Positions 1-44,966 of a stretch of DNA of 44,966 nucleotides are shown one piece after another. Source of the DNA: a virus; the IMG/VR virus record IMGVR_UViG_3300045988_027444, one strand, 5' to 3'. How positions within the stretch are numbered: the stretch's first letter is position 1; each line of letters starts with the position of its first letter. The position numbers and the translations under genes are program-made. The notes under the pieces were generated by a model. The model was not told where the DNA came from and made no database searches. It worked only from the letters and a program-made list of their open reading frames with translations.

Positions 1-119
1 AAAGCAAAGTGGAAACAAGATGAAATTGTAAAAGCTGCTGAACTATTAGAAATCTCACAAGATGAGATTGCCGAATATTTTTTTGCCTATAAAGTTCAAG
101 AACTTGAACCAAAAAAAAT
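1..119. repeat. Terminal direct repeat, left copy (identical to 44848-44966)
   Basis: Base-by-base identity read directly. The repeat lies inside the cro-like ORF and keeps its frame. Confidence 0.95.
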
Positions 120-150
120 TAAAATTATGAAAGGAACAAACAATGAATGA
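1..150 (+). CDS. 3' part of the Cro-like XRE-family HTH protein (continues from 44731-44966 across the circular junction)
   Basis: Frame 1 is open from base 1 to TGA 148-150. It is in frame with ATG 44731 via the 119-bp overlap. Confidence 0.8.
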   Translation, partial: KAKWKQDEIVKAAELLEISQDEIAEYFFAYKVQELEPKKIKIMKGTNNE

Positions 151-274
151 ACTAGAAAGAACAGCCCTCAATGAAATACTGAGGACTGTGACATATATAG
201 CTGAGAAGTTGGATGAACTAGATTCTAAGATTTCTTCGAACGATTCACAAGTTCTTGAGCATCAAGAAAATTGA
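143..274 (+). CDS. Possible 43-aa small ORF (MNELERTALNEILRTV...)
   Basis: ATG 143 overlaps the cro stop (ATGAATGA). It runs convergently into the 3' end of the minus-strand gene. No clear RBS. Confidence 0.2.
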   Translation: MNELERTALNEILRTVTYIAEKLDELDSKISSNDSQVLEHQEN

Positions 275-908
275 GTTTCATTTCCATGTAGTGAATAACT
301 CCATGAAGGTAGTTCTTTAGGTCTGTAAAGTCTTTGTCGGGGTTGTTTCTGTAGTAATGACCTTCGTCATTGCCAATATAAGCAGATGCAAGAGCGAATG
401 TTTTAAGGTCTTCGTCCTTAATATATTTTTCGATAACTTGTTTTAGCGACATTTTAATGATTTTACCTTCATCATCAGGGTTGGTAACGATGGAGAAATC
501 TTTAACGAAAAACTCAAGTGCCTTTCGATATCCTATACCTGCAATGTGGTCTAATTGTTCATACTCGGCTTTCAGTGCTTGGACATAGATTTGCTTGCCG
601 ATTGGAGAAACCATCTCTACATCGTCAGATATAGGTATATCGCTTGGAAGATTAGGAATTACTTTGATGTGTTTAATTTCGTATGTTCTGTCGTATGAGT
701 TGATCACATAAGCTATAAATTCCTCCGTCCAGAAGTGCTTACAACCTAAGCATCTAAATGTTAATACCAAATGTGTTTCATCTTCTGTGAGGGGAAAATA
801 AGAAGAATTTACTAGGTCTGGATTGGTTGGTTTTTTACAAATCGGACAGCTGTCTTCAACGGTTACAGGTCTAGAAACAGAAGAGCTTATTTTTGCTTGA
901 AATATCAT
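225..908 (-). CDS. Zn-ribbon plus DUF4145-like protein (227 aa), antisense accessory gene
   Basis: ATG at 908 sits 4 nt after a GGAGAAG RBS (913-919 rc). The tracked start at 947 has no RBS. Motifs are CPICKK...CLGCKH, then IGYRKALEFFVKD...YIGNDEGHY, which resembles the DUF4145 signature. Confidence 0.75.
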   Translation of the reverse strand: MIFQAKISSSVSRPVTVEDSCPICKKPTNPDLVNSSYFPLTEDETHLVLTFRCLGCKHFWTEEFIAYVINSYDRTYEIKHIKVIPNLPSDIPISDDVEMVSPIGKQIYVQALKAEYEQLDHIAGIGYRKALEFFVKDFSIVTNPDDEGKIIKMSLKQVIEKYIKDEDLKTFALASAYIGNDEGHYYRNNPDKDFTDLKNYLHGVIHYMEMKLNFLDAQELVNRSKKS

Positions 909-938
909 AATTCTTCTCCAATCGTTTTTATTGTCTCT

Positions 939-946
939 ATTATACA
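939..946 (-). promoter_or_regulatory. Extended -10 promoter (TGTATAAT) for the DUF4145-like gene
   Basis: The reverse complement of attataca at 939-946 is TGTATAAT, about 30 nt upstream of ATG 908. Confidence 0.55.
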
Positions 947-967
947 AAACTTAGAAAGGAAAAGTAA

Positions 968-1210
968 ATGCAAGAAATCACCTACAAACCAGCCGGAGTT
1001 AACGAAACGGCTGAGTGGGGAGACTACGACCACCTCATGCAACGGTGGGAAGGTCTTGGGAAGTCAATGGCGAAGAACCTCATCAGAGAAATGAGGGATA
1101 ACAAAGACTTCCGGGACTACGTATTCAACCCAACACATAAACTGGTTTTCATTAACTATGAAGGCTTTAAGTCCTTCATCGAATGGAAAACTAGAAACAG
1201 ATTCAAATAA
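968..1210 (+). CDS. Hypothetical early protein, 80 aa
   Basis: ORF with an AAAGGAAAAG RBS upstream. No motif recognised. Confidence 0.6.
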   Translation: MQEITYKPAGVNETAEWGDYDHLMQRWEGLGKSMAKNLIREMRDNKDFRDYVFNPTHKLVFINYEGFKSFIEWKTRNRFK

Positions 1211-1397
1211 CACACACTGGCAAGAGATTGCCTAGCACTAATATCCCTAGCCGTAACAGTGAGCTAGTGAGGAAACTGAACGATACCAACTAAGTAAGCA
1301 ACAACGATTTGATATTCATAAGTCTCCTTAAATATATATGAATTAAAAACCTCGCTAGTTCTCTAGTGCGGTTAGGGAATAAGAAAGGAATTTAAAA

Positions 1398-1553
1398 ATG
1401 AAAAAACTACTTAAATGGCTATTTGTAAAAGAGAAACAAGAACCAGAATATTTCTTCGAACCCGTATGGACACCATACGAGGAAAACGAACGCAAATATG
1501 AAGCTCGCCAAAAACGTGAACAAGAGCTTTTGGCAAAATACGGAAACCGATAA
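1398..1553 (+). CDS. Small hypothetical protein, 51 aa (MKKLLKWLFVKEKQEPEYFF...)
   Basis: ATG 1398 lies 8 nt after AAGAAAGGAA. It is below the ORF-track cutoff and was translated by hand. Confidence 0.4.
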   Translation: MKKLLKWLFVKEKQEPEYFFEPVWTPYEENERKYEARQKREQELLAKYGNR

Positions 1554-1562
1554 CATTACCAT

Positions 1563-1713
1563 CTTCAATCCGTAGCCACGGCTCACCGTGGAGTGTAACT
1601 TATACCTTTCCCCAAAAAAATCTTTACTAAATTACTTTTTTCCTAATTTTCCCATTCATAAGTCTAATAAAACATTGAAATACGACACGGTGGGCTATGG
1701 GTGCGGATTGAAG
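1563..1713. repeat. Imperfect 28-nt inverted repeat (1563-1590 / 1686-1713) enclosing a 95-nt AT-rich segment
   Basis: cttcaatccg...caccgtg pairs with cacggtg...cggattgaag. The outer 10 bp and inner 7 bp are perfect, and the middle is mostly paired. Confidence 0.6.
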
Positions 1714-1717
1714 CACT

Positions 1718-1744
1718 AAAAAAAGCACAGGTAAGGGCCTGTGC
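1718..1744 (-). terminator. Hairpin with a T-run on the minus strand (GCACAGG-6-CCTGTGC after A7 on plus)
   Basis: A 7-bp perfect stem at 1725-1744 is preceded by aaaaaaa at 1718-1724. It reads as an intrinsic terminator only on the minus strand. Confidence 0.45.
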
Positions 1745-1773
1745 AGAGAAAATTATACCAAGGAGATTATACC

Positions 1774-3567
1774 ATGAAAACACAAACAATTGCAAAACCA
1801 TCTTTCACTAAATCAAAAGCCTATGGTCTTTGCGGAACACTTGCGCTCGCTACAGCATTGCTTATCGGTGCTGGCCAAATATCAGCGGACGAAACAACAC
1901 AGCCAGTAGTTGACGCTCAACCAGCGGTGTCTAATGTCTATACAGCTGACAACGCTGGAAATGTCACAGTTACACCTAGCGAACCAGCGGCAGAAACACC
2001 AAAAGTGTTGGCACCAGCACCAGTAGAATCTCAACCGATTGCAGAAGCACCAGCAACAGTCGAAACTACTCCAGCGGTTGCTACCGAATCAGCACCATTG
2101 GCAGAAGTAGCTCAACCAGTAGCTGAAACGCCTAAACAGCCTACTGAATTTGTCAAAGAAGACAACGAAATTAAAGTAACTAATCCAGATGTTATCGTTG
2201 ACCAATCAAACGGAACTGGTAAATACAGTGGTTTTACAGTGGAATATAAAGACGTTAAATTCCCAGATAGCATGCCTATCAACGAAGGGGATAAGGTAAC
2301 ATTCAACCTTCCAAAAGAAATCAACTTCCAAACAAACTATGATTTTGATGTCTATAACCCAGAAAAAGCTGTTGTTGGTAAGGCTTCAACTGACCCTAAG
2401 ACACAAACAGTAACAACCGTATTTAACGATTACTTCAAGAACCATCCACTCAATAAACAAATGTCATTGAAGCTCGATGCTAAGTGGACTGACAAGGTTG
2501 AAAGTGGCAAGCCAGTTAACGTTAATTTCAATGGTACAGTGGTTACTGTTAATATTGGCAAAGAACAAGAAATCGGTAAAGATGAATTACTTTCTAAATG
2601 GGGCAGCCAAGACGAGAATGACCCAACTGTTATCAACTGGACTGCTCGTATTAACTACGCTAAGAGAGTGCTCAACTATGTGACTATCATTGATGAAATG
2701 TCAGAGAATCAAAAGTTAGTTGATAACTTCTTTGAAGTAAAGAATATTGAAAGTGTTGATCCGTGGATTGACAAAGGCTCAGCTATGGACTTAGTTAAGT
2801 CTATCAGTAAGTCAGATCGTGGCTTTACTATCAAGATGGATCGCTTGGATCACATGATCTACATCAACTATAAGACTAAGCTTGTTAACGCTGTCAAGGA
2901 CTCAGTTAACCCAACGAACAAAATTGAGTTGAAAGCAGAAACAGATGGAGCTACTTCGTATAGCTATGTACAACTCGTAGGAGGAAAGGGTGATGCGTCT
3001 GGTGAGAACAAACCAGAACCAACTTTTGAGGTGCCAAACGAAGCGCCTAAAGTAGACATTCCAGAATTTGAGGGCGGTATCCCCGGAATCCCAGAGGTGC
3101 GAGAATTACCGGAGTATACTGAGCCAATCGGAACAGTTCCTAATGAAGCCCCAGTACATGATAAGCCAGAGTTCCAAGGTGGTATCCCTGGTATTCCAGA
3201 AGAACGTGAGCTCCCACCATTTGAAGGTGGCACAGTGCCAAACGATGCCCCTGTCCTTGACTTGCCAGAATTGCACATTCCGGAAGAACCAACTAAGCCA
3301 ACACCAGAAAAACCAGTGACACCAAAAGAAGTGCCTAACAAGCCCGCAGACGCTCCTAAAGATAAAGCGGCACAATCTACCACAGTATCGTATAAGCTCG
3401 ATTCCGAGCCAAAAGAGGTGGCAAATACGACGGTTTACGGTGGTGTTCTCCCTAACACTGGTGAGAAAGAGGGCATCATGTCAACTCTTGGTCTAGCAGT
3501 TATCGCTGTTGGTATCGCAGGTTTGACATTGAGCTTCAAGAAATATAACGAAAGAGGAGAGAATTAA
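1774..3567 (+). CDS. LPXTG cell-wall-anchored surface adhesin, Cna/MSCRAMM-like collagen-binding-type domain plus Pro-rich repeats
   Basis: ATG 1774 follows an AAGGAG RBS. Signal peptide ends ...GAGQISA/DE. GDKVTFNLP...VTTVFNDYF resembles a Cna-type fold. Three PNEAP..PEF.GGIPGIPE repeats. LPNTG (3448-3462), then a TM helix and KKYNERGEN tail. Confidence 0.85.
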   Translation: MKTQTIAKPSFTKSKAYGLCGTLALATALLIGAGQISADETTQPVVDAQPAVSNVYTADNAGNVTVTPSEPAAETPKVLAPAPVESQPIAEAPATVETTPAVATESAPLAEVAQPVAETPKQPTEFVKEDNEIKVTNPDVIVDQSNGTGKYSGFTVEYKDVKFPDSMPINEGDKVTFNLPKEINFQTNYDFDVYNPEKAVVGKASTDPKTQTVTTVFNDYFKNHPLNKQMSLKLDAKWTDKVESGKPVNVNFNGTVVTVNIGKEQEIGKDELLSKWGSQDENDPTVINWTARINYAKRVLNYVTIIDEMSENQKLVDNFFEVKNIESVDPWIDKGSAMDLVKSISKSDRGFTIKMDRLDHMIYINYKTKLVNAVKDSVNPTNKIELKAETDGATSYSYVQLVGGKGDASGENKPEPTFEVPNEAPKVDIPEFEGGIPGIPEVRELPEYTEPIGTVPNEAPVHDKPEFQGGIPGIPEERELPPFEGGTVPNDAPVLDLPELHIPEEPTKPTPEKPVTPKEVPNKPADAPKDKAAQSTTVSYKLDSEPKEVANTTVYGGVLPNTGEKEGIMSTLGLAVIAVGIAGLTLSFKKYNERGEN

Positions 3568-3782
3568 TGGAAGTAAAAAAAGAACCTAAAACCTCTTATC
3601 ATCACGTTAGATGTAGCAAAGAGGCTTATGACCAAATCGCTGAAATCGCTAATGAGTGTGACTTGACTATTGCTAATGTAGCTACTTCATTACTACTCTA
3701 TGCGTTGAATCACACCGAAATCGTCAGTGTTGAAAAAGTAGTGACTGAGAGCCGCTTAGTCATCGGAGGTGGGAACGAATGA
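3567..3782 (+). CDS. Small protein, possibly ribbon-helix-helix DNA binding
   Basis: TAATG overlap with the adhesin stop. The beta-alpha-alpha pattern (HHVRCSKEAYDQIAEIANE...) is suggestive only. Confidence 0.5.
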   Translation: MEVKKEPKTSYHHVRCSKEAYDQIAEIANECDLTIANVATSLLLYALNHTEIVSVEKVVTESRLVIGGGNE

Positions 3783-5092
3783 GTATCGCAATAAATAAGC
3801 TAGAGATTGAAAACGTCAAACGGATCAAAGCAGTTAAGGTTGAGCCATCACCTACCGGTCTAACGGTAATTGGTGGAAATAACAACCAAGGCAAAACTAG
3901 CGTGCTAGATTCTATCGCTTGGGCTTTGGGTGGAAATCGTTTTAAACCTAGCAAGGCAACCCGTGAGGGGTCTGTTATCCCTCCATCGCTCAAGATCACT
4001 ATGTCAAATGGCTTGGTCGTTGAACGCAAAGGTAAGAATAGTTCGCTTAAGGTTATTGATCCAGAGGGTAATAAAGGTGGACAACAACTGCTTGACAGTT
4101 TTGTTGAAGAGTTGGCTATTAATTTGCCTAAGTTTATGGAAAGTACAGCCAAAGAAAAAGCTGATACGCTCTTACAAATCATTGGGGTTGGGCCGCAGTT
4201 GGCTGAGCTTGAAATCAAAGAAAAGCAATTGTATGACCAACGTCATGCCATTGGTGTTATCGCTGACCAAAAAGAGAAGTTCGCCAAAGAACAGACTTAC
4301 TATCCAGATGCGCCAAAAGAACTTATCTCTATCGCTGACTTGATTGCTGAACAGCAGGAAGTTTTAGCCAGGAATGGGGAAAATGCTCGCAAACGCCAAA
4401 ACGCTAGTCAAATCCAAGCGCAATATGATGCCAAAGTGGCAGAAGTCAACCGTCTGTCACAGCAATTGGTAGAGGCTCAGGAAATTTTACAAAAGCTCGC
4501 TGATGATTTGGCTATCGCTCATAAAGATGCGACTGACTTGGTAGATGAATCCACTGAGGAAATCGAAAGCAATATTGCTAACATCGAACAGATTAACCTT
4601 AAAGTCCGTGCTAACTTGGACAAGGACAAAGCGGAAGAGGATGCCAAGGCTCAACGTGAGCAGTATAACAAGTTGTCTGTTCAAATCGAAGATGTTCGTA
4701 AAAGTAAACGTGACTTATTAACCAATGCAAACTTGCCTCTGGAAGGCTTGATTGTAGATGATGGGAAGTTACTTTACCTTGGTCAAGAATGGGATAACAT
4801 GTCGGGATCTCAACAACTCATGGTAGCGACCGCAATTGTCCGAAAACTAAAACCAGATTGTGGCTTCGTTTTAATCGACAAGCTCGAACAAATGGACCAA
4901 ATCACATTGGACCAATTTGGAAAATGGCTTGAGGATGAAGGTCTCCAAGCTATTGCAACGAGAGTATCGACTGGTGATGAATGCTCAATTATCATCGAAG
5001 ATGGTTATAGCATCGACAACAAAACGCATCAGCCAACAGTTGAAGCCAAATCCGAAACACCACAAACGCCATCATGGCAAGGAGGATTTTAA
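3779..5092 (+). CDS. SMC/RecF-like AAA ATPase with coiled-coil insert
   Basis: N-terminal Walker A GGNNNQGKTS. Long coiled-coil middle. C-terminal signature/Walker B region (SGSQQL...VLIDKLE). Confidence 0.75.
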   Translation: MSIAINKLEIENVKRIKAVKVEPSPTGLTVIGGNNNQGKTSVLDSIAWALGGNRFKPSKATREGSVIPPSLKITMSNGLVVERKGKNSSLKVIDPEGNKGGQQLLDSFVEELAINLPKFMESTAKEKADTLLQIIGVGPQLAELEIKEKQLYDQRHAIGVIADQKEKFAKEQTYYPDAPKELISIADLIAEQQEVLARNGENARKRQNASQIQAQYDAKVAEVNRLSQQLVEAQEILQKLADDLAIAHKDATDLVDESTEEIESNIANIEQINLKVRANLDKDKAEEDAKAQREQYNKLSVQIEDVRKSKRDLLTNANLPLEGLIVDDGKLLYLGQEWDNMSGSQQLMVATAIVRKLKPDCGFVLIDKLEQMDQITLDQFGKWLEDEGLQAIATRVSTGDECSIIIEDGYSIDNKTHQPTVEAKSETPQTPSWQGGF

Positions 5093-6174
5093 TGCAAATC
5101 ACAAGAGGGATTAAAGCCAGAGCTCAGAAGGTTGTTATCTACGGCCCTGAGGGCATCGGAAAGTCTAGCTTTGCAGCGCAATTTCCCGACCCTGTCTTCA
5201 TCGACACGGAAGGGTCGACAGACAATATGGATGTTGCACGGTTGGATAAGCCGTCCAGCTGGACAATGTTGCTAAATGAGATTGCTTTTATCAAAGCAAA
5301 TCCGACATCGTGCAAGACTTTGGTTATAGATACGATTGACTGGGCTGAGTCGCTGGCCGTTGAGTCAGTTTGCGCTCAGCATGGTAAGAAAGGTATCGAA
5401 GATTTTGGATGGGGTAATGGATATACCTACGTCCGTGAAGAAATTGGTCGCTTCCTAAATAGTCTAAGCGAATTGATTGATCTAGGAATTAATGTTGTTC
5501 TTACTGCACACGCTCAGATTAAGACCTTCACTCAACCAGATGAAATGGGTAGCTATGATCGTTACGAGCTCAAACTTGGAAAGAAAACAAGCTCACAGAC
5601 AGCACCATTGGTTAAAGAATGGGCTGACATGGTTCTATTCTGTAACTACGAAACAATCGTAATGACTGATGAAAAATCCAAGAAATCGAAAGCACAAGGT
5701 GGACAGCGTGTCATGTATACACAGCACCATCCAGCTTGGGATGCAAAGAACCGTCATAACTTACCAAACAAGTTGCCACTAGATTATGCAGGCATTGCTC
5801 ACATCTTTAATGTTCAACAGGCACAAGCTGAACCAGTACCACCTGCCGCACAACCAGAAATGGAACAGCCAGCACCGGCACCAGTACCGCAACAAGAAGT
5901 GACACCGTCTGAAACAGTGGCAGAAAATCCTGCACCGGTGGAGCGTGGCGAGTACCAAGAACCAGCACCATTCATCGACCCAGCGCTACGTGATTTGATG
6001 ATTGCCAATCAGGTCACTGAACAAGAACTTCAACAGGCAGTAGCTTCAAAAGGTTACTACCCTGTTGAAACACCTATCTCAATGTACGACAAATCATTCA
6101 TTGACGGGGCTCTAGTAGCTACTTGGGATCGTGTCTTTGAAATGGTTAAAGAAATCCGTGGATCAGAATTTTAG
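5092..6174 (+). CDS. Sak4-like RecA-fold ATPase (single-strand annealing/recombination)
   Basis: ATG 5092 follows AAGGAGGA and overlaps the upstream stop. Walker A GPEGIGKSS. Pro/Gln linker and a C-terminal domain. Confidence 0.7.
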   Translation: MQITRGIKARAQKVVIYGPEGIGKSSFAAQFPDPVFIDTEGSTDNMDVARLDKPSSWTMLLNEIAFIKANPTSCKTLVIDTIDWAESLAVESVCAQHGKKGIEDFGWGNGYTYVREEIGRFLNSLSELIDLGINVVLTAHAQIKTFTQPDEMGSYDRYELKLGKKTSSQTAPLVKEWADMVLFCNYETIVMTDEKSKKSKAQGGQRVMYTQHHPAWDAKNRHNLPNKLPLDYAGIAHIFNVQQAQAEPVPPAAQPEMEQPAPAPVPQQEVTPSETVAENPAPVERGEYQEPAPFIDPALRDLMIANQVTEQELQQAVASKGYYPVETPISMYDKSFIDGALVATWDRVFEMVKEIRGSEF

Positions 6175-6183
6175 GAGGAACTC

Positions 6184-6342
6184 ATGACAGATAAAACTAT
6201 CAAATTAGACCTATCGCAAATCGGCGAAGGTGGTCTTCAAGAAAAAGTTGATCAAGAACTTGAAAAAGTCATCGTTAACATCTTAGACCCAAACACTAAA
6301 ACAGGACTCGAAGATCAAGACAATATCACTATTTTGGCTTAA
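6184..6342 (+). CDS. Small hypothetical protein, 52 aa
   Basis: ATG 6184 follows a TAGGAGGAA RBS. Hand-translated as MTDKTIKLDLSQIGEGGLQ... Confidence 0.45.
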   Translation: MTDKTIKLDLSQIGEGGLQEKVDQELEKVIVNILDPNTKTGLEDQDNITILA

Positions 6343-6360
6343 TAAGGAAGGATTTTATAC

Positions 6361-6954
6361 ATGACTTACAACAATAACTTTGAACGTGAATTCGGATGGG
6401 ATGATACTATCCAAGAGGACAGCAAGGAGTTTATCACACTGACTCCCGGTGATTATGTCTTCACTGTAACAAATTTCGAACGCGGGCGTCACACTCCCAA
6501 CCCACAAAAACCTGGGAAACTTCCAGCATGTAACAAAGCAATCATCACAATCCAAGTTGAGACTGAAGAAGGTCTTGCAACAATGACACACAATCTATTC
6601 TTGCACTCATCTACCGAAGGAATGCTCTCAGCGTTCTTCGGTGCTATTGGACAAAAGAAACACGGAGAACCACTCCAAATGAATTGGAACACCGTTGTAG
6701 GTTCAACAGGGGTGTGTCGTGTCGGAAACCGCACATACAAAGACACTGTATATAACGATGTCAAACAAATGATCTACGCTGACAGTGTTGATTGGACAAA
6801 AGTGTTGAATGCCAATGTTTCTCAAGGTGGTGGACAACAAGCTCCTCAACAACAAGCGCCTAACTACCAAGCGGCTCCTCAGCAAAATCAAGGGTATCAA
6901 CAACCCCAACAACCTCAACAAGCCCCTAACGGTGGTGGATTCGGAGGATTCTAA
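6361..6954 (+). CDS. DUF669-like protein (SSB-like partner of Sak4), Q/P-rich tail ending GGGFGGF
   Basis: Position next to the Sak4-like gene, and overall similarity to the DUF669 family as remembered. Confidence 0.6.
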   Translation: MTYNNNFEREFGWDDTIQEDSKEFITLTPGDYVFTVTNFERGRHTPNPQKPGKLPACNKAIITIQVETEEGLATMTHNLFLHSSTEGMLSAFFGAIGQKKHGEPLQMNWNTVVGSTGVCRVGNRTYKDTVYNDVKQMIYADSVDWTKVLNANVSQGGGQQAPQQQAPNYQAAPQQNQGYQQPQQPQQAPNGGGFGGF

Positions 6955-8537
6955 TGCAACTTAGACCTTACCAAGAAGAGGCAAGGGCTAAGGTACAGCA
7001 AGAGTGGAAGGAGGGCAGGAAGCGCACGCTACTTGTCCTACCCACTGGCTGTGGTAAGACCATTGTTTTTTCAAAAATTATAGAAGACCGTGTCAAGATG
7101 GGAGAACGTGTTCTTGTTCTCGCTCATCGTTCAGAACTTTTGGAACAAGCCAGTGATAAATTAATGACGGCTACAGGATTGGGAACGGCGTTGGAGAAAG
7201 CTGAAAACACTTCAATCGGCTCATGGTTCCGTGTGGTGGTAGGCTCTGTCCAGACCATGCAGCGTGAGAAACGTCTCAGTCAGTTCCCGTCAAACCACTT
7301 TGACACTATTGTCATCGACGAAGCCCATCATGCTATCTCAGACGGTTATCAACGTGTGCTGGAACACTTCAAAGATGCCAACGTCTTAGGTGTTACAGCC
7401 ACTCCCGACCGTGGCGATATGCGAAATTTAGGTAGCTACTTTGACAGTTTGGCTTATGAATACCCACTAGTAGATGCTATTAAATCAGGGTATTTATCGA
7501 AAATCACAGCTATTACAATCCCTCTTGAACTTGACTTATCAACAGTCAGTCAACAAGCCGGAGATTTCAAGGCTAGTGAAATCGGAACAGCCCTAGACCC
7601 ATACCTTGACCAAATCGCTGACGAAATGGTTAAGCAGTGCAAGGATAGAAAGACAGTGGTATTTCTGCCCTTAGTTAAAACCTCACAGAAATTTCGTGAC
7701 ATCTTAAATGCAAAAGGGTTTAAGGCGGCTGAGGTCAACGGTGAATCCAAGGATCGTGCTGAGGTTTTGGAGGATTTTGACAAAGACAAATACAACGTCC
7801 TCTGTAACTCGATGCTATTAACTGAGGGGTGGGACTGTCCAACAGTAGACTGCGTGGTTGTGTTGAGACCCACAAAGGTTCGAGCGCTCTATAGTCAAAT
7901 GGTGGGACGTGGTACACGTCTTGCACCAGGAAAGGAAAATCTATTACTACTCGATTTCCTATGGCACACTGAGCGCCATGAACTTTGCAGACCAGCGCAC
8001 TTAATTGCTAGCAGTCCAGAAGTTGCCAAAAAGATGACTGAAAATATGGCTGAAGATACAGAAGTTGAGTTCAGTCTGTTAGAAGCTGAAGAACAAGCTA
8101 GCAAGGATGTCGTTGCTGAACGTGAAGAAGCACTTGCAAAGCAGTTGGCTGAACAGCGCCGTAAAAAGCGTAAGTTAGTGGACCCACTTCAATTTGAAAT
8201 GTCTATCCAAGCTGAAGACTTAGCGGACTACGTCCCATCATTCGGTTGGGAAATGGCCCCGCCATCCGACAAACAACTTAAAGCTCTCGAGAAGTTCGGT
8301 ATTTATACTGAGGAAATTGGAAATGCAGGGAAGGCTGGTAAGCTCTTGGATCGTTTGAATAAGCGTAAAGAAAGTGGCTTGACAACGCCTAAACAAATCC
8401 GATTGCTCGAAGGTCGTGGTTTCCGGAATGTCGGCATGTGGAAATTTGAAGATGCTAGTAATTTGATCAATCGAATTGCTGCAAGCGGCTGGAGAATGCC
8501 AAAAGGAATCATTCCAGCTACATACCAGCCAGAATAA
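6954..8537 (+). CDS. Superfamily-2 DEAD/DEAH-box DNA helicase
   Basis: Walker A LPTGCGKT, DEAH box VIDEAHH, motif VI QMVGRGTR. Confidence 0.85.
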   Translation: MQLRPYQEEARAKVQQEWKEGRKRTLLVLPTGCGKTIVFSKIIEDRVKMGERVLVLAHRSELLEQASDKLMTATGLGTALEKAENTSIGSWFRVVVGSVQTMQREKRLSQFPSNHFDTIVIDEAHHAISDGYQRVLEHFKDANVLGVTATPDRGDMRNLGSYFDSLAYEYPLVDAIKSGYLSKITAITIPLELDLSTVSQQAGDFKASEIGTALDPYLDQIADEMVKQCKDRKTVVFLPLVKTSQKFRDILNAKGFKAAEVNGESKDRAEVLEDFDKDKYNVLCNSMLLTEGWDCPTVDCVVVLRPTKVRALYSQMVGRGTRLAPGKENLLLLDFLWHTERHELCRPAHLIASSPEVAKKMTENMAEDTEVEFSLLEAEEQASKDVVAEREEALAKQLAEQRRKKRKLVDPLQFEMSIQAEDLADYVPSFGWEMAPPSDKQLKALEKFGIYTEEIGNAGKAGKLLDRLNKRKESGLTTPKQIRLLEGRGFRNVGMWKFEDASNLINRIAASGWRMPKGIIPATYQPE

Positions 8538-8547
8538 AGGAGATTAA

Positions 8548-10803
8548 ATGTCAGAAGGTACTTTTGATTTAATCCCACTCTTAGATTATATTGACCCTTC
8601 TACATTGTCTTATCAAGAGTGGGTAAACGTAGGAATGGCCCTAAAACAAGAAGGTTATACGGCAATGGATTGGGACGCTTGGTCTCAATCAGATGGCCGT
8701 TATAAAAAGGGAGAATGCTTCACTAAATGGGATACTTTTCACAATAATGGCTCTGGTGCTGTGACTGGAGCTACCATCACTCAGATGGCTAAAAACAATG
8801 GTTGGGAGCCTATGAACAAGTCAGGCGAAAGCTACGAACTTAGCTGGGATTCAACTATTGATCGTGATTATCAAATCGTTGATAAAAATTGGGTCGAATC
8901 AAAGGAAATCCGAGAACCAATCAATTGGCATCCAGTCCAAGATCTTGTCAAATACATCGAAACATTGTTTGAAATGACAGACCTCGTTGGCTATGTCACA
9001 TCAACTTATCCGATTGAAACAGAGAATGGGCCAATCTATAAGCCAACTCAAGGCAATTACGACAGGACTGCCGGAGAGCTTATTAAAGAACTTCAGAGTA
9101 ATGGCGATGATATCGGTGCAGTTTTTGGAGACTACAAGGAAGAAGCTGGCGCCTGGATTCGTTTCAACCCGTTGGATGGAAAGGGTGTCAAGAACGATAA
9201 CGTCACTGATTTCAGATACGCTCTAGTAGAATCGGACAGCATGGAGCTCGGGAAACAATACGCTCTATTTAAAGAGTTAGAGCTTCCTATTGCTACACTA
9301 GTACACTCTGGGCACAAGTCGTTGCATGCAGTGGTACGAGTGGATGCTAGAGACTATCAAGAATATCGGAAACGTGTCGATTACATTTATCAGATTTGTA
9401 AGAAAAATGGACTTGATATTGATACCCAAAACCGTAATCCAAGCCGACTCTCTCGCATGCCTGGAGTAATCCGAAATGGGCATAAGCAGTTCTTGATTGA
9501 TACGAATCTTGGGAAAGCTAACTACGAAGAATGGTATCAATGGGTAGAAGATTTAAACGACGACCTTCCGGATCCTGAAACACTAGCAGACGAGTGGGAC
9601 CACCTTCCAGATTTAGCCCCAGAGCTTATCCATGGGGTATTGCGTCAAGGTCATAAGATGCTGATTGCAGGGCCGTCAAAAGCTGGTAAGTCGTTTGCTC
9701 TCATCGAGTTATCAATCGCTATTGCAGAGGGGCGAAAGTGGCTCGGCTGGCAGTGCGAACAAGGTAAGGTTCTCTATGTCAATCTAGAGTTGGATAGACC
9801 GTCAGCTCTTCACCGTTTTAAAGATGTTTATGCTGCTATGGGCATGCCACCTAATAGTGTCGCCAATATCGACATCTGGAACCTTCGGGGAAAGACCGTG
9901 CCAATGGATAAGTTAGCACCTAAACTCATTCGACGGTCCCTTAAGAAGAATTACCAAGCAGTTATTATTGACCCTATCTATAAGGTTCTGACAGGGGATG
10001 AAAACTCTGCAGACCAAATGGCCCATTTTACCAATCAATTCGATAAGGTAGCTACTGAGCTGGGTTGTGCCGTTATCTACTGCCACCATCACTCAAAAGG
10101 TTCTCAAGGTGGCAAGAAATCCATGGACCGTGCTAGTGGTTCAGGAGTGTTCGCTCGTGACCCTGACGCTCTGGTTGATTTAGTAGAGTTAGAGCTTAAC
10201 GACGATCTTGTTAAAGCTCGGACTGAAAAAGCAACAGCTAAGATTTACCAAAGAGCCTTGCAAGAACAGGCTAACGATTATTACCAACAGGATGTCAGTC
10301 TTGACGATTTGGAAAGTCGTTATCAAATGCAACAGCATTTTGACAAGGCTATCCCAGACATTCTAAAACGCAAGCCCTATTTGGATGAAGTTCAGTCCAC
10401 AGTCCACGCTATCGAGATTGCGACAGCGTGGCGTGTTGAAGGGACCCTCCGAGAGTTCGCCAAATTTGCCCCTGTGAATATGTGGTTCAGCTACCCAGTC
10501 CATGAAGTGGATACTACTGGTGTGCTGGCTGATATCCAACTGGAAGATAACGCCCCAGCTTGGAAAAAGAACCTAAATAAAGGTCCAGAATCGAAGAAGA
10601 AGACAGCAGAAAAAAATAAAGAAAAGCTAGTTAACGCTATTCAAGCGTTAGACGATGGAATGGATCCAGTTACAATTGACGATGTCGTGGAATATTTTTC
10701 AACAGAAGATAAACCTGTTAGCGAAAAAACTATCAGAAGATGGATCAAAAACTCAGAAATTTTTGAGGTGAAAAATGGAAAAATTCACCAAAAAAATACC
10801 TGA
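8548..10803 (+). CDS. Primase (PriCT-like N-terminus, primase-polymerase core) fused to a RecA-like/DnaB-like ATPase
   Basis: Zinc-less N-terminal PriCT-like region, central catalytic region, Walker A GPSKAGKS and Walker B AVIIDPI. Confidence 0.75.
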   Translation: MSEGTFDLIPLLDYIDPSTLSYQEWVNVGMALKQEGYTAMDWDAWSQSDGRYKKGECFTKWDTFHNNGSGAVTGATITQMAKNNGWEPMNKSGESYELSWDSTIDRDYQIVDKNWVESKEIREPINWHPVQDLVKYIETLFEMTDLVGYVTSTYPIETENGPIYKPTQGNYDRTAGELIKELQSNGDDIGAVFGDYKEEAGAWIRFNPLDGKGVKNDNVTDFRYALVESDSMELGKQYALFKELELPIATLVHSGHKSLHAVVRVDARDYQEYRKRVDYIYQICKKNGLDIDTQNRNPSRLSRMPGVIRNGHKQFLIDTNLGKANYEEWYQWVEDLNDDLPDPETLADEWDHLPDLAPELIHGVLRQGHKMLIAGPSKAGKSFALIELSIAIAEGRKWLGWQCEQGKVLYVNLELDRPSALHRFKDVYAAMGMPPNSVANIDIWNLRGKTVPMDKLAPKLIRRSLKKNYQAVIIDPIYKVLTGDENSADQMAHFTNQFDKVATELGCAVIYCHHHSKGSQGGKKSMDRASGSGVFARDPDALVDLVELELNDDLVKARTEKATAKIYQRALQEQANDYYQQDVSLDDLESRYQMQQHFDKAIPDILKRKPYLDEVQSTVHAIEIATAWRVEGTLREFAKFAPVNMWFSYPVHEVDTTGVLADIQLEDNAPAWKKNLNKGPESKKKTAEKNKEKLVNAIQALDDGMDPVTIDDVVEYFSTEDKPVSEKTIRRWIKNSEIFEVKNGKIHQKNT

Positions 10804-10814
10804 AAATTCAAAAA

Positions 10815-11076
10815 GGGACAGGGACAAATTGGGGACAAATTGGAGGGACAAATTGGAAGAAAAAACCCATTTTGTCCGTCCCAAAAAAGGGACAAATTGG
10901 AAAATGTCCGAATGTCCCTAAAGCCTAATAGGGACAAGGGACAAATTGGAAAATGTCCCTAAGAAATCGCTCAACCATGCGGCTTTGGAGCAATAGGGAC
11001 AAATTGGAAAAAATAGGGACAAAACCAGGGACAGAATATCTCCCTCTGTGAGGAGAGATATTTAGGAAAATGTCCC
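10815..11076. repeat. Iteron array, putative phage origin of replication
   Basis: GGGACAAATTGG occurs at 10821, 10832, 10845, 10889, 10938 and 10996. Inverted TGTCCC partners occur at 10911-10918, 10951-10959 and 11067-11076. The array is non-coding and directly downstream of the primase. Confidence 0.75.
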
Positions 11077-11215
11077 TGAGAGTTCAGAAGAACAGGTACA
11101 GGAACATGGGGGTCCTAAGACTCCCCCATGTAACCCTGTAACCCTGTCCTTCACTCTGAACTTAGGCGCGTGAGCGTGGTAAGTAAAAAGAAAGAGTAAA
11201 AAGGTAAAAAAAATT

Positions 11216-11467
11216 ATGGCACGAAAGAAAAAAACATATTCGGTCAAATTAGATATTGGTAAAAAAATGCCTCCACTTTATCACACGTTACCGGGTCAAG
11301 ATTTTTGGTATTCAGATTCAGAGGTTTTGAAATGGATCGCGAATCAACCGATTCTCTTGAATTGGGTAAAGGACCAGCTCAAAACGGCTGGATATATTAC
11401 CTATGACAGAGAGAATGGAAAATGGACCGGTATCGATTATCAAGGTGAGGTGGCGAAAAATGATTGA
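11216..11467 (+). CDS. Hypothetical protein, 83 aa
   Basis: ORF that overlaps the start of the next gene. No motif recognised. Confidence 0.6.
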   Translation: MARKKKTYSVKLDIGKKMPPLYHTLPGQDFWYSDSEVLKWIANQPILLNWVKDQLKTAGYITYDRENGKWTGIDYQGEVAKND

Positions 11468-11855
11468 ATTTTTCGTTCCGATGAAAAAAATCCCAACTAC
11501 AACGCATCAGCAAAAGAAAGTCACTGTCAGAAATGGTAAACCGCATTTCTATGAGCCTCAAAGTTTGAAGGAAGCCAGAAGTCTATTCACTGAGTTGTTA
11601 AGCGCATACACTCCAAAAGAGCAGATAGACGGACCTATACGCCTCACAGTGAAATGGCTATTTCCTAAAATCAAAAAAGCGACTCATGGCCAGTACAAGA
11701 CTACTAAACCAGATACGGATAATTTACAAAAATTACTTAAGGACTGCATGACGAATCTTGGCTATTGGCATGATGATGCACAAGTGGCTAGTGAGATTGC
11801 TGAAAAGTTCTGGTCGGATACTGTGGGCATCTATGTCAAGGTGGAACAGCTATGA
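11460..11855 (+). CDS. rusA: RusA-family Holliday junction resolvase
   Basis: Start at MIEFFVPM after GGTGAGGTGG. Contains the KPDTDNLQKLLKDCM...WHDDAQV motif typical of RusA. Confidence 0.8.
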   Translation: MIEFFVPMKKIPTTTHQQKKVTVRNGKPHFYEPQSLKEARSLFTELLSAYTPKEQIDGPIRLTVKWLFPKIKKATHGQYKTTKPDTDNLQKLLKDCMTNLGYWHDDAQVASEIAEKFWSDTVGIYVKVEQL

Positions 11856-12088
11856 ACTATATCGAATTTTTTGAAAAAGAAGTCCCGGACTGGATGAGGG
11901 AAAGCAATCGCATGATGCAATTGCTTGGTTTTAACACCCCTGCATACTGGAATTGGGTAATTGCCTCTATCGATAATGTTTGCGAAAAATATAACAACGA
12001 CATTCTGGTTAAAAATCAATTCCATATCATCTGGGATTTTCTAGATGAGAAGGCCAGGGAGGTTCAAACCATAGATGCAACAGATTGA
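11852..12088 (+). CDS. Hypothetical protein, 78 aa
   Basis: ATGA overlap with the rusA stop. Confidence 0.6.
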   Translation: MNYIEFFEKEVPDWMRESNRMMQLLGFNTPAYWNWVIASIDNVCEKYNNDILVKNQFHIIWDFLDEKAREVQTIDATD

Positions 12089-12115
12089 TTTTTTGTGAAG
12101 TAGAGGAAGCAGAAA

Positions 12116-12271
12116 ATGAAATATAAAGTAATCGTCTATTATGACGACATGGAAGACAGTGAGCATGTTTTCCATACAAAGAATGAAGCAATCAACGAAA
12201 TGCACAGATTGAAATTGAAATATCGCAATGCTAAGAAATATAAGGTAGAAATGGTGGAATGTGATGGATAG
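12116..12271 (+). CDS. Small hypothetical protein, 51 aa (MKYKVIVYYDDMEDSEHVF...)
   Basis: ATG 12116 follows GAGGAAGCAGAAA. Hand-translated, and it overlaps the next start. Confidence 0.45.
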   Translation: MKYKVIVYYDDMEDSEHVFHTKNEAINEMHRLKLKYRNAKKYKVEMVECDG

Positions 12272-12773
12272 AAATGAAGCAATAAGCCGAGAAGAAGCGG
12301 TACGGACAATATCAAGGATATCTGGTGGATCCGTATCTTACGCAGAAGACCTTTACGATTCGTTCTTCCCTAAACCAGTGGTGTCGCAATGTGTGGCGGA
12401 TTGGTATGAGGAACATAAGAATGACTTAAATGATGATATTTGGGCATATCTTACAAGCTGGGCTGATACGAAATGGGACGAGTTCAAATACTGGATGTAC
12501 CATACTGGCAGGAACAAAGCCATCACTACCCTCGCAAACATGCACCAGTTCGGCTACGAGGTCGAGAAAGAGCCTAGGTATACGGTTAGAGTGAAAGGAA
12601 TAAACGGGTCTCATCAGTGGTTGGCTTTCGGCAAACTGACGGAGTGTTGGTGGTTTGGGGGCAAGGAAAACTCTTCCTATGTCGTTCTTGAACACACCCG
12701 CAAAGAGCTAGAAGATGCTGATTTTGGCTGGATGTTCGATTGCGAAGGCGTGGAAGTTAAGGAGGTGGAGTAA
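12264..12773 (+). CDS. DUF1642-like phage protein
   Basis: ORF of 169-170 aa starting at ATG 12264 or GTG 12261. The family call is from memory. Confidence 0.55.
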   Translation: MDRNEAISREEAVRTISRISGGSVSYAEDLYDSFFPKPVVSQCVADWYEEHKNDLNDDIWAYLTSWADTKWDEFKYWMYHTGRNKAITTLANMHQFGYEVEKEPRYTVRVKGINGSHQWLAFGKLTECWWFGGKENSSYVVLEHTRKELEDADFGWMFDCEGVEVKEVE

Positions 12774-13138
12774 TGGTAAAACTCGTATTTATCGCAGAGC
12801 CTGAAGAACCGACGTATGACAGTATGTCAGAACTAATCGACAAGGTCAACGAGTGGGCAGATGAACGCAATTTAAAACAAGCTGACCCTAAGATTCAGTG
12901 GATGCGTATCACGGAAGAAGTCGGTGAGATTCGAGATGTACTCTTGAAACCAACGAAATTCACGGAACCACAAGCAGCGTTGAAAGATGCAATCGGTGAC
13001 ACGCTAGTAACGATTATCGTACTAGCACATCAGTTAGACCTCGATGTAACTGAATGTCTTGGTATTGCTTACGAGGAAATCAAGAACAGGAAAGGAAAAA
13101 TGATTAATGGAACTTTCGTCAAAGAAGAAGACCTCTAA
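12773..13138 (+). CDS. MazG-like nucleotide pyrophosphohydrolase
   Basis: The EEVGEIRD...DAIGDTLV metal-binding helices are typical of small phage MazG proteins. Confidence 0.7.
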   Translation: MVKLVFIAEPEEPTYDSMSELIDKVNEWADERNLKQADPKIQWMRITEEVGEIRDVLLKPTKFTEPQAALKDAIGDTLVTIIVLAHQLDLDVTECLGIAYEEIKNRKGKMINGTFVKEEDL

Positions 13139-13139
13139 G

Positions 13140-13895
13140 ATGATTGTCTGGGCATTATTCGATAGTGGAAACGGATCATATACCAAGGGTGTTAAGAAGC
13201 TGGACAAAGATATTGAAATCTATCCAATAGGCATTGATATTGAAAATAAAAATCATCATTTTATCAATCTGAATTTAGCTGATTATAGCCGTTTGTTTGG
13301 AGATAACACCCTATTTGACACATTGGACAAATTGCCTAAACCTGATCTGATTATCGCTAGCCCACCGTGTGAAAGTTGGTCTAATGCTAGCGCTATGGAT
13401 AGAGGAAATGCTTGTTGGAAACAAGAGCAAGGCGACTCTTTATTTCAACCACAAGAACCCTTGTCGATATTTACCGTTCGTGATCATAAGGATTATAACA
13501 GATATCAATATTACCCCAATAAGCAGCTTATGAAACGTATCAATGGTGAATTATGTGTGTTCAATACAGTTGAAATCATCAAACGATACAAACCCAAATA
13601 TTGGATCATAGAGAATCCAGCTCATGGCAGAATTTGGCAATACATTGAGAGAGTGCTAGGTTTCGAAATCCCGTTTGAGAATCATACAAAGTACAACAAT
13701 TATGACGACTATCCTATTTCTAAACCAACTCGATTCTCTGGGAATATTGAATTGAATCTTAAAAATGAAAAGAAATCAAATGGCATCAAATTTCAAGATT
13801 GGACGAAATCCTATAATGAGAGGTCAAACATTCCTCTGAGTTTGGTTTGCGAGATTTTAAAAAAGGTATATAAGGGGTTTATGAGTGAAACATAA
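13140..13895 (+). CDS. Compact C5-cytosine DNA methyltransferase-like protein (251 aa)
   Basis: Start at MIVWALF. Motif I-like LFDSGNGS, motif IV-like SPPCESWS, motif VI-like IIENP, motif X-like RSNIPLSLV. Confidence 0.55.
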   Translation: MIVWALFDSGNGSYTKGVKKLDKDIEIYPIGIDIENKNHHFINLNLADYSRLFGDNTLFDTLDKLPKPDLIIASPPCESWSNASAMDRGNACWKQEQGDSLFQPQEPLSIFTVRDHKDYNRYQYYPNKQLMKRINGELCVFNTVEIIKRYKPKYWIIENPAHGRIWQYIERVLGFEIPFENHTKYNNYDDYPISKPTRFSGNIELNLKNEKKSNGIKFQDWTKSYNERSNIPLSLVCEILKKVYKGFMSET

Positions 13896-14181
13896 AGATT
13901 TAACGATAGCTACAATCATACTACTAGTATCACTAGCTATCAACATGCTGTCAGTCTACTACGTTCTGACAGTGCCACGTAGGGTTGAGACAGTAACTAT
14001 CCATCGTGTAGATAACGTGGGCGCAGAGATGCACGGCAAGGTGAGCGGGAAAGAGAAAATTAACGATCTCTACATTATTGATTGCGGGGCTTACGGTAAA
14101 TTCCTCGTAAGCAAGGAACAGTATGACCAAGTGAATATTGGGGATGATATCCCTAGCTATTTGAAGGAGAGAGGGCAATGA
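13885..14181 (+). CDS. Small N-terminally membrane-anchored protein (DUF1372-like)
   Basis: GTG start after AAGGGG. One TM helix (LTIATIILLVSLAINMLSVYYVL). Confidence 0.55.
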   Translation: MKHKDLTIATIILLVSLAINMLSVYYVLTVPRRVETVTIHRVDNVGAEMHGKVSGKEKINDLYIIDCGAYGKFLVSKEQYDQVNIGDDIPSYLKERGQ

Positions 14182-14552
14182 TACCAAGATATAGAGCGTG
14201 GCTTAAAGAAGATAAAGAAATGATAGATGTGGAAGAAATATATTTCTATAATGGCGAGTTTGATTTTATCGGAGACGCTATCACTTGGATGTGCAAGAGC
14301 GATGATTGTGTTTTAATGCAATCAACTGGACTGACTGATAAAAATGGCAAAGAAATCTTTGAAGGGGATGTAGTCAAAATGGCTAAGAATGTCTATTCTG
14401 AGCCAACTTATTACGAAGTTGTAAGACATCGAGGCGGAGCATATCGCCTTGAATCTAAGCAATACGGATGTGAATTGTGGCTACGACATACCGACTGCGA
14501 AATTGCAGGGGATATATACAAGAATCCGGAACTATTAGAGGTGAGCTCATGA
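14178..14552 (+). CDS. YopX-family protein
   Basis: RAWLK...QSTGLTDKNGKEIFEGDVV...GDIYKNPELLE is a typical YopX pattern. Confidence 0.8.
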   Translation: MIPRYRAWLKEDKEMIDVEEIYFYNGEFDFIGDAITWMCKSDDCVLMQSTGLTDKNGKEIFEGDVVKMAKNVYSEPTYYEVVRHRGGAYRLESKQYGCELWLRHTDCEIAGDIYKNPELLEVSS

Positions 14553-15388
14553 GTAAAACCTACAAATATTCCGGACTGACACCAGAACTACATCAACGGC
14601 TAGTCAGTGAACATGCAGCACTTAAAGAGGCACATCCGAGAGATTACAAGCAACATTTCCAAAAAGTGAGACAGTGCAGTGAGAAACAAGCGATTATCAT
14701 TTTGCAAGCACTCAACAGTGCAGCCGTTGAACGCCAGAGAATCTCACCTCAAACAGTTGATAGATTGGAAGGCATCATTTCAGACGAGTTATATAGAGAC
14801 CTTAAAGCGTATCTGGCACAACACTACACTAGAGGGAAAACCACGCGCCCGCTCTTGGATAAAACCAACGCAGGACTGCCAGAGGAGCTTTTTAAGCAAT
14901 TCCAAGAGGAAGTAGAAGAGCTACGCAAGGAACACCCTAACGACCTAAACAAGTACATTAGAGACATTAAAGGGTGTGATAAGAAAAAAGCTAACAAAGT
15001 CCAAAACGCCATCAATCAATGTTATTTAGAGAAAGCTGCCTTAACGCCTTTGAAAACCATCCAAATGGAAGGGATGCTATCAAGGAAACTATTCAGCGAA
15101 ATTGTTGATTTTGTTTTCAATCATTATGACTGGCCCGATAAGCTGGATGACGATGCTGACCGCATTATGCTTGAATATCGCACCAAAGGCAAGACAGGCA
15201 TGGATAAAATCGCTGTCAGAAAAGCCTTATATAAAGCCTACGGCTCTAGGTGTGTAGCTAGTGAGGGTTCGACTCCCTTGCTAGCTATCGTCTGTCAAAT
15301 TACACTAAAAAATGGATATAGATTTTTAGTGGCTTGGACACTTTTCAACACCGAGCAAGCTGACAGACCTTGCTCAAACAAAACCTAG
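14549..15388 (+). CDS. Hypothetical protein with an internal ~87-aa tandem duplication
   Basis: Start at MSKTYKY after AGAGGTGAG. The two halves align: GLTPEL..LKEAHPRDY..C.EK.A..EG.IS..LY..HY versus GLPEEL..LRKEHPNDL..C.KK.A..EG.LS..LF..HY. Confidence 0.6.
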   Translation: MSKTYKYSGLTPELHQRLVSEHAALKEAHPRDYKQHFQKVRQCSEKQAIIILQALNSAAVERQRISPQTVDRLEGIISDELYRDLKAYLAQHYTRGKTTRPLLDKTNAGLPEELFKQFQEEVEELRKEHPNDLNKYIRDIKGCDKKKANKVQNAINQCYLEKAALTPLKTIQMEGMLSRKLFSEIVDFVFNHYDWPDKLDDDADRIMLEYRTKGKTGMDKIAVRKALYKAYGSRCVASEGSTPLLAIVCQITLKNGYRFLVAWTLFNTEQADRPCSNKT

Positions 15389-15629
15389 CAAATTTAAGAA
15401 AAAAGGATGTGAAACACCCTCTTTCTTATCGATATCGCATTACTAATCAAAAGCCAAAGATCTTGCTGGTGTCAATGGCTAGAAAGGAGGCGATAAAAGG
15501 CCCCAGAACAAATACACTTATCTTTTCATAAATCTCTTAATGTTTCTAGGGCTAAAATAAAAAAGCCCGACACGATGGCCGGCACTCTTTGAAAGTCAAC
15601 ACTACTATTATACCAAAGAGGACAGAACA

Positions 15630-16046
15630 ATGCTATTGCCGAAAATTGATGAAAAAGCAACTATCAGAGGTTGCAAGCGAAAACTTCGAGAATATCCACG
15701 CTGGCGAGAGATAGCACACGATAGCGCCGAGCAGAAGATTACACAAGAGTTCACTTTTATGCCAAGAGGTGGCAGCGGAGTGAGCAGGCCAGTGGAAAAT
15801 ATCGCAGTTAGGCGTGTTGATGCTATGAACGAACTAGAAGCCATAGAAAAAGCAGTTAGTGGGCTATATCGTCCAGACTATCGCAGAATACTGATAGAGA
15901 AATATCTGGCATACCCACCGAAACCAAACTGGCAAATTGCCCAAGCAATCGGATTCGAAAGGACAGCCTTTCAAGGATTGCTAAATAATGCTATCCTAGC
16001 ATTTGCAGAATTGTATAGAGATGGCAAATTAGTTGTGGAACGTTGA
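15630..16046 (+). CDS. ArpU-family late transcription regulator
   Basis: Last gene before terS. Sigma-70 region-4-like C-terminus and a typical ArpU N-terminus (KRKLREYPRWR). Confidence 0.75.
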   Translation: MLLPKIDEKATIRGCKRKLREYPRWREIAHDSAEQKITQEFTFMPRGGSGVSRPVENIAVRRVDAMNELEAIEKAVSGLYRPDYRRILIEKYLAYPPKPNWQIAQAIGFERTAFQGLLNNAILAFAELYRDGKLVVER

Positions 16047-16048
16047 AA

Positions 16049-16105
16049 TGACGGTATTTTGACGGTTAATTCACGGTGTCTAACAACTGTTTAAAGTGGT
16101 ATTAT
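16049..16105 (+). promoter_or_regulatory. Putative late promoter: three phased T(G/C)ACGGT repeats plus an extended -10
   Basis: TGACGGT at 16049 and 16060, and TCACGGT at 16071, give 11-bp phasing. TGgTATTAT lies at 16097-16105, with no good -35. Confidence 0.5.
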
Positions 16106-16126
16106 TATATTATCGAAGAAAATCAG

Positions 16127-16156
16127 AGACAGCTCACTTTGTGGGTTGTCTTTTTT
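16127..16156 (+). terminator. Intrinsic terminator in the late-operon leader
   Basis: An 11-bp stem (agacagctcac/gtgggttgtct, two G.U pairs), a ttt loop, then TTTTTT at 16151-16156. Confidence 0.7.
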
Positions 16157-16190
16157 ATGCGCAAAATCTAGCAGTGAAGGAGGTGGACAT

Positions 16191-16685
16191 ATTGGGCTAA
16201 ATCAACGACAGAAATTATTTGCGGATGAATACTTGATCTCTGGCGTGGCTTATAATGCAGCATTAAAGGCTGGGTATACTGAAAATTATGCCAAGACTAG
16301 GTCTCATAAGTTGTTAGAAAATGACAGAATCAAGGCTTATATCGAAGAACGCATGAAGGAGCTTGAGAAAAAGAAGATTGCAAAACAAGATGAAGTTATG
16401 CAAGTTTTTACTTCGATACTGAGGCAAGAGCTCATGGAAGAAGTTGTTGAGCTCAACGCCGTGACAGGTCAGTTTGTCAAGACTAAGAAGCCCCCGTCCA
16501 TTTCCGAGGTCATTAAAGCTGGTAGCGAACTTATGAAACGCTATCCAACAGCTAAACAAGCCGAGAAATTGCAACTTGAGATCGAAAAACTCAAATCTCA
16601 AATCGGTGGCGATGAAGGGCAAGATGAGAAAATTGCTGGTTTCCTCGATATCATCAAAGGGGCGGTAAGCAATGGACTTGAGTAA
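16191..16685 (+). CDS. terS: Terminase small subunit (Terminase_2-like), probable ATT start
   Basis: LNQRQKLFADEYLISG..AALKAGY is a typical terS HTH. AAGGAGG at 16177-16183 lies 7 nt before ATT 16191. The only other in-frame start upstream of the conserved terS N-terminus is TTG 16146, inside the terminator. Confidence 0.75.
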   Translation: MGLNQRQKLFADEYLISGVAYNAALKAGYTENYAKTRSHKLLENDRIKAYIEERMKELEKKKIAKQDEVMQVFTSILRQELMEEVVELNAVTGQFVKTKKPPSISEVIKAGSELMKRYPTAKQAEKLQLEIEKLKSQIGGDEGQDEKIAGFLDIIKGAVSNGLE

Positions 16686-17907
16686 GCTCTACACAAAACG
16701 GCAGTTAGATGTGCTGAATTATATCTGGAATCATGACTGGTTTATATGCGGACTCCACGGTGCTAAACGTGCAGGTAAGACCGTGGTTAACAATGATACA
16801 TTCGTAACTGAGTTAAGCCGTGTCAGAAAGATTGCTGATCGCTTGGGCGTGGATGAACCTATCTATATCCTAGCGGGTACATCGTCAACGGCAATACAAA
16901 ATAACGTGCTGCAAGAGCTTTATAACAAATACGGCTTTGAGCCTAAGTATGACAAGCATGGATCTTTCGTATTTTGTGGTGTCAAGGTCGTACAAGTCTA
17001 TACTGGCTCTATATCTGGGCTTAAGCGTGCCCGTGGCTTTACGGCTTTCGGAGCTTACGTCAATGAGGCGTCGCTAGCAAACGAGATTGTTTTCAAAGAG
17101 ATTATCTCACGTTGTTCTGGTGAAGGTGCCCGTGTCGTGTGGGATAGTAACCCAGACAATCCTAATCATTGGCTGAATCGAGACTATATTGGTAAGAATG
17201 ACGGTAAGATTATAGATTTCAGCTTCAAGCTTGACGATAATACCTTTCTATCAAAACGCTACATTGACTCTATCAAGGCAGCAACACCCAAAGGTAAGTT
17301 CTATGACCGGGATATTTTAGGCAAGTGGACTGTTGCAGAGGGTGCTATCTATGCTGATTATGACAGCGAGATACACGTAGTTGATGAGTTACCAGACATG
17401 AGGCGCTACTTTGCAGGGATTGACTGGGGGTATACTCACTATGGATCTATTGTGATTGTCGGTGAAGGCGTGGATAATAACTACTATCTTGTTGATGGCG
17501 TAGCATCTCAATTCAAAGAAATTGACTGGTGGGTGGAGCAAGCTAGGAAACTAACTGACATCTACGGCAACACCCCATTCTATGCTGATAGCGCCCGTCC
17601 AGAGCACGTAGCACGATTTGACAATGAGGGTTTTGATATCAGTAATGCTAATAAGTCAGTGATTGCTGGTATCGAACTTATCGCTAAGCTGTTCAAAGAA
17701 CAAAAATTATACGTTAAGCGAGACTTTGTGCCTCGTTTTTTTGATGAGATATTCCAGTATCGATGGAAAGAGAACAGCGCAAGAGATGAGCCGTTGAAAG
17801 AGTTTGATGACGTGCTGGATAGTGTGAGATATGCGCTCTATTCAGACTATGTTGTTAACAGCACAGAGCGAGCAAGTTATGATGATTTGATTGATATGTT
17901 TAGCTAA
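16672..17907 (+). CDS. terL: Terminase large subunit (PBSX/Terminase_3-like, headful type)
   Basis: Walker A GAKRAGKT, a C-terminal nuclease region, and position after terS. Confidence 0.9.
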   Translation: MDLSKLYTKRQLDVLNYIWNHDWFICGLHGAKRAGKTVVNNDTFVTELSRVRKIADRLGVDEPIYILAGTSSTAIQNNVLQELYNKYGFEPKYDKHGSFVFCGVKVVQVYTGSISGLKRARGFTAFGAYVNEASLANEIVFKEIISRCSGEGARVVWDSNPDNPNHWLNRDYIGKNDGKIIDFSFKLDDNTFLSKRYIDSIKAATPKGKFYDRDILGKWTVAEGAIYADYDSEIHVVDELPDMRRYFAGIDWGYTHYGSIVIVGEGVDNNYYLVDGVASQFKEIDWWVEQARKLTDIYGNTPFYADSARPEHVARFDNEGFDISNANKSVIAGIELIAKLFKEQKLYVKRDFVPRFFDEIFQYRWKENSARDEPLKEFDDVLDSVRYALYSDYVVNSTERASYDDLIDMFS

Positions 17908-17916
17908 GGAGGAAGA

Positions 17917-19422
17917 ATGGAACAGACAGTATTTGTCGATAGTATCGGACAATCGCATGTTTTGAATCTGCGATTTCATCGAGAATCACGCACAAAGTAC
18001 CGTGCTAAAAGTGTTGATGACTTAAAGAAAGACAACTGGGCATTGCTCAAGAATTTCATTAACCATCACAAGTTGCGTCAACGCCCAAGAGTTCAGGAAT
18101 TGTTTGATTATGCTAAAGGAGATAATCACAGTGTTCTCGAGGCTGGGAGACGTAGAGATAAAGAGATGTCTGACAAACGTGCCGTCCACAACTATGGACG
18201 CATGATTAGTAAATTTAAGACGGGATATCTAGCTGGTAATCCTATTCGGGTTGAATATGACGATAGTGTCAGTGGTTCGCAAAACGACGAAGCTATTAAG
18301 GAAATCGGACGAAACAATGACATTGATACGCTGAACCGCAACCTTATCCGGGATTTGTCGCAAGTTGGGCGTGCTTACGAGCTGATTTATCGAAGTGAGG
18401 ACGACCAGACACGAATTAAACAGTTAAGCCCTCTTAATACGTTTATTATTTATGACAATTCGCTCGAAGACAATTCATTAGTAGCAGTTAGATACTACAG
18501 TGCTGATTTATTCTCTGACGCACATCAAACCGTTGAAGTGTATACCTCATCAAATATTCACGTATTGGATTACTCAGAAGATCTAAAAGAGGTTTCTGTC
18601 ACTGCTCACGCTTTTGGCACAGTTCCAATCACGGAGTATTTGAACAACACTGATGGCATTGGCGATTATGAAACCGAACTTTATTTAATCGACTTATATG
18701 ATTCAGCTGAATCTGACACGGCCAATCACATGTCCGACATGGCTGACGCAATCCTTGCCATCTATGGCGATATGCGATTGCCTGCAAACATGAAGCCTGA
18801 AGATATGAAAACTAAACGCTTAATGCAATTGGTTCCACCGAAGGCTGCGGATGGTAAGGAAGGGACGGTTAAGGCTGAATATCTAACTAAGTCTTACGAT
18901 GTGTCTGGTGTCGAAGCGTACAAGACCAGACTGGATAAAGATATTCATACTTTTACCAACACACCCGATATGGCTGACGAGAATTTTTCAGGCAACACGT
19001 CCGGCGAGGCAATGAAGTACAAACTGTTTGGACTTGACCAAGATCGTATCGAGACTCAATCGCAATTTACAAAGGGTTTGAAGCGTCGATATCGTTTAGC
19101 TAGCCGTGTTGGTGAGTTGGTCAAAGAATTCAAAGCGTTTGACGAAAACTTCTTGAGAATAACATTCACGCCGAATCTGCCGAAATCACTATCCGAGCAA
19201 GTATCTATTTTGACAGGCCTTGGTGGTCAAGTGTCACAAGAAACTGCTCTTAGCCTATCTGGGTTGGTCGAGAGCCCAGCCGAGGAACTCGACAGAGTGG
19301 ATAAAGAGGCGTCTAAAATCGATTTTAAGGGGTATTCTAGCGAGTTTAACGGGCAAGTGGGTAAATATGCCGACGACGAAGAAGAAACGCATACGAGCGA
19401 TTCTGTGAGGTCTGATGAATGA
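17917..19422 (+). CDS. Portal protein (SPP1 gp6-like)
   Basis: Size, position after terL, and an acidic C-terminus. Confidence 0.85.
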   Translation: MEQTVFVDSIGQSHVLNLRFHRESRTKYRAKSVDDLKKDNWALLKNFINHHKLRQRPRVQELFDYAKGDNHSVLEAGRRRDKEMSDKRAVHNYGRMISKFKTGYLAGNPIRVEYDDSVSGSQNDEAIKEIGRNNDIDTLNRNLIRDLSQVGRAYELIYRSEDDQTRIKQLSPLNTFIIYDNSLEDNSLVAVRYYSADLFSDAHQTVEVYTSSNIHVLDYSEDLKEVSVTAHAFGTVPITEYLNNTDGIGDYETELYLIDLYDSAESDTANHMSDMADAILAIYGDMRLPANMKPEDMKTKRLMQLVPPKAADGKEGTVKAEYLTKSYDVSGVEAYKTRLDKDIHTFTNTPDMADENFSGNTSGEAMKYKLFGLDQDRIETQSQFTKGLKRRYRLASRVGELVKEFKAFDENFLRITFTPNLPKSLSEQVSILTGLGGQVSQETALSLSGLVESPAEELDRVDKEASKIDFKGYSSEFNGQVGKYADDEEETHTSDSVRSDE

Positions 19423-20735
19423 CGTATTGGTCAGGACGTGCTCAAAAAGAACGAGAAGCGAGCAATAAAAAGGGTGAAGCTGAGTTTAAGAAAGAACTTG
19501 AAGCGCTATATAATTTGCAACTTTCACAGTTGCGAAAAGAACTAGATGCTTATATCCAAAATTTCGCTGACAAAAACGGATTAACCGCTAGTGATGCGAA
19601 ACGAAGAGCAGACAGTTTTGATATCAAGGCTTTTGAAGCTAAAGCCAAACAGTATGTAGCTGACAAAGATTTTAGCCCAAAGGCAAACAAGGAGCTTCGA
19701 GATTACAATTTTTCTATGTCTGTTGGTCGTCAAGAACTTCTTATTCAAGAGTTAGAACTTGAACTATTGGTTTTATCTGAAGGCGAACGTCAATTAACTA
19801 ACGATTATCTGACGAATGGCTATAAGAGCGAAATTGTAAGAGGAAGCCTGCTTGACCAGACAGTACCTAGCAAAAAAATACTTGAAAAGTATATGACGAC
19901 GGCTGTTAACGCTAATTTCGAAGGCGCTAAATGGTCGGAGCGTATCTGGAAGAGACAGGAACAGTTGCGCAATTTGGTAAAAACGGAAGTGACCAGGGCT
20001 CTTATTCGAGGGGAGAACGGCACAACCATCGCTCAGAGAATCCGCAAATACATGGATGTCTCTCGCACTGACGCTGAACGATTGGCAATCACGGAACATG
20101 CTAGAGTTCAGACACTAGCGCAGCAAGATATCATGAAAGAGAATGGCTTCGAGTATTTCAAACTCATGCCAGAATCGAGAGCTTGCGATTATTGCAAACA
20201 AGTTGGTCGTGATACTGAGAGAGAACCCGTCCCGGTTGATAAGATGGAGAGCGGGCTAAACGCCCCACCGATGCACCCGTACTGTCGTTGTGCGGTTGCC
20301 GAAGTGTATGTGGAAGATGGTATGACTAGACTTTATCGAAACAAAGATAGCAATAAGCGTAGACCTATCAATATAGTTAGGCAAAACCATTTAACCAAAG
20401 ATTTTAGAAAGCGTGGCGGTGTTGTCTGGCAGGACGATGAAGCAGAACGTTATCTAAAATCTCAAAAAGCTGCTGCGATGAACCTAAATGCAGAAATAAT
20501 CGTTTTGCAAAAAAAGGCGACGATTTCCGAGGTATTGGAGGAGCTCTACCACGCTGAACAATGGAAAGATGGGCGCCTAGTTGACGAGCCAGTTTCAAAA
20601 ATCAAAGCAGAGATAGAGGCGCAGAATTATTTACTTTCTGTATCAAAGAGGTATAATATACCTAGAAATGAGATTGAACAGACTAAAAACAACTTAAAAT
20701 ATTGGAAGGAGGAGTTAAAAAAATATGAAAATTAA
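19419..20735 (+). CDS. MuF/SPP1 gp7-like head morphogenesis protein with a ~140-aa C-terminal extension
   Basis: NAPPMHPYCRCAV is the hallmark of the MuF domain, at about residue 290. About 140 further residues follow it. Confidence 0.8.
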   Translation: MTYWSGRAQKEREASNKKGEAEFKKELEALYNLQLSQLRKELDAYIQNFADKNGLTASDAKRRADSFDIKAFEAKAKQYVADKDFSPKANKELRDYNFSMSVGRQELLIQELELELLVLSEGERQLTNDYLTNGYKSEIVRGSLLDQTVPSKKILEKYMTTAVNANFEGAKWSERIWKRQEQLRNLVKTEVTRALIRGENGTTIAQRIRKYMDVSRTDAERLAITEHARVQTLAQQDIMKENGFEYFKLMPESRACDYCKQVGRDTEREPVPVDKMESGLNAPPMHPYCRCAVAEVYVEDGMTRLYRNKDSNKRRPINIVRQNHLTKDFRKRGGVVWQDDEAERYLKSQKAAAMNLNAEIIVLQKKATISEVLEELYHAEQWKDGRLVDEPVSKIKAEIEAQNYLLSVSKRYNIPRNEIEQTKNNLKYWKEELKKYEN

Positions 20736-20937
20736 AGCGATTACTCAAGCCCCGTTTGGGACTATTGTAAGTTTAGATAAGCCGATTTCTGGTGCGCTTG
20801 GTGGTCTGTTAACAACGGACGACACCGTCTTTCATAAAATAAAAGGCACTCCATCTGATATCTGGACTGAATTTTTGATCAACAAGACAGATTTGTTAAA
20901 AGCTGGCCAAGAAGTAAAAGTTGTCTTAGAAAGGTAA
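20725..20937 (+). CDS. Small hypothetical protein, 70 aa, overlapping the MuF stop
   Basis: ATG 20725 follows GGAGGAG. It sits between MuF and the scaffold gene. Confidence 0.55.
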   Translation: MKIKAITQAPFGTIVSLDKPISGALGGLLTTDDTVFHKIKGTPSDIWTEFLINKTDLLKAGQEVKVVLER

Positions 20938-20962
20938 ATCAGATTAATGAAATAAATAAAAA

Positions 20963-20985
20963 AGTCGTAGCAATACGGCTTTTTC
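20963..20985 (+). terminator. Weak bidirectional hairpin terminator
   Basis: agtcgta-gcaa-tacggct forms a 7-bp stem with one G.U pair. It is flanked by an A-run and TTTT. Confidence 0.4.
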
Positions 20986-20987
20986 TT

Positions 20988-21045
20988 ATGCGCTGATAGC
21001 CGTGCTAGCCAAGGGGCTTGGGGGTTCGATACCTCGTCAGCGCAT
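20988..21045 (+). ncRNA. tRNA-like structured element (acceptor-like stem plus T-arm-like hairpin, no anticodon arm)
   Basis: atgcgctga/tcagcgcat is a perfect 9-bp closing stem. Inside it are ccaag-ggg-cttgg and ggggTTCGATAcctc. At 55-58 nt it is too short for a real tRNA. Confidence 0.25.
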
Positions 21046-21184
21046 AGGGCTAATTTAAGCCCTAAATAAACAATACTAGCGTGGCTCGTGGGTAAACACC
21101 CTAGACAAGACTAGAGAGGGCGTAGCTAGCCCTTATCGTGGCTTAGAAAAGGGCGCTACTCATGAGACTAGGTAGGAGGAAACT

Positions 21185-21775
21185 ATGGAACAAGATAACA
21201 CTATCGAGACTAACGGACAAAAAGAGAGTCGCCAAGACCAAGGGCAAGGGAACAACCCAACCCCTGCGAGCGACTTCAAAGCACCGGGTTCTCAATCTGA
21301 ATTAGATAGCATGATTAACAAAGCGGTACAGACTGCTTTGAACAACAGAGACAAGGGTGAACAAGAGCGTACAGCTCAAGCAGTAGCCGATGCCTTACAA
21401 AAAGAGAAAGATTATGCCAATCTATCAGCTCAAGATCGAGCTAAAAAAGAGTTCGAGGATCAGCAAAAGAGCTTTGAGAAGGAACGTGCTGCGTTCGAGC
21501 ATGAAAAGCTTGTTGTTGCTGTTGAGAAAGATTTGGTAGCTAAAGGCTTGCCTAGTGCATTGGCTGAGACATTCGCAATGGCTGGCAACGCCGAAGATGC
21601 ACTTAAAGCAGTGACTGAGTTCGAAACAGTATTTAATAATGCAGTTGCTGAAGAAGTTAAGAAAACTATTCGACAAAATGCACCTCAAGCATCAGCGGAT
21701 GGCATTTCTAACACAGACAATTACGGTTCTCGCTTAGCTCAAAAAGCTGTCCGTTCGTCAGGTAAGATTATCTAG
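21185..21775 (+). CDS. Capsid scaffolding protein (DUF4355-like)
   Basis: Charged, helical, Ala/Glu/Lys-rich protein immediately upstream of the decoration and capsid genes. Confidence 0.7.
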   Translation: MEQDNTIETNGQKESRQDQGQGNNPTPASDFKAPGSQSELDSMINKAVQTALNNRDKGEQERTAQAVADALQKEKDYANLSAQDRAKKEFEDQQKSFEKERAAFEHEKLVVAVEKDLVAKGLPSALAETFAMAGNAEDALKAVTEFETVFNNAVAEEVKKTIRQNAPQASADGISNTDNYGSRLAQKAVRSSGKII

Positions 21776-21798
21776 CCAACAATTAGAAAGGAATTTTT

Positions 21799-22170
21799 AT
21801 GTCAGTAAAAAAAGTACTTGACACAAGTAACATTCTACGTTCTTTACCTTACAAAGCTGTCACTGCCACAGTTGATAAAAATTTTGCTGGTGTTGACGTA
21901 GACGGCAAGAAGTACATTAAAGCTGGTACTTTAGTAGCTGGTAAAGGTGGGTCAATTTTCGATGACCGCTCTAAACCAGTAGAAGAGAACAAGACGGCAC
22001 CAGAAGGAATCGTTCTATACGATGCAGACTTGTCTGTTGATAAAACGGTATCTGTTTTGTACGCTGGTGAGGTTTGGAAAGAAGCAGTTAACGGTGGTAC
22101 AGTTGACGACGCTATTAAAACAGCGTTGCCACTCGTTAAATTTATTGCAGGAAAAGGAGGCAATGCTTAA
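21799..22170 (+). CDS. Putative head decoration protein
   Basis: 123 aa, directly upstream of a gpE-like capsid gene, as in the lambda gpD/gpE arrangement. The sequence call is weak. Confidence 0.45.
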   Translation: MSVKKVLDTSNILRSLPYKAVTATVDKNFAGVDVDGKKYIKAGTLVAGKGGSIFDDRSKPVEENKTAPEGIVLYDADLSVDKTVSVLYAGEVWKEAVNGGTVDDAIKTALPLVKFIAGKGGNA

Positions 22171-23216
22171 TGGGTCTTATTTATGACACGGTAACAGCAT
22201 CTAATATCGCTGGATATTTCAACACATCACAATTAGATGTGGATTCTACGCTTGGAGAACGCATTTTCCCAGCACGCAAACAACTTGGGACTAAATTGTC
22301 TTACATCAAAGGTTCTTCAGGGCGTGCGGTTGTCTTGAAGCCAGCAGCATTCGACACTAATGTCACTATTCGTGAGCGTGTGGGCGCTGAAATCCATGAC
22401 GAACAAATGCCATTCTTCAAAGAAGCTATGTTAGTCAAAGAAGCTGACCGTCAACAACTTAACTTAATCGCTGGATCTAACAACACTGGTTTGATTGAGA
22501 CTGTTACACAAGGCATTTTCAACGACGAAATGACACTTATCCAAGGTGCCCGTGCTCGTTTGGAATCTATGCGCATGCAAGCTCTCGCAACTGGTAAGAT
22601 TGCGTTTGTCAATGAAGGAAAAAATGTTGATATTGACTATGGCGTTAAAGACGACCACAAGAAAACAGTTGCAAAAGACTGGACGCAAGCAACAGCAACA
22701 CCTCTTGCGGACCTCGAAGAAGCAATCGAAACAGCTCAAAGCCTTGGCTTGATGCCAGAAATTGCTATCATGAATGCCAAAACGTTTAGCTTGATTCGTA
22801 AATCAGAATCTACGGTCAAAATCATCAAGCCTCTTGCAGCTTCAGGAACAACAGTTACCAAAGCCGAGGTTGAAGCGTATATTTTGGACAATTTTGGTGT
22901 AACGATTCTCTTGGAAAACGGCACTTACCGAAATGACAAAGGGGAAATTAGCAAATTCTATCCAGACGGTCATTTGACTTTGGTTCCAAACGGTTCATTG
23001 GGTTCTACTGTTTTCGGTACAACTCCAGAAGAGTCAGATTTGCAGTCTGGTGACACCCCAGGGGCACAAGTTGAAGTGGTTGACCAAGGTATTGCGATTA
23101 CGACCACTAAAACAACTGATCCAGTTAATGTTCAAACCAAAGTATCGATGATTGCGTTGCCTTCATTCGAACGTTTGGATGACTGTTATATGCTTACTGT
23201 CATTCCAGTAGCGTAG
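22170..23216 (+). CDS. Major capsid protein (lambda gpE-like family)
   Basis: 348 aa. The N-terminal region (...GERIFPARKQLGTKLSYIKG...) is typical of the gpE family. Confidence 0.85.
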   Translation: MGLIYDTVTASNIAGYFNTSQLDVDSTLGERIFPARKQLGTKLSYIKGSSGRAVVLKPAAFDTNVTIRERVGAEIHDEQMPFFKEAMLVKEADRQQLNLIAGSNNTGLIETVTQGIFNDEMTLIQGARARLESMRMQALATGKIAFVNEGKNVDIDYGVKDDHKKTVAKDWTQATATPLADLEEAIETAQSLGLMPEIAIMNAKTFSLIRKSESTVKIIKPLAASGTTVTKAEVEAYILDNFGVTILLENGTYRNDKGEISKFYPDGHLTLVPNGSLGSTVFGTTPEESDLQSGDTPGAQVEVVDQGIAITTTKTTDPVNVQTKVSMIALPSFERLDDCYMLTVIPVA

Positions 23217-23232
23217 TTTGAAAGGAGTAGCT

Positions 23233-23412
23233 ATGACTAAAGTTTTAAAAGCGTTTCAGGATAAAACCGACGGCATTATTTACTATGCCGGTGACGATTA
23301 TGCCGGTGAACGTGTCGAAGAGCTTGTTGAAGCAGGTTTCCTTGAGGCTGAAGCTGAAGAGAAACCAAAAAAAGCAAGTCCCAAAAAAACGACAGATAAC
23401 ACTGAAGAGTGA
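23233..23412 (+). CDS. Small acidic/lysine-rich protein, 59 aa
   Basis: ATG 23233 follows AAAGGAG. The tracked TTG start lies inside the RBS. Confidence 0.5.
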   Translation: MTKVLKAFQDKTDGIIYYAGDDYAGERVEELVEAGFLEAEAEEKPKKASPKKTTDNTEE

Positions 23413-23423
23413 GGAGGTCTAGC

Positions 23424-23780
23424 ATGGCTGAATTAGATCGAGAAAAGGTCCTAGATAATGTCATGCTGGACCTTGAGATTTCAAAAGATGACGACGATAG
23501 CATTGACCTCTTAAGGGTATTGCTAAACAGAGTAATCAGTCATTTTAAAGCAGAATATGCCGTTGTCAATATTGACGATGGTTTTTCTTTTATTTTCGAA
23601 GATTGCGTTATTAAACGCTTCAATCGTCGAGGAGCTGAAGGGGCTAAAACCGAGACGGTAGATGGTCACTCAATGTCTTATTACGACAATGAGAACGAAT
23701 TCAAGCCATATGATAATATGCTTCAAAGAACATTCGGAACCTCTGGACAATCGAAGGAAGGGAGCGTGTTGTTTCTATGA
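23424..23780 (+). CDS. Head-tail connector (gp6-like DNA-packaging/connector protein)
   Basis: ATG follows GAGGAGG. Position and N-terminal helical pattern. Confidence 0.65.
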   Translation: MAELDREKVLDNVMLDLEISKDDDDSIDLLRVLLNRVISHFKAEYAVVNIDDGFSFIFEDCVIKRFNRRGAEGAKTETVDGHSMSYYDNENEFKPYDNMLQRTFGTSGQSKEGSVLFL

Positions 23781-24094
23781 GATACACAGATACTGTGATA
23801 CTCAAATATCAAAACGATAAGACACCGAAACGATACGACCCTACCCTTGGTCGTATGGTCGGAGGGAAAGACTGGTCCAAAGAAGTTAAGTGCAATGTAA
23901 CTGGCGCAAGCTTAGACCTTCAAGCTAAGCTGGGAGGTTTGCTAAATGCTACGAGCTTGGTTGTTCGTTTCAGAAGCCCTGTGACAGTATCCGTGACTTC
24001 CGTTGAATATCGTGGTAACAAATACATTCCAGTAACCGCTAGAGGATATCTAGCTGGAAGAAGTGTTTTGTACGTTAATAAGGCGGTGAAGTAA
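23777..24094 (+). CDS. Head closure / head-tail adaptor protein
   Basis: Synteny and size (105 aa). Confidence 0.55.
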   Translation: MRYTDTVILKYQNDKTPKRYDPTLGRMVGGKDWSKEVKCNVTGASLDLQAKLGGLLNATSLVVRFRSPVTVSVTSVEYRGNKYIPVTARGYLAGRSVLYVNKAVK

Positions 24095-24095
24095 T

Positions 24096-24434
24096 ATGGC
24101 TACGCTTACGTTTTATGGACTAGATGAAATGAGCCAATCCTTGTTGAAAAACGTCAATCCAGAACGACGTCAACGAGTTTTGAAAAAATACGGCAGTAAA
24201 TTAAAAGAGAACGCAATTAGCAAGGCACAATTCAGCGGTAAATATACCACTGGCGCAACACGTCGCTCGATTACTCTTGAAGCTGGGGGCGATAGAGCTG
24301 TTGTGACGGCTCATACAAAATATTCTGGGTACCTTGAAGTAGGCACTCGGAAGATGGCAGCGCAACCTTTCATGGCTCCTGCACTAGAAGCGACTGTCCC
24401 TGGAATGGTCGAGGAATTAGCTAAATGGGAGTAG
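24096..24434 (+). CDS. HK97 gp10-like tail component
   Basis: The SGYLEVGTRKMAAQPFMAPALE motif is typical of the gp10 family. Confidence 0.7.
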   Translation: MATLTFYGLDEMSQSLLKNVNPERRQRVLKKYGSKLKENAISKAQFSGKYTTGATRRSITLEAGGDRAVVTAHTKYSGYLEVGTRKMAAQPFMAPALEATVPGMVEELAKWE

Positions 24435-24436
24435 AT

Positions 24437-24823
24437 ATGAAACAACCAGACCAATTACTACATGACGAGCTCTTTCGAATTAGTGAGGGACTCGGTTTCG
24501 CTACTTATCCTTACCTTCCGTCAGACAGTGCATCTTATCCATTTGTTGTTATGGGCGAAATTCAAACATTGCCCAGAGCTACAAAGTCGCGCTTGATAGG
24601 TCGCTTGTCGTCAACCGTCCATGTTTGGGGACGAGTAGATGACCGTAAACAGTTATCTGATATGGTTGGACAGTTATTGTCTAGCTATTTTGCTATCAAA
24701 AATATCGATGGGATGCACTTCTCGGCGGAAGTCAATGAGTCGTCAATTGATTCTAACCGTGATAACAGCACTGACGAAGAGCTTTATCACTTCATTATTT
24801 ATTTATTTTACAAATTCTACTAA
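24437..24823 (+). CDS. Tail completion protein
   Basis: Synteny. Start at MKQPDQ, immediately after the upstream stop. Confidence 0.55.
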   Translation: MKQPDQLLHDELFRISEGLGFATYPYLPSDSASYPFVVMGEIQTLPRATKSRLIGRLSSTVHVWGRVDDRKQLSDMVGQLLSSYFAIKNIDGMHFSAEVNESSIDSNRDNSTDEELYHFIIYLFYKFY

Positions 24824-24834
24824 GGAGGAAAAGC

Positions 24835-25341
24835 ATGGCTGATACAAACGTTAAAGAAGCACAGCTAGGTAAGAATAAAATCTTGATGTTCCGCAAATAC
24901 GGGGACACGAAAGCAGCAGCTAAATTGGCACTGCAAACAGAACATAAGTGGGAATATTCCCGCGATGCCGATACAACTAAAACCAAAGATGGTGCAGTTG
25001 TTGCCGATGGGGGTCTAGAAACAACCTTGTCGATTAACGCAATCGGGACTAAGGACGAAGTCAATGAAATGTTGAAACAGTCGGTAGTTGATGGATTCAA
25101 GGTCGAAGTTTGGGAAACCGATTTGACTGATAAGAGAACAAATGGGAAATATGGTTCGCTCTATGCAATCGGTCGCTTGTCTTCATGGGAAGTCCCAGCG
25201 AATGTTGAAGAGCTCGTAGAGATTGAAGCTGAAATGTCTATTGAAGGTAAGCCACAAGCTGGTGAAGCAACCCTGTCTGACGAGCAAATCAGAGAGATCC
25301 AATATACTTTCCAAGACACTACTGCTATTACTGGACATTGA
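24835..25341 (+). CDS. Major tail protein (phi13-family-like)
   Basis: Strong RBS AAGGAGGAA, 168 aa, followed by a terminator and the chaperone genes. Confidence 0.8.
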   Translation: MADTNVKEAQLGKNKILMFRKYGDTKAAAKLALQTEHKWEYSRDADTTKTKDGAVVADGGLETTLSINAIGTKDEVNEMLKQSVVDGFKVEVWETDLTDKRTNGKYGSLYAIGRLSSWEVPANVEELVEIEAEMSIEGKPQAGEATLSDEQIREIQYTFQDTTAITGH

Positions 25342-25355
25342 TAATTAAAACAGTT

Positions 25356-25380
25356 AGCGAGGGTTTACCTCGCTTTTTAT
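25356..25380 (+). terminator. Intrinsic terminator after the major tail gene
   Basis: agcgagg-gttta-cctcgct followed by TTTTT. Confidence 0.7.
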
Positions 25381-25401
25381 TTTTGAAAGGAAATTTAAAA
25401 C

Positions 25402-25761
25402 ATGAACACTATCACAATTAATGACAAAGACTATACTTTGAATTTTGGATTTGACTTCTTGCGAGTGCTCGACGAGCGCTACTCAATTAACCAAAACGGT
25501 GTGGCGTTTGGCTTTGGTGTACAGCATGCAGTGGTTGATTTGCAGCAAAAGAACCCACTTGTTCTGCTAGACCTCATTCAAGCAGGGACTGCTACAGAAC
25601 GTCAAAAACCATCTGTAGAAGGAATTGAGCGCTTCGTTGAACGTGAGGCTGAAAATGGACGATTGGATAACTTGTTCGAGGATTTTTTATCGCAATTGCA
25701 GAAGCAACCATTGACACGAGAAACAGCCAAACGAATGTTAGAGGCTCAAGAAGAAGCTTAG
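25402..25761 (+). CDS. Tail assembly chaperone (gpG-like)
   Basis: Position between the major tail and tape measure genes. Acidic C-terminus. Confidence 0.8.
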   Translation: MNTITINDKDYTLNFGFDFLRVLDERYSINQNGVAFGFGVQHAVVDLQQKNPLVLLDLIQAGTATERQKPSVEGIERFVEREAENGRLDNLFEDFLSQLQKQPLTRETAKRMLEAQEEA

Positions 25762-26129
25762 AAAACGTCAAGGGTTCAAAAGAGACCTACGAAGATTTAA
25801 TCACAAATTGCATGGCTAGGTATGAAACAACACTCCTAGAAGCTAGACGAATGACGCTGAATGAGTTGAGGTTGTATCAAAAAGCTTATGCGAAAAGATT
25901 TATTCAAGAGGAGAAGAAGCTTTATTTACAAGCCTTCTTAAATCGTAGTGTGAAGGCTACGAGCAAGGGCGGTAAGAAGTATGTCTTTAAGGAGTTTAAA
26001 GATTTTTATGACGAAGAACGTCGTGAAAAAGTCCTTCTCGGTGGTTCCGAGAAGGACAATAGGCATCTTATCCAGATAGCTAGACGAAACCTAGTGTTCA
26101 AAAGAGAGGAGGGGTTGTTAGATGGCTGA
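25402..26129 (+). CDS. Tail assembly chaperone G-T fusion, made by a -1 frameshift at 25683-25689
   Basis: The downstream ORF (tracked from 25812) is in the -1 frame relative to gpG. It is open back to the slippery site and ends at TGA 26127-26129, overlapping the tape-measure start. Confidence 0.7.
25683..25689 (+). promoter_or_regulatory. -1 programmed frameshift slippery heptamer T_TTT_TTA
   Basis: The zero frame reads ga[T TTT TTA]. I translated the -1 frame codon by codon from 25680 to ATG 25812 and found no stop. Confidence 0.7.
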
Positions 26130-29100
26130 TAAAACATTCAACGTGAGGGCGATACTGTCAGCACAAGATAACGGCTTATCTAGCGCCCTGAAGAACGCCC
26201 AAAAGCAAGCCGAATCACTCGGTAAGAGTAGCAAGGGCTTAGGCTCAATGTTTAAGAGTGTACTCGGTGCTAACCTTGTTAGTGCTGGGATTACCAAAGG
26301 TATCGGTGCTATAACCAGCGGTATCGGCGGTATGATGACCGAGCTTAACAACTCAACGAAGGCTTGGAAAACATTCGATGGGAGCTTAAGCCAACTAGGC
26401 TGGGGGCAAACAGAAATTGCGTCAGCCAAAAAGGCTATGCAAGACTATGCAACACAGACAATTTATTCTGCCTCTGACATGGGTACTACATTCTCTCAGA
26501 TGGCTGCAATCGGTCGTAGCGATGCTGGGGATTTGGTAAAAGCTATGGGTGGTCTTGCCGCTTCTGCCGAGAACCCTAAACAGGCAATGAAGACGCTGAG
26601 CCAACAAATGGTTCAAGCGATGACCAAACCTAAAATTCAATGGCAAGACTTCAAGCTGATGATGGAACAGTCACCAGCAGGGATGGCTGCCGTCGCCCGG
26701 GAAATGGGAATGTCTCTTGATGATCTTGTAAGCAAAATTCAAAACGGTGAAATTAAGACTGAAGACTTTGCAGAAGCGTTTAAACGGGCTGGCGATTCCA
26801 TGCAGAGCTTGGCTACTAGGTACAAATCTGTAGACGAAGCCGTTGACGGGCTCTACGAAACGGTTTCAACTAAATTGCAACCAGTTTTTGAACAGCTTAG
26901 CAACAAGGCAATCAGAGGAATCGAGGGAATCATTGATGCTCTTGGCAAAATTGATGAACAACCGATTCAGAAGTTCGCAAACGGACTCGATAAAGCAATT
27001 GACCAAGTTGTAAAAGGGGTCAGCCAAACTGTCCAAGCATTTTGGAAAGGTTTTAGTAATACAGGAGCCATCAAGGGTTTAGCAAATGCGTTTAAGTATG
27101 TTTCTACTCAAGCCAAAGCAGCGCTAAAAGCCATAGATTTCAAGGGCATATTCCAAGGGCTAGGCACTGGCATTGGCGACATTGTTAGTGGGCTATCAAG
27201 AGGTTTAACTGTTGCTACTAGGTCGGTTAAGAGCTTTATCGGCTCGTTTTCGGACACTGGCGCATTCAAAGCTTTTAAATCAGCGATAGAAGACGCTTGG
27301 GGGGCTGTTAAAACCATTGGGACTTCAATTGGCGATGTGTTTAGTAGCTCTGAGATGCAGACGATTATCTCAGCGCTAGGGACAGCTTTTGGGACGTTAA
27401 CAAAATGGATATCTCAAGCCGTTTCAGCAGTGTCTAAGTTTGTAAGCTCTATCCCTAAAGGCGTGCTCAATGGCATCACTAGTGGCATTTTAGCCATGGT
27501 AGCAGGCTTCATGACTGCCAAGGCTGGACTTTCGGTGTTTGATACTGCTATGCGAGGTCTGAACTGGATTAAGTCATTTAATCCGTTTAGCGCCTTTAAA
27601 AATAAAGCCACCGAGGGTCTTAACGGGGCTACGAATAGTGTTAAACGCTCTAAGTCAACGATAGCCCAGTTGTTCAGTGGGATATCCAACGTAATCAAAT
27701 CATCCGGAAACGCAATCAAAGGAATCTTGACAGCTATATTCAAAGGTATAGCTGAAACTTACAAAGGCTTCGGACAAGGTCTAAAACTCGCCTTGCAAGG
27801 TCTCAAGGGATTAAGTTCGGCTCAAATACTATCGTTTGCGACTGGTGTCGCTATCGCAGCGGTCGGAATTGGTGCAGGTATTGCTATTATCGTTGCTTCA
27901 TTCACGCTACTAGCCACTCAATCGCAAGGTGTTTCACAAATCTTAAACGCTCTAGGTTCAGCCTTTAGCACTGTCGTGCAAGGTATCGGCAAGGCGGCAG
28001 GCACTATCATTGAAGCCTTTGGAACTGCTTTTGGCATTGTCGTTAAGGCAGTGGGAGAAGCTGCGCCTGGACTTGCTAAATTAGCGCCATTAGTAGAGGC
28101 TGCCGGAACTGCTCTTGGAAATGCAGCGCCATTCGTTACAGCGTTTGGATCAGCACTGACTTCTATTTTGGGAGTGTTGCCAACCATTATTGACGCATTG
28201 ACTAATTGGGTTACTGCTTTGGGCGCTGCAATCAGTGGAATCATCGAGGTATTCACTCCGATTGTTCAAATCATTAGCGACACCATCACGGCAGTAACTC
28301 AGATTATCGCTAACGCAATCGTGGCAATCGCACCGGTTATCTCAAATTGTATTGTCCAAGTTGCTCAAGTGATTGGCCAATTTGGGCCACAGATTGCAAT
28401 GGTTTTACAAGTAATCGTACAAGCCATTCAAACAACGGCACCAGTCATTATGACCTTGATTCAAGGGATTGTTACAGTCGTTCAGACGATGGCTCCAGTC
28501 ATTAGTCAAGTGATTTCTGCCATTGTTACGGTTGTTCAAACTCTCGCACCTATAATCAGCCAAATCATTTCAGCTATTGTTACAGCCATAACACAAATTG
28601 TGCCTATCATCACGGCAATTGGTGGTGTAATTAGTGCTGCATTCTCTGGAATTGCATCAGTCGTATCAGCGGCAGGAATGGCAATCGCTACGGCTGCAAT
28701 GGGTATTGGTACAGCTATTAGTACGGCGCTTAGTGGTGTTGCTAATGTTATTAGTTCAGTTGGTTCTGCGATTGGTACAGCACTACAAGGCATTGCTGAC
28801 GTAGTGCAATCAGTCGGCACATCTATCGCTACAGCGGCGCAAGGTATCGGTGACGGTATCAAATCAGCGTTTGAAGGCATTTCAAGCGTAATTACCTCTG
28901 CAGGTAGCGCTATTAAATCAGTTCTCGATGGCTTAGCTAACGTTTTCAACTCAATCGGCACTGCCGCTCAAAAAGCAGGTTCTGGTTTCAATCAGCTTGC
29001 TAATGGTGTGGTTAAGATTACCAATACCAACCTCGGTGACATGGCTGCATCTCTTGCGGCAGTCGCCAAAGGCGTTGGTTCAATCGGTAACAATTCGGCT

Positions 29101-30759
29101 GGGTTGGCGCAAGCTGGTACTGGCATGACACAGCTTGGTAATGGGATGAGCAAGGTGTCTAGCTCGGCTTCTAGCGCTGTTGTAGGTTTAAGTCATTTCT
29201 CAAGCACGATTACAAGTATTCAATCGTCGTTCACTAATCTACAATCACTATTGACCACAGCAGGAACAGCATTTAGCACATTCTCTAGCCAAGCTAGTCA
29301 ATCGCTCAGTGGTCTAACTGCAATTGTGGGACCTATCACAGCCTTCAGAACACAAATCATGACACTTGCGCCAGCATTGATGCAAGCTGCTACTGGGTTG
29401 ACTCAATTCAGTGCAGTTTCAACGTCATTGACTTCTAGCATGACTTCGGTTAATGCAAGTATGACTACATTGACTGCTAGTCTAACCAGTCTCGCTAGTC
29501 AATTAACTATGATTACTGCTGGCATGTCTACAATGTCATCAAGCACGACTATGTTAGGCACTAGCCTAACTCTCGTAGGTACTCAATTCACCATGATTGG
29601 TACCGCCTTGACTATGCTTAATAGCCAATTTACGACCTTCACAACCGCATTGTCTACAATCAACAGTCAACTATTAGTTGCCACATCGGGCGTGACAATG
29701 TTTGGGGCACAATTCACAATGCTCGGGACAATCCTGTCTATGCTCAATAGCCAATTAACAATGGTCGGGGCATCTATTCAAGCGGCGACTACACAGTTCA
29801 CTGCAATGAACGCAAGCCTTACTGCCGTTGGTGCTACAGTGGCACTGATTAGTAGCCAATTTACTATGGTAATTGCGAGTGTCATGCAATTGACAGCCTC
29901 AATTGCTTTGATTCCAGCGCAGTTCAACTTGGTTGCGTCAAGTGCCACAATGGCTACGACTGCCATTATGCAAATTGGAACATTAGCGCCACTGATTGGT
30001 GTAGCAATGAACAACGCAGCGGCACAAGTGCAATCAGCAATGCAAAGAATGGCGCAAGCTGTTCAATCGAATGGTCAGCGAATGATTCAGATGGGTCAAC
30101 AGGCTGGTCAACAAACTGGACAAGCTATTGCTCAAGGGATCCAATCGGCGGTTGGTGCTGTATCTTCTGCAATGGGTGCGCTAGTTAATGCGGCACAAGC
30201 CCGTGCTATGGCTGGTGTAGGTGCTATGCGAGCAGCAGGGGCAATGATTGGTCAAGGTTTGGCCGCTGGTATGATGTCTGCTCTTGGTGCGGTAACGGCT
30301 GCTGCTAACGCCCTTGTAGCCCAAGCAGAGCGTGCAGCTCAGGCAAAAGCTAGGATCCATTCACCATCACGACTATTCCGTGATGAAGTCGGTATCTACA
30401 TTGGCCAAGGGATGGCTGTAGGTATTGATAGAAGTGTAAAATTTGTCAAAGACTCTATCAAAGAAATGATTGATGTGGCTAGTGAGTACGCAATAGATTC
30501 TAGAAACTTGTTCGAAGACAACGACTTGTTTGATGGCTTTGGTGGTGGTTTAATTCGTGGTAGCGTTGATTTGTCGGTTCGAGACGATAGTAGAATGGAC
30601 CGTCTCGAGCAAGCAATGGATATCATCACTGAACTAATCGGTCGTCCAATCTCATTGAGTGTCGATGGTCGAGAGTTTGCATACGCTACAGGAGACGATT
30701 TGACTTCATACCAGAAAGATAAAGATTTTACTTACAAACGCATGAGAGGTATTAAATAA
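26122..30759 (+). CDS. Tape measure protein (1545 aa)
   Basis: Size, position, and very long Ala/Ile/Val/Thr/Ser/Gly/Gln-rich repetitive core. Confidence 0.9.
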   Translation: MADKTFNVRAILSAQDNGLSSALKNAQKQAESLGKSSKGLGSMFKSVLGANLVSAGITKGIGAITSGIGGMMTELNNSTKAWKTFDGSLSQLGWGQTEIASAKKAMQDYATQTIYSASDMGTTFSQMAAIGRSDAGDLVKAMGGLAASAENPKQAMKTLSQQMVQAMTKPKIQWQDFKLMMEQSPAGMAAVAREMGMSLDDLVSKIQNGEIKTEDFAEAFKRAGDSMQSLATRYKSVDEAVDGLYETVSTKLQPVFEQLSNKAIRGIEGIIDALGKIDEQPIQKFANGLDKAIDQVVKGVSQTVQAFWKGFSNTGAIKGLANAFKYVSTQAKAALKAIDFKGIFQGLGTGIGDIVSGLSRGLTVATRSVKSFIGSFSDTGAFKAFKSAIEDAWGAVKTIGTSIGDVFSSSEMQTIISALGTAFGTLTKWISQAVSAVSKFVSSIPKGVLNGITSGILAMVAGFMTAKAGLSVFDTAMRGLNWIKSFNPFSAFKNKATEGLNGATNSVKRSKSTIAQLFSGISNVIKSSGNAIKGILTAIFKGIAETYKGFGQGLKLALQGLKGLSSAQILSFATGVAIAAVGIGAGIAIIVASFTLLATQSQGVSQILNALGSAFSTVVQGIGKAAGTIIEAFGTAFGIVVKAVGEAAPGLAKLAPLVEAAGTALGNAAPFVTAFGSALTSILGVLPTIIDALTNWVTALGAAISGIIEVFTPIVQIISDTITAVTQIIANAIVAIAPVISNCIVQVAQVIGQFGPQIAMVLQVIVQAIQTTAPVIMTLIQGIVTVVQTMAPVISQVISAIVTVVQTLAPIISQIISAIVTAITQIVPIITAIGGVISAAFSGIASVVSAAGMAIATAAMGIGTAISTALSGVANVISSVGSAIGTALQGIADVVQSVGTSIATAAQGIGDGIKSAFEGISSVITSAGSAIKSVLDGLANVFNSIGTAAQKAGSGFNQLANGVVKITNTNLGDMAASLAAVAKGVGSIGNNSAGLAQAGTGMTQLGNGMSKVSSSASSAVVGLSHFSSTITSIQSSFTNLQSLLTTAGTAFSTFSSQASQSLSGLTAIVGPITAFRTQIMTLAPALMQAATGLTQFSAVSTSLTSSMTSVNASMTTLTASLTSLASQLTMITAGMSTMSSSTTMLGTSLTLVGTQFTMIGTALTMLNSQFTTFTTALSTINSQLLVATSGVTMFGAQFTMLGTILSMLNSQLTMVGASIQAATTQFTAMNASLTAVGATVALISSQFTMVIASVMQLTASIALIPAQFNLVASSATMATTAIMQIGTLAPLIGVAMNNAAAQVQSAMQRMAQAVQSNGQRMIQMGQQAGQQTGQAIAQGIQSAVGAVSSAMGALVNAAQARAMAGVGAMRAAGAMIGQGLAAGMMSALGAVTAAANALVAQAERAAQAKARIHSPSRLFRDEVGIYIGQGMAVGIDRSVKFVKDSIKEMIDVASEYAIDSRNLFEDNDLFDGFGGGLIRGSVDLSVRDDSRMDRLEQAMDIITELIGRPISLSVDGREFAYATGDDLTSYQKDKDFTYKRMRGIK

Positions 30760-32294
30760 TGGCTGTGTTTCAATTCAATGGATACGATTTGAACGATTAC
30801 TTTAAATTAATCAAAGTGTCGCACGAAATCGGGAATGAACGCAACATAACGACGGATTCAGCCCCTAAAATCGGGGTCAATATTCAACAAGTTGCGTTTG
30901 GTGCAAAAAAAATCAAACTTACTGTTAGTTTAGCGACAAGACATCTTGAAGACATTGCTTTCGTAGACCCGAACGAGCCAGCCAAAGTTGATAACGGCAT
31001 GTTTTATCGTGTCAGGGAACAAGCGGCTAGAGTGTTGCATTCTGACAAACCTGTTAAGTTGAGATTGCCAGACGAACCAGACAGATACTATCTGGCTATA
31101 GTAAAAGGTGATGTTAGTTTAAAAGGCATTTCCGACTGGTATGACCAAGCTGAAATTGAATTCATGGTCCCAGATGGAGTCGCACACTCAACTACATATC
31201 GAAGTTTCGAAACTCCTAAAACAGAAAACGGCAAACTGGTATTTGACCTTGTCAACGACGGATCAGTTGATGCGCATCCGATAATCACAGTGAAGCACAA
31301 TAGTGAGAATGGCTATATCGGATTGGTTAACAGTAGTGGTATTTTGGAGCTTGGCGATAGGCAAAAAGGGGATACAGAGACTTACAAGCAGTCAGAGGTC
31401 TTGTTTGATTACGCTTCATCTAATGGACAACACAGAATCCCTAACGGATTGTCACAAGGTTTGAAAAACGTTGGTATCACGAATGATAGCAACGATACCA
31501 GACCGAACGGCACGCTTTACATCGACAACGCTTGGGGTCGCCCCCACATTGCGTTGCAGAGCGGTCAGACAGCGTCGGTTACATTTGATATCCCAAGGGA
31601 TTCCAGCGGTGTAAAAGGCGCTCTGTACGAGTACTTCTGGTGGAGGCAAATTTTTTGGCTAGGCTCTGCAGATCAGATGGGTTATTTGAAAATTAGTGTC
31701 ACAGATGCAAGCAGAACTTTTTTGTATGGCGTCGAAACCTACAAACGTGGTAGCGGTCTGGGTTGTGAATACAACTTTTTAGCCAGCGATGGCAGGGGAG
31801 GCTACCGTTTTGTTGACAGAAAGCAGTTTCTAGGGACACACATAGAAGAGCACAACCCGTTTAACGAACCTAGAGGGTGGTCAGACATCCAAAGGTTTGA
31901 CGATGTCGTCCAATTTTACTGGTGGGGGTCTTACCCTAGATATACCATTCCTGAAATCAAAGGTAAGAAATCGGATAAAATCCACATTATCTTCAGCAAG
32001 ATTGGGAACGCACCGCAAGTTAGCCACATGTACTTAGATGATTTCATCTATCGCAAAGACTATGTTGTAGGGGTTCGCAAAGTTCCCAATCGATATAGAG
32101 CTGGTGGAGAAGTTGTGATAAACAGCGAGAATGACACTGTACTAGTAGATAATATTTCGAAAATCGTTGACGTTGTGCAAGGCTCTGACTTCATCACAAT
32201 TCCTCCTGGCAAGTCTCAACTCGAAGTTTATTGCTCAAGATGGGTCACGAACAAGCCCTCTGTGTCTGTAAAATTTGAAGAAAGGTATTTGTAA
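30759..32294 (+). CDS. Distal tail protein (Dit, siphovirus tail family)
   Basis: Immediately follows the tape measure gene with an ATG/TAA overlap. 511 aa. Confidence 0.75.
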   Translation: MAVFQFNGYDLNDYFKLIKVSHEIGNERNITTDSAPKIGVNIQQVAFGAKKIKLTVSLATRHLEDIAFVDPNEPAKVDNGMFYRVREQAARVLHSDKPVKLRLPDEPDRYYLAIVKGDVSLKGISDWYDQAEIEFMVPDGVAHSTTYRSFETPKTENGKLVFDLVNDGSVDAHPIITVKHNSENGYIGLVNSSGILELGDRQKGDTETYKQSEVLFDYASSNGQHRIPNGLSQGLKNVGITNDSNDTRPNGTLYIDNAWGRPHIALQSGQTASVTFDIPRDSSGVKGALYEYFWWRQIFWLGSADQMGYLKISVTDASRTFLYGVETYKRGSGLGCEYNFLASDGRGGYRFVDRKQFLGTHIEEHNPFNEPRGWSDIQRFDDVVQFYWWGSYPRYTIPEIKGKKSDKIHIIFSKIGNAPQVSHMYLDDFIYRKDYVVGVRKVPNRYRAGGEVVINSENDTVLVDNISKIVDVVQGSDFITIPPGKSQLEVYCSRWVTNKPSVSVKFEERYL

Positions 32295-35200
32295 TGCTAT
32301 TAACGATTCACGACGCCAACTTACAAAAGATTGGCTTCATTGATAACGAAAAACAAGAAACGTTAAACTTCTACGACGATACTTGGACTCGCAATCTTGA
32401 GACGGCATCTAGCACGTTCGAGTTTACCGTTTCGAAAAAGGAATTGTTGAGCGATGCAGCAAACCAACCGCTTTACAATCAACTAAACGAACGCTCTTTC
32501 ATTTCCTTCAAACACAATGGCCAAACGTACTTGTTTAATATTATGAAAGTTGAAGAGAATGAGCGATGGGTGAGATGTTACTGTGAGAACCTGAACCTTG
32601 AGTTGATAAATGAGTACACGAATGCTTACAAGGCTGAAAAAGCTATGTCATTTGCAGAATATCTCAATGCGTTTGATATTCCTCAATTTGCAATGGTAAC
32701 GCTCGCTGTCAATGAAGTCTCTGACCAGAAAAAAACACTTGAATGGGAGGGACAAGACACGAAGTTAGCAAGGTTGTTGAGCTTAGCTAATAAATTTAAT
32801 GCTGAAGTTGAATTTGTGACTAGACTTAATGACGATAGCTCTATTAAACAGCTCGTTCTGAATGTTTACCATCAAGCGGACGATTCACACGCTGGCGTAG
32901 GTCGAATTCGTAGCGATATCCGTCTGACGTTTGAAAAGAACATCAAATCGATGACGAGAAAAGTTGATAAGACCGAAATCTATACAATGATTGTCCCGTA
33001 CGGGAAGGCAAAAGAGCAACCCGAGAACGGCCCTGAAGTGCGAGTCTATATCGATGGTCTCCCGGCTTGGGAGGAAAAGAATGACAAAGGGATTGTTATC
33101 TTCAAACAAGAGGGCAATTGTCTCTATGCACCTCATGCAGCCAACTTGTACCCTTCGACTTTTGGGGCTTCGACTCAAGATAATAAGTGGATTCGAAAGG
33201 ATTTAGAAGTTGACAGTGATGATCCGAAAGTTATCCGTGCTGCAGGGATTGCGAATTTGCGAAAGAATGCCTATCCAGCTATCACTTACGAAGTCGATGG
33301 GTTCGTTGATGTTGAGATAGGGGATACTATCACAATTCACGACAAGGGCTTTGTCCCGTCGCTCGACGTAAGGGCTCGTGCTATTGAGCAAAAGATTAGT
33401 TTTAGCAATCCAGCAAATAACACAACAACTTTCGGTAATTTCAAAGAGCTTGAAACTAGGACGTCGGGAGACCTTAGAACCGTCTTCGAACGGATGGTTG
33501 AGAACAGTAGACCTTACAGCATCCTTTTTTCGACGGATAACGGTGTTATCTTTAAAAACAATACAGGGCAGTCAACGCTGCGTCCAACATTAAAGCGAGG
33601 AAATCAGACGGTTAATGCAACTTATCGATTTGTAATTGACGGTTCTATCGTTGGGGCTGGGCTAACTTACACTGTGAGCGCAAGCAAGATTACCAAACCC
33701 ACTGTAATTACAGTTTCGGCTTGGGTAGGTGAGAAAGAAGTTGCTAGCGATGAAATCACGTTCGTCGGTGTTTCTGACGGATTAAACGGCCGAGATGGTC
33801 GAGATGGCATCGCTGGAAAAAACGGGGTTGGGATAAGAGGCACGACGGTTCTTTATGGAATTTCAGCATCAGATAGCATTACACCCGGAACATGGTCTCA
33901 AACACCTCCGAAATTAATTCAAGGTCAATGGCTTTGGACTAAGACCATCTGGGCTTATACCGATAATACAAATGAGACCGGTTATCAGAAAAACTATATT
34001 GCCAGAGATGGCAACAGTGGCGTTGATGGTATTCCGGGCAAAGATGGTGTCGGTATTCATAGCACCGCAATCACCTACGCTAAAGGGGTATCTGGGACAG
34101 TCCCACCAACAACTGGTTGGGTTAGCCAAGTACCTAGCGTACCAGCTGGGCAATACCTCTGGACTAAAACAGTTTGGAGCTACACAGATAACACTAACGA
34201 AACTGGATACTCAGTTTCTAAAATCGGGGAACAAGGGGCTAAAGGCGATAAAGGCGACACTGGGCCTAAAGGAGACCAAGGTATTCCCGGTGTTAAGGGG
34301 GCTGATGGAAAAACACAGTACACCCACATTGCTTACGCTGACACCGTGTCTGGTAGCGGTTTTAGCCAGACCGACACTGACAAGGCTTTCATCGGTATGT
34401 ACCAAGATTTCAATACTACGGGTAGTCGGAATCCACAAGACTATCGCTGGTCTAAATGGAAAGGTAGTGATGGCCGTGATGGTATTCCAGGTAAAGCTGG
34501 AGCAGACGGACGAACGCCTTACGTCCATTTTGCTTACGCCGATAGCGCTGATGGTCGAACTGGTTTCAGTCTAACGCAAGATGGGACCAAGCGGTATCTG
34601 GGTATATGTACTAACTTTGATAAGGCAAATAGCACTAACCCAGCTGATTACTCTTGGAATGACACTGCTGGTAGCGTGTCTGTCGGTGGTCGCAACCTCT
34701 TAAAAGGCTCGAAAGGACCTTTTAAGCCGGATAAAAAACCAACGAATTTTGATAATAATGTTTTGTACAAAACCGAAACTTCTGTTTACTTAGAGCAAAA
34801 CCAAAAGTATCTTGTTAGCGCAAAATCAGACGGTAATTTTACTGCTCTACACAATGCAAATGTTGAGAGCGATAATGTGACACTTTGGTTGATTGATGAT
34901 AAATACCAAAATTATCAGATTGTATCTGATTTAAAAACGGGTACTACAGGAACGCAGATTACTTGGGTTAAACCAACAGGGAACTATCATCTACGTGTCA
35001 ACACATATCACAAAACAGCTAGCAAATCTGTTTGGGAAGTGAAAATCGAAAAAGGAACAGTCAAAACGGACTGGACCCCTGCAATTGAAGATGTACAAGA
35101 GGACATCGATTCCAAAGCCGACCAAGTTTTGACACAAGCACAGCTCAATAAGCTCAACGAAGTTAATTCAGTGGTACAAGCCGAGCTTGAGGCTAAAGCC

Positions 35201-35614
35201 TCTCTTGAGATACTTAATCAATGGGTGAAGGCATACCAAGATTTTGTTAATGCAAATAACGCCAACCGAGCACAAGCTGAGAAGAATTTGGCTGACGCAA
35301 GCGCTCGTGTGGCTAAGCTAGAGAACAATCTGAATGATATGTCAGAACGTTGGAACTTTATCGACAGCTACATGACTTCATCGAACGAAGGGCTTGTTAT
35401 CGGTAAAACCGACAACTCCAGCTCTATGCTATTCAGCCCAAACGGTCGTATTTCGATGTTCTCAGCTGGGAATGAAGTAATGTATATCTCACAAGGTGTG
35501 ATTCACATTGAGAACGGTATTTTCTCGAAAACTATCCAAATTGGACGCTATCGAGAAGAACAGGATTTCATCAATCCTGACAGGAACGTGATTAGATATG
35601 TGGGAGGTAGTTAA
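32294..35614 (+). CDS. Tail-associated / host-specificity protein with collagen-like repeats
   Basis: Prophage-tail N-terminus, four Gly-X-Y tracts, duplicated modules and a C-terminal coiled coil. Confidence 0.8.
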   Translation: MLLTIHDANLQKIGFIDNEKQETLNFYDDTWTRNLETASSTFEFTVSKKELLSDAANQPLYNQLNERSFISFKHNGQTYLFNIMKVEENERWVRCYCENLNLELINEYTNAYKAEKAMSFAEYLNAFDIPQFAMVTLAVNEVSDQKKTLEWEGQDTKLARLLSLANKFNAEVEFVTRLNDDSSIKQLVLNVYHQADDSHAGVGRIRSDIRLTFEKNIKSMTRKVDKTEIYTMIVPYGKAKEQPENGPEVRVYIDGLPAWEEKNDKGIVIFKQEGNCLYAPHAANLYPSTFGASTQDNKWIRKDLEVDSDDPKVIRAAGIANLRKNAYPAITYEVDGFVDVEIGDTITIHDKGFVPSLDVRARAIEQKISFSNPANNTTTFGNFKELETRTSGDLRTVFERMVENSRPYSILFSTDNGVIFKNNTGQSTLRPTLKRGNQTVNATYRFVIDGSIVGAGLTYTVSASKITKPTVITVSAWVGEKEVASDEITFVGVSDGLNGRDGRDGIAGKNGVGIRGTTVLYGISASDSITPGTWSQTPPKLIQGQWLWTKTIWAYTDNTNETGYQKNYIARDGNSGVDGIPGKDGVGIHSTAITYAKGVSGTVPPTTGWVSQVPSVPAGQYLWTKTVWSYTDNTNETGYSVSKIGEQGAKGDKGDTGPKGDQGIPGVKGADGKTQYTHIAYADTVSGSGFSQTDTDKAFIGMYQDFNTTGSRNPQDYRWSKWKGSDGRDGIPGKAGADGRTPYVHFAYADSADGRTGFSLTQDGTKRYLGICTNFDKANSTNPADYSWNDTAGSVSVGGRNLLKGSKGPFKPDKKPTNFDNNVLYKTETSVYLEQNQKYLVSAKSDGNFTALHNANVESDNVTLWLIDDKYQNYQIVSDLKTGTTGTQITWVKPTGNYHLRVNTYHKTASKSVWEVKIEKGTVKTDWTPAIEDVQEDIDSKADQVLTQAQLNKLNEVNSVVQAELEAKASLEILNQWVKAYQDFVNANNANRAQAEKNLADASARVAKLENNLNDMSERWNFIDSYMTSSNEGLVIGKTDNSSSMLFSPNGRISMFSAGNEVMYISQGVIHIENGIFSKTIQIGRYREEQDFINPDRNVIRYVGGS

Positions 35615-35616
35615 TC

Positions 35617-37662
35617 ATGGTAGAATTTTGGTCAAATAATGACCGTGGGTATCGCATCAGGCTGTGGATTGACCAAGTTGGAAAGAATGACGTAAATAAC
35701 ACTAGTGATGTGCGTGTTCGATTAGCATTGCTGAATCAAGGGTGGACATTTGCAAGCTATCAATGTTCTGGGTATGTTGATGGTTTTGGGCAACGAATTG
35801 ATTATTCAGGAAGCCCGGTGATGCTTAGCCGAAACTCAGAAATACAGTTGATTGACCGCACAATCACTGTAAGGCATGCTGATAATGGGTCTGGTGTCTT
35901 CGGTGTGCGTGCACATTTCAATGGCTCAGGTGGATACAGCCCTGGTAACCTAGACATCAGCAACCAAGATATAAAACTGACGCCGATTCCAAGGGGGAGC
36001 TCGGTGAGCGTCGCGGAAGGATTCATTGGCAATCAGGTAGATATCACTATTGACAGGAAATTAGCTGGTGCTACGCACACGCTACGCTATGCGTGGGGCA
36101 ACAAGCAAGGTAAAATTGCTGATAATGTTGGGACATCGTTTAAGTGGACAATCCCAGCGGATTTCGCAAACGACATACCGAATGCAACAACTGGCCGAGG
36201 TACTATATATGTCGATACTTATGTAGACGGCGAATTGATTCAGACGCAGTCAACAACACTAACAGCAAGCGTTGTTACAGACAACATGAAACCCTCATTC
36301 ACTGGGTTTACTTTGACAGATACAAATCCAACGACTCAAAGGATAATTCCAGAGCCAACACATTTCGTGTCCATCATGTCGCTTGTGAAAGTTGCGTTCA
36401 ACGGAGCCCAAGCAAAAAATGGAGCTGCAATAGCTGGGTATTATGCTGAAATTGTAGGTGCTAGCAATTCTGTATCTGCTAATGGCGGGGTATTTCGTGA
36501 GGTTTCTGTAAACAAAGATACCCAAATGACCTTAAGAGGAAGAGTTCAAGACTCTCGTGGGATTTGGTCCGATTGGAAAGAGACTAAAATAACGTTTCTA
36601 TTCTATTTCAGTCCAACGCTAAAATTTGAAGTTACCAGAAGTGGCTCAAAGTCAGATACACTAACCATTAAGAGGTTCGCTAAAATAGCGCCACTAAGCG
36701 TGAATGGCGTTCAAAAAAATACCATGAAGCTGACTTTTACAACAACAAAAGTAGGAACTAGCAATGTTGTAGCAGATAATGGATCAGCTGGTGGCGAATG
36801 GTCAAGCATTTCTGAATTTAAGGCATCTAATGCAAATTTGGGCAAGGAATACCCTGCGGATACCTCATTCATAGTCACAGGGAAACTAGAGGATAGATTT
36901 TCGCCCTCAGAATTTCAAACTACAGTTCCGACCGATAAACTGATTATGTCCTATGATCAACAAGGTGTGGGTATTGGTAAATATCGGGAAAATGGGGCGC
37001 TTGATGTCAACGGATTGATTTATTCAGGTTCAAAGCCAATCCAGCACCATAAGCTTACAGAAGTCCGAGGTGCTGCAATCATTGAATATAACAACACAAA
37101 CCTCGATGACTATAGAACGACAGGTTTCTTCTCGGTGATGAGTACGATGAAGAACTATCCTATCAGCAAACCTAAACCTACAGAGCAAGTAGGCTTCCTA
37201 GAAGTGATAGAGGGTTTGGGTGGCACCCATCAATCGCTGACAACAAGTTCTGGTAGGTTCTTCAAACGAACCCTAACGCAGAATACCGTTGGGAAATGGG
37301 TCGAATTCATGCAGCAAAACCAACCTGCGGTTAAAAAAGAAGTCCCAATCGGTTTCGGGGTAAAAGCGAACCTTGTGCGCCAATCGAACGTAGTAACCTT
37401 CAGCTTAATAAGAGATATCCACTCTGTTTTAGAGGGAGAACATAGAGAGCTGGATGAAAAAATTCCAAATGGATTCAAGCCTTGTGTGCAAACTCACTTG
37501 GTTGTAAATAAAAATGCAGCCAACGAGCACAAAGGATGTGCAGTGTGGCACCTTGAACCTGATGGAAACATGTATTTTTCAAACCAAAGTTCTGAAAATG
37601 CAGTCTACACAGGGACAGTCACTTACATAACCGAAGACGAATATCCAACGGTTGAAGAATAA
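35617..37662 (+). CDS. Tail fibre / receptor-binding structural protein (DUF859-like N-terminus)
   Basis: Synteny, plus the N-terminal pattern FWSNNDRGYRIRLWIDQV. Confidence 0.6.
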   Translation: MVEFWSNNDRGYRIRLWIDQVGKNDVNNTSDVRVRLALLNQGWTFASYQCSGYVDGFGQRIDYSGSPVMLSRNSEIQLIDRTITVRHADNGSGVFGVRAHFNGSGGYSPGNLDISNQDIKLTPIPRGSSVSVAEGFIGNQVDITIDRKLAGATHTLRYAWGNKQGKIADNVGTSFKWTIPADFANDIPNATTGRGTIYVDTYVDGELIQTQSTTLTASVVTDNMKPSFTGFTLTDTNPTTQRIIPEPTHFVSIMSLVKVAFNGAQAKNGAAIAGYYAEIVGASNSVSANGGVFREVSVNKDTQMTLRGRVQDSRGIWSDWKETKITFLFYFSPTLKFEVTRSGSKSDTLTIKRFAKIAPLSVNGVQKNTMKLTFTTTKVGTSNVVADNGSAGGEWSSISEFKASNANLGKEYPADTSFIVTGKLEDRFSPSEFQTTVPTDKLIMSYDQQGVGIGKYRENGALDVNGLIYSGSKPIQHHKLTEVRGAAIIEYNNTNLDDYRTTGFFSVMSTMKNYPISKPKPTEQVGFLEVIEGLGGTHQSLTTSSGRFFKRTLTQNTVGKWVEFMQQNQPAVKKEVPIGFGVKANLVRQSNVVTFSLIRDIHSVLEGEHRELDEKIPNGFKPCVQTHLVVNKNAANEHKGCAVWHLEPDGNMYFSNQSSENAVYTGTVTYITEDEYPTVEE

Positions 37663-37682
37663 AAAGAAAGGAAAATAATATC

Positions 37683-37952
37683 ATGTCACTTAAAATTACA
37701 AAACAACGCACAATCAATGCAGAATTTAACGTCGTAGAAGAAGGGACTACAGTTCTGGTTAAACAGACATACATCAGCATTGACGAGAATGCGGTATCTA
37801 GTGTTCAAGAGAATCTTATTAACGCTGAACTCTATGCTAAATATCGCAAACAAATGCGCAAAGATGAGCAAGAACTACGCAATCTTCGTTACAAAATTGA
37901 AGATGAAATTCTAGCAGAGTCCAACGGCACAGAGGTAAGCAATGAGCAATAA
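37683..37952 (+). CDS. Hypothetical protein, 89 aa
   Basis: ORF with an RBS, between the fibre and holin genes. Confidence 0.55.
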   Translation: MSLKITKQRTINAEFNVVEEGTTVLVKQTYISIDENAVSSVQENLINAELYAKYRKQMRKDEQELRNLRYKIEDEILAESNGTEVSNEQ

Positions 37953-38370
37953 ACCAGATGGCATTTTTGGGCTCTTTGATGTAGTTCGAGACTTCTATGC
38001 GCACGGTATTGATGAGCACCCATGGGTGCTCTTTCTCGTCATCGTCATCTTCTCAGACATTGCTGTGGGTGTATCTAGGGCGTGGGCTGCTCACGAACTT
38101 TCGAGTACAAAATTTCGCAAAGGAGCAGTCAGCCACACAGCAATGATTGTGTTTGTGGCAATATTCTATCCATTTGCAAATTTCATGAATTTGACGAGCA
38201 TCGTTGATACATTCATTTTTTCCATGATTGCGGCTTACGGCTCTAGTATTTTGGCTAGTCTATCAGCACTAGGGGTGGAAATCCCTTATATCGATAAGTA
38301 TGTTAAGAGAAACATCGACAAAGAAAAGTTTTTTTTGAAAGAAGAAAAGGAGAACAGTAACAATGATTAA
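37942..38370 (+). CDS. Holin (three-TM, phage_holin_4-like)
   Basis: Three hydrophobic helices and a charged C-terminus, upstream of the lysin. Confidence 0.75.
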   Translation: MSNKPDGIFGLFDVVRDFYAHGIDEHPWVLFLVIVIFSDIAVGVSRAWAAHELSSTKFRKGAVSHTAMIVFVAIFYPFANFMNLTSIVDTFIFSMIAAYGSSILASLSALGVEIPYIDKYVKRNIDKEKFFLKEEKENSNND

Positions 38371-38593
38371 TTTTAAACTACGTTTGCAAAACAAGGCTAC
38401 TTTGGTAGCTCTTATCTCAGCAATCTTTTTGATGTTGCAACAATTCGGACTTGAGATTCCACACAATATCCAAGAGGGGGTTAATACTTTCGTTGTGATC
38501 TTGGTAATTTTGGGTATCGTTACAGACCCAACGACTAAGGGTCTTGGAGATAGTGAACAAGCCTTGGGCTACCACGAACCAAAACAAGATTAA
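38363..38593 (+). CDS. Second holin (phi LC3 / LL-H-like small holin)
   Basis: The MINFKLRLQNKATLVALISAIFLMLQ N-terminus is typical of this family. Two TM helices. Confidence 0.75.
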   Translation: MINFKLRLQNKATLVALISAIFLMLQQFGLEIPHNIQEGVNTFVVILVILGIVTDPTTKGLGDSEQALGYHEPKQD

Positions 38594-38615
38594 TTGAACG
38601 AAGGAGATATTAACA

Positions 38616-39335
38616 ATGAGTAAAATTGAATCAAGTATCGCACGTATGTATCACTTACAATCAATCCCAGTACATTACGACATGGGCGACCGTTACGGAA
38701 ATGATGCTGACGGAGATGGACGCATTGAATTTGACTGCTCATCAGCGGTAAGCTATGCACTTGAAATCAGCTTAAATAACAACACAGAGTCACTTCAACA
38801 AGCACTACCAGCAATTGGCTATGCGAAGGTGTTTGACGCTGTAGATGGCACGTTTGATGGCCAACGTGGAGATGTCGTTATTTGGGCACCTCGTGACGGC
38901 TCAAGCTCTCTCGGTGCATTTGGGCACGTACTTATCATGACTAGCGATAGCACAGCTATTCACTGCAACTATGGCATGGACGGTGTGACTGAAAACGACT
39001 ATAATTATATCTGGGATCTAAACGGTCGTCCTCGTGAAATTGTCTTCCGTGAGAGTGGAACACCTCTCCCTGCACCAGCCCAAAGCGAATTTGAGCGTGA
39101 ATTAGATGTTAATACCCGCTTAGAGAAGTCAGACAAGCCTTATTATGAAGGCACTCTTACCACTGACTACTACGTTGAAGCCGGTCCTCGCATCGATAGC
39201 CAAGACAAGGAATTCCTCCCAGCAGGCACACGAGTCCGTGTTTACGAGAAACTAAACGGCTGGTCTCGAATCAACCACCCAGACAGTGCGCAATGGGTTG
39301 AAGATCAGTACTTGGACGATTGCACGGAAATGTAA
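38616..39335 (+). CDS. Endolysin: Amidase_5/NlpC-P60-like cysteine peptidoglycan hydrolase plus a C-terminal SH3b-like wall-binding domain
   Basis: Catalytic Cys context FDCSSAV and His context FGHVLIM. The C-terminal GTRVRVYEKLNGWSRI is SH3-like. Confidence 0.8.
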   Translation: MSKIESSIARMYHLQSIPVHYDMGDRYGNDADGDGRIEFDCSSAVSYALEISLNNNTESLQQALPAIGYAKVFDAVDGTFDGQRGDVVIWAPRDGSSSLGAFGHVLIMTSDSTAIHCNYGMDGVTENDYNYIWDLNGRPREIVFRESGTPLPAPAQSEFERELDVNTRLEKSDKPYYEGTLTTDYYVEAGPRIDSQDKEFLPAGTRVRVYEKLNGWSRINHPDSAQWVEDQYLDDCTEM

Positions 39336-39421
39336 TAAATAGACCACGAAACAAAATAAAATAAAAGGAGTATATCACCTCCCCTCAGGCTGCAATAGGG
39401 ATATCATGGTGGTAGTGGTCG

Positions 39422-39449
39422 AGCCTCAGCGTTTGCTGGGGCTTTTTTT
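39422..39449 (+). terminator. Late-operon intrinsic terminator
   Basis: A 9-bp stem agcctcagc/gctggggct, loop gttt, then T7. Confidence 0.8.
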
Positions 39450-39484
39450 ATTTATTTGTGTTATAATAAATATCCATCATAGGC

Positions 39485-39519
39485 AAAGAGCTACGAGGTT
39501 ATCTCATAGCTCTTTTTTT
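39485..39519 (+). terminator. Second intrinsic terminator
   Basis: aaagagcta...tagctcttt with an inner gag/ctc extension, followed by a T-run. Confidence 0.75.
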
Positions 39520-39596
39520 ATTTGTGATTCCCGTAGATAAGTGATACTATAGTCGGTGGAATACTTGGCGTCTTTCGATAAATATTCTTGAACTGT

Positions 39597-39620
39597 CCCG
39601 GCTTTATGCCGGGCTTTTTT
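39597..39620 (+). terminator. Third intrinsic terminator
   Basis: cccggc-tttat-gccggg, then cTTTTTT. Confidence 0.8.
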
Positions 39621-39657
39621 ATTTTGCAAAAAAACTTAAATTTCTTTATCAAAAGTG

Positions 39658-39686
39658 TTGACAATTTATAGTATATGTACTATAAT
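39658..39686 (+). promoter_or_regulatory. Perfect consensus sigma-70 promoter (TTGACA-17-TATAAT) for the moron pair
   Basis: TTGACA at 39658-39663, an exactly 17-nt spacer, and TATAAT at 39681-39686. Confidence 0.8.
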
Positions 39687-39739
39687 ATAAATGAAGATAA
39701 GGAAAGGGAGAACAAAAGAAGTTCTCAAGGTAAAACAAA

Positions 39740-40036
39740 ATGAAAAACGGTCAAACAATTTTAGGTTCTCGATACACAGACGAGATCAAAAACAATTCTG
39801 CAACAGCAAGCAAAATGTTCAATCTTTCTAAAAAATTGGAAAATGATAATTTGCGAGAAATCCACAAAGCGTTGTACGGTTTGTTAACAGCTGGCTACGA
39901 CATCAGCAACATGCGTAACGTCGAAGAACTTGAAAAATACGTGAATGTTAAAAAATCTCACGGCAAATTGTTAGATGTCACTAACGATGACATTGAGTTA
40001 TATCATAAATTATTCGTCGCTAGATTTGGAAAGTGA
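39740..40036 (+). CDS. Moron protein 1, unknown function (98 aa)
   Basis: ORF downstream of the consensus promoter. The RBS is weak and no motif is recognised. Confidence 0.6.
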   Translation: MKNGQTILGSRYTDEIKNNSATASKMFNLSKKLENDNLREIHKALYGLLTAGYDISNMRNVEELEKYVNVKKSHGKLLDVTNDDIELYHKLFVARFGK

Positions 40037-40045
40037 GTAGATCGC

Positions 40046-40228
40046 ATGGACGCACAAGCAAAGGCCACTAAGAAGTGGAATGCAAACAATAGAGAGCATA
40101 GAAATTATCTCTCTAAAAGGTCGTCCGCTCGTAGCTTTATCAGAAATCATGCTACGGGTTCGGATTTGAACGAACTAGAGGAGCTTATCGCAGAAAGACG
40201 TTGTAATCTGGGAACGATAAAAGACTAG
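40046..40228 (+). CDS. Moron protein 2, small basic protein (60 aa)
   Basis: ORF 9 nt after moron gene 1. Lys/Arg/Asn-rich N-terminus and acidic helix (DLNELEELIAE). Confidence 0.55.
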   Translation: MDAQAKATKKWNANNREHRNYLSKRSSARSFIRNHATGSDLNELEELIAERRCNLGTIKD

Positions 40229-40348
40229 GGATATCCTAGCCTTTTTTGTGTATTCATGATAAATCGTTAGACATTTAATCTAAATAAAGGTACACTATAG
40301 ATGTATTTTAGGCGATTGCGTGCCGAATGTTTTTGTTTTTTCATGTCG

Positions 40349-40378
40349 CTTGGTAGCTCATGCTGCCAAGTCTTTTTT
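40349..40378 (+). terminator. Orphan plus-strand terminator in the attP region
   Basis: cttggtagc-tcat-gctgccaag forms a 9-bp stem with one G.U pair, followed by tcTTTTTT. Confidence 0.6.
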
Positions 40379-40383
40379 ATAAA

Positions 40384-40402
40384 AGGGGGCAAATAAGGGG
40401 CA
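40384..40402 (+). repeat. AAGGGGCAA direct repeat pair (putative integrase arm-type sites)
   Basis: gggggcaaataaggggcaa. The same 9-mer recurs twice at 40601-40620. Confidence 0.45.
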
Positions 40403-40540
40403 ATAAGTGTAAACTTTAGTAACTTTATGAGTGTTTTACCGGCTATATCTTACACGCATATATCCTTATTTAATAGGTTTTCTTCCTATTATATACGCAT
40501 TTAAAAACCGATTAACTTTCCCGCACAGTAAAATAAGATT

Positions 40541-40597
40541 TAAAGAAAAAGCCTATCATATCAAGGTTTAAACCTTGGTAGATAGGTCTTTTTTTAT
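40541..40597. terminator. Bidirectional terminator downstream of int
   Basis: cctatc...gatagg encloses the perfect palindrome caaggtttaaaccttg. An A-run lies on one side and T7 on the other. Confidence 0.7.
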
Positions 40598-41772
40598 TCT
40601 AAGGGGCAAGAAAGGGGCAAGTTATCAATGATTTCAACTACCTTATTCTTCATTTTGTTGGTGACGTGAGTATAAATCTTCATCGTTGTATCACTGTCAT
40701 CATGCCCAACTCTATCCATGATAGCCTTTAACGGGACGCCATTCTCAGCTAGATAACTGACCAGCGTATGCCTGAAGATATGTGATGATATTGGTTTGTT
40801 AATTGGCTTATCTAGTCGCTTGTTAGCTGCTTGAATAGAATTGTTAAATGAGTTTCGTTGAAGTGGTACGCCCTTGTCAGTCACAAAAATATAATCCCTA
40901 TCCATGGTCACCCAATCGTCTGATAGCGACCTGTTTAGATCCCGAATCTGTATAGCTTCATCTAGTAATTCAATTTCACGCTTGGTTAGTTTATTGCTAC
41001 GATAGCCTGCTGGGGTCTTAGGTGGTTCCTTTTTTGCTCTCTTGTAGCCCTGGACGCTATCCAGGGTGCCAAAAATATCAAGGTATCCGTCCTCTTTTCT
41101 GTAATTGCACGTTTCAAGGGCTACCGCTTCACCGATTCGAGCACCGCTGACAAAGAGAAACTCTGCAAGGATGGCATTTCTATAAGTGCGTTTTTGCTTT
41201 CGTAATTCTGCAAGTAGCGGAAGTAGTTCAGTGTCTATCTCTAGAAACTTATTTCTTATCTTGTCGTAATCTTCCATCGTTTGCTGTTTCTTGGGAAGTT
41301 TTGCTTGCCTTGCAGGATTGCTAGGAATGTAACCAACGGTGCAAGCGTAATCGAAGGTTAGATTCAATATAGATTTAACACGCTCAAGGATTGAACGTGG
41401 AACATCGGCATCGTTGATAAAGCGTTGGATATAGTGTGTATCAATGTTTGCTATTTTGACATCTACAGCGAAATTCTCTTCGACATACCTGACATTGCTG
41501 GTCATGGAACTAATCGAAGTCCTTCGAATGCCTTTCTTGTGAAATTCCCACCACTCGCTCAACACATCGTTAAATGATGCGTCGGTAGTGTTTAAGCCAG
41601 CCATCTTTTCAGCTATCTTATCATCCAGTAAGCGTTGAGCCTCTTTCTTTGCTCGATTTGAGCCACTGTTGAGCGTAACAGATACCCGTCTCCATTTCTC
41701 AGTGTAAGTGTCCTTGTATCTTTCAAAATATTTATATTTTCCATTCGGTAATTCTTCTACCCACATTGTCAT
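40594..41772 (-). CDS. int: Tyrosine recombinase / phage integrase
   Basis: The C-terminal catalytic set is ..GARIGE.., HIFRHT and GHDDSDTTMKIYTHV. The RBS is AGGAGA. Confidence 0.9.
   Translation of the reverse strand: MTMWVEELPNGKYKYFERYKDTYTEKWRRVSVTLNSGSNRAKKEAQRLLDDKIAEKMAGLNTTDASFNDVLSEWWEFHKKGIRRTSISSMTSNVRYVEENFAVDVKIANIDTHYIQRFINDADVPRSILERVKSILNLTFDYACTVGYIPSNPARQAKLPKKQQTMEDYDKIRNKFLEIDTELLPLLAELRKQKRTYRNAILAEFLFVSGARIGEAVALETCNYRKEDGYLDIFGTLDSVQGYKRAKKEPPKTPAGYRSNKLTKREIELLDEAIQIRDLNRSLSDDWVTMDRDYIFVTDKGVPLQRNSFNNSIQAANKRLDKPINKPISSHIFRHTLVSYLAENGVPLKAIMDRVGHDDSDTTMKIYTHVTNKMKNKVVEIIDNLPLSCPLE
40601..40620 (+). repeat. AAGGGGCAA direct repeat pair inside the last codons of int
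   Basis: aaggggcaagaaaggggcaa, which encodes LPLSCPL on the minus strand. Confidence 0.45.
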
Positions 41773-41850
41773 ATCTCCTATTATTTGGTAAAATGGGTAC
41801 AGAAAAAAGACTCATTGTTTTACCTGAGTTTTTGTTTCTGTGATTCATAA

Positions 41851-41895
41851 GCTCTATAATCTAACTTTGGCGAGGGAGATTATAGGGCTTTTTTT
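41851..41895 (+). terminator. Strong plus-strand intrinsic terminator between two minus-strand genes
   Basis: A 12-bp stem gctctataatct/agattatagggc with one G.U pair, a 14-nt loop, then T7 on the plus strand only. Confidence 0.65.
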
Positions 41896-41901
41896 ATTGT
41901 C

Positions 41902-42534
41902 TTATTTAACCTTGACTTTCATTTCTCCATTAAGTTTTTGACTTGCAATAGCACTGCCATCATCCGCTTTAATGTGAAACATTGGATAGCGCTCATAATT
42001 GACATTGTTAATTGCAGCCCAAACGTTAAATGCTTCATGTTCTTTGGCAAGCATGCCATCAGCGAATTTTTGTAAATCGGTTTTGTCATAGTATTTATAA
42101 TCAACAGGTACCGACATATACAAAATGGTATCACGATTATAAAAACCATATTGACTAATATCTACACCTTTTTCTGTCAAATCTTTTTGGAAGTATTCGA
42201 TAAAGCTAGCCATTTGATCAGCGGTAACATCTTTAGGGCCATCTGAAGAACTTGATTCTTTAGTTTCGCTTTTAGATTCTTTTTCTTCGGAAGAGCTTGA
42301 TTCTTTTGAAGCCTTCTCCTCTCGTTGAGGGTTAGACAAGTCTGAACTACTGCTGGTTTTAGTCTTGGTTTTGGTTTTTGGCTTAGAAGAAGACGTTTGG
42401 ACAGTCTTGACTGGTTCTGTCTTCGTTTCTGGAGCGATACCAGTTATTTCAAAAAACTTACCAAGTACAGCCAAACCTAATATGACAACAACCCACTTTT
42501 GCCAGCGTTTCAAATTCTTCCATTTACTCAACAT
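41902..42534 (-). CDS. N-terminally membrane-anchored protein with a Ser/Lys/Glu-rich linker and a ~110-aa extracellular domain
   Basis: TM helix WVVVILGLAVLGKFF, low-complexity linker, RBS AAGGAG 8 nt upstream. Located between immA and int. Confidence 0.7.
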   Translation of the reverse strand: MLSKWKNLKRWQKWVVVILGLAVLGKFFEITGIAPETKTEPVKTVQTSSSKPKTKTKTKTSSSSDLSNPQREEKASKESSSSEEKESKSETKESSSSDGPKDVTADQMASFIEYFQKDLTEKGVDISQYGFYNRDTILYMSVPVDYKYYDKTDLQKFADGMLAKEHEAFNVWAAINNVNYERYPMFHIKADDGSAIASQKLNGEMKVKVK

Positions 42535-42536
42535 TT

Positions 42537-42905
42537 TTAAATCTCCTTTAGTTTTAGATATTCATTTTTTACAAAAGTCTCATCACAAATAGTGGTGAGA
42601 TTATATTTTTCCATAAAGTGGACGTAGTTGAAGTCGTCCAGGGATTCGTTTTCGAGCAATCCACGGATCATGTCTCTATTAGCTTGAGCCTCATACTTTT
42701 CTCGCAGACGCTCATAGTGTTTAGGATCGTGTTCTAGGTGGCCTAATTCGTGCAGTAGGACCTTTAAACGTCTTTCGACGGGTAAATCCCTATTGATGTA
42801 AACCACACGGTTAACAGGGTCTAGAAACCCATCTCGTGGCCACTGGCTAGAGTCGAACTCACAAAGAGACACGTTGAACTGCTCAAGTAATTCTTTTTCA
42901 GGCAT
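42537..42905 (-). CDS. ImmA/IrrE-family zinc metallopeptidase
   Basis: HEXXH motif LLHELGHLEH. Size and location in the lysogeny module. Confidence 0.85.
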   Translation of the reverse strand: MPEKELLEQFNVSLCEFDSSQWPRDGFLDPVNRVVYINRDLPVERRLKVLLHELGHLEHDPKHYERLREKYEAQANRDMIRGLLENESLDDFNYVHFMEKYNLTTICDETFVKNEYLKLKEI

Positions 42906-43046
42906 AGCTTCCTCGTATCGGTTTCTATAAAAAACAAAAGAGCCAATCCAACAAACGAACTGGCCCTTTTTAGACGTTTTGTTCCCTTACACTTGCGCAC
43001 GCACAAGCCATAGGGCGCTGAACTTAATCAGTCTTCCACTAAAAAT

Positions 43047-43075
43047 AGTCTACAAAATGTTTTATTTATTGTCAA
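43047..43075 (-). promoter_or_regulatory. Minus-strand promoter for immA, the membrane-protein gene and possibly int
   Basis: Reverse complement gives TTGACA (43070-43075), a 17-nt spacer and TAGACT (43047-43052). The adjacent palindrome aatgttt..aaacatt (43075-43099) overlaps the first base of the -35. Confidence 0.5.
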
Positions 43076-43185
43076 TGTTTTTACAAAAAAGTAAACATTT
43101 TAACCAGTTCTGGTATTTTCGTGTAATCAGATGCATACCTTTGCATTCAGTCAATAAGATTTTGAATTTTCAAGCCTTGATGATA

Positions 43186-43758
43186 TTATTTGCCGAACCA
43201 GACAGGAATAGCAATACCGGCAAGAGCTACAAGGATACCAATAAACCAATAAGTGAATTCTTTTCTATTCTTGGCTTGTTCCTCGAGTTGCCTATTGGTT
43301 TGTGCTAAGAACATGTTTTCCATGCGTTGACCAAAGGTATCAAATTTAGCGTCAATCTTTTGGTCCATCATCTGGAATTTTAAGTCCAGTTCGTTTTTGG
43401 CGTACATGTCGTCTAGTTTGTTTTCAATTTTTTCAATACGACGCCCTAACTGATCAGTGCGAAGAGATAGCTCAGTCTTATCTTGATTTAAGCTCTGGGC
43501 TGTTTGTTGAAGGAAATGTTGAGTGTTTTCTTCGTTCTTTTCCAATCTTTGCTCCAGCGCTTGAATATCCAGCTCACGATACAAGTCAATAGCCATTTGT
43601 CTTACCTCATCTATTTGATTTTGTAAATCCATTATATCACTTGCATGGGGTGTTTGGGTGTTGATTCTTTTGCTAGAGTTTATAGAAGTCACCTTAGACG
43701 GTCTAGCGCTTGCAGTGGCATTTGTTTCAGGAACTTCGATATCTTGAGTGTTATTCAT
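43186..43758 (-). CDS. Unknown tail-anchored coiled-coil membrane protein (190 aa)
   Basis: Disordered N-terminus, long coiled coil, and a single C-terminal TM helix FTYWFIGILVALAGIAIPVWF. Its start overlaps the upstream stop by 8 nt. Confidence 0.7.
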   Translation of the reverse strand: MNNTQDIEVPETNATASARPSKVTSINSSKRINTQTPHASDIMDLQNQIDEVRQMAIDLYRELDIQALEQRLEKNEENTQHFLQQTAQSLNQDKTELSLRTDQLGRRIEKIENKLDDMYAKNELDLKFQMMDQKIDAKFDTFGQRMENMFLAQTNRQLEEQAKNRKEFTYWFIGILVALAGIAIPVWFGK

Positions 43759-44179
43759 TCATACCACCCCCGAAATAGTAGTAGCAGTAAAATGTATCAG
43801 TAGCCTCGCCACCTTTTATCAAAGCGAACAACAGGAACAAATCCCCTTTTTCCATCAAATTTAAATCAAAGGTAAAATCCCCGGCTGCTTTCCCGTAGCC
43901 CTCGTTATCGGGAGCTAAAATGCTTGACTTTGGTATATAGACGTTTGTAGCATGGACAAGATAAGGCTCTCTACTTGGGAAATTTGCAGTAACTACTAGC
44001 GTGTAGTTCGTTTCGGGTTGGATGTTAAAGAAATCTATAGAACAATTCAGCGCCACGCCTATCGGATAACTCGATAAGTTGTTTAATGTGCTAAGTTCGT
44101 CACCGCTGTCAGCTTCAAAAAGTTTGACTCCAGCAATCTTTTCTTTAAATGGATTTGACTTCGTAGCGACACTTACCAT
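43751..44179 (-). CDS. Unknown beta-rich soluble protein (142 aa)
   Basis: ATG 44179 lies 1 nt after the cI stop, and the AAGGGAGAA RBS sits inside the cI 3' end. No motif recognised. Confidence 0.7.
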   Translation of the reverse strand: MVSVATKSNPFKEKIAGVKLFEADSGDELSTLNNLSSYPIGVALNCSIDFFNIQPETNYTLVVTANFPSREPYLVHATNVYIPKSSILAPDNEGYGKAAGDFTFDLNLMEKGDLFLLFALIKGGEATDTFYCYYYFGGGMNE

Positions 44180-44180
44180 A

Positions 44181-44561
44181 CTATTCTCCCTTACTACTCA
44201 TATAACCTGCAATAATGCCACGGATAGCCCGCTTGTCATCCTCAGTCAGCGGTTTACCGTCGAACATCATGGCGTTGTCGATGATTTCATCGATGTCATG
44301 GGTATTAGGTTGTGGGTCGTCGGTCATAGGGGCGTCGTATCCCATGAGCCACGCTTCAGACACTCCCAACGTTCTAGCAAGTAACACTAACTTTTCTTGG
44401 TCTGGTGTTGATTTCCCATTGATATACTGAGACAAAGCGCTCTTTCCGAGTTTTACACCTAGTTCTTTTTGATGAGCTTTTGAAAGAGAAATTATATCAA
44501 CTTGTTTTAAGTTCCGTTCGCTCATAATTTGCTGCAAACGTGAAGCAGTAGTATTTTTCAT
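44181..44561 (-). CDS. CI-like XRE-family HTH repressor
   Basis: HTH LKQVDIISLS...SALSQYINGKSTP, divergent from the cro-like gene. Confidence 0.85.
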   Translation of the reverse strand: MKNTTASRLQQIMSERNLKQVDIISLSKAHQKELGVKLGKSALSQYINGKSTPDQEKLVLLARTLGVSEAWLMGYDAPMTDDPQPNTHDIDEIIDNAMMFDGKPLTEDDKRAIRGIIAGYMSSKGE

Positions 44562-44588
44562 ATTTTTTTCCTTTTCCTTTATGGGTTC

Positions 44589-44617
44589 ATTATATAGTAG
44601 AAAACAAAAAAGTTCAA
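44589..44617 (-). promoter_or_regulatory. Repressor promoter (TTGAAC-17-TATAAT on the minus strand)
   Basis: The reverse complement of gttcaa at 44612-44617 gives the -35, and that of attata at 44589-44594 gives the -10. The spacer is 17 nt. Confidence 0.65.
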
Positions 44618-44633
44618 GAAAAATCTAAAAAAA

Positions 44634-44649
44634 GTTCAAAAAAATGAAC
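44634..44649. promoter_or_regulatory. Operator-like palindrome GTTCA-a6-TGAAC
   Basis: Read directly. It lies between the divergent promoters. Confidence 0.55.
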
Positions 44650-44657
44650 AAAAACTG

Positions 44658-44686
44658 TTGACAAAATAAAAGAGAAGGATTAAAAT
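44658..44686 (+). promoter_or_regulatory. Early lytic promoter (TTGACA-17-TAAAAT) for the cro-like gene
   Basis: TTGACA at 44658-44663, a 17-nt spacer and TAAAAT at 44681-44686. Confidence 0.7.
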
Positions 44687-44696
44687 AAAACCATAA

Positions 44697-44714
44697 AGTT
44701 CAAGAGATTGAACT
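44697..44714. promoter_or_regulatory. Operator-like palindrome AGTTCA-6-TGAACT in the cro leader
   Basis: Read directly. It lies between the early -10 and the cro RBS. Confidence 0.55.
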
Positions 44715-44730
44715 TAGAAAGGAGAACTCA

Positions 44731-44966
44731 ATGAGATTTAACTATGCTAAATTAAAAGGTCGCATCAAAGAAAAATATGAGACTCAAGGAGATTTTGCGA
44801 AAGCTATTGGCTTAACTCCTACAACATTTTCGTTTAAAATCAACGGTAAAGCAAAGTGGAAACAAGATGAAATTGTAAAAGCTGCTGAACTATTAGAAAT
44901 CTCACAAGATGAGATTGCCGAATATTTTTTTGCCTATAAAGTTCAAGAACTTGAACCAAAAAAAAT
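44731..44966 (+). CDS. 5' part of the Cro-like XRE-family HTH protein (continues at 1-150)
   Basis: ATG 44731 follows AAAGGAGAA. HTH QGDFAKAIGLTPTTFSFKINGK. The joined protein is 88 aa. Confidence 0.8.
   Translation, partial: MRFNYAKLKGRIKEKYETQGDFAKAIGLTPTTFSFKINGKAKWKQDEIVKAAELLEISQDEIAEYFFAYKVQELEPKK
44848..44966. repeat. Terminal direct repeat, right copy (identical to 1-119)
   Basis: Same 119 nt as the window start. This is an assembly-style circular overlap. Confidence 0.95.

What the first reader, a model, noticed from the sequence alone, without database searches (positions are those of the whole stretch)
225..947. Self-promoted antisense Zn-ribbon/DUF4145-like gene embedded in the early lytic transcript
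This is the only minus-strand gene in the 40-kb rightward block. It has its own extended -10 (TGTATAAT, 939-946 rc) and a good RBS.

The protein pairs a CxxC...CxxC ribbon with a C-terminal region (IGYRKALEFFVKD ... YIGNDEGHY) that matches my memory of DUF4145. That domain is seen fused to restriction and abortive-infection-type proteins.

Its 3' end overlaps, convergently, a small plus-strand ORF that follows cro (143-274). Early lytic transcription from the cro promoter must therefore collide with it. This looks like a lysogeny-expressed defence or regulatory moron.
Basis: partly seen in the sequence, partly recalled or inferred. Interest (0 to 1): 0.65.

Follow-up and report, generated by a model that had tools for sequence, protein, structure and literature searches.

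The report
Prophage antisense defence cassette, RAZR-like
A streptococcal prophage carries, backwards inside its early lytic operon, a self-promoted gene for a zinc-ribbon plus HEPN-like protein that sits in a swappable slot also used by known anti-phage genes, so it is most likely an untested immunity gene that is on in the lysogen and shut off when the phage wakes up.

Summary
The minus-strand gene is real. Its CDS is 225-908 (ATG start, GGAG RBS), not 225-947. It has a TATAAT promoter, an orientation-specific terminator hairpin (161-189), and a convergent overlap with a 43-aa gene.

The protein has an invariant Cys4 zinc ribbon and a helical DUF4145/HEPN-like domain. It does not hit Pfam itself, but 40 of 58 relatives hit PF13643. 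The family is large: 2,609 clusters at 50% identity. It has the architecture of RAZR (PD-T7-4) but fails the PD-T7-4 model and lacks RAZR's catalytic arginine.

The gene occupies a cassette slot. The same promoter, leader and 3' flank enclose unrelated cargos in related streptococcal phages:
- a canonical RAZR homologue;
- a TIR-like effector;
- Abi_alpha;
- an HExxH protein.

Deletion alleles also occur. Distant homologues lie in defence islands, or antisense in the early operons of unrelated prophages.

The best reading is a lysogeny-expressed abortive-infection sensor-effector, silenced by head-on early transcription, as shown for Tha/Ith in S. aureus phages. Function and expression are inferred, not shown. 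I class it as a new variant of a known kind.

The parts
225..908 (-). CDS of the 227-aa zinc-ribbon plus DUF4145/HEPN-like protein (ATG 906-908, stop TAG 225-227). Residues 1-86 form the beta-rich Cys4 zinc ribbon. Residues about 95-227 form the helical domain.
   Evidence: ORF. phrog_1305 over the full length, E 1.5e-70. 118 homologues and 2,609 clusters. AF2 model with pLDDT 82 for the whole protein and 91 for the helical domain. Invariant C21, C24, C53, C56, R128, E132, K136, D137, N180, D181, H184 and Y185.
913..919 (-). Ribosome-binding site GGAGAAG, 7 nt from GGAG to the ATG.
   Evidence: Sequence. GATTGGAGAA is conserved upstream of all cargo types in relatives.
939..968 (-). Promoter of the antisense gene: -35 TTTACT (968-963), 18-nt spacer, -10 TATAAT (944-939). 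The -35 overlaps the start codon of the divergent xis-like gene.
   Evidence: Promoter scan, 10 of 12 matches. The -10 box, leader and RBS are conserved in about 70 distinct loci with different upstream flanks, mostly as canonical TGnTATAAT. The same element sits in front of unrelated cargos.
149..189 (-). Terminator-like element for the antisense gene: a 12-bp hairpin (189-161) followed by the U-rich tail UUCUUUCUAGUU. It lies 36 nt after the stop codon, inside the coding sequence of the 43-aa gene.
   Evidence: Terminator scan. Minus-strand RNA fold -18.6 kcal/mol, z -3.7, with 0 of 200 shuffles as good. On the plus-strand RNA the hairpin is interrupted and has no U tract. All 12 pairs are kept in 80 of 92 distinct sequences; the variation is only G-U to A-U, so there is no compensatory proof.
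143..274 (+). Convergent 43-aa gene of the early transcript. The first 26 codons (143-220) are conserved. The last 17 codons overlap the 3' end of the antisense gene. Its start overlaps the cro stop (ATGAATGA).
   Evidence: phrog_4488, E 6.5e-28. Purifying selection in its own frame: 454 synonymous against 131 non-synonymous codon differences, while other frames are 0.03-0.2, or 1.2 for the complementary frame. A Shine-Dalgarno sequence is present in many different upstream contexts. The same N-terminus is joined to different tails according to cargo.
44658..44686 (+). Early rightward promoter (TTGACA-17-TAAAAT) upstream of cro. Its transcripts must run head-on through the antisense gene.
   Evidence: Promoter scan, 11 of 12 matches. 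The divergent cI-side promoter is at 44617-44589. No plus-strand promoter was found between 275 and 967.
44731..44966 (+). cro-like gene (DUF739). It continues across the circular junction to window position 150.
   Evidence: Pfam DUF739, E 7.2e-8. Sequence and translation. 119-nt terminal repeat.
968..1210 (+). xis-like gene (phrog_904) immediately downstream of the cassette. It is the first early gene that depends on read-through across the antisense gene.
   Evidence: phrog_904 excisionase, E 4.7e-32. Its RBS and ATG overlap the -35 of the antisense promoter.

Best explanation
The gene at 225-908 (minus strand) is the cargo of a conserved antisense expression cassette. The cassette sits in the early lytic operon of streptococcal temperate phages.

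Shown here:
- The cassette consists of a conserved promoter, leader and RBS; a variable cargo; and a conserved 3' flank.
- The 3' flank is a hairpin terminator embedded in a conserved 43-aa convergent gene.
- The cargo in this phage is a 227-aa protein. It has an invariant Cys4 zinc ribbon that varies quickly outside the cysteines. It also has a better-conserved helical DUF4145/HEPN-like domain.

Inferred:
- In the lysogen the cI-type repressor keeps the early promoter off. The cassette promoter then expresses the protein, and transcription stops at the hairpin.
- The protein acts as a single-gene abortive-infection sensor-effector of the RAZR / Tha / HepS kind. The variable zinc-ribbon domain recognises a protein of a superinfecting phage, probably a structural or ring-forming one. 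The helical domain then arrests the cell, most likely by cutting RNA.
- On induction or infection, early transcription through cro and the 43-aa gene runs head-on across the whole gene. Promoter occlusion, polymerase collision and full-length antisense RNA switch the gene off. The phage thereby limits self-targeting.

I put about 0.6 on 'lysogeny-expressed anti-phage cargo' and about 0.35 on the specific RNase mechanism.
For: Architecture:
- Invariant C21, C24, C53 and C56. The zinc-ribbon profile hits the RPB9/TFIIS-type ribbon (1i3q_I, E 7e-4; 1qyp). The RAZR paper uses the same comparison (PMC13017515).
- The C-terminal domain links to PF13643 in 14 of 19 and in 40 of 58 relatives (best E 1.3e-7). 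The matches cover profile positions 3-86 of 88.
- The best meaningful Foldseek matches are HEPN proteins: 2q00, 1wol, 4nqf, 2hsb and sacsin, with TM 0.55-0.64.
- hhalign against RAZR-type sequences pairs YRKALEFL with LRLCLQKL, and WLGNDETHY with RIVGNQAVHP.
- The zinc-ribbon region is about twice as divergent as the helical domain (0.22-0.37 against 0.47-0.62 identity). In RAZR the zinc-finger domain likewise sets specificity.

Defence context:
- The same slot carries a canonical RAZR homologue: SM1 gp7, PADLOC PD-T7-4 E 1.5e-15, PDB 9Y9C E 6.5e-7.
- It also carries a TIR-like effector (PDLC00733, E 1.5e-14) and Abi_alpha (E 3.4e-28).
- Distant homologues lie next to AbiH plus GmrSD, and next to RT plus SLATT.

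Dispensability: deletion and replacement alleles exist.

Expression logic:
- The promoter, leader and RBS are conserved.
- The terminator is orientation-specific.
- No plus-strand promoter was found between the 43-aa gene and xis.
- The antisense placement, with a small convergent gene at the 3' end, recurs at 30-35% protein identity in unrelated prophages.

Precedent: Tha/Ith shows experimentally that a prophage HEPN defence gene, overlapped by a small antisense gene, is gated by the lysogeny/lysis switch. HepS and RAZR show single HEPN proteins that sense phage structural proteins.
Against: - No expression or phenotype data exist for this gene or any close relative. The one streptococcal-phage RNA-seq paper I found concerns a phage (SpSL1) that lacks the gene.
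- The window protein gives no Pfam or PADLOC hit of its own.
- None of 58 relatives hits the PD-T7-4 model.
- A family HMM scores RAZR-type sequences no better than decoys.
- hhalign gives only 15% probability.
- Foldseek E-values are not significant, and RAZR (9Y9C) was not retrieved.
- The arginine that is essential in RAZR (R146, at H-8) is A, T, V or S in all 58 relatives. The R/K at H-10, seen in 35 of 58, is Ala in this protein. RNase activity is therefore uncertain.
- This window's promoter has lost the TG of the extended -10.
- The hairpin has no compensatory double changes.
- Transcriptional interference is inferred from layout only.
Confidence: 0.6

Rival explanations
1. The cassette is mainly a regulatory device of the lysis-lysogeny switch. 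Constitutive antisense transcription from 939-968 towards cro acts as a brake, or insulator, on leaky early transcription into xis and the replication genes. The protein is secondary, or is a DNA/RNA-binding regulator as the PHROG label suggests.
For: - The position is immediately after cro and before xis, with no other plus-strand promoter found.
- The spacing is extremely compact: the xis RBS and ATG sit inside the antisense -35.
- The promoter and terminator flanks are conserved far better than the cargo.
- phrog_1305 is labelled 'DNA binding protein'.
- Zinc ribbons often bind nucleic acids.
Against: - Some close relatives lack the cargo and its promoter altogether (L101 type), and are still recorded as phage contigs.
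- The cargos that fill the slot are recognisable defence effectors, not regulators.
- The protein family also occurs outside prophages, in defence islands.
- The strongly conserved polar constellation R128-K129-E132-K136-D137 / N180-D181-H184-Y185 argues for a selected protein activity.
- This rival is compatible with the best explanation at cassette level. It competes only on what the protein does.
Confidence: 0.15
2. It is a toxin-antidote (addiction or autoimmunity-control) pair. The HEPN-like protein is a toxin. Its antidote is either the 43-aa protein, acting as an Ith-like inhibitor, or the antisense part of the early transcript. The main role is prophage maintenance or control of self-toxicity rather than sensing foreign phage.
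For: - HEPN domains are common toxins (PMC3710099).
- In S. aureus phages the small overlapping antisense gene ith encodes a protein inhibitor of the HEPN defence protein Tha.
- The 43-aa ORF is a real coding gene under purifying selection.
- In SM1 it is duplicated together with each cassette.
- A small convergent gene abuts the 3' end of distant homologues too.
Against: - The conserved 26-residue N-terminus of the small protein is nearly identical in front of unrelated cargos: zinc-ribbon/HEPN-like, TIR-like, HExxH and Abi_alpha. Only the overlap-encoded tail changes. That is not what is expected of a cognate protein inhibitor.
- The small convergent genes of distant homologues are not homologous to it.
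- No antitoxin-like DNA-binding domain was found.
Confidence: 0.15
3. The helical domain is a catalytically dead HEPN-like scaffold. The protein works without nuclease activity, for example by binding and blocking a phage assembly intermediate (assembly interference or superinfection exclusion), or as a decoy.
For: - The canonical arginine of the DUF4145 R-x-x-G-N-x-x-x-H motif is missing in every member.
- Anantharaman et al. list HEPN families that keep H but lack R, and note the motif is conserved in only about 80% of DUF4145.
- The family is not recognised by the PD-T7-4 model.
Against: Invariant N180, D181, H184, Y185, R128, E132, K136 and D137 across 58 sequences at about 30% identity look like an active site rather than a decayed one. 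Arg/Lys at 187-188 and R128 could supply the missing positive charge. This could not be checked because no model coordinates were available.
Confidence: 0.1

Closest known systems
RAZR (ring-activated zinc-finger RNase; PD-T7-4), E. coli; PDB 9Y9C; PMC13017515
   Same: - It is a single protein of about 220 aa with an N-terminal Cys4 zinc ribbon (compared to RPB9/1QYP in both cases), a short linker and a C-terminal DUF4145-type helical domain.
- The zinc-ribbon domain is the most variable part.
- A true RAZR homologue (SM1 gp7) sits behind the same cassette promoter in a related phage.
   Different: - There is no detectable sequence match to the PD-T7-4 model or to RAZR-type sequences (hhalign 15%).
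- The catalytic Arg (R146 equivalent) is absent. The family has a distinct invariant motif, W-[LI]-G-N-D-E-x-H-Y-x-R-K, plus G-Y-R-K-A-L-E-F-x-x-K-D.
- The zinc-ribbon domain is longer, about 86 residues with six strands.
- Trigger, oligomeric state and RNase activity are unknown.
Tha/Ith noncontiguous operon of S. aureus prophages 80alpha, phi11 and phiNM2 (PMC11087260)
   Same: - It is a prophage-borne single HEPN-type defence gene whose 3' end is overlapped by a small convergent gene.
- The two transcription units belong to opposite life-cycle programmes, so expression is expected to be mutually exclusive.
- The small gene lies beside a gene annotated as excisionase.
   Different: - The polarity is reversed. 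Tha rides on the cI (lysogenic) operon and ith has its own constitutive promoter. Here the defence-like gene has its own promoter and the small gene rides on the early lytic operon.
- Tha is 301 aa with a canonical RNxxxH motif and no zinc ribbon.
- The 43-aa gene here keeps the same N-terminus in front of unrelated cargos, so a cognate-inhibitor role is doubtful.
HepS of the Gifsy-1 prophage (PMC13043305), and other single-gene HEPN abortive-infection proteins
   Same: It is a prophage-encoded, single-protein HEPN-type candidate that must spare its own phage.
   Different: HepS has no zinc ribbon. It avoids self-targeting through a non-triggering tail-tip variant rather than through gene layout. 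No sequence relation was tested.
DS-38 (zinc-finger plus HEPN, validated in the DefensePredictor preprint, 10.1101/2025.01.08.631726)
   Same: It is another validated defence protein that combines a zinc finger with a HEPN domain. Its zinc finger differs from that of PD-T7-4.
Defence hotspots of temperate phages and satellites (P2/P4 hotspots, Rousset et al. 2022; phage morons). This comparison rests on my own knowledge.
   Same: It is a fixed genomic slot with conserved flanks in which unrelated defence genes replace each other.
   Different: Here the slot is a single-gene, antisense unit with its own shared promoter, leader and terminator, inside the early lytic operon. It can occur in tandem: three copies in SM1.

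Membership tests
Pfam DUF4145 (PF13643; HEPN clan) | Significant match of the protein to the PF13643 profile | tested here: inconclusive
   The window protein has no hit at E<=1. Among relatives, 14 of 19 hit at E<=10 and 40 of 58 at E<=0.01. The matches span profile positions 3-86 of 88. Most score 16-20 bits against a gathering score of 23.1; one scores 32 bits. NCBI names several close orthologues 'DUF4145 domain-containing protein'.
Pfam DUF4145 (PF13643; HEPN clan) | Conserved R-x-x-G-N-x-x-x-H motif (the divergent HEPN Rx4-6H) | tested here: not met
   G179, N180 and H184 are invariant or nearly so. The Arg position (176) is A, T, V or S in 58 of 58 sequences. The window protein has Ala at both 174 and 176.
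Pfam DUF4145 (PF13643; HEPN clan) | All-alpha HEPN fold | tested here: inconclusive
   The AF2 model of residues 88-227 has pLDDT 91 and is all helical. The best meaningful Foldseek hits are HEPN proteins with TM 0.55-0.64 and rmsd about 4 A. Their E-values are 0.07-3, so not significant.
RAZR / PD-T7-4 | N-terminal Cys4 zinc-ribbon domain | tested here: met
   C21, C24, C53 and C56 are invariant. The profile hits the RPB9 zinc ribbon at E 7e-4. The region is beta-rich in the model.
RAZR / PD-T7-4 | Match to the PD-T7-4 family model or to the RAZR sequence | tested here: not met
   None of 58 relatives hits PADLOC PD-T7-4 at E<=0.1. The positive control, SM1 gp7, gives 1.5e-15. A family HMM scores RAZR-type proteins at or below 11 bits, within the noise. 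hhalign gives 15% probability. 9Y9C was found neither by profile nor by Foldseek.
RAZR / PD-T7-4 | Catalytic R146 and H154, both essential for defence | tested here: not met
   The His equivalent (H184) is invariant. The Arg equivalent is absent.
RAZR / PD-T7-4 | The zinc-finger domain is the most variable region and sets specificity | tested here: met
   Mean pairwise identity is 0.22-0.37 for residues 1-86 and 0.47-0.62 for residues 101-227, in three sequence sets. This tests variability only; specificity is untested.
RAZR / PD-T7-4 | Abortive infection through RNA cleavage after assembly on a ring-shaped phage protein | not testable with these tools
   This needs plaque assays, escape mutants and biochemistry.
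Tha/Ith-type antisense (noncontiguous-operon) immune switch | Prophage HEPN-type defence gene whose 3' end is overlapped by a small convergent gene of the opposite life-cycle programme | tested here: met
   There is a 50-nt convergent overlap between 225-908(-) and 143-274(+). The small gene follows cro in the early operon. The layout is conserved in about 60 streptococcal loci and in unrelated prophages.
Tha/Ith-type antisense (noncontiguous-operon) immune switch | Defence gene on the cI operon, and the small gene on its own constitutive promoter | tested here: not met
   The polarity is reversed. The defence-like gene has its own promoter at 939-968. The small gene has no promoter of its own and its start overlaps the cro stop.
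Tha/Ith-type antisense (noncontiguous-operon) immune switch | The small protein inhibits its cognate defence protein | not testable with these tools
   Indirect evidence argues against a cognate role: the same N-terminal 26 residues precede unrelated cargos.
Phage defence hotspot / moron cassette | Conserved flanks with interchangeable, unrelated cargo genes, including known defence genes | tested here: met
   118 loci share the 3' flank. The cargo clusters are zinc-ribbon/HEPN-like (60 loci), TIR-like (14), HExxH (10), Abi_alpha (2), a membrane protein (2), and none or a remnant (about 12). The shared promoter and leader stand in front of the zinc-ribbon/HEPN-like, TIR-like, HExxH and canonical RAZR cargos. 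L196 and L155 have this window's exact 5' flank but the HExxH cargo.

The most novel reading that the evidence does not exclude
Streptococcal temperate phages, and by layout many other Firmicute prophages, carry a plug-and-play antisense immunity cassette inside the early lytic operon. It has a shared promoter, leader and RBS on one side. On the other side it has a shared terminator embedded in a conserved 43-aa gene. Single-gene defence effectors are swapped in by recombination, sometimes stacked in tandem.

The orientation itself would be the control mechanism: on in the lysogen, and silenced by head-on early transcription at induction. That would be a mirror image of the Tha/Ith noncontiguous operon.

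The cargo here would found a large, unannotated sister family of RAZR (2,609 clusters at 50% identity). It would use a different catalytic constellation, with no motif arginine and an invariant N-D-x-x-H-Y plus R-K-x-x-E-x-x-x-K-D. The conserved 43-aa protein could be a general, cargo-independent component of the switch.
Probability: 0.35. Interest if true: 0.72.

Novelty: new variant of a known kind. Interest (0 to 1): 0.6.

Why it matters
Three points would matter if the reading is correct.

1. It would add a large protein family to the anti-phage repertoire. The family has 2,609 clusters at 50% identity and is not recognised by PADLOC. It would also ask how a DUF4145/HEPN-type domain works without the arginine that is essential in RAZR.

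2. It points to a defined discovery site in streptococcal prophages, including those of S. pneumoniae, S. suis, the S. mitis group and the salivarius group. The site has known flanks. New single-gene defences, such as the unannotated HExxH cargo, could be harvested there by a simple sequence anchor.

3. It offers a second, mirror-image example of gene orientation solving the autoimmunity problem of prophage-borne abortive-infection genes. This is directly testable with strand-specific RNA-seq and cassette inversion.

It also has a practical side for dairy and oral streptococci, where prophage-borne resistance affects phage control and phage therapy.

Tried and rejected
- Direct Pfam, NCBIfam and PADLOC scans of the window protein gave nothing usable. 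The Toprim, DUF7351 and PDC-S17 hits were at noise level.
- PDB sequence searches with two family profiles returned only generic zinc-finger or zinc-ribbon hits, and no RAZR.
- Foldseek against the PDB, with both the full model and the helical domain alone, ranked HEPN proteins best among meaningful hits. None was significant, and 9Y9C was not retrieved.
- Foldseek against BFVD returned two unnamed viral proteins only.
- hhalign against a RAZR-type alignment aligned the right motifs but gave only 15% probability.
- A local family HMM against RAZR-type sequences plus 2,686 decoy ORFs showed no separation.
- I looked for RNA-seq evidence of lysogenic expression in the pneumococcal phage SpSL1 paper. 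That phage lacks the gene.
- I tested whether the small convergent genes next to distant homologues are related to the 43-aa ORF. They are not.
- Rfam found no known RNA family in the window or in the cargo-less L101 locus.
- I considered that the 43-aa ORF is only a hairpin or recombination flank and not a gene. I rejected this because of the synonymous-substitution bias in its frame and the conserved Shine-Dalgarno sequence.
- I considered TTG 947 as the start codon. I rejected it because it lies in the promoter spacer just upstream of the -10 box, and orthologues start at the ATG.
Full report
**What the window is.** The window is a complete, circularly permuted temperate phage genome; its last 119 nt repeat its first 119 nt.
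- The lysogeny module is on the minus strand at the far end: a tyrosine integrase at 40594-41772, an ImmA-like Peptidase_M78 at 42537-42905, and a cI-like HTH repressor at 44181-44561.
- Back-to-back promoter-like sites lie at 44617-44589 (minus strand) and 44658-44686 (plus strand, TTGACA-17-TAAAAT).
- A cro-like DUF739 gene starts at 44731 and runs across the junction to position 150.
- The structural genes are about 77% identical to pac-type S. thermophilus phages. The xis region is about 90% identical to S. salivarius prophages. The host is therefore probably a salivarius-group streptococcus.

**Checking the observation.**
- The minus-strand ORF 225-947 exists. It is the only minus-strand ORF over 75 aa in the first 40.5 kb that is not nested in a longer plus-strand ORF.
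- The real start is ATG 906-908, giving 227 aa. GGAG sits 7 nt upstream (916-919 on the plus strand). Orthologues begin at this Met.
- The promoter scan finds TTTACT-18-TATAAT at 968-939 on the minus strand.
In about 70 distinct related loci the same position reads TGGTATAAT or TGATATAAT. It is followed by a conserved leader and RBS (AAAATAAAACGATTGGAGAA), although the DNA further upstream differs.
- A 12-bp hairpin at 189-161, with a U-rich tail, lies 36 nt after the stop. It folds well only in the minus-strand RNA: -18.6 kcal/mol, z -3.7. On the plus strand it is interrupted and has no U tract.
- The 3' end overlaps the plus-strand 43-aa ORF 143-274 by 50 nt.

**The protein.**
- PHROGs places it full-length in phrog_1305 (E 1.5e-70, labelled 'DNA binding protein').
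- It has no Pfam, NCBIfam or PADLOC hit of its own.
- A word-indexed search gave 118 homologues. Several close orthologues are named 'DUF4145 domain-containing protein' by NCBI.
- A profile search gave 2,609 representative clusters at 50% identity, 1,592 of them below 1e-30. Nearly all are 218-245 aa and match full-length.
- In a 58-sequence alignment at about 30% identity, the invariant residues are C21, P22, C24, C53, C56, G124, R128, E132, K136, D137, N180, D181, H184 and Y185.
- AlphaFold2 gives a beta-rich N-terminal domain (strands over residues 2-86) and a helical C-terminal domain. pLDDT is 82 for the whole protein and 91 for residues 88-227 modelled alone.

**Is it DUF4145?** At family level the answer is yes, but only marginally.
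- 14 of 19 relatives (E<=10) and 40 of 58 relatives (E<=0.01, best 1.3e-7) hit PF13643. No competing family appears.
- The matches span profile positions 3-86 of 88. They map to the stretch from GYRKALEF to beyond GNDExHY. Most score just under the gathering score, and one scores above it.
- Foldseek ranks HEPN proteins highest among meaningful hits (TM 0.55-0.64) but without significance.
- DUF4145 is a divergent HEPN family, known to be fused to restriction modules, zinc ribbons and other conflict domains (PMC3710099).

**Relation to RAZR.**
- The literature search for DUF4145 found RAZR (formerly PD-T7-4). It is an E. coli abortive-infection protein with an N-terminal Cys4 zinc ribbon and a C-terminal DUF4145 HEPN RNase. 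It assembles on ring-shaped phage proteins through its variable zinc-finger domain, and it needs R146 and H154 (PMC13017515).
- The window protein has the same two-domain plan. Its zinc-ribbon profile hits the same RPB9-type ribbon. Its zinc-ribbon half is about twice as divergent as its helical half.
- It is nevertheless not a RAZR family member by sequence. None of 58 relatives hits the PADLOC PD-T7-4 model. A family HMM does not separate RAZR-type sequences from decoys. hhalign aligns the expected motifs but gives only 15% probability. PDB entry 9Y9C is never retrieved.
- The position equivalent to RAZR R146 (H-8) is A, T, V or S in every member.
- The family is therefore a distant DUF4145 lineage with its own invariant constellation. 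Whether it cleaves RNA is open.

**The cassette.** This is the main new result.
- Only positions 142-959 of the window are about 85-87% identical at DNA level to S. pneumoniae, S. suis and S. henryi prophages. The flanks do not match. The unit is therefore mobile.
- In phage SM1 the early region holds three antisense genes: gp7, gp11 and gp14. gp14 is the orthologue of the window gene (about 51% identity). gp7 is a canonical RAZR homologue: Pfam DUF4145 1.2e-14, PADLOC PD-T7-4 1.5e-15, PDB 9Y9C 6.5e-7. gp11 is unrelated.
- The first 26 codons of the 43-aa ORF are nearly invariant in about 60 loci, even where the antisense protein is only 39-50% identical.
- I used 20 nt of that ORF as an anchor to scan the viral contigs.
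- The antisense gene behind the anchor falls into these groups: the zinc-ribbon/HEPN-like family (60 loci, several subtypes), a TIR-like protein (14 loci; PADLOC effector TIR 1.5e-14), an HExxH protein with no database match (10), Abi_alpha (2; PF14337 3.4e-28), a membrane protein (2), and about a dozen loci with no cargo or a remnant.
- The same promoter, leader and RBS stand in front of the zinc-ribbon/HEPN-like, TIR-like, HExxH and canonical RAZR cargos.
- Loci L196 and L155 have this window's exact upstream flank but carry the HExxH cargo.
- L147 has an internal deletion of the gene in an otherwise near-identical phage. L101-type loci keep only its last 15 codons. The gene is therefore dispensable and exchangeable, and it shares its slot with recognisable defence effectors.

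**Context of distant homologues.** At 30-36% identity in other bacteria:
- one homologue lies between Fic/DUF6650 and AbiH, near two GmrSD genes;
- one lies next to a reverse transcriptase and a SLATT protein;
- three lie in unrelated prophages in the same layout. They are on the strand of the integrase and repressor, embedded antisense a few genes after cro, with a small convergent gene touching the 3' end. Those small genes are not homologous to the 43-aa ORF.

**The 43-aa gene.**
- It is a real gene. Codon differences among 92 distinct sequences are 454 synonymous to 131 non-synonymous in its frame. Other frames are far worse. A Shine-Dalgarno sequence precedes it in many different upstream contexts.
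- Its start overlaps the cro stop (ATGAATGA).
- Its conserved part also encodes the terminator hairpin of the antisense gene. The hairpin keeps all 12 pairs in 80 of 92 sequences, but only through G-U to A-U changes.
- Its C-terminal tail changes with the cargo, because it is read from the opposite strand of the cargo's 3' end.
- Because the same N-terminus precedes unrelated cargos, a cognate Ith-like inhibitor role is unlikely. A general role in the switch is not excluded.

**Mechanism.**
- Shown: the parts list, and its conservation.
- Inferred: the gene is expressed from its own promoter while cI keeps the early promoter off. On induction, transcripts from 44658-44686 pass cro and the 43-aa gene and then run head-on through 275-967 to reach xis. 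No other plus-strand promoter was found there. This would silence the antisense gene.
- The logic has been demonstrated for tha/ith in S. aureus phages. There a prophage HEPN defence protein, triggered by tail proteins, is kept from killing its own phage by a small overlapping antisense gene and a noncontiguous-operon layout (PMC11087260). The polarity there is the reverse of what is seen here.
- Single-protein HEPN sensors of phage structural proteins are a recurring theme: RAZR, Tha and HepS. DUF4145 domains also act in BxaP and Ishtar.
- I therefore commit to a lysogeny-expressed abortive-infection sensor-effector as the best explanation (about 0.6). The RNase step is less certain (about 0.35) because of the missing arginine.

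**Novelty.**
- Neither the family nor the streptococcal cassette turned up as characterised in the literature I could search.
- I class the finding as a new variant of a known kind. It is a RAZR-like architecture in a distinct sequence family, inside a Tha/Ith-like but mirror-image gene arrangement that doubles as a defence hotspot.

Noticed in passing
window 1741-3567 (+): A 608-aa LPXTG-anchored surface protein with Big_8 and Collagen_bind domains sits in the early region between small early genes and the replication genes. It looks like an adhesin-type lysogenic-conversion moron. Non-coding stretches lie upstream of it (1554-1740) and downstream of it, and a minus-strand terminator-like hairpin lies at 1744-1725.
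   Followed up: partly
window 1-119 and 44848-44966: There is a 119-nt terminal direct repeat, so the window is a circularly permuted complete phage genome of about 44.85 kb. The cro gene is split across the window ends.
   Followed up: yes
L002 (phage SM1) 3956-4633, 5033-5692, 6274-6954: There are three antisense cassettes in tandem in one early operon: gp14 (the target family), gp11 (TIR-like) and gp7 (a canonical RAZR/PD-T7-4 homologue). gp10 and gp13 are both copies of the conserved small ORF. gp7 uses the same promoter and leader.
   Followed up: partly
L090, L196, L155, L188, L164, L198 (cargo behind the small-ORF anchor): A 228-240-aa protein with an HELLH (HExxH) motif occupies the same cassette slot in 10 loci. 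It has no Pfam or PADLOC match, so it is a candidate new single-gene defence protein.
   Followed up: partly
L101, L125, L141, L181, L104 (about 130-510 nt after the small-ORF start): In these loci only the last 15 codons of the zinc-ribbon/HEPN-like gene remain. They are followed by about 380 nt without an ORF, beginning with a terminator-like hairpin (GTCTTAACC...GGTCAAGAC). No Rfam family matches.
   Followed up: partly
L147 (about 86-525 after the small-ORF start): This is an internal deletion allele of the target gene (residues about 87-171 missing) in a phage with the same xis gene as the window. It shows that the gene can be lost.
   Followed up: yes
window 143-150: The start codon of the 43-aa gene overlaps the cro stop codon (ATGAATGA). 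This suggests translational coupling of the small gene to cro.
   Followed up: no
window 41902-42534, 43186-43758, 43751-44179 (all minus strand): Three ORFs of the lysogeny module, between the integrase and cI, have no Pfam match. One has an N-terminal membrane anchor and a Ser/Lys-rich linker, and one has a C-terminal transmembrane segment. They may be further lysogeny-expressed exclusion or defence genes.
   Followed up: no
L205 2186-2389 and L218 2177-2356 (minus strand in locus orientation): The small convergent genes at the 3' ends of two distant homologues, in unrelated prophages, resemble each other (…AE.Q..QL..TI..L.NF.L..D…). They do not resemble the 43-aa ORF of the window. They are a second family of small partner genes.
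   Followed up: partly

Follow-up and report, generated by a model that had tools for sequence, protein, structure and literature searches.

The gene at positions 1774 to 3567 of the 44,966-nucleotide viral DNA analysed here (the window) probably encodes an MSCRAMM/Cna-type surface adhesin anchored by sortase, which belongs to a phage accessory cassette and would be expressed early, from the candidate pR promoter. The cassette is best explained as a conserved accessory element of temperate Streptococcus salivarius siphophages. The existence of the gene family is not new, as it is already annotated in GenBank and NCBIfam, and close homologs are named SIALI-17 repeat-containing surface protein by NCBI. 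Our literature searches returned no functional study and no expression data for any member of the family.

The segments of the 597-aa product (Table 1) support its reading as a sortase substrate that is encoded by a phage and carries a ligand-binding region of the Cna/MSCRAMM type. Translation would start at an ATG preceded, at a distance of 8 nt, by the strong Shine-Dalgarno sequence AAGGAG. The predicted Sec signal peptide combines a K-rich n-region, the hydrophobic stretch LCGTLALATALLIGAG and the boundary ISA–DE, and these features are kept in 40 homologs. It contains a KSKAYGLCG motif, in which the cysteine (Cys20) is invariant across the family, and resembles the YSIRK-like model TIGR03726 below threshold (16.9 bits, cut-off 20.85). 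At the other end of the protein, the sorting signal scores above the cut-off of TIGR01167 (17.1 vs 15.9) and below that of Pfam Gram_pos_anchor PF00746 (16.4 vs 20). The complete sortase-substrate layout proposed in the preliminary description is thus borne out, the signal peptide by reading of the sequence and the anchor also by the TIGR01167 score. The three repeats of roughly 37 aa that it listed are present as three copies of VPN(E/D)AP..PE(F/L), starting at 3031, 3136 and 3235. However, the spacings of 105 and 99 nt correspond to a period of 33-35 aa, and only two copies are full, the third being partial. The NCBIfam equivalog model NF043031 (SIALI-17) recognises three stretches with 52.4 bits against a cut-off of 30. 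Tandem Repeats Finder reported no DNA-level array in the gene, because the protein repeats are too diverged; the seed-based repeat finder alone detected them. Both the repeat number and the length of the N-terminal linker differ among homologs, the latter through alignment indels.

Table 1. Features of the LPXTG gene, its upstream region and its surroundings (coordinates refer to the window).
Feature	Position	Strand	Basis or detail
Candidate early rightward promoter pR	44658..44686	+	TTGACA-17-TAAAAT, 11/12
51-aa ORF (phrog_1022), travels with leader and LPXTG gene	1398..1553	+	PHROG; YMC-2011 DNA homology
Structured RNA leader	1564..1712	+	RNAfold; covariation
A7 run and GC-rich hairpin in 5' UTR	1717..1744	.	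Hairpin 1725-1744, loop UAAGGG
Shine-Dalgarno AAGGAG (1760-1765) between copies of repeated ATTATACC	1745..1773	+	Sequence; leader alignment
CDS, 597-aa LPXTG wall-anchored Cna/MSCRAMM-like protein	1774..3567	+	ORF call; stop TAA 3565-3567
Signal peptide (predicted), aa 1-38	1774..1887	+	Sequence reading; invariant alignment columns
Pro/Ala/Thr/Val-rich N-terminal linker, aa 39-120	1888..2133	+	Composition; alignment indels
A region, aa 121-405, two IgG-like subdomains	2134..2988	+	Pfam; profile vs PDB; AF2; Foldseek; dN/dS
Big_8, aa 161-241	2254..2496	+	Pfam E=4e-13, above curated cut-off
Collagen_bind, aa 271-376	2584..2901	+	Pfam E=3e-12, above curated cut-off
Family-conserved segment VQLVGGKGDASGENKPEPTFE, aa 399-419	2968..3030	+	Invariant columns
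SIALI-17 proline-rich repeats	3031..3291	+	NF043031; repeat finder; alignment
Pro/Lys-rich segment, presumed wall-spanning, aa 507-558	3292..3447	+	Composition; variable among homologs
Sorting signal	3448..3564	+	LPNTG (aa 559-563) 3448-3462; hydrophobic helix (25 aa) 3463-3537; basic tail KKYNERGEN 3538-3564
71-aa ORF (phrog_5118)	3567..3782	+	ATG overlaps LPXTG stop (TAATG)

The relationship of the A region to known adhesins becomes apparent only through the family profile or the predicted structure; a search of the PDB with the single sequence gave nothing at E<=0.01. The profile comparison, which had been suggested at the outset, reaches the N1N2 region of Cna (2f68) across both subdomains (E=4e-12, 264 profile positions), and the same profile also matches Bbp, SdrE, ClfB, RspB and Cnm. 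The AF2 model of the A region is all-beta (pLDDT 77.9), with a pTM of 0.52 that leaves its inter-domain geometry uncertain. The best 40 Foldseek matches of this model in the PDB are all MSCRAMM A regions (E 1e-15 to 1e-12), led by SdrE, SdrC, Bbp, Cnm and Cna. Since identity to characterised adhesins is just about 12-16%, 'collagen' is to be taken as the name of a domain and not as a prediction of the ligand. The motifs GDKVTFNLP and TVFNDYF, already pointed out in the preliminary description, are both present. The latter is part of TVTTVFNDYF (aa 212-221) in the first subdomain, a TYTFTDYVD-like MSCRAMM motif, which aligns with 'ITFNDKVEK' of Cna in the profile-PDB alignment and in which F217, N218, Y220 and F221 do not vary among family members. 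Conservation of K275, D307 and N382 is complete or reaches at least 90%, and their counterparts in the alignment with Cna are K, D and N, which we take to be the N2 triad (K176/D209/N293) of an intramolecular Lys-Asn isopeptide bond with a catalytic Asp. The VQLVGGKGDASGENKPEPTFE segment comes after the final strand of the second subdomain and may serve as a latch or linker; it lies in a low-confidence part of the model (pLDDT <50 at model residues 281-310).

Among characterised proteins, the collagen-binding MSCRAMMs Cna of S. aureus (PDB 2f68/2f6a) and Cnm of S. mutans (8jl8) likewise have two tandem IgG-like subdomains, and share with the phage protein an xTFNDxx motif, the Lys/Asp/Asn positions and an LPXTG anchor. 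They differ from it in being chromosomal, and identity is only about 15%. In place of the Cna_B stalk repeats of Cna, the phage protein has a stalk of SIALI-17 and proline-rich repeats; in line with this, no Cna_B or FctA domain was found at E<=0.01. The Clf-Sdr MSCRAMMs (SdrE, SdrC, Bbp, ClfA/B, SdrG) provide the best Foldseek matches (E 2e-15 to 1e-13), and in the profile search the first subdomain matches their N2. However, the phage protein lacks SD repeats, is 12-16% identical, and reaches TM-scores of just 0.4-0.5, so that the inter-domain orientation is not reproduced. With respect to phage origin, PblA and PblB of Streptococcus mitis phage SM1 are likewise encoded by a phage of an oral streptococcus, and after reaching the surface of the bacterium they mediate its adhesion to components of the host. 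In contrast to this early-operon LPXTG protein, they are virion tail proteins encoded by late genes, lack LPXTG, and after release by lysis re-bind choline on the wall. SasX/SesI, an LPXTG surface protein encoded by SPbeta-like prophages of S. epidermidis and S. aureus ST239, is likewise a sortase-anchored colonisation factor on a prophage, but is cargo of a large SPbeta-like prophage, outside the early/replication operon, and a sequence relationship to the protein described here is not expected. One publication names sasX among the genes of mobile elements (PMC7913919).

The LPXTG gene has the orientation of the early genes, with the genetic switch before it and the replication module behind it. 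Its stop codon overlaps the next start codon in the sequence TAATG (3565-3569), and the stop of the 71-aa ORF in turn overlaps the start of an SMC-like ATPase gene (3779-5092). Both the location and the overlap had been noted before and are real. The candidate pR faces a candidate pL (44617-44589) beside a cI-like repressor gene (44181-44561, minus strand); on the circular genome, about 1.9 kb separate it from the LPXTG start downstream. The sense strand has no terminator-like site from the candidate pR to 1774, and none was found downstream of the LPXTG gene. According to a sigma-70 consensus scan, there is no sense-strand promoter within 950-1773 and no consistent candidate among 51 leaders, although the apical, G-poor part of the leader may contain a promoter that is weak or non-canonical. 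Homologs in other phage groups follow a helicase, methylase or RusA-like ORF at close spacing, with no leader in between. As no recognisable promoter or terminator of its own was found, and in view of the TAATG overlap, the simplest reading is that the gene would be co-transcribed with the early lytic genes from pR, and would not be a classical lysogenic-conversion moron.

The same slot is occupied by homologs in YMC-2011, SA-TP2, Javan534/535/539, a complete S. salivarius chromosome and many metagenomic phages. The preliminary description had called an adhesin inside the early operon unusual, which is correct in comparison with classical morons, but for this family the placement is the rule. 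With regard to the typical attributes of morons, consensus promoter scans on the sense strand and the terminator scan gave no indication of an own promoter and terminator, and the gene lies between the switch and the replication module, whereas morons are usually near att or the lysis genes. Presence/absence polymorphism among collinear phages is seen in one natural variant (L121), in which the leader is fused straight to the next early ORF (an orf106 homolog), without the LPXTG gene.

A 220-nt non-coding region (1554-1773), with an AT-rich, G-poor centre that varies among phages, precedes the gene and contains a structured RNA leader. The arms of the leader, 1564-1595 on the 5' side and 1681-1712 on the 3' side, pair over 27 bp with small bulges and enclose an apical region of about 85 nt, which is the G-poor and variable part. 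The predicted folding energy is -64.3 kcal/mol (RNAfold, z=-5.6). Among 51 distinct leaders, 99.4% of cells are paired, compared to 22-48% in slid controls, and both sides have changed in 15 of 34 pairs when the long helix and the small downstream hairpin are counted together. The frequency of G.U pairs suggests that the sense RNA strand is the structured form. At the gathering threshold, neither the leader nor the small hairpin matches an Rfam family, and relaxed searches with the leader gave only chance-level miRNA-precursor hairpins (E 0.3-7); the leader was also not found in the literature searched. A motif scan of IMG/VR showed that about 95 of about 96 leaders scored are followed by the LPXTG gene. 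As the leader also occurs without this gene, in L121, it may regulate the whole downstream early operon and not the LPXTG gene specifically.

The small hairpin contains two covarying pairs (UA<->CG 26/25 and GC<->AU 31/20) and is accompanied by an invariant A6. Read on the minus strand, the region 1717-1744 has the form of a canonical intrinsic terminator, with a 7-bp stem, a 6-nt loop and U7. On the same strand, the invariant TATACCATG corresponds to an extended -10 element (TGGTATAAT), and the same promoter-like match is also present on the minus strand of another locus (L006). Several other roles of the region were considered and rejected. An inverton, i.e. a promoter switch of the cwpV or fimS type, is contradicted by arms that tolerate many G.U pairs and thus point to a sense RNA structure, by two main apical sequence types that, by eye, are not mutual reverse complements, and by a terminator-like hairpin that sits outside the repeat. 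A sense-strand intrinsic terminator or attenuator would be expected to have a U-tract, which follows neither hairpin. Finally, a replication origin at the leader is unlikely, as four different replication modules are found in company with this element.

The upstream region also bears on the suggestion of the preliminary description that the protein is a lysogenic-conversion factor. According to this proposal, the gene would be transcribed in the prophage state, from an own non-consensus promoter in the 220-nt region, and would alter colonisation by the lysogen. The presence of a long non-coding stretch with a variable, AT-rich and G-poor centre is compatible with such a promoter, the variant L121 shows that the gene is dispensable for the phage, and SasX/SesI of staphylococci sets a precedent for a prophage-borne LPXTG protein. 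The A domain is also very strongly conserved, which would fit a ligand, for example a human or salivary molecule, that does not evolve together with phages. Nevertheless, we consider the proposal unlikely. In addition to the lack of a consistent sense-strand sigma-70-like promoter in the 51 leaders or in the window, the missing downstream terminator and the stop/ATG overlap imply that constitutive transcription would enter the replication genes. Moreover, the constraint on the upstream region is that of a sense-strand RNA structure, which implies that transcription arrives from upstream, and homologs in other phage lineages have no upstream intergenic region at all. The sequence thus suggests otherwise than lysogenic conversion.

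The possibility that a host chromosomal adhesin gene was misjoined to phage DNA by assembly or binning has only the a priori oddity of the location in its favour, and can be rejected with near certainty. The window ends in a 119-bp terminal direct repeat, which indicates a circular phage assembly. The junction at 1554-1773 is spanned in 45 other loci, and the junction from the LPXTG gene via the 71-aa ORF to the SMC-like ATPase gene is found in at least 3 separate ENA assemblies among the 7 contigs that encode an identical protein (P0001), so that a chimera at either place, raised as a concern in the preliminary description, is ruled out. The GC content of the gene is continuous with its flanks. 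The same arrangement is also present in the cultured-isolate records of YMC-2011, SA-TP2 and the Javan prophages, and in the chromosome LR800290.

The closest relatives are Ssal_phage00024 of Streptococcus phage YMC-2011 (YP_006561239.1), gp23 of SA-TP2, and the 'sialidase' genes of Javan534/535/539, which belong to the same family and have the same architecture. They are found after the phrog_1022 ORF and the leader and before the replication module, and in the case of YMC-2011 the DNA homology covers positions 1216-3568 of the window. A-domain identity is 77-79% to the Javan535 and SA-TP2 alleles, but just 56% to those of YMC-2011 and Javan536, and the downstream replication module of these relatives differs from the one in this phage. 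Altogether, homologs adjoin at least four different replication/recombination modules. More than 8000 database relatives exist, many of them on contigs of 38-45 kb, and IMG/VR contributes 328 matches. Prophages of Gemella and of other oral streptococci carry related versions. For distant representatives, a look-up of their clusters supplied hardly any names. In a search with a profile built from a 10-sequence alignment, at least 20 of 25 loci in GTDB species representatives are flanked on either side by phage-like ORFs. Members of the family are found overwhelmingly in prophages and not as chromosomal genes. The dN/dS ratio of the A domain is about 0.05-0.1, with dS reaching saturation, which indicates strong purifying selection. 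Taken together, the dN/dS ratio, the relatives, the common slot and the phage-like flanks suggest that the gene is functional, old and phage-linked.

The prevalence in prophages suggests a phage-centred function, and raises the question whether the protein serves surface exclusion or anti-adsorption. An early wall-anchored protein could mask the phage receptor or capture incoming or progeny virions, and thus block superinfection and the loss of progeny on debris. Possible analogues are Llp of T5, the Ltp lipoproteins, and PrgA, the LPXTG surface-exclusion protein of enterococcal plasmids. Such a role would agree with the early-lytic-operon position and coupling, which hold across several unrelated phage lineages, and with the almost universal retention of the gene behind the leader. 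However, the A domain is nearly invariant across phages with differing modules, which is unexpected for a target as fast-evolving as a receptor-binding protein, and all fold relatives are adhesins for host ligands. Unlike the LPXTG gene, the known genes for superinfection exclusion in phages of S. thermophilus and S. salivarius are reported to be located between the integrase and repressor genes and to encode lipoproteins (PMC3952083). Comparison with PADLOC defence models and PHROG families gave no match, and hence no link to a known exclusion family. On balance, a role in exclusion appears improbable, more so than lysogenic conversion.

If the protein is an early adhesin, as we favour, its working mechanism can be outlined from the architecture, which itself is observed. 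The signal peptide would export the protein, and host sortase A would cut at LPNTG and join it to peptidoglycan. The proline-rich SIALI-17 repeats and the segment rich in P and K would cross the wall, so as to display the two IgG-like subdomains, which may clamp a conserved, probably proteinaceous, ligand in the manner of a 'collagen hug' or of dock-lock-latch binding. As the gene has no recognisable promoter or terminator of its own, and in view of the translational coupling to the replication genes, transcription is most likely from pR, upon induction or infection. The leader might act as an RNase III-type processing or stability element, and it is also conceivable that a short antisense RNA is made, with its end at the minus-strand terminator; either could provide post-transcriptional control. 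Infected or induced cells would adhere more readily to host surfaces or to the cells around them, so that lysis would free the progeny within dense host populations. Any basal expression in lysogens could bring an additional colonisation benefit.

A wall protein made solely during the short lytic cycle would have little time to act. This limitation fits control of superinfection or of adsorption to debris about as well as adhesion. A more specific scenario, which we put forward only tentatively, is that the protein represents a phage-lineage-specific MSCRAMM branch, an early lytic product that re-surfaces the doomed cell, in order to tether it among susceptible neighbours or to host tissue, or to limit superinfection or adsorption to debris. 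Its synthesis would be gated by a module of the new long-stem leader RNA of about 150 nt and an OOP-like short antisense RNA, which would start at the extended -10 overlapping the start codon and run to the minus-strand terminator at 1744-1718.

For the annotation of the family, the findings correct the 'sialidase' label in the Javan prophage records. The placement in the operon and the leader backed by covariation offer a testable handle on when and why the host surface is decorated. S. salivarius ranks among the dominant early colonisers of the human mouth and gut, and its temperate phages are very common in metagenomes. If most such phages install a conserved wall adhesin when switched on, phage activity would directly shape adhesion, aggregation and biofilm structure of bacteria in the oral microbiome, and this adhesin family would travel mainly with the phage and not with the chromosome.

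In its architecture, the protein encoded by the LPXTG gene matches sortase-anchored MSCRAMM adhesins; it is conserved and carried by phages in operons of lytic direction. Its 597-aa ORF starts from an ATG with AAGGAG 8 nt upstream, and its stop codon overlaps the start of the next ORF (TAATG), as reported in the preliminary description. The signal-peptide-like N-terminus claimed there is also present, with the family-conserved motif K-x-K-A-[YF]-G-L-C-G (aa 11-20, Cys invariant), which resembles NCBIfam TIGR03726 ('cross-wall-targeting lipoprotein signal') at a sub-threshold score (16.9 vs 20.85). At the other end, LPNTG precedes a hydrophobic helix, after which comes the KK..R tail, and TIGR01167 exceeds its cut-off. 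The GDKVTFNLP and TVFNDYF segments, from which a Cna/MSCRAMM signature had been read, both lie inside the Pfam Big_8 (aa 161-241, E=4e-13) and Collagen_bind (aa 271-376, E=3e-12) region. The VPN(E/D)AP..PEFxGGIPGIPE repeats exist, but their period is 33-35 aa rather than about 37 aa, and the third copy is truncated. NCBIfam NF043031 names them 'SIALI-17' (52.4 bits vs a cut-off of 30). With Pfam, neither Cna_B repeats nor a sialidase domain were seen in the protein. Homologs in Javan534, Javan535 (L002 4744-6465) and Javan539 are annotated as 'sialidase', a misannotation that probably stems from the name of the repeat; the Javan371 homolog is labelled 'WapA'.

A PDB search with the single sequence gave no match. 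A profile of 35 diverse relatives reached both subdomains of S. aureus Cna N1N2 (2f68, E=4e-12), with Bbp, SdrE, ClfB, RspB and Cnm as the next matches. The AlphaFold2 model of aa 121-430, based on 37 sequences at 39-99% identity, is all-beta (mean pLDDT 77.9, pTM 0.52). When this model was compared with the PDB by Foldseek, the best ~40 matches were exclusively MSCRAMM A regions (SdrE, SdrC, Bbp, Cnm, Cna, RspB, UafA, ClfA/B, SdrG, FnBPA and Ace), with E-values of 2e-15 to 1e-12 and TM-scores of 0.4-0.5, a range to be expected if the two subdomains hinge differently. K275, D307 and N382 are invariant or almost so across the family, and align to the Lys, Asp and Asn residues of Cna that we take to be its N2 isopeptide triad. 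The profile and Foldseek matches thus argue for a genuine MSCRAMM-type two-subdomain adhesin module, predicted to sit on a proline-rich stalk. Identity to characterised MSCRAMMs is about 15%, too low to predict a ligand. Alternatively, the protein might serve in surface exclusion or against adsorption, a role that we regard as quite improbable. The PADLOC models and PHROG families gave no match to the protein. The only strong likeness among BFVD viral structures is the 'clumping factor' of a metagenomic siphovirus.

The concern that the gene might result from a chimeric assembly is not borne out. The upstream junction (1554-1773) is bridged in 45 other loci. The identical protein is found on 7 contigs; in three of them, from different ENA samples, the junction at 3567 with the 71-aa ORF is the same, and two of the three extend over the complete SMC-like and AAA_24 genes, while the other ends within the SMC-like gene. 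The probability of an assembly artefact is negligible. The ends of the 44,966-base window share an exact 119-bp direct repeat, which marks the record as a metagenomic phage genome, circularly closed and about 44.85 kb long.

The protein search returned at least 8000 relatives, the best 120 at 77-100% identity and many on 38-45 kb contigs, and IMG/VR contains 328 matching stretches. Homologs in GenBank phages come from prophages of S. salivarius, S. mitis (Javan311) and S. parasanguinis (Javan371), and more remotely from Listeria phage records and the record 'Campylobacter phage CJLB-5' (MW057932.1; L012 4923-6353, 30% identity). The start of the CJLB-5 homolog matches a protein (P0151) with a Gram-positive-type sorting signal, LPKTG. 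For a record named after Campylobacter, a sortase substrate suggests that the host is wrongly assigned. A search from a 43%-identical relative brought up a further large group from contigs of phage size, as well as a Gemella sanguinis prophage (JAPWBV010000003.1), in which a 439-aa homolog with Big_8 and Collagen_bind (L093 8001-9320) closes the replication region, two genes 5' of the terminase. Its close relatives number hundreds, on 35-45 kb contigs. The GTDB species representatives yielded 25 loci, from S. salivarius, S. gingivalis, several S. parasanguinis, S. sanguinis, S. oralis and other streptococci. At least 20 of the 25 are flanked on both sides by phage-like ORFs, and the family thus appears to be prophage-borne. 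The A region hardly changes among the 40 closest homologs; what varies is the N-terminal linker and the copy number of the SIALI-17 repeats. For the A region, pairwise dN/dS is 0.05-0.1, with dS up to saturation, which marks a functional protein long under purifying selection and not a recent capture.

By megablast, the window groups with temperate Streptococcus phages, the longest matches being the S. salivarius prophages Javan534/535/539, YMC-2011, Javan536 and SA-TP2. The gene map is of siphophage type, and a face-to-face pair of candidate promoters adjoins the repressor gene. Rightwards from candidate pR, the genes run across the circular junction to the LPXTG gene and the replication module.

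Features of the window, with gene order counted rightwards from candidate pR
Feature	Position	Strand	Remarks
Terminal direct repeat	1-119 = 44848-44966		
Primase/helicase	8548-10803	+	
Endolysin	38616-39335	+	
Integrase	40594-41772	-	
Metalloprotease-like	42537-42905	-	
cI-like repressor	44181-44561	-	
Candidate pL	44617-44589		
Candidate pR	44658-44686		TTGACA-17-TAAAAT, 11/12
DUF739 cro-like ORF			first; called in contigs with identical LPXTG protein
43-aa ORF			second
240-aa gene	225-947	-	third; opposite orientation; phrog_1305
Its terminator-like site	189-161	-	
Its promoter-like site	968-939	-	
Excisionase-like ORF	968-1210		fourth; phrog_904
51-aa ORF	1398-1553		fifth; phrog_1022
Non-coding stretch			sixth; 220 nt
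Long helix of leader	1564-1595 with 1681-1712	+	27 bp, small bulges
Putative antisense signals	1717-1773	-	
Small hairpin	1725-1744		
LPXTG gene	1774-3567	+	seventh
Signal-peptide motif	1804-1833		
Repeat starts	3031, 3136, 3235		
71-aa ORF			eighth
SMC-like ATPase, AAA_24 protein, helicase, then primase			last

The slot is constant in S. salivarius phages: the phrog_1022 ORF, the conserved leader and the LPXTG gene precede replication or recombination genes, which differ between phages. The window and Javan535 have an SMC-like ATPase, AAA_24 and helicase at this point; YMC-2011 has Gam, Sak4 and helicase, SA-TP2 and another S. salivarius prophage (L006) have replisome organiser, DnaC and RecT, and chromosome LR800290 has ERF, DUF1351 and SSB. 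Homologs of other lineages lie elsewhere in the early/middle region, always co-oriented, tightly packed and without the leader: between two helicase genes in Javan311, 3' of the replication initiator in Javan371, between excisionase and replication genes in CJLB-5, which is a comparable kind of slot, and shortly 5' of the terminase in the Gemella prophage. The gene is kept behind about 95 of about 96 leaders scored. One natural variant (L121, IMGVR_UViG_3300045988_068386, reverse strand ~7080-7571) lacks the adhesin gene: here the leader and hairpin lead straight into a 106-aa ORF, a homolog of YMC-2011 orf25, which comes after the LPXTG gene in YMC-2011- and LR800290-type phages. The LPXTG gene is thus a dispensable cassette.

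No promoter-like site was found on the sense strand at 950-1773 of the window, nor any terminator-like site on that strand between candidate pR and the LPXTG gene or in the 600 nt that follow it. When 51 leaders were scanned, no promoter recurred at a consistent place. Like the LPXTG gene, the 71-aa ORF overlaps the next gene, that of the ATPase. The economical reading is that the LPXTG gene would belong to an early operon driven by candidate pR. Classical lysogenic conversion, one of the roles put forward in the preliminary description, would involve an unrecognised promoter; we consider it unlikely. The phrog_1305 gene lies antisense within the early rightward region; in phages of pneumococci and S. 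suis (~87% DNA identity) its annotation is DUF4145 or 'DNA binding protein'. With promoter-like and terminator-like sites of its own, it resembles a classical moron more than the adhesin gene does.

A structured RNA, on which the preliminary description is silent, lies upstream of the LPXTG gene. The arms of the long helix in the leader enclose about 85 G-poor nt that vary between phages, and the window leader folds with -64.3 kcal/mol (z=-5.6 vs shuffles). Across 51 distinct leaders, with the long helix and the small hairpin counted jointly, standard pairs occupy 99.4% of cells, and both-sided changes occur in 15 of the 34 pairs (148 cells); when partners were slid by 1-3 columns, only 22-48% of cells paired. 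Covariation thus gives strong support to the long helix. About one in seven cells is a G.U pair (tally from the per-pair table), which on the other strand would be an A.C mismatch, so that the constraint acts on the sense RNA. As a plausible RNase III substrate, the long stem could hypothetically serve as a processing or stability element. Directly 3' of it lie an invariant A6-8 run and the GC-rich small hairpin, with two covarying pairs, which a terminator scan of the minus strand reads as a textbook intrinsic terminator. Read on the minus strand, the invariant TATACCATG at the start codon resembles an extended -10, TGGTATAAT, and a cis-antisense RNA of ~40-55 nt is therefore conceivable, by analogy with lambda OOP, which also lies between regulatory and replication genes. 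Rfam has no family for the long helix or the small hairpin. In L006, a second A6 and GC hairpin directly 3' of the LPXTG stop (11826-11866) is terminator-like on the minus strand (11-bp stem, T6), so that this adhesin gene is bracketed by two reverse-oriented terminators. Gating of an early-lytic adhesin by the new leader and an antisense module is a tentative, rather doubtful proposal.

The gene has been known in S. salivarius phages since the annotation of YMC-2011, and the family has been named by NCBIfam. We found no account, in the literature searched, of how broad and phage-specific the family is, of its regular place within early/middle operons, or of the leader RNA. Our favoured reading, which we consider fairly probable as a whole, is that the protein would be made when the early operon fires, exported and anchored by the host SrtA, displaying a ligand-clamping A region on its proline-rich stalk. 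Infected or induced cells may thereby become stickier to host surfaces or other cells, and the progeny would be released among hosts.

Follow-up and report, generated by a model that had tools for sequence, protein, structure and literature searches.

Directly behind the cI repressor gene of a temperate Streptococcus phage lie two small genes, orf142 and orf190, which, judged by their distribution and divergence, form an accessory cassette of two genes that is complete in itself and moves horizontally among the lysogeny modules of streptococcal prophages. The reading that we prefer, and to which we give about half of our confidence, is that the pair acts as a defence module against other phages that is expressed in the lysogen, following the logic of lambda RexAB with unrelated proteins.

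The window analysed here, a stretch of 44,966 bp, holds a whole phage genome in circularly permuted form. The phage is temperate and belongs among the Streptococcus phages of the S. thermophilus/S. salivarius group. In the structural genes it is 76-78% identical to many S. thermophilus phages, and its lysogeny module is 89% identical to the S. salivarius prophages Javan534, 535 and 539. This module lies at the right end of the window, on the minus strand, and its parts run in the order cI, orf142, orf190, gap, ImmA, orf210 and integrase (Table 1). Upstream of the repressor, a consensus scan places a cro-side promoter-like site on the plus strand (44658-44686), divergent from that of the repressor operon. 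The C-terminal tail of the repressor resembles that of the Sfi21 orf127 repressor, and the protein is 47% identical to the Sfi21 cI-like repressor. An Rfam search of the lysogeny module returned no credible match.

Table 1. Features of the lysogeny module, in the direction of transcription of the repressor operon (window coordinates).
Feature	Coordinates	Strand	Basis
Promoter-like site of the repressor operon (TTGAAC-17-TATAAT)	44589..44617	-	Consensus match only
cI-type repressor, 126 aa	44181..44561	-	Pfam HTH_3 E=1.3e-10; phrog_2967 transcriptional regulator
orf142, 142 aa, soluble beta-sandwich	43751..44179	-	PHROG 10787
orf190, 190 aa, tail-anchored	43186..43758	-	PHROG 6701
Intergenic region with promoter-like site, then hairpin and T-run	42926..43185	-	Consensus scan, fold prediction
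ImmA-type M78 metallopeptidase, 122 aa	42537..42905	-	Pfam Peptidase_M78 E=1.4e-10; phrog_87
orf210, membrane protein	41902..42534	-	phrog_9505 E=3e-56, function unknown
Tyrosine integrase, end marker of the lysogeny module	40594..41772	-	Pfam Phage_integrase E=1.4e-23

The three genes cI, orf142 and orf190 run head to tail exactly as a preliminary description of this DNA had claimed, with 1 nt between the first two and an 8-nt overlap between the last two. The cI stop codon (TAG, 44183-44181) is followed, after that single spacer base, by the ATG of orf142 (44179-44177), whose ribosome-binding site (AAGGGAG, 44192-44186) lies within cI, 6 nt 5' of the start codon. At the second junction, orf142 ends with TAA (43753-43751) and the ATG of orf190 (43758-43756) lies within ATGAATGAATAA. 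Because the junctions are this tight and no convincing terminator precedes position 42970, we infer that the three genes are co-transcribed, so that both members of the pair would be made in the lysogen. Several observations converge on orf142 and orf190 being real genes rather than chance open reading frames, namely their matches to protein families (phrog_10787, E=1.6e-31, and phrog_6701, E=1.7e-31, both of unknown function), their homologs among phage records (29 for orf142 and 23 for orf190, all from Streptococcus) and their dN/dS ratios against the Javan535 orthologs (0.25 for orf142, 0.13 for orf190). By the same comparison, purifying selection acts on both. A literature search found no paper that describes either gene.

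The ImmA gene lies 280 nt downstream of orf190 and about 1.3 kb from cI, and the gap in front of it is informative. Its sole promoter-like site in a consensus scan (TTGACA-17-TAGACT, 43075-43047) is followed, about 75 nt downstream, by a 15-bp hairpin with a T-run (GTTTTTTAT, 42970-42926), which is present in both the minimum free energy and the centroid fold and ends about 20 nt before the ATG of ImmA. The proposal that ImmA is served by a promoter of its own is therefore not borne out, as a terminator-like structure intervenes between the promoter-like site and the start codon. Given this strong hairpin and its T-run, the gap instead probably serves to terminate or attenuate the transcription of cI, orf142 and orf190. 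In Javan535 and in the S. thermophilus remnants described below, the gap between orf190 and ImmA measures 15 nt and the hairpin region is absent.

It had also been noted that the pair splits cI from ImmA, which is true of the window, with its displacement of about 1.3 kb, but is not a property of the cassette, since the position of ImmA varies by lineage. The peptidase gene follows the pair in the window, Javan535 and IPP34, precedes it in Javan551, Javan576 and the divergent member L019, and is absent where the repressor is of the S24 type. The ImmA of the window is a homolog of Sfi21 orf122 (86-87% nucleotide identity). Both ImmA and orf210 are neighbours of the cassette and not members of it. 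The orf210 product combines an N-terminal transmembrane segment, an S/K/E-rich linker and a C-terminal domain, and its gene occupies the slot that is held by superinfection-exclusion genes in related phages, which makes it a separate candidate of the window for a superinfection-exclusion role. Homology of orf210 to Sfi21 orf203 was considered and rejected, as the two share no similarity.

The description of the orf142 product as beta-rich and soluble agrees with its AlphaFold model, an all-beta, eight-strand sandwich predicted with high confidence (pLDDT 94, pTM 0.86). Searched against the PDB with Foldseek, this model recovers generic Ig-like and carbohydrate- or lipid-binding sandwiches only, at TM scores of about 0.5; the best folds are a GbpA domain, GH2 Ig domains, the Wzt CBD, UNC119/RhoGDI and the Pycsar AGS-C domain. 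Transfer of a function from any of these was rejected, as matches at this generic level are not specific enough. In a library of viral protein structures, a family member from S. suis phi20c scores TM 0.92 and a protein of an Anoxybacillus phage TM 0.69. The family is narrow: an exhaustive phmmer search of 1.84 billion representatives recovered 33 clusters (E < 1e-3), and nearly all members are standalone proteins of about 140 aa; one homolog is a chromosomal singleton that has no partner gene. Its conserved residues (E13, K14, P39, N52, Y59, G96 and Y133) do not look catalytic, and we therefore read orf142 as a putative binding module. Searches of Pfam and NCBIfam gave no meaningful match for orf142 and PADLOC-DB 2.0 gave none, and sequence-profile searches of the PDB were empty for both the orf142 and the orf190 family.

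For orf190, AlphaFold2 secondary structure and hydropathy confirm the architecture that had been recognised from the sequence, in which a disordered N-terminal stretch (residues 1-36) precedes a single long helix (39-160) and a C-terminal transmembrane helix (165-186). The model has a pLDDT of 64, as expected for an extended helix. The Kyte-Doolittle hydropathy peaks at 2.13 at residue 171, in WFIGILVALAGIAIPVWFG, and since only GK follows this segment, nearly the whole protein should face the cytoplasm. No meaningful match was found in Pfam (E <= 1) or NCBIfam, and none in PADLOC-DB 2.0 at E <= 1e-3; the best of the weak coiled-coil matches beyond that threshold is to LeoC (E=0.003). The suggested resemblance to XhlA holds for the architecture, as XhlA of Bacillus phage lysis cassettes likewise joins a helical or coiled-coil cytoplasmic region to a single C-terminal transmembrane helix, but it does not extend to the sequence, with PF10779 absent at E <= 1, and from seven partner homologs at E <= 0.1. 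The genetic setting differs as well, XhlA belonging to a lysis cassette whereas orf190 lies in a lysogeny module, between cI and ImmA/integrase. In three contigs, the N-terminal 160 aa of orf190 are joined to an S24 (LexA/cI-type) domain in a chimeric protein. An orf190-like copy in phages TP-J34 (orf55) and TP-778L (orf49), for which a CUG start has been predicted (PMC3952083), was considered as an independent "lysogenic conversion" copy and rejected: it is a 5'-truncated relic that begins abruptly after the lysin terminator and has no proper start codon.

A survey of related prophages found the pair again in many streptococcal prophages and prophage remnants. It lies between repressor and integrase, on the same strand, in prophages of seven or more Streptococcus species. 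When one representative was taken from each group of phage records with an orf142 homolog, the open reading frame following the orf142 homolog belonged to the orf190 family and overlapped it or started within 3 nt. These representatives include Javan535 of S. salivarius, IPP34 of S. pneumoniae, Javan551, 576 and 589 of S. suis, Javan173 of S. entericus, phiGBSVK-D and Javan23 of S. agalactiae, and Javan394 of S. parauberis. Among the loci compared, a tail-anchored coiled-coil reading frame stands directly 3' of the orf142 homolog in L001, L002, L003, L005, L006, L007, L008, L010, L011, L012, L013, L017, L019 and L022 and also in S. thermophilus L023 and L026. Five of these (L012, L013, L017, L019 and L022) are divergent metagenomic or genomic members, and there too the pair lies between repressor and integrase. 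The layout of PHROG 10787 and PHROG 6701 on one strand in this interval occurs in the window and at no fewer than 14 further loci. Identity among the homologs drops to about 25-30%, yet all complete pairs that were inspected retain a tight junction, with anything between a 16-nt overlap and a 3-nt gap. A 288-aa protein, P0032, first appeared to be a fusion of orf142 and orf190; it was rejected as a gene-calling artefact, because the DNA of L012 has an in-frame stop between the two reading frames.

The genes around the pair vary. The accompanying repressor is either a short helix-turn-helix protein with ImmA or a long S24 protein, and the integrase is of the tyrosine or the serine type. Of the relatives compared, Sfi21 and Javan536 lack the pair: in Sfi21, ImmA, which is related to that of the window, lies 6 nt from cI, and Javan536 shares 89% nucleotide identity with the window across the cI-cro region. 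Between the window and Javan535, synonymous divergence (dS) of the pair is 0.21-0.27, against 0.77 for the flanking cI and 0.89 for ImmA, and is thus three to four times lower in the pair. Identity to the pair of the window is 81-87% in the S. thermophilus copies, against only about 50% for cI. Both contrasts between the pair and its surroundings suggest that it is exchanged as a unit, independently of the switch genes.

These S. thermophilus copies come from chromosomes (CP065488.1, CP145130.1) and many metagenome contigs, in which a prophage remnant of about 4.5 kb adjoins rplS. The remnant holds a cro-like gene, cI, orf142, orf190, ImmA, a CD20-like membrane protein and an integrase, without lytic genes and with host genes immediately on either side. 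In CP145130.1, the integrase is a pseudogene with in-frame stops and orf142 and orf190 are intact. Such retention of the pair fits a role that benefits the host, but the reason why the remnants have been kept may equally well lie in cI immunity or in the membrane protein.

In two lineages, the partner of orf142 is exchanged for another protein. In the satellite Javan277 of S. intermedius, a 351-aa protein of the Abi_2/AbiD family takes the place of orf190, 2-3 nt after the orf142 homolog, and L018, an independent contig, likewise has an Abi_2/AbiD protein within 2-3 nt of its orf142 homolog. The two proteins of the pair are only 47% and 54% identical between L018 and Javan277. The alternative partner is assigned to this family by its profile matches (Pfam E=6e-26, PADLOC AbiD E=2e-26); PF07751 and the PADLOC AbiD model match only the alternative partners in L009 and L018 and neither orf142 nor orf190. 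The gene upstream of the pair in Javan277 encodes a Fic protein that matches the PADLOC candidate PDC-S04 and SoFic. AbiD is an experimentally validated phage defence in S. thermophilus; it has been described as a single-gene system, with no mention of an orf142-type upstream partner (PMC11514479, PMC12322248). From these loci, the orf142 family appears as the coupled upstream partner of two unrelated proteins, one of which comes from a validated abortive-infection family. A common N-terminal docking peptide (SKVTSINSSKRIN in orf190, SKVTQLHSNSRKN in the AbiD partner) was rejected as unsupported, since 278 of 2000 and 973 of 2000 shuffled sequences scored at least as well as the AbiD sequences against a hidden Markov model built from the N-termini of the transmembrane partners.

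What the pair does for its carrier can be approached by comparison with known systems. The Rex genes of lambda lie in the cI operon and are made in the lysogen, RexA as a soluble cytoplasmic protein and RexB as a membrane protein; their exclusion of superinfecting phages involves depolarisation of the membrane. The likeness to rexA-rexB consists of two genes directly 3' of cI, one for a soluble and one for a membrane protein, in a module that is dispensable for lysogeny. The proteins themselves differ: RexB is polytopic while orf190 crosses the membrane once, at its C-terminal anchor, and has a long helix in the cytoplasm, RexA is larger than the 142-aa beta-sandwich of orf142, and the host here is Gram-positive. 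No Rex family was found for orf142 or orf190 in a Pfam scan at E <= 1. A second likeness is to AbiD/AbiF (Abi_2), as satellites of the Javan277 type and L018 have an AbiD-family protein in place of orf190, coupled just as tightly, although orf190 itself is not an Abi_2 protein.

A third comparison concerns location. The Sie proteins of lactococci are held in the membrane by an anchor at the N-terminus. Exclusion genes of dairy streptococcal and lactococcal phages sit between repressor and integrase and are transcribed with the lysogeny module in the prophage (PMC3952083, PMC6356513). Ltp of TP-J34, orf203 of Sfi21 (according to the Sfi21 annotation) and Sie2009 all occupy the same location as the pair. 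Ltp is a surface-exposed lipoprotein (PMC3952083). The pair differs from Ltp, orf203 and Sie2009 in being mostly cytoplasmic and in consisting of two coupled genes rather than one, and it shares no homology with them.

An exclusion or abortive-infection role for the pair is plausible, and it is strengthened by the AbiD partner, the SoFic-like neighbours, the retention in remnants and the presence or absence of the pair among related phages. Under such a defence reading, orf142 would be made first, through translational coupling, as a cytoplasmic beta-sandwich binding module, and would act as a sensor or regulator, that is, as a safety catch, of the downstream effector. The C-terminal helix of orf190 would tether this effector to the membrane and leave nearly the whole protein on the cytoplasmic side, and orf190 would oligomerise through its long helix. 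Upon infection, orf190 would then either perturb the membrane, leading to abortive infection, or act at its inner face to keep the phage genome from entering. Against the defence reading, neither protein resembles a known defence protein in PADLOC (E <= 1e-3), Pfam or NCBIfam, the Foldseek hits of orf142 are generic sandwiches, and the association with AbiD comprises two lineages. A tail-anchored protein that is mostly cytoplasmic would also be atypical among the exclusion proteins known from Gram-positive bacteria.

Much of the same evidence bears on other readings. The pair could be a toxin-antitoxin-like addiction module that stabilises the prophage, with orf190 as a membrane toxin restrained by orf142 and any defence as a secondary effect. 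We consider this rather unlikely: neither protein has similarity to a toxin-antitoxin family in Pfam, NCBIfam or PADLOC, so that only gene order and coupling are toxin-antitoxin-like, and a chromosomal orf142 homolog that lacks a partner fits an antitoxin poorly, unless this copy is a relic. Still, type II modules classically have this layout, with a small coupled gene upstream of a partner that may be toxic, Javan576 carries a RelE/antitoxin pair in the same slot, and the pair stays intact in remnants that are unable to excise. The AbiD partner also contains an Rx4H motif (RNAVAH), which resembles the HEPN motif of toxin families. This explanation overlaps heavily with the abortive-infection reading, from which it is hard to separate by sequence. 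The position of the pair invites a different thought, namely that it controls lysogeny itself by a membrane-tethered tuning of repressor or ImmA activity or of the timing of induction, for instance by coupling them to the state of the envelope. The wedging of the pair between cI and ImmA in the window, Javan535 and IPP34, its shared orientation and coupling with cI, and the chimera of the orf190 N-terminus with an S24 domain in three contigs would all be explained in this way. Nevertheless, the pair accompanies unrelated types of repressor, with ImmA on either side or absent, and an orf142 homolog pairs with AbiD in a satellite. Sfi21, with its 47%-identical cI and related ImmA, and Javan536 carry related switches without the pair, which must therefore be dispensable for the switch, and we hold a role in lysogeny control to be quite improbable.

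Finally, the pair might serve lysogenic conversion and act on the physiology of the host (for example on envelope, division, competence or colonisation), without any role against phages. Its moron-like position and presence/absence polymorphism, its spread over commensal and pathogenic streptococci, and the resemblance of the orf142 fold to carbohydrate- and lipid-binding modules, at TM scores of about 0.5, are compatible with such a function. Set against this, both proteins are predicted to be cytoplasmic or to face the cytoplasm and lack a signal peptide, neither has a link to a known virulence or fitness family, and the context of AbiD and SoFic points to phage conflict, all of which makes host conversion very unlikely in our estimate. 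Returning to the defence reading, the exchange of orf190 for AbiD raises a more specific possibility, which we put forward tentatively and with more doubt than belief: the orf142 family may be a portable front-end, a sensor or safety catch that is placed on unrelated toxic effectors, be they tail-anchored or of the AbiD type.

Overall, the pair is best described as accessory cargo of the prophage immunity operon, which is probably defensive and which defence-finding tools do not detect. Two recent surveys have reported S. thermophilus prophages to be without a recognised defence system except for one superinfection-exclusion system (PMC12322248, PMC11514479). The pair is invisible to PADLOC, yet it is conserved in streptococcal prophages and kept in the remnants of S. 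thermophilus, an industrial dairy species. If it confers resistance, dairy starter strains would gain a new resistance module that is transferable and, at about 1 kb, small, and the classic Rex system of lambda would have its Gram-positive equivalent; two PHROG families of unknown function would acquire a role and, possibly, some AbiD proteins an accessory partner. Should the front-end reading of orf142 prove true, the pair would represent a new modular two-component abortive-infection system that is expressed from the repressor operon and has been domesticated in the prophage remnants of S. thermophilus.

The proteins encoded behind the cI repressor gene, orf142 and orf190, appear to have a history separate from that of the lysogeny genes around them. 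When positions 43186-44561 of the window were compared with the phage Javan535 (L001), dS was 0.21-0.27 for orf142 and orf190, and thereby 3-4 times lower than for the flanking genes cI (0.77) and ImmA (0.89). This difference indicates, at the level of synonymous divergence, that the two genes form a cassette recently exchanged between lysogeny modules which are otherwise more diverged. Relatives of the pair were located in further phages, in prophage remnants and in a satellite, as summarized in the table together with other features of lysogeny modules.

Features noted alongside the orf142-orf190 region (L-numbers, compared loci; P-numbers, database proteins)
Feature	Location	Strand	Remarks
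Prophage remnant, ~4.5 kb	L023 (S. thermophilus CP065488.1), about 8900-13255; also L026 (CP145130.1)		adjoins rplS
orf55, 'lysogenic conversion' gene	L004 (TP-J34, HE861935.1), 2971-3441		downstream of lysin
Chimeric gene, protein P0028	L029, 5001-5903; L030, 570-1472		
Standalone orf142-family gene, protein P0053	L014-L016, 5001-5420		between aroA and eno
Fic protein, orf142 homolog and AbiD (three-gene block)	L009 (satellite Javan277), 2160-4478		adjoins integrase
RelE/StbE toxin and small upstream ORF	L005 (Javan576), 1832-2318		between cI and ImmA
orf210	window, 41902-42534	-	phrog_9505, function unknown

In S. thermophilus chromosomes, the remnant beside rplS retains a lysogeny module only, comprising a cro-like gene, cI, orf142, orf190, ImmA, a CD20-like membrane protein and an integrase; in CP145130.1, orf142-orf190 is intact and the integrase is a pseudogene. 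In phage TP-J34, homology to orf190 begins abruptly past the lysin terminator, with a proper start codon absent, and the product of orf55 is 91% identical to orf190 across residues 45-190. The gene orf55 is an inverted, 5'-truncated relic of an orf190-family gene, and likewise orf49 of TP-778L.

In a prophage inserted beside eno, cI and orf142 are followed by a chimeric gene (three contigs, at least two samples), whose product P0028 carries the N-terminal part (160 residues) of an orf190 homolog, joined in-frame to a Peptidase_S24 (LexA/cI-type) domain in place of the membrane anchor. The orf142-family gene encoding P0053 lacks a downstream partner, and its contigs occur across 69 blocks of the collection's index. 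Because related prophages insert beside eno (L030), this locus is probably a minimal prophage remnant. A further candidate, P0032 (L012, 168-1034), was rejected as an orf142-orf190 fusion, since the database protein has Q where the DNA has an in-frame stop; apparent fusions within this protein collection therefore call for caution.

Between orf190 and ImmA, the minus strand of the window (42926-43075) contains a strong hairpin with a T-run, about 75 nt downstream of a promoter-like site. Together, these elements could define an attenuator upstream of ImmA or a transcript of about 115 nt; Rfam gave no match for this interval. Positions 42981-43035 share about 84% identity with unannotated intergenic DNA in over 30 records of S. 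thermophilus phages, which are apparently virulent and of the dairy type. Also in the window, orf210 has a TM helix at its N-terminus and a conserved domain at its C-terminus, with a low-complexity linker rich in S, K and E. Its gene lies where the related phage Sfi21 has orf203 (annotated 'immunity region'), and similarity between these two proteins was not found.

In Javan576, the general slot which elsewhere holds the orf142-orf190 pair is occupied by the RelE/StbE toxin. In the satellite Javan277, the orf142 homolog is accompanied by the abortive-infection family protein AbiD in place of orf190, and by a Fic protein matching PADLOC PDC-S04 (E=2e-115) and SoFic (E=2e-28); this three-gene block looks like a defence islet of a streptococcal satellite.
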